DNA of 53,861 nt, the filler included, from Sluysia triapertura (Eukaryota): NCBI GenBank assembly GCA_046118255.1. It is 4 parts of 4 records of this genome, joined end to end, with 100 filler letters (N's around TTAATTAATTAA, not from the genome) between each part and the next. Parts side by side here need not be neighbours in the genome. Positions count along the whole stretch, not along the records: positions 40,836 to 53,861 come from JBJNIA010065077.1; 3 more parts are not named here. One strand, 5' to 3'. Below the pieces are notes generated by a model that saw nothing but the letters and a program-made list of their open reading frames with translations, ran no database searches and was not told the origin of the DNA. The translations under genes and the position numbers were made by a program. Position 1 is the stretch's first letter. Every line of letters starts with the position of its first letter. Below are positions 1-53,861 of the stretch, piece by piece.

Positions 1-274
1 ATAAAATAAAGGTAGAATCAGATGTACATTATATAGTATATAATAAAACAACTATTATTCCAAAATGAGACATGTTTTGTATTATAAAACAGTGATTACC
101 CAATTAGAAATTTATTGTAAATATTCTAGAATTTTATTTCAAAAACACTCAAAAGGATAATGAAATTCATGATTTTTAAGACCATTATACTGTCATTTAT
201 TTATAGGTCATGTTCATAAGATAAAATCAGGTGCACCAAAATCAAAAACCGATGCATCGTGAACAGCCCCACTT

Positions 275-335
275 TTAAGTACTTATTTTACAATATGCAT
301 AAGCGCAATATAAATTAAAATATAATTATTATTAT
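275..335 (+). mobile_element. LINE (L2-like) 3' tail fragment; related copies at about 5160-5250 (+) and 12826-12882 (-)
   Basis: All three places share AGCGC(A/T)ATATAAATTAA followed by a TAT-type microsatellite tail. This resembles L2-clade 3' ends. Confidence 0.45.
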
Positions 336-851
336 GTTAGTTCTGAATCTATCCTGGAAGTATTAAAAATTCGCAAAATAAAAGTCATCAAAATGTAGTA
401 ATTCTTACATAATTTACTAATAATAAGCTATGTGATCGATGATGTAGCGATCATGTTTCAAATTAATCAATTAAAATTATTATTATCTACACCATTATTA
501 CTCATAGTACTATTAGTACTATCTGTATTCAATTTCATTACGTCATCCTTATCATCAAACCACATGACGTAACATAAAATCACAACACAAGCAAACCTGG
601 CTAACAAACATCACCCAATCAGATAACACAATTATTCAATCCTAATACACAACATACTAACAATCTGATTTGGTAGCTAATAAAACGACATTAGAAAAAG
701 AAAAATAAAGCCACACATTGGTAAAAAGTTTAATAATAAAGTTAGACGGCCATTTTGTTTAAAAAAATAAAAATCGACAACCATGATTTCACGTAAAAAA
801 TAAAGGTACAATACCAACAAAAGTTTTAGAAAAACGATAATTATCACCATT

Positions 852-2325
852 TTGTGTCCAAGAATTAAAAAAGGGCCTGTTACGGTTTATTTACGAGTTA
901 ATATTGAGACAAAAGCTCATGTAATGGATAAATCGCATTATTGTAATTTCGATTCGAATGATGTCATTAGATTCATGCAGAAAATTCTTAAATCAGACGA
1001 ATTAGCACGAAATACGACCAAGCTCACAGCAGCATTGGAAAATTCAAAATCTAATATGTATCATGATTTGACGAAGCATAAAGAAGATTTAGTTAATGAT
1101 GTTAACGATGTTACCAGTATAGTTTCAGCCAATGTCGTAGATGATCAATTTAGCGAAGACTTGGTTAATGGTGTGAACGATGTCACCAGTATAGTTTCAG
1201 CCAATATCGTAGATGATCAATTTAGTGAAGATTTGGTTAATGATGTTAACGATCTTACCAGTATAGTTTCAGCCAATGTCGTAGATGATCAATTTAGTGA
1301 AGATTTAGTTAATGGTGTGAACGATGTTACCAGTATAGCTCCAGCCAATATCGTAGANNNNNNNNNNNNNNNNNNNNNNNNNNNNNNNNNNNNNNNNNNN
1401 NNNNNNNNNNNNNNNNNNNNNNNNNNNNNNNNNNNNNNNNNNNNNNNNNNNNNNNNNTGATCATTTTAGTGAAGATTCAGTTAAATGTGTCAAAGATGTT
1501 ACCAGTATAGTTTCAGCCAATATCGTAGATGATCATTTTAGTGAAGATTCAGTTAAATGTGTCAAAGATGTTACCAGTATAGTTTCAGCCAATATCGTAG
1601 ATGATCGATTTAGTGAAGATTTAATCAATGGTGAATCATGCCGTACTACCGACATTATTATCGATGAAGAGATACTCGATGTTCCTGACGACGTCACTAA
1701 GGATAACATGTCTGAGGACTTTAAAGGTAACAGATTAATTTTGAATTTTGATTTGCATTTTATTCACAATTATAATCTTTATATTGATTATCTTAGAATC
1801 TGCAGCTCATCATGCCACGAAAATGGGACCATGGACGAAGAAGCACTGTACATAATGGAACCTAGAACCATGTATATAAATTTAGATAAATTTAAAATTT
1901 TAATAAATTCATTTGTTGACAGTTTTAGATTCAATTTTAGTTTTAACACCATAAAATACTTTAAATTAAACGACAAAGTAAAGTGTAATCATATTAAACC
2001 AAGTTACATCATAACTGAGATAGACCATATAATAAATAACCACCCAACTTACAAAAGCGTTAACTTGAATAAAAGAAAAAATTATTGGGAAACCATTCTC
2101 GAGGTCAAACATGACTTCAATTTAGGGAGTTTCCAATATAATATTTGTAAAGCTGTACCAAACTGTAGACAATACGAGATATATCTCAAATACGTTAATA
2201 TAGTTGATTCAGATAACCTTAAGTGCCAGAAAGTTGCGAACAGCTTGATTCTACTGAAACCAGAGATTAAAATACCTAGTTCAATCAGCTTTAACCATAT
2301 TAATAAACTACTGCCCTCCATATAA
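852..2325 (+). CDS. Orphan protein with acidic 24-aa tandem repeats; the two track ORFs are probably one gene split by the N gap
   Basis: The repeat EDLVNDVNDVTSIVSANVVDDQFS continues after the gap (DHFSEDSVKCVKDVTSIVSANIVD...) and reads without a stop into the 1708-2325 ORF. First ATG is at 924. Possible intron 1727-1796 (GTAACA...TTAG). Upstream CCAAT (615) and GCCATTTT (YY1-like, ~749) motifs. No family recognised. Confidence 0.6.
1083..1632 (+). repeat. 72-bp coding tandem repeat, at least about 6 units, interrupted by a 100-N gap (1358-1457)
   Basis: Units start at 1083, 1155, 1227 and 1299, and after the gap at 1471, 1543 and 1615 (partial). Confidence 0.95.
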
Positions 2326-3268
2326 ATAATTTATTTTTATATTCGAAATGATTTATGAAGGTTTTGAATTGCTAACAATTTAAGTATAATTTTAAATTTA
2401 TTACAAATTACAATGTAGATTCTTATTATATTCAAGAAAAAAGTTTAAAATAATTATTTTATTCACCTTAAGAATTAATCAACACAAGGTGTTTAAATTT
2501 TTAATTCTCCTCAAGGATTCCAACAATTATTTGGGTGCATTTATAACTATACTTGCTACTTAAATGATAACTAAATTAAGTATTCTTGAATTTGTAGACT
2601 TCTTCTTAACTTTTTTTGTTTTATTTCTTTTTCTATTACCGCATTTATTTAAATGTCAAGAAACTTTTGATTTATTATGATAAGAATCTTTTCTAGTTTT
2701 TTATTTAAGTGTCGTAATTGCAAACTTAAACATGAATTTTCTTTGTAATGACAAAGTAATCATTAATACTTTACTTCATAATTTTAATATTGATTTATGT
2801 TTATTTTTAAATATTAATTTATTTTATATTATTTTAATTTCTAAATAAGTTATTTTTATTTGGATACATTTCGCAATTCTAAATCACAACGAAAATTTAG
2901 TTAACATTACTGAAAACTTATTAAATATAAAAAGAATTAAAGTAAATATAATAAATGAATCATAACTTGGATGTCCAGATATCCCATGATAATTTTAGGA
3001 TTAATAAAATAATAGCAATAAATTAAAATAGATTTTATTACAAAATATTGTGACAGTAATGAAATATTTTGATTATTATTTTCTAGAGCTTTACCACTGT
3101 ACAATTTTAAATATTGATATAAATGAAAAAAATTATTTAATTTTTAGTCAGAATATTAAATTAATGAGAGTGAACATTTATATTTTAAATTTTATTGATT
3201 CAAAATTTTCATTTCCTTATTTTGATTATTTAATTATATATAAAAATCAAAATTTCCTCATATTTATC

Positions 3269-4129
3269 ATGAAATATTGGCAATTAATAGTGTTAATTGT
3301 ATTACTTGTAAATGTCAGTAGTTTTACTGCTGAATTAAAACCAGATTGGCTTGTGATTAAGAATAAATATCCATACTCTACCAAAGAACTTATCAAAATG
3401 ACAATAAAAGCACCATATTCGAAAAATGTAGCTTTAAGTGTATACAAAAGTTATACGTTCAACAATAATGGTTATCCAAGTATTAATAACAAATATTTTG
3501 AAATTGTTAAATATGAAGTCAGTAGAAAAGAAAAAGTGATTTATTTAATTTTTAAAGAAAATCTTAATTTTAAAGCATTAAATATTATGTTGTGTAGTGA
3601 ACGTTTATGTACTTACGAAAATAAGGAAAATTTGTATCGTTTAAAAATAGAATTATTTTCATCTGAAAGTAATTTACACTTACTTAATACAACCAATAAA
3701 AAACAATCGATTCAGTTAGAAATATCTAGTATCATTTACATATCGATATCAATTTTATGTACGATAATAATTGCATTTTTTATTTATAAAATATTTTCAT
3801 TGTTTTGTCAAGATTTAAAAATCAGTAAAACTATCCACAAAGAACTCGATAATTTAGATCCAAATCGTTTCAAGGTAATCAATTTAAATACGGAAAATTT
3901 ACAATTAGCACATATGAATCCAACAATGATTTACATGGAACCAAATCTTTGTATGCCTAGCATCATTCAACCAGGATTGTTACCATATCAACCATTATAT
4001 ATTCCTCAGTACTCACTATCTAGTATAACACCTCTACCAATACAAAACCAGTTTTTAGTACCATCAGCTGGTAATGTGATTTCTAATGAAAACGCCACCT
4101 ATTTAATGAATGATTCCGAATACGAATAA
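3269..4129 (+). CDS. Intronless type-I single-pass membrane protein of 286 aa, family unknown
   Basis: Signal peptide MKYWQLIVLIVLLVNVSS from the ATG at 3269, an ectodomain of about 130 aa, TM helix ISSIIYISISILCTIIIAFFIY, and a Pro/Tyr/Gln-rich tail. AATAAA overlaps the stop. An ORF this long is unlikely by chance at this AT content. Confidence 0.8.
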   Translation: MKYWQLIVLIVLLVNVSSFTAELKPDWLVIKNKYPYSTKELIKMTIKAPYSKNVALSVYKSYTFNNNGYPSINNKYFEIVKYEVSRKEKVIYLIFKENLNFKALNIMLCSERLCTYENKENLYRLKIELFSSESNLHLLNTTNKKQSIQLEISSIIYISISILCTIIIAFFIYKIFSLFCQDLKISKTIHKELDNLDPNRFKVINLNTENLQLAHMNPTMIYMEPNLCMPSIIQPGLLPYQPLYIPQYSLSSITPLPIQNQFLVPSAGNVISNENATYLMNDSEYE

Positions 4130-5613
4130 TAAAATATATACAGCTTTATGAAATGTCTTCATTTTTAAATTACATAAAATGTCTTATTTTATTATAACGG
4201 TTGTTTATAAGCTGCATTGTGAAGAAGATTTTTCATTTAATGTAAAAACAACGATTTTGATTATTCCAATACCAAATATTGACGGAAATTATTCAGTTTA
4301 TTTTGTTTTTAATGTAATTCTTATTAATTAATTAACGATTATTCAGTATGATTTTATAATCTAAATAAAATGTTTATTTTTATTTACTTTTAATCAAAAT
4401 TTAATATAATGTTTTGTTTAAAACTAGTTGTAACTGATTATGTTAAAACTTTTAATTTTTATGCATTCAACGTATTCATTTACACACATTTAACAGAGTG
4501 TAAGAAATTATAAAAGTTAAATATGAAATTTTAAATTTACTAATTTTAATTAGTATAATGGCTAATTGTTTATAAAAGGTTTCTGTCATTATGAATCTAT
4601 ACTTATTCAATAAACTTATTAAAGAAAATCTAAAAAAGGTCTGATTTTGATTTTCATTTGTTTTATATGGATTTTATTTAAATACTGCTTTTATAAAGAG
4701 TGAAGTAGACTTAGTTATTAATTTTAATAACGAGAGTATCAGAAATTTGGTAATGGGACATCAATTGATGGTGAAACTATCTTCAGTGACTCTAAATTAT
4801 TTTGGAAGAAATTAAATTACGATAAAAACATCGAATTATAAAAAGTAAAAAGCAAAAAATTCAAAATGTAATTTAATTATGGGGTTATCTGTTACGTTTT
4901 AATGTTATGTAAATATTTGTAAATATTTTAATAAATATTTTAATGAAAATGGAAAATTTAAAGTTGTAACATTTATAAAAGTTTTAAATCATTAACAATA
5001 AATCTATATAATTAAAAAACCAATAACGAAAATTTTATTATTAAAACTATAATAAAAAATTTTTGTGTCATAAAATTATGTAGTAGAAAAAAGTTTCATT
5101 ATGAAATATTTAAGAAAAAAGCAAAGTTCTTTCTGTTTCAGAAATATTATGGTGAATGATTTTGAGTACTTTCGCAGTAGATATGAGCGCAATATAAATT
5201 AATATATTATTATTATTATTATTATATTATTATTATTATTATATTATTATGCCAATTTGCTTTAATAAATACTATTTTAAATTCTTACTATAGCCATTCT
5301 TTATTTTACTTTTTTACTTCATTTCCATAGTAACATAGTAATGTAATTGTTGTGATAGATTAATTATTTTGGATTTAATTTTAAAGTTTAATTGCATTAT
5401 TAACACTTTTTTACCTCTTCATTTTCTTCTAAATGACATAAAGGATAAAATATATTTAAAAATTTCAAATACGTATTTTTTGTTATTAAACTGTCACATC
5501 TATTTGTATAAAAGCATGTCGTGCTCGGCATTTTTGAATGATTTGTGCGCATAAAAATATTTTTAATTTTCAATGAATTTCTAACTTTGTATTAATTGTT
5601 TATTTAATTCTAG

Positions 5614-5915
5614 ATACAAATACTGGAACACAAAACAGCTTAGAAGAAAAATATGAACAGTGTAAATTAAAACTAAAAAATCTCTTAGAAGAAAAAAGTG
5701 CACTTGAACAAACAAACAAAAATATAAACGAACAGCTTCAAAAATTAAATGAATCAAAATTGAAATTACAAGAAAACCACGAAAATGAAATAAGTAGAAT
5801 GAAAAACGATCTTGAAATCAAATTACAATTGTATAATGAAGATAAAAAGCTACATGAATTTGAAATGGAAGAACAAACAGCAAAATACAAAGAAACAGAA
5901 ATTGATCATCAAAAG
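5614..5915 (+). CDS. Internal exon of a coiled-coil protein
   Basis: Acceptor TTCTAG and donor AAG|GTATAT. Open frame (D)TNTGTQNSLEEKYEQCKLKLKNLLEEKSALEQTNK...EIDHQK is E/K/Q/L-rich with heptad character. Enters in phase 1, exits in phase 0. Confidence 0.8.
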
Positions 5916-6204
5916 GTATATTTTATTCTTTTAATTAATACAGTAACTAGACATATCTAGACATATAATATAATAGAAATGTATTGACTTAAAAACAATA
6001 TTATACAGAAAAAACCACATTTTAATACTAAATCAATATTTTCTTGATAATTAATAATTATGATCAGTTAAGATAAACATAACTTTCCTCATTTACTTCT
6101 AAGCTTAAAAATAGTGTAAATGAATATATTACGAAAAATTAATTCAAAATATTAGATTGCAATATTTTCAATGTCGTATTTTAAACCTCAAATATATTTA
6201 TTAT

Positions 6205-6404
6205 TAATGTTCCCTCCAACAAAATACTAACTATATGCAAATATTAAACTCATGGGCGAACATTTGTAGCATTCTGATCATATTTTTAAAATTTATAATT
6301 ATAATAATGTCTGCTTTAAGATATAGCGCGGGGAGCAGTTAACTGCAACAGCGTGTACAATCTACTACTCGGCAGCGCAGTCGCGCAGCTTAGAGGGAAA
6401 ATTG
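6205..6404. mobile_element. hAT-like MITE of about 200 bp
   Basis: Imperfect TIRs TAATGTTCCCTCCAA and TTAGAGGGAAAATTG. The 8-bp flanks TTTATTAT and ACTATTAT match at 6 of 8 positions, like a decayed TSD. GC-rich subterminal region. Confidence 0.55.
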
Positions 6405-6819
6405 ACTATTATGATTTAGTTAAATTTTGTTTTAACAAATAAATTGCCATCTAGTCAATTCGACTTTTCAAAAATATAATATTAAAATTTATGTTACTAC
6501 TTTCAATAGTTTTTGACTTGAAAATTCAATCAAAAGATACAAATAACATCTAAGAAACATTTGACAGAAACCCTAAGATAAAACTCTTCTGTAATAGTTT
6601 TACAAATTTAATGATAATAGAAATCTTTCGATTAATGATCGAAGCTGTCCGAAACTCATACAGAATGTTCATGTTTTATAATATAAAGAACTGATGTATA
6701 GTTATTTATCTACTGTAGATTATTTTTGATATTAATGTTTATACTATAGAAGTTCTTATTTAAATGGTTATATTTAGTGCTTTTAAAGTTTTAAGTACAT
6801 AAAGTTTAATGTTTACTAA

Positions 6820-7000
6820 TTTACTGTTAGGTTGTCATCACAACCCTTTAAAATCATATAAAATGCTTTAAAATTATCTATAGATCTTTGAAATCACTTT
6901 AAAAATAATTATTTTCCAAAAAAGAAAAAACAGAATACAAGCTTCTAGAATGTATTAGGACATTCCATCGATTTTAATTGGCTGATATAAACTAACATCA
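6820..7000 (+). mobile_element. Dispersed repeat, HSE/CCAAT family, copy 1 (degenerate)
   Basis: AAGCTTCTAGAATGTATTAGGACATTCCATCGATTTTAATTGGCTGAT is the reverse-complement homologue of about 32954-33002. Confidence 0.65.
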
Positions 7001-8678
7001 ATTTAATGAAAATCGCCATTTTATCTTCGCCATATTGAAAATTCAGAAAACCACGATCTTAAAAATTTAGTACGTGAGTTTTTCAATCGTGCATTCGAAG
7101 GATTTTCAACTATTTAAAGTAGATTCTTTTCAAATTCATGTCATCAATAAGTTACTTTTTTATAAGGTGACATTAATTTTGAACAATAAGATTAATATCA
7201 TAAAATAGACTCAAATTTAATTTCTAAAGAAAGAATAAGGTTTCGCTGATATACTGAGGGGCAAAATACATGCAAACTTATATTTTATTAAAAGTTAAAG
7301 ACTAAAAAGCAATTATAACTTCAACAATTATAATTTATTAGAATTTTACTTTTCTTTCTTAATCCTCATAAGTTTTATAATTTGTATTTATCGTCGAATT
7401 TTTAATTAATAAATTTTTGGATATTTAGTTTTATTCATTATATTAAGATTAACATTTATATTTATTAAGTATTTTAAATATAGTTCAGCAAGCATTAAAT
7501 TTGATTGTAAGTTTTAAGGTTGTAAGATTATAAATAAAGTAGCTATTAATTTATCATGTTGCAGAAATGTCAACCACACGTTGTAAGACGTTTACTGTAA
7601 ACGGACCCTATCAAAAAATATTTTGCCGTAGGTTAAGAGTTAGAAAAACCACAGAATTTCTCATAAACGTCTTTTTGAATTGAAAGAAAAAATTATTTCA
7701 TTAAAATTATTACCAAAGATAGAAAATTTTTAGTACTATCATTTATAACAAGAACAATTTACTGCATAAAGAAAGAAGGATGACTCAGGATCTATATATT
7801 ATTTAATCCTAAAGCTATGACTGCTTTTCCTTCCATTTTACTTCACAAATTCCTTTTATAAAATTGTATGACACAAAATTAACTTACTTTATGAACAGTT
7901 TATATGTTTGCAAAGTCTTAGAAGTCTTGTCAATGTTCTGAATGTATTAATTATGAAGTTGATTTAGATGTTACAAGCTGTTGGAAAAGTAAAGTAAGAT
8001 AAATAAATAGATACCTTATTAATCTAAAAATTTACAAAAACTGAAAAGATACGAAGTTAATATTTACTGCTATTCTTCCAATAATATGATTTATTTTTGA
8101 AATGTATTGTAATCTGCGATGAAAAGTGGAAAAGTGTGGCGTTACTTGGCTCGATGGATTAATCAAAATAAACTACCTAAAAATTTTAAATCCTGGTAAT
8201 AAGTATAACTTTTAAAATTGTAATTCTCAATGGAAAATAAGCACAAAAAGTAATCAACGAAACAGCTATGATTTAGTTTATTTTATTTGACAATGCTAAT
8301 TGTATTGTAATTGTATTGGAGGATTTCTTCTTTAGTAGAATTATTGATGAGAGATATTTTTCGGTCGCTAGAAGTTAATTAACTTTGTAAGTAAAGATAC
8401 CATAATAACTGTTATGAGGGATTTTTGTTTCATCTGATATTCTTCTGGAATTCTTATCGTTAAGATCTTATGTTAATTGTTTATAGGTTTGAATTTGGAT
8501 CAATAGATCATTTTTATTTTCATTTCATAAAAATAAAGCAGAACATTTTTGGCCAACTATTCAAAAGTAAAAAATAGTTTGCGTGTCTTGATATGTTGTT
8601 CATTTTTTTCACCGTGTAACAAACAAACAATGTTTATAAATTATTTCGTTTTAAAATTTTGTATTGCTAATTATTCAG

Positions 8679-8828
8679 AAAGAAGAACAATTGAAAAAAG
8701 ATCTAACCAATATTATGGTAGAATTAAGAAATAAAGACGCTGAAAATTTAAAACAAAACCAAGAATTAAAGAATTTGAAGTCACAATTGTTAAATGCAGA
8801 ACAGATATTAAAAGAAACTTATTCTAAC
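8679..8828 (+). CDS. Next exon of the same coiled-coil protein
   Basis: Branch-like TGCTAAT, acceptor TTCAG, 150 nt encoding KEEQLKKDLTNIMVELRNKDAENLKQNQELKNLKSQLLNAEQILKETYSN, donor GTTAGT. Phase 0 matches the 5915 donor. Confidence 0.8.
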
Positions 8829-9710
8829 GTTAGTAATAAATTCTGTATTTTACTGCTTTACTATTTTGTTTTAACAATAATAAAACAACAATGATAATAA
8901 TGTGGTTTCATGTAAAGAATTAACCTACTATCAGAAAACTGAATTTAATGAATTTAATAAATTAATGAGTTTATCCGAGACTTACACAATAAGGATGATG
9001 ATCAGAAATAAAAATGAGTAAAGACAAGAAATTATTGCTTTAGTAGTGTGGAAAACTATCAAAGACTCAAATCTTAACAAGTAACTTTGGTTTATAACTC
9101 GGTTGAAATTTGGATTTAATTTGAGTTTAATGATGTTTAATCATATTGTCATTTTATAATCCTGCATTAAATAGATTTGAAAAGATGATTTTATCACCGT
9201 AAATAAACCGGTATAAAAATAGGTAAATATCGATGTTTTTACGAAATTAAACAAAAAAAGTTAATTCCCTTCAATTTAAATTTTCGTTTAAAAATTAATC
9301 AAAAATGAGTGTTAGTAAATTGAAATTTTGAGTGGTGGTAGATGAAATAGTTTTTTCAAAAATGCAAATAATATTTTTAAATATATTTTAAAGGATACGA
9401 TGTAAAGGAATAAAAATCTTGATAAAATTTTATAAATATTCTTTAATATTCAGATTTTAGACAGACGTAAAACAAAATAAATAATTTTAAGTCTATTTTA
9501 CTGCATGTATTAAATGTGCATAAAACCGATGAAAAATAAACTAAATGAAAGAATTATTATGAAGTGTAAAAGACTCTAATCTACAAAATAAATATTTAAT
9601 TGAGATTTAATAAAAATTAACTTAGAAGTAATTTTTGATCAATAAGAGTAATCACTATAAATAAACGATTCAGCATAAAATCAACTTTAAGTAAAAGAGT
9701 TGATTTTTAT

Positions 9711-9711
<1 letters not shown>

Positions 9712-9774
<63 letters not shown>

Positions 9775-9792
9775 TAATAATAATAATAATAG
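9712..9792. repeat. (TAA)n microsatellite
   Basis: Directly visible run of TAA units. Confidence 0.97.
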
Positions 9793-11859
9793 CCAATAAT
9801 AAAGATAACTGGGTTAACCTTCTAATTATTGTAGTTTTTAAAATTAAACCAATTAATTTGTACATTTTAGTTCGAAATGTTTAAATATAATAATACTTCA
9901 TAAATAAAATTAGAATAATACTTAATAAAAATAGATTTAATTTTTTTGTATTTTGGAATATTTACAAATATAATTTAAAATTTATCTTTTAACAATTATA
10001 TTATTATAATATATTTAATCAGATATTTTGAGACATTAATTTAAAATTAACACAAGTTTTACGTAAATTATTAAATTAATTATAATTATTTTTATCCATC
10101 TAATTTAATGTATAAAACAAAATTTAAAATTAAAAATCAAGTATTTAATTATTAAGTAGATTAATACATTTATATCATATTAAATTAAAAACTAACCAAA
10201 CATTATAGCTAATATTTTGGCATTATGCATCGCCAACAATAAAAAAGATCATCGTACTTTTTATAAAACAATGTATAAAATTAATAATCGATTCAATGTT
10301 TTAAAAAAAATAATTTAATGAACTTATTTTTAAATTGATTTTATTGTAATTTGTTAAAATATTATTGGTTAATATTGACTAATAAACTGATTCTTTATTT
10401 TTTATATTATATTTTAATATTACTTATTTTTAAAATATTTTTCAGTTTTATTTTAATATTAATATTGCCATTTTATTTATATTTAACTTCATACATTGTT
10501 ATCTATTTTATTACACGATAAGAAAATGGTAGGTAATATTACTTACTATTTATAAACTATAACAACCTAAAGCAAACTTTTCTTAAAATTTTTTTGAGTA
10601 TGTATTAATAATTACTTTCGCCATATTTAGGAATAATTATTGCGAAAATATATTTCACATAAGATTCGAGTGAACTGCCTATGACTGAGTATAGTAATGT
10701 CCGACCGATCTGGTAATTTGATAATTACTAATTCCACTATGCAGCTGAGAGTCATGTCTTACTATTTTATTGTTATGATGTTTGGATTCTTTATGATTTT
10801 TTCTACTGAATTATCACATCTTATGATTTTAATTATGGTCATGCTTTTTTCTCTCATTTTGCTTCTTGTAGGGGTGATATTTTGTTACATCTTTTAATCA
10901 AATTAATTATTTCATTAACCTTTTTTACTCCAACCTACTGACTGATTTTAGTGTTTGTTTATACTCTTGGCACCATTTTGGTCTTTGTGGAGATGACATA
11001 TGGTTATTGAATTTATGGGGTTTATTTAATTTATTATTATTACTCATTAAATTAATTATTAATTTATTGAATTTGTTATCAAACTTTTTATCACCATCTC
11101 TTTTAATGAAAAAATTACTTCCCTGCTTAAGATACTTAATCAATTTATTATCATTCTCAAAATTTAAATTTTAAATTCAAAAATAATGAAAACAGTTTTT
11201 ATTTTTGTTACAAATTGACATGTAAAAAGGGCTTATAAGCAAAGGTTTCAGTCGCTACGATAAATTTACCAGCAATAGTCTTTATTGTTGAGTACGAGTG
11301 ATTTGAATTGTCCAGTTTTTTCACAATCCTAGGTATTACGTAGTGTAATGAACTCTAAATCTACACAAATCAACACTTCATACATAAATAAAATGCGAAA
11401 CAAGTTACTTGATACATTCAAGACATAAACACAGTCCTGATTTATAATTACCATAAATTTATAGTTATTGTTATAATAATTACTTTAACAATAATAATTA
11501 TTCTTGTAATAATAATAATCGTAATAATAATATTAATAATAAATCCTTATAATTCTGTATTGTTATTATTTTTTATTTATTGTCACAATTACTTTCTTTT
11601 TCGTTCTGTTCCTTTTTGTATGCATGTATGTTTATTTCTTTACTGTATCTACGTTAAATGTCTGTTAAATTGCAGATATCGTTTCTTTACTACACCAAAC
11701 ATTTTAATTTTTTACAGACTTTACTGTTATCGAATTTATAGGCAGTTTTTATTTGTTATGTTTTCAGAATGATTATACAATTAAACGCTAATTATTTGAT
11801 TGCATTACAATTTCTGTTTGATGTAATTTAGAGAAAGTTGCTTGAACGTACATTTGAAG

Positions 11860-12500
11860 ATTTCGAAAGTAAACATTTATCAAATACTTTTCCAATATTG
11901 GCAACAACATCTTTTTGAAAAGTTTTCGTCCAATAACGAATGGATTTAATAAAAAATTCTCAAAATTAATTCCGAAAATTCAATTTGAAAATGAAAGTTC
12001 GATTAATGTTATTGTGAAAATGAAAACTGTGATATTTATGGAGTTTGATCTGCGTTGATGTATTTTGATGCCGAGGCACATAAAATAATAAATACTTTAA
12101 GATGAAATGTTCATGGACTCGTCAAATAATTTGGTGTGCGGCAATTATAAGGTCAATGTTTCGATAGGTCTTATAGTATTTGAGATGTTGTGATAGTGTG
12201 AATCCATAACTATATCAATTAGACATTGTCAATAATGTTTATGTTTTCGGTCCCAGTGATTGGTTGGAAGAAGGATGTCAAGTATTTGGGAAATATCTGT
12301 TGCTTAGTGTGGAAAATATTAAAAATAATGATATTAAAAGATGCAATTATTATTGGTATATTTCTTCCTGGAGTTAATCACAATGTCAGATTTATCGTTT
12401 GGAGCAAGAAAATTTATAATTCAAGTTTCAAAATGTCTGTGTATGCAAAAGTCTATATATTTACAAATTTGTGAGCTTTTTAATTGGCGCTACATATAGA
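11860..12500 (-). mobile_element. Highly decayed non-LTR retrotransposon remnant (APE-endonuclease-like and RT-like words)
   Basis: Minus-strand peptide words LYVAP, IPIIIASFN (cf. IIIGDFN), TYRNIDLII and VVANIGKVFDKCL occur in the order expected for LINE ORF2. Many stops and deletions. Confidence 0.4.
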
Positions 12501-12558
12501 TAATAAAACATTATAGATCATTATATCAGAGATGACACAAAAATATCAATTCAGAGCA

Positions 12559-12949
12559 TGTAGTGGCCAACACTCATAATTAAAATCTATCAAAATATCA
12601 TATTTAACATTCACAAATTAAATTTCACCAAAATTCAAATTTTAAAACAATCACATTTTTTTACTATCAAACTACACCAACACAAACACTATAAACAATA
12701 CTCCATATTTATAACATTCCATCAATCTACACATATCAACAATTCAACCAACACTTTTAACCATCCATAGCACAACAAACTCCGACATTTAATCTCGAAC
12801 AAATTCACAACATTTACTCATAAGATATTAATATTAATATTAATATTAATTTATATAGCGCTGTTTAGTCACAACTGCTTAGAATATATCTGTTTAATAG
12901 ATATATAAATAGTAAAGTAGATACATCATTAGACTATTGCATTACTACA
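12559..12949 (+). mobile_element. Possible solo LTR
   Basis: TGTAGT...ACTACA termini, C/A-skewed interior, and a TATA-like plus AGTAAA motif near the 3' end. A similar start (TGTTGTGGCCAAC) with a C/A-rich tract lies at about 50557. No clean TSD. Confidence 0.35.
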
Positions 12950-13433
12950 TTCATAAGCATCTTTTGATCCGTTACTTCCTCTACGTTCTTTAATTTACTT
13001 TTTGATTTCAGGATATTTTAAGATGTTTATTTTACAGTTACTGATATATTTTCGATTTATAATTTTATTTTAATTTTACTAAGATGTTTCTAATATATTT
13101 TATTATTTACTGTAAATTGATTCTTACAATTTCGTCAAATATACATTAACACAAACAATTGTTAAATATTGCCTATAGTGTTATTTAATAATGTAATGCA
13201 CACTTACACGTTCTATAATAAATTATTCTAGTATAAATTTAAATAAAATTTTTATTTAAAGTACAAGTATGATAAGTACTTAAAAGATGAATAGAAATAT
13301 TTAGTTTTAAATAAATAATTTATTTTATAACTTTTTCTCAATTAAATTTTTCATTAACATATTACATAAAGATCTCATTATTCCTCTTTTAATTGAGATA
13401 TCTATATACTTAATTATGCATATTTTTATTTAG

Positions 13434-13488
13434 ATTTAAAGATTGGTGCCGCAAAAATCCGAATTTAGAGCAGTCAAATTTAACAATG
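13434..13488 (+). CDS. Candidate small exon (FKDWCRKNPNLEQSNLTM); parent gene unknown
   Basis: T-rich acceptor TTTAG, raised GC and donor ATG|GTACAC. Phase does not join 8828 directly. Confidence 0.3.
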
Positions 13489-13741
13489 GTACACTTATTT
13501 TTTATATTATACTTTTATTATTATTATTATTATTGAGAACAAATTAAATATTTTATGCTTCTATTAAATTTACAGGTATTTCTTTATAACTCTTTAAATT
13601 TAGAATACCTAGTAATTAAAATTAATCCGCTCCGTTAATTTAAATTTAAAACCTACTTTCAGGAAAAAAATTCATTTTTGTAAACAATAGAAATAAGCAT
13701 ACAATTTAAAATATTAAGTGCTAAAATTAAACATTGCTTAA

Positions 13742-13936
13742 CCCCTTAACGCGCAGAAACGTATTAACACGGGCGTGCAAAACCGGCCAAAATGTGCAGA
13801 CCCGTATATATACGGTTAGCGTCGCAACTTATGTCGCTAAAATTTTTAGTAATTTTTGCATTTTTTTGTAAAATATTTATTGAAATTAAGGTCCAAATAT
13901 GTATTTTCTTAAATAAAAAAATTGTGCATTAAGGGG
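13742..13936. mobile_element. piggyBac-like MITE of 195 bp
   Basis: TTAA on both sides (13738-13741 and 13937-13940). TIRs CCCCTTAACGCGCA and TGTGCATTAAGGGG match at 12 of 14 positions. Confidence 0.85.
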
Positions 13937-16728
13937 TTAATTTAATTAATTCATGAAAGTGATAAATTATAAAATCAAAGTAAGTCTTAATACATTTATT
14001 AATTTTGTGTTAAACAATTTTATGAAAATTTTGTTTATAATTGCCTGAACGTACTATAGCCATATCTTCGATTGACCCTAGGAATATAAATATAAATAAA
14101 AAATAAAAATGATCGAAATAAAAATTAATAATAACTTATAAATTTGCTTCGACAAGTTTTTGTGTGATTACAATAATGTTCGGTTATTGAGTTGATAAAC
14201 GAGAAAGACTAATTGTATTGACTACCGGAATTGATATCAATTCATTCATTGTATGTACATAATGAGTTTTTTCCATTTTTGATGCACAGACCAGAATTTG
14301 AAACTTCATAAGGATAATAAATGGCCATCGAGCTTTGCATTATTGTCATTTTTAACGCTAAATGGTATTGTATGTTTAAGAGGAATTGATATTATTGATA
14401 TTATTGTTATTATTGTTATTGATATTATTGTTATTAAATGGTAGAGTAGAGATATTGTTGGGAGAATGTTTGGAATCGAATGGCTAGTTAGTGTTAAGTT
14501 TGGAACGGTATCATGGGTATTGCTGGAATAAGGAAAACATGGCAACATTGGTTGCAATGATGCATATTGTTCATTTTTGATCATTAAGATGTACTTATTT
14601 TGTCATTTGAATCGTCAAGATTTTTGTAACATAATTGAAGTTGATACTTCATTAACATGATTTCATCTTGTTACTAATGATGTTAGCACAAAGATTGGTA
14701 TCAAATTGATTATCGAAATCCTAATCGATTTTTGTATTATTCGTTTGATCATTATACATATTAGAATTAGAGCATGTACAGGACTGATGATGAACATTAT
14801 AATCATAATGAATTTTTGAATGATGATTATCATCACGACCGTCGTCTAAACTGTTAGAAACTTTAAATTTCTTGTACTACGTTAACAATACTATGTGTAA
14901 TATGATTTTGATTTATAATTCTAAAAATTTTTGATATTTTGAATATAAATTAATTTTTTGTTACTGTTTCGAACTTTTTAAATTGTGTACTAATTTTTAA
15001 AAATTTTTGAGTATAAGATTCACACTAAATTTGTTTTTATTAGTTTGCCAATGAAATAATAGTTTGCAATAATAGTCTGTGTACGAATCCTATTTGTTGG
15101 TCAATCACTACCATACGCTACACACTCCACTAATAAACATTAAATTTCATTGAAATGAAAACAAAATTTTCTTCATAACATTAAATTAAAAACTGTCAAC
15201 TGATGACAGGTTAAAATCACTAATGATAATGTCAGCAACAAAACTAATAAAATTAGTTAATAAAAAATGTGATTAATAATAATAGTAATAATGATGATAA
15301 TAATGATAATGATTATAAAAATGGCGATAATAATGATTTTTCCAATAATAATAAAATGAAAATAATTTATAAAATAGAATAAAATAATAATAATGATAAT
15401 AAAATTAATGTAAATAAAGGAAAATAATATTCTTTCTCTTAAATTAAAATCTTTAAATTCTTTCTTTGTTTCTTTATTTTTAAGACAACGTTTCTTCATT
15501 AATGAAAAGAAATAACAACATAATTAAAGATGCTAAAAGAGGTTACTAAATGAATGTCTGAATAAGATAAAGACGTACTTAAAGATGCTACATAAATTCC
15601 ATTTTAATTGTAATGTTAGAAATGATTTTAAAATTTGAATTTAATGTTTTTCAATATTAATAATTTGAATATTGAAGAATTGTGAACTTGAAATGTTTTG
15701 AATTAACTTCAAAATATACTTTTGATAATTTAAGATGTTGAGTATGATTTTAATGTTGTGAAATTGTGAATTTAAGTGTTATAAAGATGTTAAAATTTTT
15801 TAGTAAGTCTGGAAAAGTAAAATGTTAAATATTACGAAAAGTGACCTTAAGTGTGTGTAATAATGATTTAAATTTTAAATGAAAAGGTTTTATTTTAATT
15901 TAATGCAGCTTTATTTTAATTTGTTGCTTTCCTTTAAACTAAAATTTCTTAGAGTTTGACAAAGAAATCATAAAGACATTCCACTTTTTGCATGTTCATT
16001 TTATTCAAACAAAAAACAATTATAAAATAAAATTAATAAAATAATAAAACAATTTATATTTCGTATTTTGTTTTTTGATAACATGTTAAAGTACTAGTTG
16101 CTTGAAAACAGCAAACCATTAATAATATCATAAACTAAATAGGACTCTGAACTGTAAAATAATTTAAAATAAATAATGATTATTATAATTAAAATAAAAG
16201 TATGTAAATAATTAACAAAATAATTTTAAAATTGGTACTAATTCAAAAAATAATTCTAAAAATATTTTAAGACAATATTGTAATGATGATAAAACAACTT
16301 TGAAATTACAAAAACGGAAATAACAATGGTGGTTACATTGATACTAAACATTACACTTAGAATTTGTTAGAATTAAAGTTAATCTCTGAATATTTATTTC
16401 ATTGTACATGCAGGCGCTAATAGAAACAATATTAAAAGTGGTTTGAAGAGCAGTGGGAAATATGTTATTTTTTAAATTATTAAAAATTTCATTTTTTTTC
16501 TTTTTATAAAATTTTAAAGCTTTTAGATCAAAATTGCTGACAAATTTAAATATTACCAAAAAGGGCTTAATGCCCGGATTAACAATTAGGAACAATTTAA
16601 CAAAAAAATAATCAACACTGTATATTAAACTATAAAAACACAATAAACAATTTTTTTTATACGATAAATCGGCATATTACACATAAAAAACATGATAAAT
16701 AAATCGACTCGGCAGAAAACTATCATTT

Positions 16729-16828
16729 NNNNNNNNNNNNNNNNNNNNNNNNNNNNNNNNNNNNNNNNNNNNTTAATTAATTAANNNNNNNNNNNNNNNN
16801 NNNNNNNNNNNNNNNNNNNNNNNNNNNN
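16729..16828. other. Assembly gap with artificial linker N44-TTAATTAATTAA-N44; the same construct is at 29570-29669 and 40736-40835
   Basis: An identical 100-nt construct occurs three times, and the 12-mer places a stop in all six frames. Confidence 0.97.
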
Positions 16829-18951
16829 TCTATATTCCTATAATTCGGCAAACAACGAGTACAAACAGTGGTTAATATATTAACCATTCGTACGATAAAG
16901 GTTAATCACATTAATTATAAATTGTAACGTACGTGCACATATTAATAAATCTTTGATTGTAACATTATAATTGACTTTTTGTAAATAATTTGAATTATAT
17001 TTTGTTTTGGAAATTAATTTGTTTTTAAAGAATTTGGAAATAATATTAATTAAGTAAGTATTAAATCACTTTAATTATAAATTATTTTAAAAATATAAAG
17101 ATTTTTATAGGGATTATAAAAACGTAAAATTTTTGTTTAAATGCAAAAATCTTCTTTTGACCATCAAGGTCATAATACACTTTCATAACAACATTAAAAA
17201 TTTTAAATTTTGAATTTTGTCATAATAATCCAGGATCTTGTTAACTACGAAACTGACGATCGATGTGAAATTTTAAAAAATAGTTTAAGTAAAATTTTAT
17301 AATATCAACGTTAAAAATTGCGAGAAAAACTTATGAAAATTAAACTTAGGAATGAAATCAATAGATAGTCTGGGAGATAATAATATTCCATTTTTTCATC
17401 TAAGTAAAATTCACAATGATATAATAATTAATATTAATAAAACTAATACTATTACAAATAATTAATATTTATAAAAATAAAACTATTAATAACGTACATA
17501 AAACTACAAATAAAACCATAAAATTAATTAATATTTACAATAATACATTCTCCCAATTACAACCATATTACAGTCAAAACTATTACAACCAAAACAATGC
17601 CATCATTAAAATGTAATTTAATAATAATTCATTAAATATAATTTAACTTAAATAATCAAAGTAATTAATGTTTTAATCAAATATATAGAAATTGAATCTA
17701 CAATATAAAGTTAATTACTAGTATAAAATGTACCGAGGGAAATGCTTATATGGAATTTATTATTTAAAAGCTTGTCTTTAAATATTGATTTTTTACCAAC
17801 ACTTTAAAGTGTTGGGTTGAAAAGTTATTAACTGTTCGATTTCTCTATAAAAATCAACAATTATAATTTTAAATAAATGGGTCCGTCTGTATATTGCGAT
17901 TTAAGTCTGAACGAGGACACAATTAGGGATGCAATACTAGAATAATTTTAAGATTTCTTACAAAATCGAATGATTAAAGAGAGGGTCACTACTTTTCCTT
18001 TTAATTAACGTTATAAAATTCTAAAAATCCTTTAAGGCAATCTATCTCAAGTTATCTTAGTATACTCTATTAGTTTCGCTTTTCTATAAACTCCTTAAAT
18101 TAACTTGATTTTATCTATGCAAAATTTTTATTCGATATATCCCCTAGACTCGCAATTATTGACTCAATATATCTCTTTAAATATATATCTTACAATAAAC
18201 TTCCTATATTATTAATTTACAGCACTTATTACGTTATTACTATTTTAAAGTATCTCCTAGGTTAATATTCCACTGTCTTTTAAACTCAACAAAATGAAAA
18301 TAAACAAAAAATAAACTTTTATTAAAGAAATGAAACTTTAATAAGATAACAGATATAGTAACATGCAACAATATGTAACAATAAACAATTTAAAAATAAA
18401 GACTTTATGCTTTATTTATTTTAAATAAAAAAGATTTTAAGTCAAAATATTAATACAGAATTTATTTTGTATGATCCTATTAATTATCAACTTATGTTAA
18501 TCCAAAAGATTTTTTCCGAAAGATTCAAGTTAATCCAAAATTTTGATTCCAAGTTAATGTATGATCACTAGCTCCAAATCAATAATTCCTTAAACCAATA
18601 AAACAACCAAATTAAATCGAGCTTATCTCCAAATTGACGTCTTTCAATTAACAAAATAAATCTAATTGTAGCACATTTAATATATTTTTAATATCCAAAA
18701 TCAATGTACTCCAGCAAATTTCTTTTTAATAATTTTTCGTGTGTTCGACAAAAATAAATTTTTACATTTTATATGATTTTATCGATGCGTTTTTAATAAT
18801 TATTTTACAATCACTAAAATCACATAGTATGAATACAAAATGATTATTTTATTATTTTATAGTCACAAAAATTAATATAAAAATGACATAAAAATTACAT
18901 GGAAAATTTTTTTATAATTATTTATATTTTAATTTATAATTTAAAATTTAG

Positions 18952-19365
18952 GATTCTGATCAATATTTACTAAATAAAGAATTTTTAGGATCTAATTTAG
19001 TTGTATCATTAGTGCAGTTTTTTCAAAATTTTTGTGACTTATTAATTGACAAAACTATTGTGTTCGATGCGACGAATATATTGGAAAATTTATTTTGTTT
19101 TTTAAACACTTAACAAACTTGTATTGCCAAAAATTATTATAGTAGTTATGGTGCCGTACTTATTACATAAGTAATATCTACTTCTGTTACAATAATTTGT
19201 AAAAGATTGTTAAAAGGCCTAGAGCCTATTTTAAAACTTTTTATAGTAATAATTATTATTAATACTATTAATATTATTAATTTTCCTTAATTCTAATAGA
19301 CGTAAAGTTCGATTACAATATGCGACATAAAATATGTAGCGTGTGTCTGTGCAATAGTTTCTAAC
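18952..19365 (+). pseudogene. Spliced coding segment of unknown product; either a pseudogene with three TAA stops or an intact gene with extra micro-introns
   Basis: Acceptor TTTAG, then 98 codons (DSDQYLLNKEFLGSNLVVSLVQFFQNFCDLL...LKLFI), a 54-nt GTAATA...TAG intron and 22 more codons. Only 3 stops in 120 codons (19111, 19168, 19303). Confidence 0.45.
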
Positions 19366-20099
19366 GTAAAATTTGACTTTTAACTCCTTAGTTTTAAGAA
19401 CTAATTCAGTAAATATGTTAATTCAATTTTGTTTCATGTCTGCCTTAATAGAGAGTCTAACTTTCCATTTAATAAGGAGTTAATTTTCTTAATTCAATCT
19501 TTCAGGTGTTAAATATTTCAATTAACTCACAATAACAAAATCTAAATACCTTTTTCTAAATGTATATAAGATATTATATTATGTAATACAACAAGCACAT
19601 ACAACTAGAACGTAAAGCAGTATAATTCGAAATATAAAACAATTGAATATTAGAATTAAAACCTTTCAGAAAGATTTGATTTTTGATTATAATTTTTCTT
19701 CATTAAATCGGGATATAAGCTTCTAGAGAAATGAATTTGTTTGCATTTTATTATCTTATTCTTGCGAGTAAAATGCCCTTATAAATTTACTAATTTTTTG
19801 AAATATAATTAAATTTTTCTAAAATAGTCATTGCAACAAAATTGAAATGAGACTTTTGTGATACTTAGAATTGAGATTATAAATTGTGACTGTGCAAGTA
19901 CAAAGTACATCAAAGATCAATTTCAGTAACATATATAAAATGATATCTTGATTTATACTTTTACTATGTATGACCAATATAACACATTGAAATTGGACTT
20001 TATGAAAAAGAAAAGGAACTAAAATCAACTACGTCAGTGTGTTTCGTATTATCTCAATCCTTAAAATTATGCGATTTATATAAAAGAAAGTCATTTTCG

Positions 20100-20225
20100 A
20101 GAAGGGAAAATAATTTTCTATAGAATAAAATAAAATAATTTCCAAAAAAGAAATCGAAAAATCTAGAATGTTCTGGAATTGTAGAGAATACTTTTTAATT
20201 GTGATTGGCTGATAACTAGTATGTT
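20100..20225 (+). mobile_element. Dispersed repeat, HSE/CCAAT family, copy 2
   Basis: TTCCAAAAAAGAAA...TCTAGAATGTTCTGGAAT...GATTGGCTGATAACTAGT is collinear with copies 1 and 3. Confidence 0.6.
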
Positions 20226-23200
20226 TACTAATATCGATTCATTAACAATAACATAACGAAAAATTTTTTTCTTGTTCCTTTGTGTATCAATTATCAAAAG
20301 CCAAATTTATTTTTAATTCAACTTCTGTATTCAAAATTTTTTGTAGCATATAAGGTATTTTTTCCCATTTGAAATTAGTAATTGTATAATTTTGTAAAGG
20401 CGATTTTTTGCCGAGAGTGCCTAAATCATAAAAGTATTTTTAATAAAAATTTAACTTCGTTTTACTCATGCTCAAAATCATTTTTAAAAATTAAATGCCC
20501 AAAAGGCTTTCCTTTTAAACTATTTTATTTTATATATTTATCTATGCTTCTATTATACAATTTAATCTTGTGAAACCTTTGTTAATTATTCTGTTTTCCA
20601 ATAAAATTTATTATAATATTGTTTTAAATAATTGTGAGCAAAACTGATTATAAAATTATATTCACAATCACAATTCCAAATTTCGTCGCATAAATACATA
20701 GTTATGTTAAAACCCTTTAATTAAAAATATAGATATGGTCAAGGATAAAGAATTAAAATTAAATTCCAATAAGACCCAGTAAAAATATTGAAAAGTAAAG
20801 GATTGAAAGTTAAATTATACGTTAAAATTTGTCATTTATAGTTACACGTATGCTCACTTTACGTCATAAGTCGTATAATGTTCAAAACTATTTTGTCTTA
20901 GGTTAAGGATAAGAAAGCACCACTGCACACTGAAAAATTTCATCATTGTATTTCATCATTTTGCTAGTCTTTCAGATGCTTATACTACTGAGTTAAATTA
21001 ATTAACATTCGTACTATAAACTTTTGAATGATAAAACTTTAATGGTTTTCTCTTTATTTTTATTTAAACTGTTACATATATACAAATATAACCTATTAAT
21101 ATTTATTTTAATCATTATTTATTGCTTTTTCATATGTACCTGTGTTTATATTACGTAGTCTTTCAACAACAGTTACTTGATTTATGATTTAACATTTCTT
21201 GGTAACATTTATATGCTATATTTAACTTTTATGTAACTTTTGTATATATTATATATTCTATTGAAGCCAGTATTTATACTAGTCATTCACTTAATCAAAA
21301 CCAATTATAATTTCTGAATAATCTTTTTCTAAAATTTATGATTTTAAAGGGTGTGACCATTGACTATTTACATTTATTGCGGTAGAGATAATACAACTGT
21401 AATTAAATCTTATTTCCAACTTGAGTTATTAAAGAAATTTACATTATTTAAAAAATGCAAAATTCGTAATTATAAACTTAATAAAATTTAGTGATTAACT
21501 GTTTATGACATAAATACACATTTTAAATAATTTATTTCGTTAAGTAATTATTGGAATGACATTAACCAATAATTTGATTTATGACGATTTTAATATATGT
21601 GACATTTTGTAATCTGAAATTAAACCTATGTATCTTTTTATTTAAACTCATTCATCCATATTATAAATTAATATAATATATTTAATGCAAAATCTGACAT
21701 TTAAAAGTCAAAATTAAAATTGTTTAAGTTAAGTATATCAGACAAAATTTATAAACGACATTATAAATAATGCTTTAACTATAAAATTAAATTTATGTAT
21801 TGTATTGCTGAAAATTATAATTTTAATTGGGTTTTTTTTATCGGTAAGCATATTACGGGAATTTAAAGCATATTTAATAGTTATTTAACTTTTGATGTAC
21901 ATTTCTTTCCTAATGTCAGAAATAAAAGTCTAAAATTCAAATTATAATGCAAAAAATGTTTAGAAAAGGTGCATTTTTTATAAGTATTTGAGTTTATTGT
22001 TGGGTTTAGTTAAAGATAAGGGGAAATACAGGGGTTATGACTCATAATATAAAAATAAGTACCATTAAGGAGTCAAGATAAAACAAATGATAAAACATGA
22101 TAATAAAATAACTGTATAAAATTTTTAAATCAAAGCAAAAGAATGAAATCTACGAAGAAAGAACCCTTTATAAGGTTTTATTTGTTAAAATATTAGAGTA
22201 CATTGATTAATTAATTTAATTAAAAATTGTGAAAAATGTTTGCTCACATCTTAAATAACATCAGAATTAGTGTGTGATGTTGAATTTTAGTAGTATTCTT
22301 ATTGATGAAGCGTTACGAAGCCCGTCGCCGCAGATAATTTAAAAAATAGTTATTTTAATTAGTTTTTATAATTTAAAATTAAATTTATATATGGTGTGAC
22401 GTTCATGATGTTATTAAAATGTTATTGAAATAATTTTGTGACCTAGGACTGACGCATAACGTATTATATAAAAGATTTCTATGAAAAATAAATTTAGTAT
22501 TTCATTAATTTAGTCTTTCTTTTAAGTTTATTAATTGTGTTAATGACAGAATATTAATGTAATAAAGATGCTAAATTATGTTGAAAAGATAAGGAGATTG
22601 TTTATCACAAATCACATTATCTTTGGGTAATTGCAGTAGACAGTATAATTGGAAATCGACGGAAATTACTAATGAATTTTAATTATTAAAAGAATGAATA
22701 ATTTAATAGTAATTATTTCTGTCTTTTCCAATTTCCTAACTGATTTGTAAACAGTAAACAGATTTCTGTAGTAAAATTAGAAAAAGAAAAGATAGTTAAA
22801 ATAAATGGAAGAAGACTACAAAACGTTATCTCTATTAGGGACTCTGCCTCTACACATTTCTGATAGCACTGTGATTGAGGACTTATCTTCTGCAACTAAT
22901 TAAAATTCAAAAAGAGTGATTTTGTTTTTGTTAAGGTTAGTAACTTGCAGACTTATTATTTTATTTTATTATTATTTTTTTATTATTAAATACGAGAGTC
23001 AGCATTTATTGCGCTGTGTCACCATTGAATTTTTGTAGATTTAGTATTTTATAGACAGTGATTTATAGTTTTAAATTTGTATATTGAATACATATTATTA
23101 TAAAAGAACAGTTATTAATTGAAAGACATACATTGAATGTACATTATTATAAAAGATTAATTGTTAGTTTATTGTGATAATTAAAAATATACCGAGATTT

Positions 23201-24179
23201 TGTGTTAATTTGTTTAATGATTTATAATAATATATTTTTGAGTAAAAGCACGACATTATTGTCCAACAATTTTTCAAAGGTGATTATGTTAATGAGATTT
23301 CTAGGAATCTCAGTATTGCGCAATAAAATATAGGCAAAATTTTAAAGTCAGACAATTGGATTTACATAGTAAAATTATAAAATGGATTTATTCTAAGTTT
23401 GGGTTGAATTAAGCAAAATACTAAGGTGCGTTTATAAGCTCTATTACAAATATATAATTATTGCATAACACTTAGTGTGAGGGTTTGTAAATTTTACCTT
23501 CAATTACAAATCCAAAGTATTTAAGAAACTATGTGACCGTAATAAACTTCGTCAACATAGATGAATTTATAATAAAATACGAATATAATTTTAATCTGAG
23601 GCAAAATAAATTTTAGCAAAACTCATTTACAATACACAACTTAAAATGTGTATGTATGAAAATTAGAATTCTTCTTATACTTACGCTATTTTACTAGAGG
23701 ATTTACTTCAATTCGCAAATTTAATATTTTTAATTTATTATTATGTACTTACATGAATAAGTTGATAATATTTTAAAATTAATAATTTTTAATATTATTT
23801 ATCATAATCACAATTTTTCCAAAATAAAAAACAAAAATGACATGATTACAACTAAATTTTCCAACTTGATTTTTAATTAAAATAAAAAATAAAATTTATA
23901 TACCAAAAATTTATCATTTACATTATTAAAATTAAGAGCCATTTTTGAAATGATTAAAATGTAAGGTATGCTTGTAATAAATAAGAAATTAATGTATGTA
24001 TAAACAAGTCAATATAGCTATTTACAATAACAAATATAAATTTAAAGAAAGTATTATATTTGTTGACAAATCAGTGTTTTTAAAAAGTTAATTAGAAAGA
24101 AATAATTTTGAAATAATGTTCAAAAAGAAAACAACATAAAAATAAAATGTTTAGAATTAATTTTTCATAATTTTACTTG

Positions 24180-24653
24180 TAAATGAGGTGCGATCATGTG
24201 CGGAATAGATTGGTATACTACTTTTCTAGAATTTTGCCATTATTCAATTCGCTCTCTGTAATTTTAAGCTAGTAGTTTTATTTCATTTTTAAATATAAAT
24301 TCGCCATTTTGATTTGAGAATATTTGTATACCAAACAATAGGTAAGTGTATATATTTATGTTTTTGACGTTTCATAAAGAAACCGTCATCAAATTATTCG
24401 AATCCAGTTTAATGAGAACAACTTTTATTATTAAAATCTTAAATAAATCAAATTGCATTAAGTCTTTTCTCTTTTATTTTTTGTATATCTTACTTTTTAT
24501 TTTGATATTACTGTAGTTGAAATTAATTGTGTAAAAAATGTTAAGTTGATTTTGTTTTTTGTTTATTTTAAGTCAAGATTCCAGTTAAGATTAATAGATT
24601 GACCCTCAAGCATAAATTCATAAGCTATGGATATAGTTACAAACGTGTCTAAT
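24180..24653 (+). promoter_or_regulatory. Candidate core promoter and first exons of an unidentified gene
   Basis: ATTGG (~24209), CGCCATTTTG (YY1-like, 24302) and a strong donor AG|GTAAGT (~24342). A possible downstream exon has an ATG at 24627 (MDIVTNVSN|GTACGT). Confidence 0.35.
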
Positions 24654-27600
24654 GTACGTTTTAAGTTGTGTATTTAGCCGAAATCATTAATTATATTTAT
24701 TTTGCTTGTGGGTATGAATAAAAAAAGGTACACCTTTAGTAAGTACTTACTGAATTTTAATAACAGTTTAAGTTATTTAAGTACAAGGGTCTGAGCAAAT
24801 GTGTGACTATATCATTAAATTAAACGCGAAATAATATGAATCTGTGAATTTAAATATCACTATATTTTATTTAAATCCGAGAACTTTTTAAAAAAAAATT
24901 TTTTTTAATCCGAAAAAATTTTAACCTAATTCGGTAAAAGCAGCGAATTATTTTTTGTTATACAAACGAAGAAATATAAAATATTAGACAAAAAAATACA
25001 AAGTTTTAGTAAAGTTAAATATTAAGGACAATCTTTGAAATCGTAATTATATTTAGGAATTTGCTACCATACCAATCTACCAATGAACTTCCTCATATTT
25101 TATAAAAAAACTGTTTAACTTTGTTATTTTATTTTTTGGTTAATAAAGATTCCACATCACTTTTAAATATTAAACTAGTTTATTAACGCGAAAATTGCTA
25201 TTTGTAGCATCAGATTCACAATGACTATCACTAAAGCAAAGTGTATTTTTTAAAGTTTTTAAAACACATTTCAACATTTCGCGTTTACTTCAGATTTAAA
25301 GGCAATAATTTAGGTGAACTTCGATGCTTTTACCAAAAAATTATGAAAAATTAATCCAACTAGTACTGCAACGTTTTACTATTATTATTATTAGTAGTAG
25401 TAATGATGCGTGTTTTATTGTGACGTATTAGTAACAGTATGCATTTTATTGTGACGTTTTATTATTATTATTAGTAACAAAGTGCGTTTTATTATTATTT
25501 ATTGATTTTTAATAACAATATTATTGATTTATATTTTTTAATTGGTATTTTATTTATATTGGCAAACAAGTGATTTATACTTTTGAAATTTTTTAAAATA
25601 AACCAATGTAAGTATTTATTAATTTATAAAATATTAATTAATTTTAATTAAATATATTATTTTAAAATATCTTTTTGTTTTAAATTTTGAAAAATTTATT
25701 TCGTTTTAATAAAGACCAAGGACATTGCAAAAAACATAAATACATTTAAAAAATTCACTAATTACACAGAAAAAACTTTAATCGGCAACATTTGTAATAG
25801 AGTTTTTATTGTGCAAGGGCACATATTATCAATCCAAGGCTTATCATTTCTCTTAAGGAAAACTATTTCTCACTTTTCGAAAGGACACACGAGTAACCAA
25901 AAGCTTACTAAAGGATTTTCTATTTTGTTAGTTTATTTTGTAGGATTAGATACTTATAAGTATCTTACTTATAAGATATACGGAACCTTTTAACGGTTCT
26001 TACGCAAAATCAAACTAAAATTTTCTTTTACAAAAAATATTAACTTTGATAGTTAATCAACTTAAAGATTTTATTACTTATAATTATTAAATTGTTGTAC
26101 AATAACATTTATTAATACATATTTAAGAAGAAATTTTATTATTTGAATATTTGAGTACCAAATAATTTATATAGCTTCAAAATCATAATATCGTCGGTGC
26201 ATCAAGGTTTTATCAGAATTTCATTCTGATTTCGAAAAATCAATTTATATAAATCCTTTTCATGGGATTTTCGCAAAATCTCATTATAACCTTATAGAAA
26301 TTTTAATAACCTCCATATTTCATTAAGTTAAAAGAATTTTACATCTAAGCTAGTAAGTACTAAGTAGTTTTTAATTTTCAAATAAAACTCTTTTATTTAA
26401 AGTCCACCGGCTAGCCCTAGCCGGTAAGCCTAGTACGTTGCTTTATTCTATAAGGTTAGGAAAAAACTAACAGTACCTTCTACTTACAAGTTTGTGTTTT
26501 CATTGAACGTTTAAATAAATAAATAATCTATAAAATTAGCCGTTTTATTAGTACACTTAATTTATTAATTAAATGAATTTGTGCATATAAAAACATGACA
26601 TTTAGATTCCTCAAAAAAACTTAGGTTAAATATATAAAATGTTTATACAGAAGTGCAGCTAATAGAATATTGGACACGATTGGAGTTTTACGATAAATTT
26701 TACGTAAACTATTTACTAATAATATTTCACGAATTATCTACATTGGTCTTAACAATATAATTAATTTTTTACGGTAATAATAATTATTTATTCACATTTT
26801 CCTGTAATAATCAAACCAACATCAATATTGATGAAAAGGAAATAAAATAAGTCTAGCAATTTCAAAATTTTATTTTAATATATTATAGACTTTCTATAAG
26901 CCCTGTGGACTTTATAAATTATAATATAACGAAGAAAATTATTATTGTATATTCTGATATAATGATATTAAAGTTGGAGTACATTACTTACTATTTTCAG
27001 TTTAAAGATTATTATTTTCTAATGATCACGATTTTCTTAACAATTTTCATATGATTGATTTAATATTGAATATTTTTTAAGGTTATTATTTAGTTCGATA
27101 TGTTGTAAAATGCGTTTACTTTTATCTAAAGTAAAATTCAACTAAAGGATTAAATGTTTTAATAAAAATTAATTTTAAAAATTTAAAATAATATAAAGAA
27201 TTAATTTTTATCAATAAGTATTGATGTAAATAATTACTTTATTAAGATGATATTACAAATTAAATGAACATTTTTAAAAATTAAAGTATAAATTTTATGG
27301 CAAATAAATTTTTATGATAGCAGATGGATATGTACGTAAAAGACCACCGAATTACTGGATTTTTACATTTCCGTTGATGATTTTTAGTTTTGAATTAGAT
27401 ATTGGTAATTTGGAAATGTATGGTGAATGTCATTAAATAGATATGATTTGAGTTTGTTGAGGCATTCTTCCATTTCACAATGATGAAAATAAAAAATAAC
27501 TAATTATTTAATTATAATAATAACAAACAATCTAACAATAATAACTTGTAATAACTACAAGTATTTTTCTTGTTCTTTGATGGGTTTGTCTATAGTAAGT

Positions 27601-28454
27601 GTTTTATATCATACTCGAAGGAACCACTATAAGAATTTAAATATGTTAATAAAGGAAGATCAATTAGGACAATTATGATCTGAGGATCCGCTTACAGGTA
27701 TACATCTCCTTAGTTGCTAATTTTATAATAAATTCTCTTAACTCGGATAAAGCTGTTTCAAGTCTGTATACCTTCCCTCAAAATGTACGTCATTGGTTAT
27801 AATCACTCCCAATTAATTCTTATGTATTCGAATTCTTATGAGGAATATAAACGCTTACAAAATTGCTTACAACTAATATTCGAATATCAAAAATTATCTT
27901 GGCTCGGTTGTCGAATTATCGTAGGCTGAAACTTTTGTGTTTATTTCGCTGATTTTTCTATTTAGTGTCTTTACAATTAACGCTATTTAAAACTCTTCAA
28001 CACCATTAACAACTAGACCAATTTAGGAATTTGTATTTAAAACAAAATAATATAAAATTCAACTAAATATTACAAACAGTCAAGATTTTTAATCGGCCAA
28101 AATTAATTTAACGCCATCAAGTGATTCCGAAAACGAAATTAGATTTGTTTACAATCTACAACCATCAACTTGGAGATAAACAATAATCATTTTGACTATC
28201 CATCATATGTCAGAGGACGGCTATAATTTATTCATTAGTAAGTCTGAATTGATAAATTTTGTAAACTCGAACAGAGTTAGAAAATACTTCTCAAACTATT
28301 TATATTTCCGTTGGTCCTTAAGACCAATGACAACGTCTTTATAAACTTATTAATAGAAACATAAATAACATATTCCTTAATTAAATTAAGGAACAAAATT
28401 TCACTACAAATATTAAATCTAACTTTTGGTGTACGTTGTATTTGTGAAAAATGT

Positions 28455-28770
28455 TAGAATAAAAGAAAATTAATTTAATTTCAAGCTGTGAGTTCACCAA
28501 CGTACTGGACTTACCAGCGAGAGTTAGCCGTTGGATTTTAACGTAAAGAAGGATACTTAATCTTAAGCTGCGAAGATTTTACTTAACTCCTTAATTCTGG
28601 AGGTAGATTATTAAAATTTAATTAAGTGTCGAGGCAAATTTTTAAGTTTAAATAAAGAACAAATTATTTAGCAAATAACTTGTAATGTTACGTCGATTCT
28701 GTTATATGGAATCGGAAAAATATATTTTACTAACTAGAATTAACTTCTAGTATATGAAAACGTCTAAACG
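28455..28770. mobile_element. Unclassified dispersed repeat; other copies at 26398-26450, 45245-45534 and 46812-46886 in the opposite orientation
   Basis: Shared core GTGAGTTCACCAACGTACTGGACTTACCAG...GCCGTTGGATTT and shared TAGAATAAA terminus. The two long copies also share a CGATTCC-loop-GGAATCG-type hairpin and CTAGAAGTTAATTCTAG. Confidence 0.8.
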
Positions 28771-29669
28771 ATTTAGTTTACGATTTTAAAACTATAATTA
28801 CAATATTGAACGAAAATTAAAAAATTTATTAATAAAATAAATTAACATGAGTAATGTACAATATAATAAATACAAATTTTACGTACAACTAATTCAATTA
28901 GTTTTTATGAATATGTTGAAATTTTAAAAAGTATTTTACTATAGATCTTTATAAGATACCAATTAATAATAAAGATTTTACGTGTATTTTACCTACGATA
29001 TTCTATGAATATCTTACCTTATAAAAACTAAACTAACATGATCCTAATATAAACGAATTTAATGATCTGTTCTGGATTAAAACAAACAAAAATGCTATTA
29101 AAATTCATTAATTTATGATAATTATATTAAAATTCATTAATTCATTGACTTTAGGATCACAAATTATAATAATTATATTAAAATTCATTAATTTATTAAA
29201 ATTTATTGATTTTAAGTCAAAATAATTTTTAAAAAATTTAAATAAAATATTAAATTAAATATTAATTTAAAATATTAAATTCCAATAATAATTTTTTATA
29301 AAATCAATAATAATGATTCAAAATAATAATAAAACAAATAATAATAAATAATAGATTCAAAAAAATAATAATTAAATCGATAATGATTCGAATATTTATG
29401 TTCGATTGGTCAAAATATTATTATGTATTGTTGTGTATTTGTGTATTGTTCAAAGGTCTTAACATATATTGATAAAGAAGAGAAATCTTCTAATTTTTGT
29501 AAATTGCATATATTACTATTATTATTTGTTTTTGTATTATTCTTTGGAGTAATTTTTTTATAACCTTACNNNNNNNNNNNNNNNNNNNNNNNNNNNNNNN
29601 NNNNNNNNNNNNNTTAATTAATTAANNNNNNNNNNNNNNNNNNNNNNNNNNNNNNNNNNNNNNNNNNNN

Positions 29670-30420
29670 CTGTTTTCCTTGAGTGTAAACCTTAAAGGAT
29701 AATTAAGACCATAAATTTTCTATTGGATTGAGGTCAAGGGATCTTGCTGGCCACTATAACGCTTTTAATTCATCTTCACTGAACTTATTAAGTATAGTTT
29801 TAGATCGATGAGAGATGACATTGATATTTTCTGGAAGTTTGATATACTGAACTACTACTACTTTTGTCAAATCATAGTACTTATTATCACCATTAAGAGT
29901 TGATGGAACCACATGTAAAGCTAGCTTTACCACCACAAATTCTCTTAGAAAATATTTCTCTTGAATCCTTTAGATGATGTCAATTGTACTTATAAGCATC
30001 AGGACCATCCAGATTAAATTTCTTCTCATCTTGGTCCAGTCAGTGTGGTTATTAATATGATTTTCGGTAAAGTTAATTTTTACTCATTTATGAGCATCGG
30101 TAAGTGGAGATTTAGCAAGCATTTTTTAAATATTTTCCATACTGTTGTTTTACTACATTTTAGCTCTAAATCCGACTATTAGAAAGTGACTTAGGATGGC
30201 CCATTTGTTTCCACTGCTTTTGATAACTATTATCCAAATATTTGGATATCGTATGTCTTGATCTGTTTAACTTTTTGGAAATACTTGCAATACTTACGTT
30301 CCCCGTTTTTGTATCACTATTCACTAAGTTTAAATCCACGTACAATTATACGGTAAATATAATGGAGAGAAGTCCTAATATAATATAATGATATACTTAC
30401 AAAAAATGTCCTATACTTTT
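29670..30420 (-). mobile_element. Decayed Tc3-like (Tc1/mariner DD34E-type) transposase
   Basis: Minus-strand motifs GHPKSLS, KMLAKSPLTDAHK, DEKKFNLDGPDAY, FSKRICGG and WPARSLDLNPIENLW match Tc3-family transposase signatures. Stops, frameshifts and an internal deletion; truncated by the gap. Confidence 0.9.
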
Positions 30421-31104
30421 GAAACGAAATTTATTTAACTAAATGCAAAATAGTAATTAAATAGGAAGAGTTTATTCGTGTTTTACTTTCTAAATAATAT
30501 TGTTAATTTGTTATAATATAAATTGTCTTTGATAATGTATTGTAAATTCATAAAGGCCAAAATAAAAATTTATGGAAATTGGAATATTACCAAATCTTTG
30601 TAAATGACCTTTTTGCCTTACTATACTTTCTATAGTTGTTACCTTCATTTAGATCCATGGATCAATTTGTCTACAGTTTCCTTTGCTTAATCTTCGAAAA
30701 TAATCGAAATTGAACAGCCCGGATACCTCACTTGGCAATCTAATACTCTGCCCAGCATCCTCGTTTAATAATTATACTATTTTATTTTATTTATTAATTA
30801 TATAATAATAATAATAATGATGATGATGATAATAGTAATAATAATTTGTTTTAATAATGCTTTTAAATATGTGCTTTTATTTTTATATTGTGTAGTACTG
30901 ACTCTACTAAATTAAATATTGGTGCAAGTGTGCGATTACAAAAGGTAAAGTTTAACTTCACTGTTATTGACGACAAATACACTTGATAAAATAATTATAT
31001 AATTATTATACAGCAATTATATTGAAATAATATTATTATTTAACAAAAACGAATCACTACTAAATAAATATTGCTGAAATTATTAAAGTATTTTTATAGT
31101 TATA

Positions 31105-31675
31105 GAGTTTTTCATTTAATTTAATCCGGATTTTTTAGGCTATAAGTTATAAATGATCAACGTAGCAGTTAATAATGAAATCTGTCCAAATATCTTTAGA
31201 TTTTAATATGATTAGTGTTTTTAAAAAGGATGGCACTCGTGCACCTAGCACAACGAAAAATTATGTAAAAAGTATCATTGAAGATGATGTTTCAATAACA
31301 TTGAAGAGAATAAAGGAAAGACTATCTTCAAACTTTAACATAAATTGTTCTATTTCAACAATTAACAGAACGATTGATAGTTTTAATTATAGTTTTAAGG
31401 AAAAGCTATGAAAGCGGTTTTTTCAAAATGGAAAAATTCGATTAAATCTAGAAATTGTAGAACACAAGAAGAACTAAAAAAAATAGCATTTTTTCTTCTT
31501 CTTTTGATAAATCAACTGAAAATTGTATCGAATATTTTGAGTATATGAAGCAATTTTTGATCAAAGCCTTCGAGTAAGTTCCTTTCAATTAAAGAAATTT
31601 TTATTTTTTATTTTACCATGTTTTAACGGAATGAATAATTTTTATGTTAGTTATTAAAGGATTAAATTAAATGAC
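31105..31675 (+). mobile_element. Internally deleted IS630/Tc1-like element, copy 1
   Basis: TIR TCATTTAATTTAATCC / GGATTAAATTAAATGA. HTH-region peptide ITLKRIKERLSSNFNINCSISTINRTIDSFNYSFK is fused to the C-terminal AVFSKWKNSIKSRNC. A close copy lies at 37430-37918. Confidence 0.8.
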
Positions 31676-31789
31676 AAGAGGATTAAATTAAATTAGTCCA
31701 ATCACAATGTACGAATTTCTGATTTGGTATCTTGTCCTACACATGTTCTGTATGTAGTATCGAGCCGACAAAACTCGAATTTTACGAAT

Positions 31790-31850
31790 AAGTGGTTAGT
31801 GGTTAGTGCGAGAAACCTTAGAAAGTGGGTGTTTTAGAATCGCTGAGTCA
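31790..31850 (+). mobile_element. Possible tRNA-derived SINE head remnant
   Basis: GTGGTTAGTGGTTAGTGCG resembles a tRNA A-box/D-arm. Only a degenerate B-box follows (GTTTTAGAATCG). Confidence 0.2.
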
Positions 31851-31920
31851 TCAAATTACGCATTATTTAATTATGTTATGGCTAAAGTTCAGATAATTTG
31901 TAAACATATATAGTACTAAC

Positions 31921-32073
31921 CAGGTTGGTAAAACGACGGAGCTAGATATTGAGAATTATTCATTACAGTTACAGTACACCGAAACCAAATATAACCAATC
32001 GTAATTGCTAATATAAGTCCAGCCAAAAATCCAACCAATGAGGACACGATCATGTACATGGAAGAATATTTAA
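31921..32073 (-). CDS. SEMA5: Semaphorin-5 exon: transmembrane helix and start of cytoplasmic tail
   Basis: 153 nt, phase 1-1. Encodes VKYSSMYMIVSSLVGFLAGLILAITIGYIWFRCTVTVMNNSQYLAPSFYQP, donor GTTAGT. The last exon is uncertain; a 39-nt intron would add AIT and a stop. Confidence 0.88.
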
Positions 32074-32115
32074 CTAAACAAATACAATTTAATCAAATAA
32101 CATTTAATCAACAAC

Positions 32116-32265
32116 CTTTCAATTGTTTGTAAAAATTTAAACATGGTTTAGTTTGTAAAGTTGGCATAGAACATCGATTGTTTATCAAACAACGTCTATG
32201 GCGTTTATGAAACCCTTCTGAAAGACACGAAGACCATTTTGTCCAAGGAGAATAGTATGATTTAC
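32116..32265 (-). CDS. SEMA5: Semaphorin-5 exon: TSP1 repeat 7
   Basis: 150 nt, phase 1-1. Encodes CKSYYSPWTKWSSCLSEGFHKRHRRCLINNRCSMPTLQTKPCLNFYKQLK. Followed by a 42-nt intron (32074-32115). Confidence 0.9.
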
Positions 32266-32929
32266 CTAAAGTAAAAAAAACAAAATAAATTTTGCATATT
32301 TTTAGCTATTTTTCAATATTAATATTATTTTAACACTATTTCTATCAAAAAGACCCCTTTTAACGATTTAGTTTGAAATTATTTTCTAATTATTTCCCCT
32401 TCAGCTCATCCTAGATCTAAATATACTTGCATCAACTTTGATCCGATTTTAAATAGCTTAGATTACTTTAAATAGTGAACCTTTAACAACAGATATAGCA
32501 AAATAAAATTGAACAGGGTCCGGTTACAACTTGGAGTTCAAAATTCTGTTATATTTACTTAAAAAACAAGTTTAAATCGTTCTTAACTATTTTAGGAGGG
32601 TCTTAATTATCTTATGTTAAATGTGTCAACTTATCAAAACGAAAACAATACTTATATTTATTGATAACACTAAAAATTTTGATAAGAAAAGAAAAAGGGT
32701 GTAAGTTCAAAATTAAAATTATAAGAGAATAATTAATTTAATTAATTTAAAATTCTTCTCAGTAGGAAGATAAAACTTCCCTATAAAAAACAAATTACCA
32801 TATGCATGGAAATACAATTGTTGCCAAATATCCAAAGAAATATCCAAATAAAGTCGTTAAGACAGATAACCGCAGCAAAAACTAGTCAAAGCACCTGACT
32901 GATAACTGTGGAATGGTGATTTTCCCTTG

Positions 32930-33175
32930 TATATACTAGTTTATATACTAGTCATCAGCCAATGAAAATCGATGGAATGTTCTAGAATATTCTAGAAGCT
33001 TCCATTCTATTTATAGAAGCAAATTTTCTTTTTTAGAAATTTATTTTATTTTTTGGAATATAATATTTCTTTTTGGAAACGTTGAAATATTTTTTAAATG
33101 ATTAACACAATTTTTAATAATATTTGACATAATTTTAGAGGTACTTGGTGGCCACCTAACAAAATAAAGTCTTAT
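32930..33175 (-). mobile_element. Dispersed repeat, HSE/CCAAT family, copy 3 (best preserved), inside a Sema5 intron
   Basis: CCAAT at 32959 and six alternating nGAAn/nTTCn pentamers at 32974-33003. Homologous to 6820-7000 and 20100-20225. Confidence 0.7.
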
Positions 33176-33281
33176 ATAAACTAATGGCCTATAAGAATTT
33201 CACAAGGACATGAATATTTTTAAAATGTTCTGAAATGAAAACATTTTAGCACATAATTCATAAAATAAAATTTGCACAAAC

Positions 33282-33479
33282 ATTCTGTAAGAGGACATGG
33301 TCTTTCTTCCATAAAATTACCAAGACATTTCGAATTGATTGCATCACGTAAACATTTTCTGTATCGTTTTTGAGTTGTCAAAGATTCACATTTATTAGGG
33401 CATTTATCCCACGAGGACCAACAAGACCATTCACTGACACACGGTACTTTGTTACAAAATCGAATGTCGTGATCATAAC
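33282..33479 (-). CDS. SEMA5: Semaphorin-5 exon: end of TSP1 repeat 5 and repeat 6
   Basis: 198 nt, phase 1-1. Encodes GYDHDIRFCNKVPCVSEWSCWSSWDKCPNKC...QKRYRKC...CLGNFMEERPCPLTE. WSCW and CLGxxxEExxC are typical of Sema5 repeat 6. Confidence 0.93.
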
Positions 33480-33722
33480 CTAAAATATAATAATAATAAA
33501 TTACTTAATAAATTTGTAATAAATTTTATTGGTTATATAGACTCAATTAAGAAAATGAATGGAACTATTGAAAGAAAAAATATTAATCATAAATTGATAT
33601 TCATAAATTGACGATCAAATCAGCATTGAACAATTCCAATCGAGATTTCGGAAAAATATTTCTATTAGCTTTCGTAAGTTTTCAATATATAAGATTATTC
33701 CTTACTTATGTACAATATTGTA

Positions 33723-34429
33723 CTACCTCTGTCCGAAAATATGGTACACATTGAAAGTAGTTAATATTTAAGCCTTTTTTCATTTTAAATACAAATAAAT
33801 GTTAGTAAGAAAATAATCAAATAGATGGAGCTGCAATAATTAACAAATGTCAAAATTAATTAAATACAAACAATTGGCCATTTTAATTAAATTTAAATTG
33901 CATTCACTGTGTGTACAAAATGGTAAACCATAATGAAAAGTGTGATCAAATGTGCCGAAAAAAGATCAAAATCATCACAACTGACCAATAACCAAGGTAA
34001 TGGCATTTTACAAAAATTATTGCAATATGGTGCAATAAACATTGTTTCCGCTGATTCCCGAATTTGGAACATAGCTAAAAAAACAATTTAGTGACGGCCA
34101 AATTATTCGGAAGATTTGACAAAAATGAAAAATGTCCCCTTAAACCATCGTGGAGCAATTCGCAGTTTAGCTGCTGCTATTGACATCCCAAAGTCAACAC
34201 TTTTTGATACTTTTAAGCGTGGTGTTAAGCCATATTTAACGGAACAAAATAAGTTGAATGGATTAGCGTTTTGCTTGAGTCATGTTAATTCAGATGGTTA
34301 TTATGTACAACTATGTTCATATTGACGAAAAATGGTTCTACTTAACACAAACCAAACGTTCATATTACGTTTTTTTAAATAAAGTCGTTAAATTTGTTAA
34401 ATGTATACCATATTTTCGGACAGAGGTAG
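33723..34429 (+). mobile_element. Non-autonomous plant-type (DD39D, Stowaway-related) mariner of 707 bp
   Basis: TA TSD on both sides. TIR CTACCTCTGTCCGAAAATATGGTA is perfect over 24 bp. Peptides IRSLAAAIDIPKSTL, VKPYLTEQNK...FCLSHV and MYNYVHIDEKWFYLT match DD39D transposases. The rest of the catalytic domain is deleted. Confidence 0.92.
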
Positions 34430-37024
34430 TATTTTTTACTACTAGTAAAAAAATCATAACTAAAATCTGTTTTGTCAGCGTTAAAGTTCAAAGGCTTTAC
34501 TGTTATAAATTAATTAATTATTTTATTATTATTACTATTGTTGTTTAGTGTAAATTTTGTTTGTTATTGTAAACAATTTGTAAATTTAATTATTTACCTA
34601 AGTGAGTTTAGAATATAATAATTCGTAGTCAAATATTATGTTTCCAATTCCAAATAAAGGTCTGTAAGAAAAAATTATAGCGATTTCAAAGATTAATCAC
34701 AAATCCTGCAGAAACTACATTCAACATACATCAAAATATTGTTTTTTTCAAGTTGAATGTGTTTGGTGATGGTAAATTTTTTTATAAAGCTTTTTTCATA
34801 CGTAAATATAACATAAACATAAATAAATAAATAATTTAAATTCGATTTGAGTACGTTTTTTTGAGTGAGGCGTTTAATTGTGAAAATTTTGTGTTTTCGC
34901 TGGAATTAAATAGGACCTGTAGAGGGGATTCAATGGAAATAAAATAGGATCGCAAAGGGTTAAAATAAAACACGTGATTTTAAAATTATTATCAATAACG
35001 TAATCAAGATGGCGGTTAAGGCGTTTATAGTGAACAAAACGACTTAAGATCTTTAAAAAAGGAATTTAACAAAAAGTAGTTATTAAAATCTATCTTAAGG
35101 CCTTTGACTACTAACTCAAGGCTTCGGATACTCAAATGATACTGTGCAATTTTATTAATACTAATAATCAAACTAATAGCTAATTTTTAAAACCTATAAT
35201 TAAACTTGATTAAATAAAATCAAATCAAAGTGACTTGCTTAGAATTTGTACAGAAATAATCGCTGGAACAGCTAGCTTTGTATCTAACACTAAATCATTA
35301 AACATATTCTTTATTAAACTCGAATTTAAAAAGTTAAATTCAAAATTTCTAAATTGTCAAAAATATCTCATATTTCTTAAATTAATTATTAGCTCGACTT
35401 GATAACTATTTACTATCACTTTTAAATTATCTTTCGGTACAATTAATGCATATGAACTAGCAAAACTTTAAAATATCTAGATGTATCAGTAGCTTTTGAT
35501 ATAAATTCACTTACATATACAGTACCTTAAGATATCTAACGTTATTAATAAGTTCATCTTGTCTTTCAATAAACATTGTTGAAAGTGACAAATCAAAATT
35601 AATATATTGCAACATATTTTAATCTCATTGACAAGTTTGAAAAATCATTCACCTTTGAAATTATAAATATCACATAACTATAATAAATTCAAAATTCTTG
35701 AAATTGATTGGTTAGTATGTGAATATTTATTAGAAGAATGATGATGACGATGATAATCGTGTCAATGAGGATGACATTTGCGTCGATGATCATGATGATA
35801 ATCATGTCAATGATTATTGTGATTATGATTGAAATATAATATTCAAATTAATGAATAGTTATAGTAGTAATATTAATAATAAATAATATTTAAATAAAAA
35901 TAATAATGATAAAAAAAGTAATAGTTTGTTAGATTTAATAAAGCATAAGTAGGATAGGATAAGACAAGATAATGAATAACTGGATGTGAATTTATTATTT
36001 ATTGTTTGATAAATTTGTTTTTTGCCATTGGAATGATGTATGAGTTTTTTGAGTCATCACAAGTTTGATCTATAATTTTCTGGATAATTTCATATTTCAT
36101 TACTAATCTTTTTTTTCACACCTTACTTTGAAATAGTCATTTCTATGCGTCTTTTATTTATTCCTCATTTGAAATTTATTCATATATCATACATATAAGT
36201 ATTTTGAGATGATTTTGATTTATTAACTTGATTCTGATTATAATTTATATTATTGGTTTCAGTGTATTTATTTAATTTTGTCACTAGTGATCTATTTTTA
36301 TCTTCTAATTCGATATCTTCAATGATTAATGATAATATGACTAATATCTTCCTACATTAGCTTGACTAGATTATTATTTATTCATTACTCATCTACAATC
36401 CTTTTGTGGTGTGTTAATTTGTACTTATTCGTACTCGCTTTTAATTGATTTAGAAAATCGATTTTAAAGATGTACTTTTTCAATAAATATAATTCAATTT
36501 ATTATAATTATTTTAATAATAATTATAAATAAACTTAAATTATTCATTTATTTCAATAATTTGATACATTATAAATATCTAGTCAATTTTGTGTATAAAT
36601 AATACAAGTTCAGTAAATTAACTATGAGATTGATTAAATTAAATTACAATTTAAAAAATTAATTAAACTTATGCATTAAAAGTAAGCTTAAATAAATTTA
36701 AGCTATAAATCATATTCGTTATACTAATAATTTATAAGTTGCATCAATTAAAATAGTTTAGCTGTTTGTTTTTATGTATCAATTTCAGAAAAAATTTAAA
36801 TTAAAATAAAAAATATCAAACTATTTATCGGAACCAATAGATTTAGCTATACTATCTTCTTAAATGCCTCATTGACATTATTTAATATTTTAAAATTTGG
36901 TATTTGTATTGTTTATACAAACAATTTAATTTTAATTTTGGTTGTATTATTGCTTTTAAAATGGTAATCATGTTTTAATAAAATTATTATCCACGATTTT
37001 TGTCAGCCTAATCGAATCAACAAA

Positions 37025-37055
37025 ACGTTTGGCAACTTGGAATGTACGAAGATGC
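37025..37055 (+). mobile_element. Possible tiny LINE endonuclease N-terminal remnant
   Basis: Translates as RLATWNVR, like the APE N-terminal motif of RTE-type LINEs. Nothing else is recognisable nearby. Confidence 0.2.
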
Positions 37056-37187
37056 ATCCGCTTCAATTTTCGCCTTGGTTTTGATTAAAAATAAACCCGT
37101 TTCAAATTAATATTGACTCGTCATTTATGCTCGTATATATTAATAGCAATAGATATTTATATTATTTTCTCTACAAAAAATAATTAC

Positions 37188-37313
37188 CGAAACAAGAGTC
37201 GGATTTAGAACATTTTCTGGTTCGAGTAGAATATAATAATAGTCCACAATCCGAAGTACAATTAGACCAAGGTGACCATTGTTCGAAGATAGCTTTTAAG
37301 GCAAACATGCTGT
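37188..37313 (-). CDS. SEMA5: Semaphorin-5 exon: TSP1 repeat 5, N-terminal part
   Basis: 126 nt, phase 1-1, TACAG acceptor, GTAATT donor. Encodes FEQWSPWSNCTSDCGLLLYSTRTRKCSKSDSCFG. Confidence 0.92.
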
Positions 37314-37429
37314 CTGTAATACAATTAGAATGAAAAAATTATAATTATAATATAAAATAAAATTAAATAAATTTTTATTTTTTTAATTTACTAAGTTTTA
37401 TAAAATCGTTACTTTTAAACATTAATATA

Positions 37430-37918
37430 GGGTTTTTCATTTAATTTAATCCGGATTTTTAGGCTATAAGTTATAAATGAAAAATGAAGCAGTTAATAAT
37501 GAAATCTGTCCAATTATCTTTAGATTTTAATATAATTAGTGTTTTTAAAAATCGGAGAGAATGAAAAAGTATCATTGAAGATGATGTTTCAATAACATTG
37601 GAAAGAATAAAGGAAAGATCTTCGAACTTGAACATAAATTTCAACAATTAACAGAGCGATTTATAGTTTTAATTATAGTTTTAAGGAAAAGCTATGAAAG
37701 CGGTTTTTTCAAAATGGAAAAATTCGATTAAATCTAGAAATTGTAGAACACAAGAAGAACTAAAAATATCAACTGAAAATTGTACTGCATATTTTTGATC
37801 AAAGCCTTTGAGAAAATTCCTTTCAATTAAAGAAATTTTTATTTTTTATTTTACCATGTTTTAATGGAATGAATAATTTTTATGTTAGTTATTAAAGGAT
37901 TAAATTAAATGAAAATTT
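37430..37918 (+). mobile_element. Internally deleted IS630/Tc1-like element, copy 2, inside a Sema5 intron
   Basis: Collinear with 31105-31675 apart from small deletions. Same TIRs, TA at the left flank. Confidence 0.8.
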
Positions 37919-37952
37919 AATTAAATTAAAATAAAATAGTACTATCACAAAC

Positions 37953-38126
37953 ATTTTTGTAAACAGGATTTTGAACAGTCATTTTCAATAAGACTTTGTG
38001 TGCGAATAATATCCAATTCGACAGTTACATTGGATAAATAAGAATACTTCCTTGTGCATTTGAATTTAATTCGTTGCTTTGCTTGATTCGTTACAAACCA
38101 ATTACTCCAATTTGATTCGTTAGTTG
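37953..38126 (-). CDS. SEMA5: Semaphorin-5 exon: degenerate fourth TSP1 repeat
   Basis: 174 nt, phase 1-1, TATAG acceptor, GTTTGT donor. TNESNWSNWFVTNQAKQRIKFKC...DCSKSC parallels the class-5 WTPWLPVN...EQRFRFTC segment. Confidence 0.85.
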
Positions 38127-39249
38127 CTATAGCAGTAGTAATTATAATAATAATGAATAAAAATGAATAAGCACATTAGTAAATAGTTAATAGGAGCCCA
38201 GTAATATCCCCATGATTCTGCTTTGAGGCAAATTGCGTAAGACAAGAAAGTGTGTGTATGTTATGTGTAATGAAATGTATTAGAATAAGTTGATTGTGTG
38301 TGACATCATTTGCAGCAATAGAAAAAGTTCGATTGTTTCTGTATGATATAGTTTTCTAATGAAAGCCTATAATCACATTTGTTTTGATATTTAAGAGTTC
38401 GATTGTGATCCATAGGATTTTAAAGATAAAATTATGGAGGTGCTACTAGACTTATGTGTGAGAGAACTATATCATTTTATTATGAAGTATTATCGCAAAC
38501 TGAAATCTTAGCAATTAATCTCCACTTATTACTCAATTTGAATTTAAATTTAATTTAAGTTTAATAAAACTCGTTAAATCTCTATCTTCTTAAAAATGAG
38601 GTTTAGTTACCTTGGATATTGTAATCCTTTTTAAAAAGGATTTTAAAAAACGATTTTGTTACCGTATTTAAACTGGTTGAACTATATAATTGGGCTTTTA
38701 TAATTTAAATTAAATTAGAATTATTTTAATATTTTTTGGGAAATTTGTTGATACTCAATATGGTAACTTATAAAATTAATATGTATTATATAATACATAT
38801 ATATGATATAATATATAATGAATTTAAAATGTCACTTTTTGATATAATTGTGAAGCTTGAATTTGATTGGTTAAACCTGAAATGAACAGATTGATTGTGT
38901 CTCCTTTCTAGATTTTCTTAGACATACTTAATGGATCATATTTAAGAGGTGTAGTGCAGAAAATTCAGGCTTAAACATGCTATCTTCAATTCGATTGAAT
39001 AATTTGCATAAATTTACATGGCAAATGAATTGCAAGCATACATATATAGATTGGATATATCGAAGTTACCAATGTGAAAAATAACCAAAGTAAAGTTCTT
39101 ACATTTATCAATATATTGTTTGAGTTTGTTTGCATTGAATGAAATAGTTAAACTCGAATTTAATGTTTTTGTCTGAATTTCGTTTAACATATCTACTACG
39201 AAATAAGTACTCAAAAGCTCTTAAAATAAATCATTCAATGTAATATTTC

Positions 39250-40080
39250 TGTAAAAGAAAGAACTTTAAGTTTTCTTAAATATTTCATAATCTTCCAGTA
39301 ATTTGATATTCTCTGGTAGTACTGATTAACGGAAATTAACCTATCACCTAGCTTGTTATCATTGTGGATTCTGATAGAATATTATGGTTTCTTGGTTTCT
39401 AATTTTCGTATTATTTCTAAAAGATATCCAGGACTTCCGTAATGTAAGCATTTGTAAATGATTTTGATTTCTATTCTTGCTCTCATTGGCAACCAAAGTA
39501 ATTCGTTAATATAAGGTGTTACATGAGATCTTCTTCCAACTTGGAAAACTAGTCTTGCTGCTTGATTAATTATTAATTGTAATTTTTTTTCACTTTTTTA
39601 TATGAAATTGAGTACGACAAACCATTGTTAACATACATGTTGCTAGGTACCAATGAATGAATAATAAGTTTCTTTATTAATAAATTTTCGAATAAATTAT
39701 TAACAATACAATTAATACTTTCTTCCATGTTCATTTTTGAATCCATATAACAACCTATCTTTCGTACTTTCTGCTTCGCATCTAGTGTCTTATCACATAG
39801 AATTAACTTTGTTTCATTTATTTTGTTATTACAGCTATTTTTATTATTGAAGATTATAAATTCTGACTTTTCTTCATTAATTATTTTAAAGTATTTATTT
39901 CCAAACCATTTTATCAATTCAGATACTAGTTCTTCTGTTCTTTGAATAGTATTATCTATGTTATTCATTTCAAATTCACTATATATATTTGCAGATCATC
40001 AGCATAGATATATGGTTCTATTAAACTTGAAACATCATTGATATACATTATAAACAATAATGAAGCAAGAATAATTTTGC
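39250..40080 (-). mobile_element. 5'-truncated L2-clade LINE, C-terminal half of reverse transcriptase (pseudogene)
   Basis: ILASLLFIMYINDV...YIYADDLQIY, then LIKWF...INEEKSEFIIF, VRKIGCYMDSKMNM, QLIINQAARLV...SHVTPYINELLWLPMRARIEIK...GSPGYL. Frameshifted. Confidence 0.92.
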
Positions 40081-40654
40081 AGAAGAAAATAGTAATAAAA
40101 ATACGAAAAAAAGTGAAATTAAGCGACAAAATTGATGAAAAATTTTAAAACTATATTTGTTTGAATTTTCCTATTAAACCAATAATTCATACATTTATAG
40201 ATTATTTGTTCATTAATTTTGTTTTTTAATAAAACCTATTTCTTCGGGGACCATAAAATATAATTAGTTGACACATCCGTTTATTTAATAAATAAAACCA
40301 ATTGATTTTATACAATATTTGTGATTTATTGCTTCTAATAAATGCACTATGTTGTTGAATGGGGTTTTCTGTTTTTTTTTTGTGTAAATTATATAAATAT
40401 TTATAGCAATGTGAACCTTCTGTTGAGACAGCTCCGACCCTAATTTAACATAAACATTGAAACGTTTATGTAATATGTTATATGTCGAAGATGGTCAGAT
40501 AAGAAAATGTTTACATTTCGTATTTTAATTTGCATTATCGTCAAGTTCGAACGACTATACTACCACTGTACTATATGCGAAGTGTACAGATTAGTTTTAT
40601 CGGGGTTGTGCAAGTGTAATATGGTAAACAAATATGAATATTCGTATTGATTTC

Positions 40655-40915
40655 GTGTTACTCAATTTCAGATAGAAAAGTGAAAAAATTACAATTAATA
40701 ATTAATCAAGCAGCAAGATTAATTCTCCAAGTTGGNNNNNNNNNNNNNNNNNNNNNNNNNNNNNNNNNNNNNNNNNNNNTTAATTAATTAANNNNNNNNN
40801 NNNNNNNNNNNNNNNNNNNNNNNNNNNNNNNNNNNAACAACCTATATTTCGTACTATTTGCTTCGCATCTAGTGTCTTGCCACCTACAATTAATTTTGCT
40901 TCATTCATTTTGAAT
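40655..40915. mobile_element. Two more fragments of the same L2 family flanking the gap (+ strand before it, - strand after it)
   Basis: About 40674-40735 reads RKVKKLQLIINQAARLILQVG on +. 40836-40915 matches about 39749-39825 at the nucleotide level. Confidence 0.85.
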
Positions 40916-42539
40916 GAAGACCTTCTCGAAATATTTCATTGTTTCATCAACACTGCTAATGCAGTTCGTATAACCCAGAAGATTAGTTGGTTTTCTCATT
41001 ATATTGTTCATAGATCCATCAATTTAGAAGCACCAATCGTTTGTATTTATATTTTTGCTTTTTCTTCGTGTGTAACTTGCCTATTAGATACACATCCGTA
41101 GTTAAATGGTCAATAAAAGATTTCTCGAAATCATCATTAACGTCGACACAGAAGTTAAGGTAGAATTTTTGATAAAATAAGCAAGTTTCCTAATTAATTT
41201 CAATGTAAATCGAAATAATAACGATATTCGGCGTAACAAATTGAATTAAATTCAGAAAATTATTAATTTATTAAAGGAGTTAAAAATAAAGTTATTGTTC
41301 AACAATCAACTCGAATAGAAATTGTTTATAATTATAATTATAATTTTTTCTCTTAAATGCGATGACGATGCAAATTAGTTATTGCATAAATAATACAATT
41401 CTCATTATTCATTTAATTTTCATTTAATCCTGTTGTCGTTGAATGTTTCCAAGGTTACTAAGAATAATAGTTATTTCTAGCTATACTTAATGATGATGAC
41501 GACGTTTTTACTACTTATTAATTATAATAAATATGTAATGTTACGCATTAGACAAATTTAAAATTTTCTTTTAATGTCGATGTTATTATTACTTGCATAA
41601 TTGTTGTCCTTATGTTTCATTGAGTGTGGAATTTGTTATTGTTATTCTTTTGTGTGAATTTAATTTTAAATCGACTAAATAAAATTTTGATAAATTTGCA
41701 TCTGCTATTATTATGATGAATTACTATCTTAATATTGTGAGAGATAAGTTGACAAATTAATAAATATAAGTGATTTTAAAGTTCAATTTCAAAGTTCATG
41801 ATTTTATCAAATAAAGTTTTTTTTAATTTTCCTAAACAATCGAAAAACATTTAATAAGTTTAAATTAAAGGTTCCTGACTATAATGAAAATTATTTCTTT
41901 GTTCTTTTAAAATTGTAATTAATATACATTTTTTTCAAAAGAATATTATTTTGCATGTTAAAATTGTTTGGAATAAATTTTTATTACAATAACCCAAGTT
42001 ATTGTAAACGCTTAACTCTAAAGTTATAATAGGTAATTTTTATTCAGTCAATTAAATTAGTTTATAATTAGTTTCGGTATTATGGAAGTGCACATTTTAG
42101 TATTTAAAATAATGTCACTTCATTTCACCAAATTTTATTTAAACTTTAATTTAAGTATTGCACTTACGAAATTATTCACTTCAAGTATTAGTACTCTATT
42201 TACAATAAGTGTTAGTAACGCTTAGTGACGGATTCCAGCGAAACCTTATCTAGATAACAGATCGCGAACATTGTCTGATAATAAAATATTCTAAATGATT
42301 TTAACCATTGGAACAATTAACTTTATATACTATTTTTAGTATCCAATAATTTTTGGATTCCCATTCTACGATACATTTTCTACAGTTAAGTTCTCTCTTT
42401 ATCCAAATTATATTATTTAAAATCATAAATGATTTGTAATGGAAATTTCTTCGTATATTATAATTAATTTCCTATAATGTAATCATTTATTTATTTTTGC
42501 ATATTCATTTATTTATTAATTTGTATTTTTTTTATTAAG

Positions 42540-42851
42540 TGTGGTAGCTCTCATCCCTTGTTTTCTACATTCTATTTTTGCTTTACTTTACTTATCTTTC
42601 AAAGTAAGTGTATTTTTCGTGATATTTCTTTCTCCATTTCAGATGTTTCAAGCTACTTATTATGGTATTTTGGTTTGATTTTTTTACCTTAAAAATGTAA
42701 AAGATTTTTTTTAATTATTAAATTATATTTAATTTATTCTCGCACGAATATTAAATAACAAATTCACCCATAATTTCTAATTCATCTAGGATATTCTGAG
42801 CCCATTATTGGAGATGAGATCTCCAGCTGTTTCAACTTTGCCTTCTTTTGA
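42540..42851 (+). CDS. Candidate exons (42540-42603, 42643-42664, 42790-42851) of a small hydrophobic or membrane protein
   Basis: A consensus 39-nt intron GTAAGT...TTTCAG lies at 42604-42642. The spliced frame VVALIPCFLHSIFALLYLSFK-MFQATYY-GYSEPIIGDEISSCFNFAFF* is open. 5' exons not resolved. Confidence 0.4.
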
Positions 42852-45800
42852 TCATCTTCTCACTAACAGTTGCTGACAGAAACATGTTCTTATCAATCAT
42901 TTTCAGAAATACACGTTTTTATCTTTAATGTAAAGGAATTAATAAAATAATACAGTTTTAATCGAACGGCAGAAATAAAAATAAAATTAGGATATGCAAA
43001 GTTTAAAAATTATACTTTGAAGAGCCACAAAAGCAAAACATTTTATGAATCAAACAATCTTTAACTCTGGCCATTTTCATGCTATTAAAATATAAGTTTC
43101 ATTTAGATTTGATCTAATTTATTGTTCACACTTCCTTCAAAATTATTTAAAAAATCGATTATTGTAATAATCGATATTTTAAAATTTTTAAGTAACAAAT
43201 AATATTTCAAATATGTTCATTTAATTCCATAGTTGTCCAGGACATTGGCAAGTTACATTATTTTTATTTAAATGCGTTATCAACCTAATTAATTAACATT
43301 CTCCTTTACAAAAATTAACAAACATCACTTATTACAACAAGCAAACACAAAACAAATTCCACAAACGTTTAAACATCTAAATAGTTTAACATATAAAACT
43401 TTTAACTTATAAAACTTCTTAACTTTCTCCCATAACTTCCTTTTTTTCCTTTCAACTAAAGAATAAGGAAAAATTCAATTACAAATTTCAAAAGCAAAGC
43501 TCAAAAGAACAAGATATAACTCGATGAACTCGATGTTGAAGTACAGCAATTACAAAATAATCAGACTCATTAAAACAAAAGTAACAATATGACCAAACTG
43601 AGTCTTACAGATTTGGAAGAACTGTAATTTAAGAAATTGTGGATTTGAACGAGTACGGTTGTTGTATAGAATGTTATTTTTTGTTCTTTCTTGTGATTCA
43701 GAAAATACAATGATGGTGTTGGTTACGCGAAAAATAGGATTGGATAATACTTTTCAAATAATAAATCTATTAATAATACAGACTAATATGAAGATGTGAA
43801 ATACTTTTGCGTTTTTATAAAATTCACAATTGGAACCTTATATATTAGTTATTTTAATTCTCAACTGTGAATGAAGTTGTAATATTTTATATGAACTTTC
43901 AAATTCGTAATTAAATTAAATTAAAATTTATTATGAGATAAATGGATATTTATGCATTTGGATAGAGTGAAAGCAGAAATTAACAGAAAGAATTAATTTG
44001 CAGTTTATGCAAATTTATTTTTCGTATATAAACAATAAAAGAATAATAATAATAATGATAATAATATATTTAAATTATTAGCTAGTATGGCTTCGTCGAC
44101 AAATATCCGACATAACATCAATGGTGCACTAACAGTTACATCACTGTTAATTATTACATCATAAACTGCTAAAATCCAACTTCCATTTAAATCGAAAATG
44201 CCTGTGTACACATGCAAAGAATGATAAAGGCACGTGTGTGCACTGATGTCACTTGCCAATAGACAAATTAAAAAATCGATTGCACAATAAAAATTAGGAG
44301 AGCAAAAAAATTTTGTTTAATTATTAATTAGAAATAAAGATAATAAGTTTTGTTGGCAAAAATGGAAAATCAGTTACGGTTACAAGAAAATGACAGAACC
44401 AAGAGAAATATCAATGAAAAACTTAATTGCGACAAAAGATGTATTTGTAAATATGTGACTCATTAATTCATTAATTTATTGATTTAAATATGAACTGTTA
44501 TTTTTATGACATTGATTTAAATATGAACTTCGTATGTATATAATGATATTAGCTTTCATTGATTGATTAATTTTATTCGGAAATATTTTATTTGAACATT
44601 TATTTGGAAATTATCGGAATTAATTAACTTTATATATTGGAAATATTTAAATGTAAGAATTTTTTATTTTAATTTCTTAATTTATTTAAATTTTATTAAT
44701 TTTATGAATTTCGTTACAGAATAACGTGACTATTTTAATTTTGATTATTTTAATTTAATATTTTGTTTTAGTCTGAGCAAGGTCGGACTAAAACAAGTAT
44801 ATAAACATTAATTTTTTGCAATTATCTCACAACTTATCAATACACGATTTGCAAACTGTTTATAAAATCTTTAATATCCAAGTCCATAGTTTACAATCCT
44901 TTCAAATAAAGAATTTAAGATTTTGTTACAATAATTTTCTTTGGATCAAAGTTTTATTAGTGACGTTAGTTTGATTTTATTAAGATAGATATTTTTATCA
45001 CACGTAAAATACACGTAATATTATTGTTAACATTGGGATCAATTTTAATTATTAATAAAATAATTATTTATAAAATTTCAATTATTAATATAACTAACTG
45101 AAAAAACAGTTAGTTCATGTAAATGTATTATTATTATTAATTCCACTTTTGTATATTTTTCAAGAATAAAATTTCTCTTGTTTATAATTGTTAATTTACT
45201 AATTTACATAGCTTCAAAAACTATTAAAACCTGACACCTTGATTGTTTTCAAAAAGCTAGAAGTTAATTCTAGATACGTAAAATCTTTTTCAACGATTCC
45301 ATATAACGGAATCGATAAATAAATTCAAATTTTTCATTTAAATATTTAGCTAATCAGTTTTTTTAATTTAATTTGCCAGGAGCCTCAAATTATAAAGAAT
45401 AAAAATTACCTCCAGGTAGAATTGAATACTAAGGACTTTCTTAACATATTTTTCAAGACTTATCTTACACTAACTGGCACTAACTGATGAGTCCAGTACG
45501 TTGGTAAACTCACATATTTAACTCGTTTTATTCTATTTACTACAAACCATTTCCACGTATATTATAATGTTCCAACATAATTAAATTAATGCTCATTAAG
45601 ATACCAATTCAAGTACACTATTGAAATCGATATGTAACGCATTCTTCTGGAAAAGGAATTTAGTATGTAAATGTGTAAATAAATGATTAACCAATAAATA
45701 AAATTTGATGTGTAAGAGACATGTATTGTAATATTGTAATGTGTGTACAAAATAATATCGTTATAAATAAAATCTAGATATGTGATCTGAAAATATCGTT

Positions 45801-46517
45801 GTTAATAAAATCTGTGTTAATAAAATCTGAAAAATCTAAATTTGTAAAATTGTATTTATTGATTTGTTGATTAGTGCAATTGTTGATTATAAATTCATAT
45901 TTATTTAATTCAAAAATTTTTTAACCGGAGTAATTTGTAATTTAAATTGGAATAATTTGAAAATTTAATAATTAAAGTAAGATTTTTATTAATTTTTAAT
46001 TTTAATTTTTAAATCTAATTATAATATTGATTATAATACTAATTTTTGCATAAAAGTTTGCAAAGGAATATATTTATTTTTATAATTTTGCTTTAATAAT
46101 GACCTCAAGGTCATTTTTGTAATATATGAGAACCAAAAAAACGAACATAAAAACACAAAAAATTTTACACAAAATCTTATGCACAAAAATCTTACGAAAG
46201 GAATTCTTTTGAAAATAATTCGATCCATTTCAAGACATTTAACAATTCGTTGTCGAAGAGCTAAGCTGCCATTACAATTATCGTTAGTTTTTATTAATAA
46301 TAAGTACTTTGCAATTATTAAAATTGCCTACTTAAAATATACGAAATATTCAGTTCAGCTTTTGTTACTATTTCAAAGTAGCGTATTAAATTTCTCAATT
46401 AAAATTTTCTGATTAAAGATTATTTATTAAATAATCTTCTTAAATTATAATGATATAATGTATAAACTTTTTTCTTTTGTAATAAATTTATTATACTTTG
46501 AATTATTTATTATTAAC

Positions 46518-46710
46518 AGGTTCTAGTACGAACCTTATTAAAATCAATTATTGTGTTAAAGGTTCCATTTAGAACCTAATTAAAATCATTTTGTAATTGC
46601 GAAAGATTCATTTTAGGAACATCATTAAAATCACTACTTCAAAGGTTCAATTTAAGAACCTAATTAAAATATTAATACTCCAGGTTCGAAGTAAGAACCT
46701 TATTAAAATC
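46518..46710. repeat. Array of five palindromic units AGGTTC-N6/7-GAACCT-(T/A)ATTAAAATC with a 39-44 bp period
   Basis: Units at 46518, 46560, 46604 (degenerate), 46643 and 46682. Confidence 0.9.
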
Positions 46711-49388
46711 TAATAAATTTTCTGTATTAATAAGAAATTAAATATTAGGAGTTCTTTCTAAAAAATATTACTAGAGCCTCCATTTACTTCATAAAAAGAA
46801 TCTTTTGATAGAAAATCCAACGGCTGGCCCTAACAGGCAAGTCCAGTACATTGGTGAACTCACTTTAAGCTAGGCGTTTTATTCTATATCACTTCACTTT
46901 CCTCACAGTAATGTTCGTAATGAAAAAGAACCAATTCAACGTTTATATGTCGATATACAGTTTATGTGAAGTATTATCCATATGTTATTATATTTTCGTG
47001 AAGTTTTGGTACATAAAAATGATCAACGAGATAGAATATTTGGTTATAAAAAGTTTAACCACTCTAAATCATCTGCAGTTTCTGAAGTAACACTGAACAA
47101 TATGACAGTTATCTTTATGTTTTATAAAAGTAATGCATTGTTCTTTATTTTCATATTGTTATTTAAAGTTAAAAAAACGTCCAATGTGTTTATTTTAAAA
47201 GTTAAATTAGTTGATATTTTAATTACAAAATTGGTTAAATTAATTAAGACAGTTAAAAATGTAATTTATTATTTCAAGTTGATGTGCGATTGTTATGTTA
47301 AATTTTAAGGTAATTAAAAAATTCATTAATCACTTTTATTTCATTTTTTATGTAATTACCAAAAAAATAAATTCTAACAAATTCATAAATAAAATTTTCA
47401 TAACGCTCTTAACCCGAACACGAAAATCTTAAAATAGAAATTAAACTTACATGCCTTTCCATTCCCGGTGATCGGAACGAGTATCCGAGCTCACACTTTC
47501 ACATAAAATAAAGAATAGAAATCATTTATAAATCAAGAAAATAAAGGGTTGTTAAGACTAGATAATCATTAAGAGACTTTAAGCTATTGTCAATACATAA
47601 TAATATACAATGAAGAAATTTAAATTATTGTTAAATTATCTTTTAAGAATTAAGAAGCTGTATTGATAAATTTAAGAATTTACTAAGACATTCTATTGAG
47701 TTTACATCAAAAGTTTAATTTATCGTTAGTATAGACAAAATACGTGGTAGATATAAATTCGTTAAAACAAAGCCATTTTAAGTTTCGAAAAGAACGTATA
47801 CGAAAACCTAGCATTTTTTCTAAATTCAATAATATGTTTAATATATAATTGTCATTAATAGTACAGTTAATAAAGAATTTAATAAAGGCGTGAATGAATG
47901 AGACTTTATAATCAGTGTCTTGAAAGATGTTAAATGGATAATCGTGATAATAAGTATAGTAAGTATAGCGAAGTGTGGAGGTTTCCCAAGAAGAGTGATT
48001 AGAGTGAATATAAATCATACATTTCGTACGTGTTATGTTAAGAAAAAAATTTAAATTAACATTGGTGTTATAATATCGCTAGTTGCATAGAATATAAAAG
48101 AATTGTTGAGAAAACGTGTACATTTACTATGTAGAATTATAAATTATAAATTTGTATATTGTAAATTCGTTATATGTAAATTTATGTAAAATTTTCAATA
48201 TTAATCTATATTGTTAAAGAAAATTGTAAATTTTTGTATAAAAAATGTTCTATTATTCTATATTTAATTCTATTATTCTAATATTTAATTTAAATATTTT
48301 AGTTATTACAGAAATTTAAAAGAAAACATATATCTACGAATTTATTATTAAACAAATATATTAAATTACGAATGATTATTACATTATTATTACAGAAAAT
48401 ATTATAAATTTATTATTATTTTTATGAGTGAAAATATAAAATAGCAAAAAAATAAATAAACTCATTTAATTACCGCAAAAAGATATGAAGTATAAAAAGC
48501 AAAAAATGTTTTACAAAAACTCACACCAAAGAATCAGCAAAATAATTTTTAAAGACAAAAGCGACGTCTACAGTGACACAGTTCAAAAAAGATTGATAAG
48601 TTACAAGATATTCATACATGAAGACAAAAAGGTTCATCTAAATAATCTTACTTTCAAGAGGAATTCGTGATTACTTTTGAATACACTTCTAACAATATTT
48701 CAACATTCAGTTGGAAATTATTTTGTTCAAAAGCATTCGATTTATCTTCAATTTTTTTAGACGATTTTCTGGACTTTCCATGAATCCGTAAGTTGGTTTT
48801 GTATAAGTTTAAGCTGGAATATTTAGCTTAAAATCCACTTAAAATCATATTTTTTAACATCTAAGCATTCGCCTGGATCAATTTGAATTTAAAACTTTTA
48901 ATCTAATTTAGGAGAAATCATAAAATTTAATTTAACATATTTATATTTATATATTTATTTGAATTTATATTATTTTTGTTTTTAATTTTGACATTTGCTA
49001 ATAAATCATTAATCTTCAGTTTGTTAATTTTTGTTAAAAGTCAAGTTAAATTAATAAAAACAATTTAACGTCAGAGTAAGAATAACCGTTTACAAATAAG
49101 AATTCCTTAGACCACAAAAGATTGTTAAGAATTTATAAATATTGTAAAAAGATTTTTAGAGAAGAATAATGCCAAATAATGTGCAAGAATCTCACTTGAA
49201 TTTTTACCATTTGAACACATTATTTAAGTAGTTAAACTTCGAAAATTGATAATATTTTATAGCAAAGTTGTGAAACGTTTCATAGATAATCATCTAAGTG
49301 GCTTTAGAGACCCTCATAAATATCACTATTAAAAATTATTATTGCATAGCAGAGTGTGAGGAAACTTTTCGTAGCGATTTGACTAAAT

Positions 49389-49444
49389 CCTGTAATTGTG
49401 TCTTCCGAGATATAAATCACAAATTACAGGCTAACCCGTAAGAT
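49389..49444 (+). ncRNA. Candidate structured RNA (H-type pseudoknot), copy 1
   Basis: CCTGTAA-TTGTG pairs with CACAA-A-TTACAGG. Loop TCTTCCG pairs with downstream CGTAAGA. Covaries with copy 2. Confidence 0.5.
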
Positions 49445-50454
49445 ATTTTCATAATTGTTTATAGATAAAACACAACTATTTTCATAACTGTGTAAGCCTA
49501 CATTTTTAAAATTACACATTTAATGTAACATTTATGGAAGGCTTTACATATCTTAAAATTACTTTTATTACCGGTGAATGCTTTAAAACTTAAATATTTT
49601 CCTTTTTATTTTACTAATTTTTACTTTATTTATTAAACAAAGGCCTGTATTGAAATGTTTACGGGGGTGTATTTCCCAAAACAATAAATGAACATAAAGG
49701 CACAAAGATTTATAAGACTTAAAAACATAAGAATAAGAACTCATAATAAGAATAAAATTTTCATATAATTTATTATCATTATCATCACAATAACTCATAA
49801 TCAGAATCTCATAAAGTTGCTCCTTTATATTTTTATAAAAATATAAAAGGAAAAGAATTTAAATAATCTCGAACAGCAAAATAACACATTCGTAAAATTC
49901 AACTTGATATTTTTGGTACATTTAGATCGACCAGCTTTTTAGTAACTCAAATTAAAGAATGGCAGAAAATCAATTGAAAACATTCGATCACTGATTTGGA
50001 TTTTACAAATTTTTATCCATGAATACGTAAGATTTGTTATTTAAGGATATCCTATAATAATTTAGGATCAAACTCATACTTAAATTTTGTTAATATTCCA
50101 TAGCCAAATATTAAATCTGGCTTAATATTTTTATTTTCTAAACTTCATATTAAATGAAGTGAAATAACTTAATTTCCAATTGTTATATCTTTATTATAAA
50201 TATTACTGATAATACCATCTTGTGAATAATTTTTTTGTATTTTATTTATTTTATAGTCTTTGATAATAGAACTTAGAATTGGTACATAGAATTTATACAT
50301 AGTGTTATATATAATTTAGAATTTATATATACATACGCGTTAAATTTTTATCAAACGATTAATTTTAAAACTCTCAGTGTAGGTTGACGTTCGCAAAAAA
50401 ATTTATTTAGAATAAATAAATTCTCCCTAGGTATTCGAAATTACTAATATAAAA

Positions 50455-50513
50455 CCTGAAGCGGTGTCTTGTACGCATATAAATCAGCGACTTCAGGCGA
50501 ATCCGAATAAGAT
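50455..50513 (+). ncRNA. Candidate structured RNA (H-type pseudoknot), copy 2
   Basis: CCTGAAG-CGGTG pairs with CAGCG-A-CTTCAGG. Loop TCTTGTACG pairs with downstream CGAATAAGA. Confidence 0.5.
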
Positions 50514-51139
50514 TTTTACATATTTGCTAAGAGTTTCATAATCTCGAGTTAATAAATGTTGTGGCCAACCCAATACTGCAAGAATCACTTTTCTGAACAT
50601 TTCATAATTGTTAATACTCTCAGATATTTCAAGCATAAAATTTCACAATATCAAATTCATACTCCACATCCAAAGCCAGCAAACATATATTTTAAAATTA
50701 ATTTAAAAAAATTTCAAATTTAATGCAATATATCGCACATTATATAACATTTTACTAATTTTATCAAAACCTTTTTCATATTCTATCTCCTTCACTTCTA
50801 CTAAAACATTATTCTAATCGTCTTATAACAATCATATTTCATAACTTTATAACATCAAAATATTTAATCATGTACATTCTTTAAAACATCAAAGTAATCC
50901 TTTAAACCATTTCAGAGTCACATTTCATAAATCATTTTTAACAATTTCAATTATGTTAAGAATTAGAATAATGTAAAAAGACAGGTCATGCCTTTTAGAA
51001 AGATAAGAGATTTATGCTCTTTCCATTACAATTTATTTCATTTTTAATATGATACTGTTATTATCATTTTATTTTATGTATCATACTAATTGTAATTTAA
51101 CCATTTTATTATCAGCATTTCGTACTTTTGACAATTTAT

Positions 51140-51390
51140 ATTAACAACTGCCAGTAATTGACAGTTTTAATCTAAATAAAATAGTTTCTACCGTATTTAC
51201 TGTCAGCTGCTGACAGTTAGATTACTGAAATTTAATTATCTTTTGAAGTGCCAGCTTTGCAAGCTTGTACTGAAACGACACATTTGTTTAATATAATTTA
51301 TGGTCTGATTGGACACCAATCAAATTTATTTTAAGTTACATTTCTTGTTACTCCAATTGGACCTCCAATCAGATAACACAACTCACTGAT
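51140..51390 (+). promoter_or_regulatory. Promoter-like motif cluster upstream of the CCCH gene
   Basis: Two CTG(T/C)CA-N5-TGACAG palindromes (51148, 51200) and several CCAAT/ATTGG boxes (about 51308-51370). Confidence 0.45.
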
Positions 51391-51567
51391 ATCTCCACAT
51401 TACCCATATAATTTATTTTTTAGTACAATATTAATAGTATCGTGAATATTAATTTTAAGGTGAACTTATTGCAGGAATTAATTAAAAACGGATTTTTCAT
51501 TATAAATCATCAACATTATTATTAGTATTTGAATAAACAATCTTCGCTCCTAATATTAGTCAATAAT

Positions 51568-52591
51568 ATGTATATTAAAATTATAGTTAGCAAAGAATCT
51601 TTTGGCATACAATATTATAATGATCACCGCACTCCAATTACATATGCAAAGAGAACAATGTATATCTCATCTAAGTTTGTTTATAGAAATGTATTATTCG
51701 ACTCTCCAGAGAAGCACAAAGTAAAATTTGGTTACATAGATGATTCTATTATCAACAACCAGACTAATGAATTGAATCTTAATGATAAGTGTTTTACTGT
51801 CATATTATAAGTATCGGAACAATCATTTTAAAAAAGATTAGTTAATGAAGCACCAATTTTTGATACATATTACAGATCGTTCAACATGTTACAAAAAATT
51901 TTAATAGTTCCTAGAGAATTGTATTTTAGTCTTGAGCAACTGCATGATATCAATAGAAGTTTAACGATGCCACTTTATTCAGCTCGTTCAAAACAACTTA
52001 TTAAGATTTGTAAAAGTAATAAATTAATCATATTCGTAGATGCAAATCAATTTTCCTTTTTTATAAGTATCATGTCAAAATTTGATAAAAGGCCTTTTAG
52101 ATCACTTGAGAACAAGAATAATAAATTTTCAAAAAAAACTATACATTGATTACCCTTTCATTACAAGTAGATAAACATTATTCAAGACCTTTATGTTAAA
52201 AAATGAATCAATTCAAAATTTCTCGTGGTCTTAACAGATCTTACAATGTAAATGCTCAGATTTATGCTAGTGAAGGTAAACAATATAAAGAAGGTATTTG
52301 TTTATACATGACTACACCAAATGGCCAATGTTCCAGATTCGGTAATAAGTGTCAATATGCTCATAATATCTTAGATATCAAACGTGGTACCAGTTATTCT
52401 GCCTGTTTCAGCGAGCACAACATGCGAATCAATATTCTCCTGTCGAGTTTGGCTAAAATGCCGGTAAATTTAATAACTTTATATTACATTTTATTTTTTG
52501 ATACAAAACAATTTTATCACTTCTATTTATTTAGGTCCAAGATGAGAAACAATTCAGAACATTGAGAGAATATCCAACAAATTTAAATTAA
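51568..52591 (+). pseudogene. Disrupted CCCH zinc-finger gene, possibly ZC3H12/Regnase-like
   Basis: Track ORFs 51529 and 51886 share one frame, broken by TAA at 51808 and 51829, TGA at 52147 and TAG at 52168. A frameshift in the A-run at about 52200 leads into CLYMTTPNGQCSRFGNKCQYAH (C-x9-C-x6-C-x3-H). A 71-nt intron (52464-52534) precedes the terminal exon VQDEKQFRTLREYPTNLN*. Confidence 0.6.
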
Positions 52592-53861
52592 ATTTTAAAC
52601 TACACTTATTTTTAGTAAAAATAAATCTGTCTAATGTTTACCTTTGCTTGTTCTTAATGTTTAAAGAAGCAAATCTAATGTATTTAACTAAATTTTGTAT
52701 AACAATAGATCATATTCTTCTACTATAATTATTTTTAAAGAGATGAGTTTAAATTATTTAATAACGAGTACAATCATACTACACTTATTAAAATTTAAGA
52801 AATTAAACGTATACCACCACAATAAAAATCATTTCTATGATTACATTTTATGATTTTATATTGTTAAAATTTTATGTGAGAAAATTATATTATTATTATT
52901 ATTATTATTAAAGTACACAAAAAGTATTAAATATTAAAAAATAAAAATATAAAAAAGATAATTAAGAAAAATAATTTTGTTTAAAAAATTAAATGTTTAT
53001 TTTGTTTACAATTATTAATTTAGTTTTAGAAAAATTTTGAATATTTTAGGAACAAAGAATAATTATTTAATTTTAGGAATAAAGAAAAAATATTAAAAAT
53101 AATATTTTAGAATTAAAGAAGACAAAGGAAATAATTGTTGAAGAAAACAAAGAAAATAATTAAATATTTAGGTAAGCGAATAACATTTAGTATAAATAGA
53201 TTAGGAGTTAGTGAACAATACACACAAATAACAATTGCAACAACAGTTTTAGATTAATCCAGATTCCTGAGCTTCATGATGAACAAAAATTCTTCTTTGA
53301 TTTTAAAGTAAATTTTTATTTGTAAGTTTTGTATTCAGCCTAAGCGGGAATACCAAAATCTAACTTAAAATCTTTGTTTATTTTCGTACCAACACCTTAA
53401 ATGGGTAATTTGAAACTAAATTTCTAATGATCAATCATGAATTGAATTATATCTAATGTTACTATTGCTGCTATACTTGTCTACGAATTGTACCAAAGTT
53501 TTAACGTTTTATAATAGTTTTTAGTTTGAAAAGTTAATATAAAGCATTTCGATTTCGTTACTTTGAATCTAAAATACTAGTTTGTGCAACTTACTAAGTT
53601 ATTAATTAAAATCCCTATTTTATGACAACACCTTAATAAAAGGGTTGTGTAATTTAGTAAAATCTTAAACCTAAAAAGATTGATTCTAGCTTATTAAGTT
53701 GCATTTGCCTGCGATTTAAGTTAATATAAATTTTAATTGTAAAATTCTAATAATACGTCTCCAATAGTGGTATAAAGCGTACATATTAGGTGGACCGATC
53801 CCTCAGGTAATTTGCTATTAGGTGTAACATATTAAAAACACTAGAAATATATATATATATA

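What the first reader, a model, noticed from the sequence alone, without database searches (positions are those of the whole stretch)
49389..50513. Two diverged copies of a covarying pseudoknot: candidate new structured RNA or ribozyme
Seen: two ~55-60-nt elements 1066 bp apart, about two-thirds identical by eye, whose differences are concentrated in paired positions. Helix 1 is CCTGTAA.TTGTG/CACAA.A.TTACAGG in copy 1 and CCTGAAG.CGGTG/CAGCG.A.CTTCAGG in copy 2. That gives four compensatory double changes (T-A>A-T, A-T>G-C, T-A>C-G, T-A>G-C), the same bulged A, and one G.G mismatch in copy 2. The loop pairs with sequence 3' of the hairpin (TCTTCCG/CGTAAGA versus TCTTGTACG/CGAATAAGA), and copy 2 gains 2 nt on both strands of this second helix. 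The unpaired ATATAAAT and C(T/G)AA(C/T)C linkers are conserved. G-U pairs favour the + strand. Known: CUAA and CGAA before the last helix are the J4/2 words of antigenomic and genomic HDV ribozymes, but the HDV P3/L3, P1.1 and P4 elements are not present, so this is not a canonical HDV fold. Inference: a selected RNA or ssDNA structure that I cannot assign to a known family. Alternative: duplicated coding exons (INHKLQANP and INQRLQANP; copy 1 sits between AG 49349 and GTAAGA 49438).
Basis: partly seen in the sequence, partly recalled or inferred. Interest (0 to 1): 0.8.

Follow-up and report, generated by a model that had tools for sequence, protein, structure and literature searches.

The report
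Covarying hairpin around a UAUAAA word
Two real, diverged copies (probably four) of an 80-base non-coding module keep a 12-base-pair hairpin through compensatory changes, which suggests a small unassigned structured element, but there is no support for the proposed pseudoknot or ribozyme.

Summary
The two copies (B1 49384-49464, B2 50450-50533, + strand) are real paralogues and give the best composition-weighted local match in the 13-kb piece. Helix 1 is as described: 12 bp, one bulged A, four double compensatory changes and one G.G mismatch. Random placement of the 22 differences gives four or more compensated pairs in about 3 of 10,000 trials. The second (pseudoknot) helix is weak at -4.1 and -5.7 kcal/mol, no better than shuffled flanks, and has no base-pair covariation. 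No Rfam family matches, including HDV-like and other ribozymes. Coding cannot explain both copies. B2 lacks the GT donor, has a 1-nt indel and carries stops in the B1 frame. The B1 ORF has no relatives.

Two more diverged modules on the same strand have the same build, a stem closing a loop that ends in UAUAAA: B0 (47968-48043) and B3 (53746-53821). B0, B1 and B2 also share TATAAATCA followed 19-21 nt later by TAAGA.

My best reading is a local family of cis-acting RNA stem-loops in a non-coding stretch of a + strand transcript, holding a UAUAAA hexamer. The function is inferred only. The main rival is tandem TATA/initiator promoter modules. No homologues could be fetched, so the taxon and transcript are unknown.

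The parts
49389..49430 (+). B1 hairpin: 5' arm 49389-49400, 17-nt loop 49401-49417 (UCUUCC...AUAUAAAU; TATAAA at 49411-49416), 3' arm 49418-49430 with bulged A 49423
49431..49464 (+). B1 conserved tail: CTAACCCG, TAAGA 49439-49443 (GT of a possible donor at 49438-49439), then a U-rich run with TTTCATAATTGT, ending in AG 49463-49464
50455..50497 (+). B2 hairpin: 5' arm 50455-50466, 18-nt loop 50467-50484 (TATAAA at 50478-50483), 3' arm 50485-50497 with bulged A 50490; G.G mismatch 50464/50487
50498..50533 (+). B2 conserved tail: CGAATCCGAA, TAAGA 50508-50512 (no GT here), then a U-rich run ending in AG 50532-50533
47968..48043 (+). B0, a probable diverged member: 5' arm 47968-47979, 35-nt loop with TTTCCCAAG, a small AGAGTGA duplication and ATATAAATCA 48008-48017; 3' arm 48015-48027 (bulged A 48017, three G.U pairs); TAAGA 48039-48043
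   Evidence: the arms are not alignable column by column with B1/B2
53746..53821 (+). B3, a possible diverged member: 5' arm 53746-53758, 18-nt loop (CTCCAATAG..GTATAAA, TATAAA 53771-53776), 3' arm 53777-53790, then CAG|GTAATT (GT at 53807-53808) and TTTGCTATTAG
   Evidence: E 0.22; p 0.06
49350..49437 (+). Possible 88-nt exon containing B1 (AG 49348-49349 to GT 49438-49439; open frame ...AECEETFRSDLTKSCNCVFRDINHKLQANP). It is optional and not shared by B2, B0 or B3

Best explanation
B1 and B2 are paralogous copies of an ~80-nt non-coding module. B0 (1.4 kb upstream) and B3 (3.3 kb downstream) are more diverged relatives on the same strand. The core is a 12-bp stem with one bulged base. It closes a loop that starts with a short pyrimidine run and ends in the invariant word (A)UAUAAA(UCA). 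In B0, B1 and B2 the 3' arm starts within the last bases of AUAUAAAUCA. It is followed by about 10 unpaired bases, UAAGA at a fixed distance, and an A/U-rich stretch. The stem sequence drifts while pairing is kept, so the fold itself is under selection. That points to single-stranded nucleic acid, most simply RNA made from the + strand. That strand also carries the only Pfam-supported exon of the piece, an Unkempt-like CCCH finger at about 52238-52463. I read the modules as cis-acting stem-loops in a long AT-rich non-coding stretch (intron or UTR). They would hold a UAUAAA hexamer and the 25-30 nt after it in a fixed fold. This would control how the RNA-processing machinery (cleavage/polyadenylation or splicing factors) sees that site, as the HIV-1 polyA hairpin does for its AAUAAA. 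Shown here: homology, the stem, the compensation, recurrence of the build, and the absence of known families. Inferred only: transcription, the strand, and the processing role.
For: The homology is beyond chance. There are four double compensatory changes in 12 pairs with 11/12 kept, at P about 1e-4. The invariant blocks GTGTCTT, ATATAAATCA, CAGGC and TAAGAT sit beside stem centres that changed at 9 of 10 positions, while the flanks are unalignable. That pattern means an old duplication with both copies under constraint. B2 became more G+C-rich in a 24% G+C background, which is not neutral decay. Among 37 + strand and 35 - strand TATAAA sites, pairing between the upstream 47 nt and the 18 nt just after the hexamer ranks B2, B1, B0 and B3 as the four best on the + strand (-16.1, -13.6, -12.9, -9.1 kcal/mol). 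All other + sites are >= -7.9. Local shuffles give p 0.004, 0.006, 0.03 and 0.06. B0 was found from its exact ATATAAATCA word, not from its fold. It also has TAAGA at the family's spacing (5 matches against 1.18 expected, 0 of 100 shuffles reach 5). The B0 stem needs three G.U pairs and folds at -13.8 on + against -6.2 on -. TTTCATAA occurs 7 times on + and 0 times on -, around the modules. A hairpin enclosing a poly(A) hexamer that tunes polyadenylation has precedent (PMC2645353).
Against: There are only two alignable sequences. B0 and B3 support a stem around UAUAAA by energy rank only, not by column-wise covariation, and B3 is marginal (E 0.22, p 0.06; its - strand folds at least as well). 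Helix 1 of B1 and B2 has no G.U pair, so their strand is undetermined. There are no expression data and no homologues outside the piece. The two invariant words at 29-31 nt spacing fit a DNA-level TATA box plus initiator equally well. B0 has no clear U-rich downstream element. Other hairpins of similar strength occur next to ATAAA words elsewhere in the piece.
Confidence: 0.4

Rival explanations
1. Tandem core-promoter modules. TATAAA is a TATA box and the TA of TAAGA is the start site 29-31 nt downstream. The modules would be duplicated alternative promoters or leader exons feeding downstream + strand exons, and the inverted repeat flanking the TATA box would be a DNA-level feature or incidental.
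For: TATAAATCA is invariant, and the distance from the first T to the first A of TAAGA is fixed at 29, 31 and 31 nt in B1, B0 and B2. That is the canonical TATA-to-initiator spacing (textbook knowledge). All modules point towards the CCCH exon. Conservation limited to about -55 to +25 suits a promoter. B1 has a good donor (GTAAGC, 49492) 52 nt after the putative start.
Against: A double-stranded promoter gives no reason for four compensatory changes or for the G.U-dependent stem in B0. TAAGA is a poor match to the arthropod initiator word TCAGT. No conserved donor follows B2 or B0, and B3 lacks TAAGA. No conserved downstream ORF or RNA was found.
Confidence: 0.2
2. Duplicated coding exons, either mutually exclusive or tandem. 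The similarity would reflect codon-level constraint and the hairpin would be a by-product.
For: B1 lies in an open frame between AG 49349 and GT 49438 at exon-like G+C. In the last nine codons (INHKLQANP against INQRLQANP), 4 of 7 substitutions are synonymous and the two replacements are conservative (read). By eye, the phases would let A2, B1 and the CCCH exon join in frame. The joined model was not built or searched.
Against: B2 has GA where B1 has GT, a 1-nt indel at column 27, and TAA and TGA in the B1 frame. In its own frame the identical words CCTG and GTGTCTT are read in a different phase. In the B1 frame B3 has a stop, and B0 carries a 17-nt insertion. No Pfam family matches, no Atlas look-alike was found, and no protein shares words with the ORF. 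The lysozyme C hits are weak (E 0.12) and unsupported by any other lysozyme motif in the piece. A 47-codon ORF is not unusual here (40 ORFs of >=35 aa).
Confidence: 0.12
3. Neutral or repeat-derived inverted repeats. These would be remnants of a small repeated element with a terminal hairpin, or hairpins made and re-perfected by replication template switching, with no function in this genome.
For: Template switching can create reverse-complement copies and mimic compensatory change in one event (PMC8794818). The changed stem positions are clustered (columns 10-14 and 38-44). The piece is rich in inverted repeats (134 pairs). The copies are local and co-oriented.
Against: 28 invariant bases sit beside fully diverged stem centres and unalignable flanks. 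This argues for long constraint on both copies. A template switch would give perfect Watson-Crick arms, but B2 has G.G and B0 has three G.U pairs. No target-site duplications, terminal repeats or transposon proteins were seen.
Confidence: 0.15
4. Stand-alone small RNA genes, or a self-cleaving ribozyme with an HDV-like nested pseudoknot.
For: Each copy is a compact conserved module with a stem, conserved loops and a T-run (TTTT, TTTTT) about 15 nt after the stem. The words CUAA and CGAA follow the stem.
Against: No Rfam family matches at E<=10, even on 171-221-nt stretches. Helix 2 is no better than chance. There is no P3/L3, P1.1 or P4, no C/D or H/ACA boxes, and the stem is too short for a pre-miRNA. 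The T-run is not kept in B0 or B3.
Confidence: 0.08

Closest known systems
HIV-1 polyA hairpin (a stem-loop enclosing the AAUAAA signal, PMC2645353)
   Same: A poly(A)-type hexamer is presented in a stem-loop whose stability matters, followed by a U-rich region. The stem is kept by pairing rather than by sequence.
   Different: This is cellular, AT-rich, non-viral DNA. The hexamer is UAUAAA and sits in the loop next to the 3' arm. There is no evidence that cleavage or polyadenylation happens here. Several co-oriented copies lie 1-3 kb apart.
HDV-like self-cleaving ribozymes
   Same: A stem whose loop could pair with sequence 3' of it, and CUAA/CGAA words before that 3' segment.
   Different: P3/L3, P1.1 and P4 are absent. 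The first stem is 12 bp rather than 7. The second helix is not supported. No covariance-model hit was found.
TATA box plus initiator core promoters in tandem alternative-promoter arrays
   Same: An invariant TATAAA, a pyrimidine-A step 29-31 nt downstream, co-orientation, and conservation confined to about 80 nt.
   Different: Promoters do not need complementary arms that covary. The initiator word is atypical. No conserved leader or donor follows.
Tandemly duplicated (mutually exclusive) exon clusters of arthropod genes
   Same: Local tandem duplicates of an exon-sized block with a donor-like site, plus a second such pair (A1/A2) upstream.
   Different: Only B1 has both splice sites and an intact frame. 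Conservation does not follow codon phase in the 5' half.
Hairpins created or maintained by replication template switching (PMC8794818)
   Same: Clustered reciprocal changes in the two arms of a short inverted repeat.
   Different: There are imperfect arms (G.G, G.U) and strongly conserved unpaired blocks next to them.

Membership tests
HDV-like ribozyme | Match to the Rfam covariance models of the HDV ribozyme clan | tested here: not met
   cmscan at E<=10 on the whole piece and on 171- and 221-nt stretches gives no ribozyme hit at B1 or B2.
HDV-like ribozyme | Nested double pseudoknot with P1 (7 bp), P1.1, P2, a G+C-rich P3 with L3, and P4 | tested here: not met
   The loop rest (AGAUAUAAAU or CAUAUAAAU) cannot form P3/L3. 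There is no hairpin between the 3' arm and the CUAA/CGAA word. The stem is 12 bp.
HDV-like ribozyme | Self-cleavage 5' of P1 | not testable with these tools
   Needs an in-vitro cleavage assay.
H-type pseudoknot | A second helix between the loop and the 3' flank, supported by energy or covariation | tested here: not met
   Energies are -4.1 and -5.7 kcal/mol, and 32% and 16% of shuffled flanks are as good. No pair covaries. In B0 the UCUU word lies outside the hairpin.
Conserved cis-acting RNA stem-loop | Stem kept by compensatory substitutions between homologues | tested here: met
   4 of 12 pairs changed on both sides and 11/12 are kept. P is about 3e-4 to 8e-5. Only two sequences are alignable.
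Conserved cis-acting RNA stem-loop | Transcribed, and folded in vivo, on the stated strand | not testable with these tools
   No expression or probing data. The B0 G.U pairs and the TTTCATAA strand bias hint at the + strand.
Canonical poly(A) site | Hexamer, cleavage site 10-30 nt downstream, and a U/GU-rich downstream element | tested here: inconclusive
   UAUAAA is present in 4 of 4 modules. A UA step lies 24-26 nt after it in B0-B2. A U-rich run follows in B1 and B2, is weak in B0, and B3 differs. Actual 3' ends are unknown.
TATA/initiator core promoter | TATA box about 30 nt upstream of a pyrimidine-A start | tested here: met
   The spacing is 29-31 nt from the first T of TATAAA to the first A of TAAGA in B1, B0 and B2. 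This is only the sequence criterion.
TATA/initiator core promoter | Transcripts start there | not testable with these tools
   Needs CAGE or 5' RACE.
Duplicated coding exons | Both copies have acceptor, open frame and donor in the same phase | tested here: not met
   B1 meets it. B2 has no GT, a 1-nt indel, and stops in the B1 frame.
Duplicated coding exons | The encoded peptide has relatives or a known domain | tested here: not met
   Pfam gave nothing, the Atlas nothing, and the word search nothing. In PDB there was only lysozyme C at E 0.12, with two mutually exclusive alignments and no other lysozyme motif nearby.
pre-miRNA / snoRNA | A stem of about 22 bp or more, or C/D or H/ACA boxes | tested here: not met
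   The stem is 12 bp. No RUGAUGA/CUGA pair or ACA box is conserved in B1 and B2. Rfam found nothing.

The most novel reading that the evidence does not exclude
The modules are dual-use sites: tandem alternative TATA promoters at the DNA level. In read-through RNA from upstream starts, the same TATAAA word would act as a poly(A) hexamer, and the covarying stem masks it. This would be a cellular counterpart of the promoter-proximal poly(A) occlusion known from retroviral LTRs. More broadly, the case is a lineage-specific structured RNA family absent from Rfam.
Probability: 0.1. Interest if true: 0.7.

Novelty: new member of a known kind. Interest (0 to 1): 0.42.

Why it matters
If the stem is truly selected, this is a compact and easily testable case of an RNA fold built around a poly(A)/TATA-type hexamer in a cellular, very AT-rich genome. 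In such a genome these hexamers are everywhere and must be told apart or silenced. It would also add a structured element that no RNA family library holds. As things stand, it is a well-supported hairpin with an unknown job, in an organism that could not be identified. The more exciting claims (pseudoknot, ribozyme) do not hold.

Tried and rejected
1. Rfam, on the whole piece at E<=10 and on two short stretches, gave only chance-level and mutually inconsistent hits.

2. I searched for homologous DNA with exact degenerate patterns of the B core and of the A pair. Metagenome contigs gave 0 hits, then 4 bacterial chance hits without the hairpin. Genome contigs gave 0 and 0. Viral contigs gave 0. 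No comparative test was therefore possible.

3. The taxon and gene could not be identified.

4. I tested a ciliate or other genetic code. ORF lengths under tables 6, 10 and 4 look like chance.

5. The lysozyme C lead for the B1 ORF came from PDB hits at E 0.12-0.9, with two incompatible alignments. Pfam was silent, the Atlas was silent, and no other lysozyme motif occurs in the piece. I treat it as chance.

6. A docking-site idea failed. The reverse complement of the loop word occurs nowhere else beyond chance.

7. The A1 word CUGAUGAG (hammerhead core) is not kept in A2 and has no Rfam hit.

8. The A pair shows no covarying stem.

9. Column-wise alignment of the four hairpins failed, because MAFFT does not put the pairing arms of B0 in register with B1 and B2. 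B0 and B3 count only through the energy-rank test.

10. I read the phases of a three-exon joined model (A2-B1-CCCH exon) by eye.

The contig does not look human.

Full report
**Setting**

The piece 40836-53861 is 16-28% G+C per 500 nt and has no CpG depletion (observed/expected 1.06). It has no tRNA. Its longest ORF is 123 codons, and alternative genetic codes do not improve on chance. It therefore reads as intron- or spacer-rich DNA of an AT-rich eukaryote. I could not name the organism.

The one stretch with family support is a + strand ORF. Its part from about 52238 or 52260 to 52463 encodes an Unkempt-like CCCH zinc finger. Pfam PF25427 matches at E 3.3e-8, above its cut-off. The best solved relative is Unkempt 5elh. 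Nothing closer than 45% identity exists among 1.8 billion representative proteins. The contig does not look human.

**The observation**

The two elements exist as described. I call them B1 (49384-49464) and B2 (50450-50533).
- With scoring that weights G and C matches by their rarity, the pair scores 43 bits. This is the best of 182 block-by-block comparisons of the piece in both orientations (median 18, 95th percentile 23.6).
- With flat scoring the pair is only modestly above shuffles, because AT-rich DNA aligns with itself easily.
- Helix 1 has 12 pairs and one bulged A. Seven pairs are invariant, four changed on both sides and stayed paired, and one became G.G in B2.
- I placed the 22 observed differences at random over the 81 aligned columns. 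Four or more compensated pairs arose in about 3 of 10,000 trials. Together with 11 of 12 pairs kept, the rate was about 8 in 100,000.
- Both copies fold better than their dinucleotide shuffles on the + strand (z -2.5 and -3.1).

**What does not hold**

The second helix can be written down but is weak. Its energies are -4.1 and -5.7 kcal/mol, and 32% and 16% of shuffled 3' flanks pair with the loop at least as well. It has no covarying pair. It rests on invariant UCUU/AAGA and CG/CG and an indel. In the diverged relative B0, the GTGTCTT word lies about 50 nt upstream of the hairpin rather than in its loop.

Helix 1 of B1 and B2 contains no G.U pair, so these two copies do not choose a strand.

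Rfam gives nothing at either copy, even at E<=10 with the lax filters used for short stretches. I put the ribozyme reading at a few per cent.

**Coding or not**

B1 lies in a 47-codon open frame with AG at 49348-49349 and GTAAGA at 49438, at exon-like G+C. In the last nine codons, four of seven substitutions between the copies are synonymous.

Coding nevertheless fails as an explanation of the pair:
- B2 has GA where B1 has its GT donor.
- B2 differs by a 1-nt indel in the loop.
- In the B1 frame B2 carries TAA and TGA.
- In B2's own open frame (50431-50538), the identical words CCTG and GTGTCTT are read in another phase than in B1. Their conservation is therefore at the nucleotide level.
- B2 also gained G+C in a 24% G+C background, the opposite of a decaying pseudo-exon.

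The B1 peptide has no Pfam family, no Atlas look-alike, and no protein sharing words with it within the length range that search can see. Its only hits among solved structures are lysozyme C at E 0.12-0.9, through two mutually exclusive alignments. The piece holds no other lysozyme motif, so I treat that as chance.

B1 may still be an exon. By eye, the phases of A2, B1 and the CCCH exon would be compatible.

**More members**

The exact loop word ATATAAATCA occurs a third time on the + strand at 48008. Around it, 47968-47979 pairs with 48015-48027: 12 pairs, one bulged A and three G.U. This stretch folds at -13.8 kcal/mol on the + strand against -6.2 on the - strand. I call this element B0. Its loop starts with TTTCCCAAG (compare TCTTCCGAG in B1). 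It is lengthened by a small AGAGTGA duplication.

TAAGA follows the hexamer at the same distance as in B1 and B2. The pattern TATAAA-N20-27-TAAGA has 5 matches against 1.18 expected, and none of 100 shuffles reaches 5. Three of the five matches are B0, B1 and B2.

The covariance model built from B1 and B2 gives one weak further hit, B3 at 53741-53821 (E 0.22). B3 has a 12-pair stem, an 18-nt loop (CTCCAATAG..GTATAAA) and a following CAG|GTAATT.

As an independent test I took every TATAAA in the piece. For each I computed the best duplex between the 47 nt upstream and the 18 nt starting at the last base of the hexamer.
- On the + strand the four best of 37 sites are B2, B1, B0 and B3 (-16.1, -13.6, -12.9, -9.1 kcal/mol). 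All others are -7.9 or weaker.
- The 35 - strand sites give one at -10.5 and the rest at -7.7 or weaker.
- Shuffling each upstream segment gives p 0.004, 0.006, 0.03 and 0.06.

MAFFT does not put the pairing arms of B0 in register with those of B1 and B2. B0 and B3 therefore support the statement that a stem is kept around the UAUAAA word. They do not add column-wise covariation. Hairpins of similar strength do occur next to looser ATAAA words elsewhere (44204-44243, 51277-51405, 53591-53660), so B3 in particular stays provisional.

**What it most likely is**

The pattern has three parts: fully conserved unpaired blocks, stem centres that changed at 9 of 10 positions yet still pair, and flanks that no longer align. 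This fits an old local duplication in which both copies stayed under selection for a fold and for the words it displays. It is the signature of a structured single-stranded element.

RNA from the + strand is the simplest carrier. The B0 stem needs G.U pairs. The CCCH exon is on that strand. TTTCATAA occurs seven times on + and never on - around the modules, and the exact 12-mer TTTCATAAYTGT occurs three times against about 0.03 expected.

The only features shared by all members are the stem, a pyrimidine run at the 5' end of the loop, and UAUAAA at its 3' end, abutting or overlapping the start of the 3' arm. B0-B2 add UAAGA 19-21 nt after ATATAAATCA and an A/U-rich tail. I therefore favour a cis-acting stem-loop that presents or masks a UAUAAA hexamer and the 25-30 nt after it to RNA-processing factors. 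The HIV-1 polyA hairpin is the known analogue (PMC2645353). That functional step is inference only. My confidence in the whole statement is about 0.4. For the narrower claim that the stem is selected, it is higher, about 0.65.

**Rivals**

1. TATA/initiator promoter modules. The first T of TATAAA lies 29-31 nt upstream of the first A of TAAGA in B1, B0 and B2, which is the textbook spacing. Conservation confined to about -55 to +25 would suit duplicated alternative promoters. A promoter does not explain compensatory arms, however, and no conserved leader or donor follows. Confidence 0.2. A combined reading is the most novel case I cannot exclude: a promoter at the DNA level whose TATA word is masked as a poly(A) signal in read-through RNA. 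Probability about 0.1.
2. Coding exons. Confidence 0.12, for the reasons given above.
3. Neutral or repeat-derived inverted repeats. Replication template switching can create and re-perfect hairpins in one step (PMC8794818). The clustering of the changed positions fits this. The G.G and G.U pairs, and the invariant blocks beside unalignable flanks, do not. Confidence 0.15.
4. A small RNA gene or ribozyme. Confidence 0.08.

**Limits**

No homologous DNA could be fetched from the metagenome, prokaryote-genome or viral collections. Everything therefore rests on four local copies. Only two of them align, and there are no transcript data.

**Verdict**

The hairpin is real, statistically sound and probably selected. 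It sits in a small local family, is unassigned to any known RNA family, and has unknown function. The pseudoknot and ribozyme claims are not supported. Interest is moderate.

Noticed in passing
45474-45545 and 46824-46896 (+): A second pair of tandem duplicates (A1 and A2, 1350 nt apart, about 40 bits by composition-weighted score). They share CTGGC.CTAAC...AGTCCAGTAC.TTG|GT(A/G)AACTCAC and a downstream CGTTTTATTCTAT. They are donor-like and show no covarying stem. A2 could be a 42-nt exon, while A1 has in-frame stops.
   Followed up: partly
about 52238/52260-52463 (+): Exon-like ORF encoding an Unkempt-type CCCH zinc finger with C-x9-C-x6-C-x3-H spacing (Pfam PF25427, E 3e-8). It ends at a GTAAAT donor. 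Nothing closer than 45% identity exists among 1.8 billion representative proteins.
   Followed up: partly
47396-50923 (+): TTTCATAA occurs 7 times on the + strand and never on the - strand. The exact 12-mer TTTCATAAYTGT occurs at 49447, 49480 and 50600, just after B1 (twice) and 85 nt after B2. It may be a strand-specific RNA or regulatory motif.
   Followed up: partly
46518-46714 (+): A short array of 3-4 units at 42-123-nt spacing. Each holds a small palindrome, AGGTTC..GAACCT, followed by TTATTAAAATC.
   Followed up: no
51277-51405: A long imperfect inverted repeat (TCTGATTGGA...TCCAATCAGA) that gives equal chance-level MIR1520 hits on both strands. It looks like a foldback or MITE-like element.
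   Followed up: no
53591-53660 (+): A strong extended hairpin (-16.7 kcal/mol, z -3.4, 0 of 200 shuffles as good). Its apical loop holds AAUAA within AAUAAAA. It lies about 135 nt upstream of B3.
   Followed up: no
44204-44243 (+): A hairpin with an 11-bp stem and an 18-nt loop ending in GAUAAAGG, the same proportions as the B stems. It is not better than shuffles of its G+C-rich surroundings (z -0.55).
   Followed up: no
47456-47502 (-): An exon-like block on the opposite strand: a T-rich tract plus AG acceptor, an open frame (CELGYSFRSPGMERH) and a GTAAGT donor. This hints at a - strand transcript overlapping the region.
   Followed up: no
47527-47557 (+): A further TATAAATCA followed 17 nt later by TTAAGA, with no flanking stem. 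It could be chance or a decayed module.
   Followed up: no
45491-45498 (+): A1 contains the hammerhead core word CUGAUGAG. A2 does not keep it, and no hammerhead model matches.
   Followed up: yes
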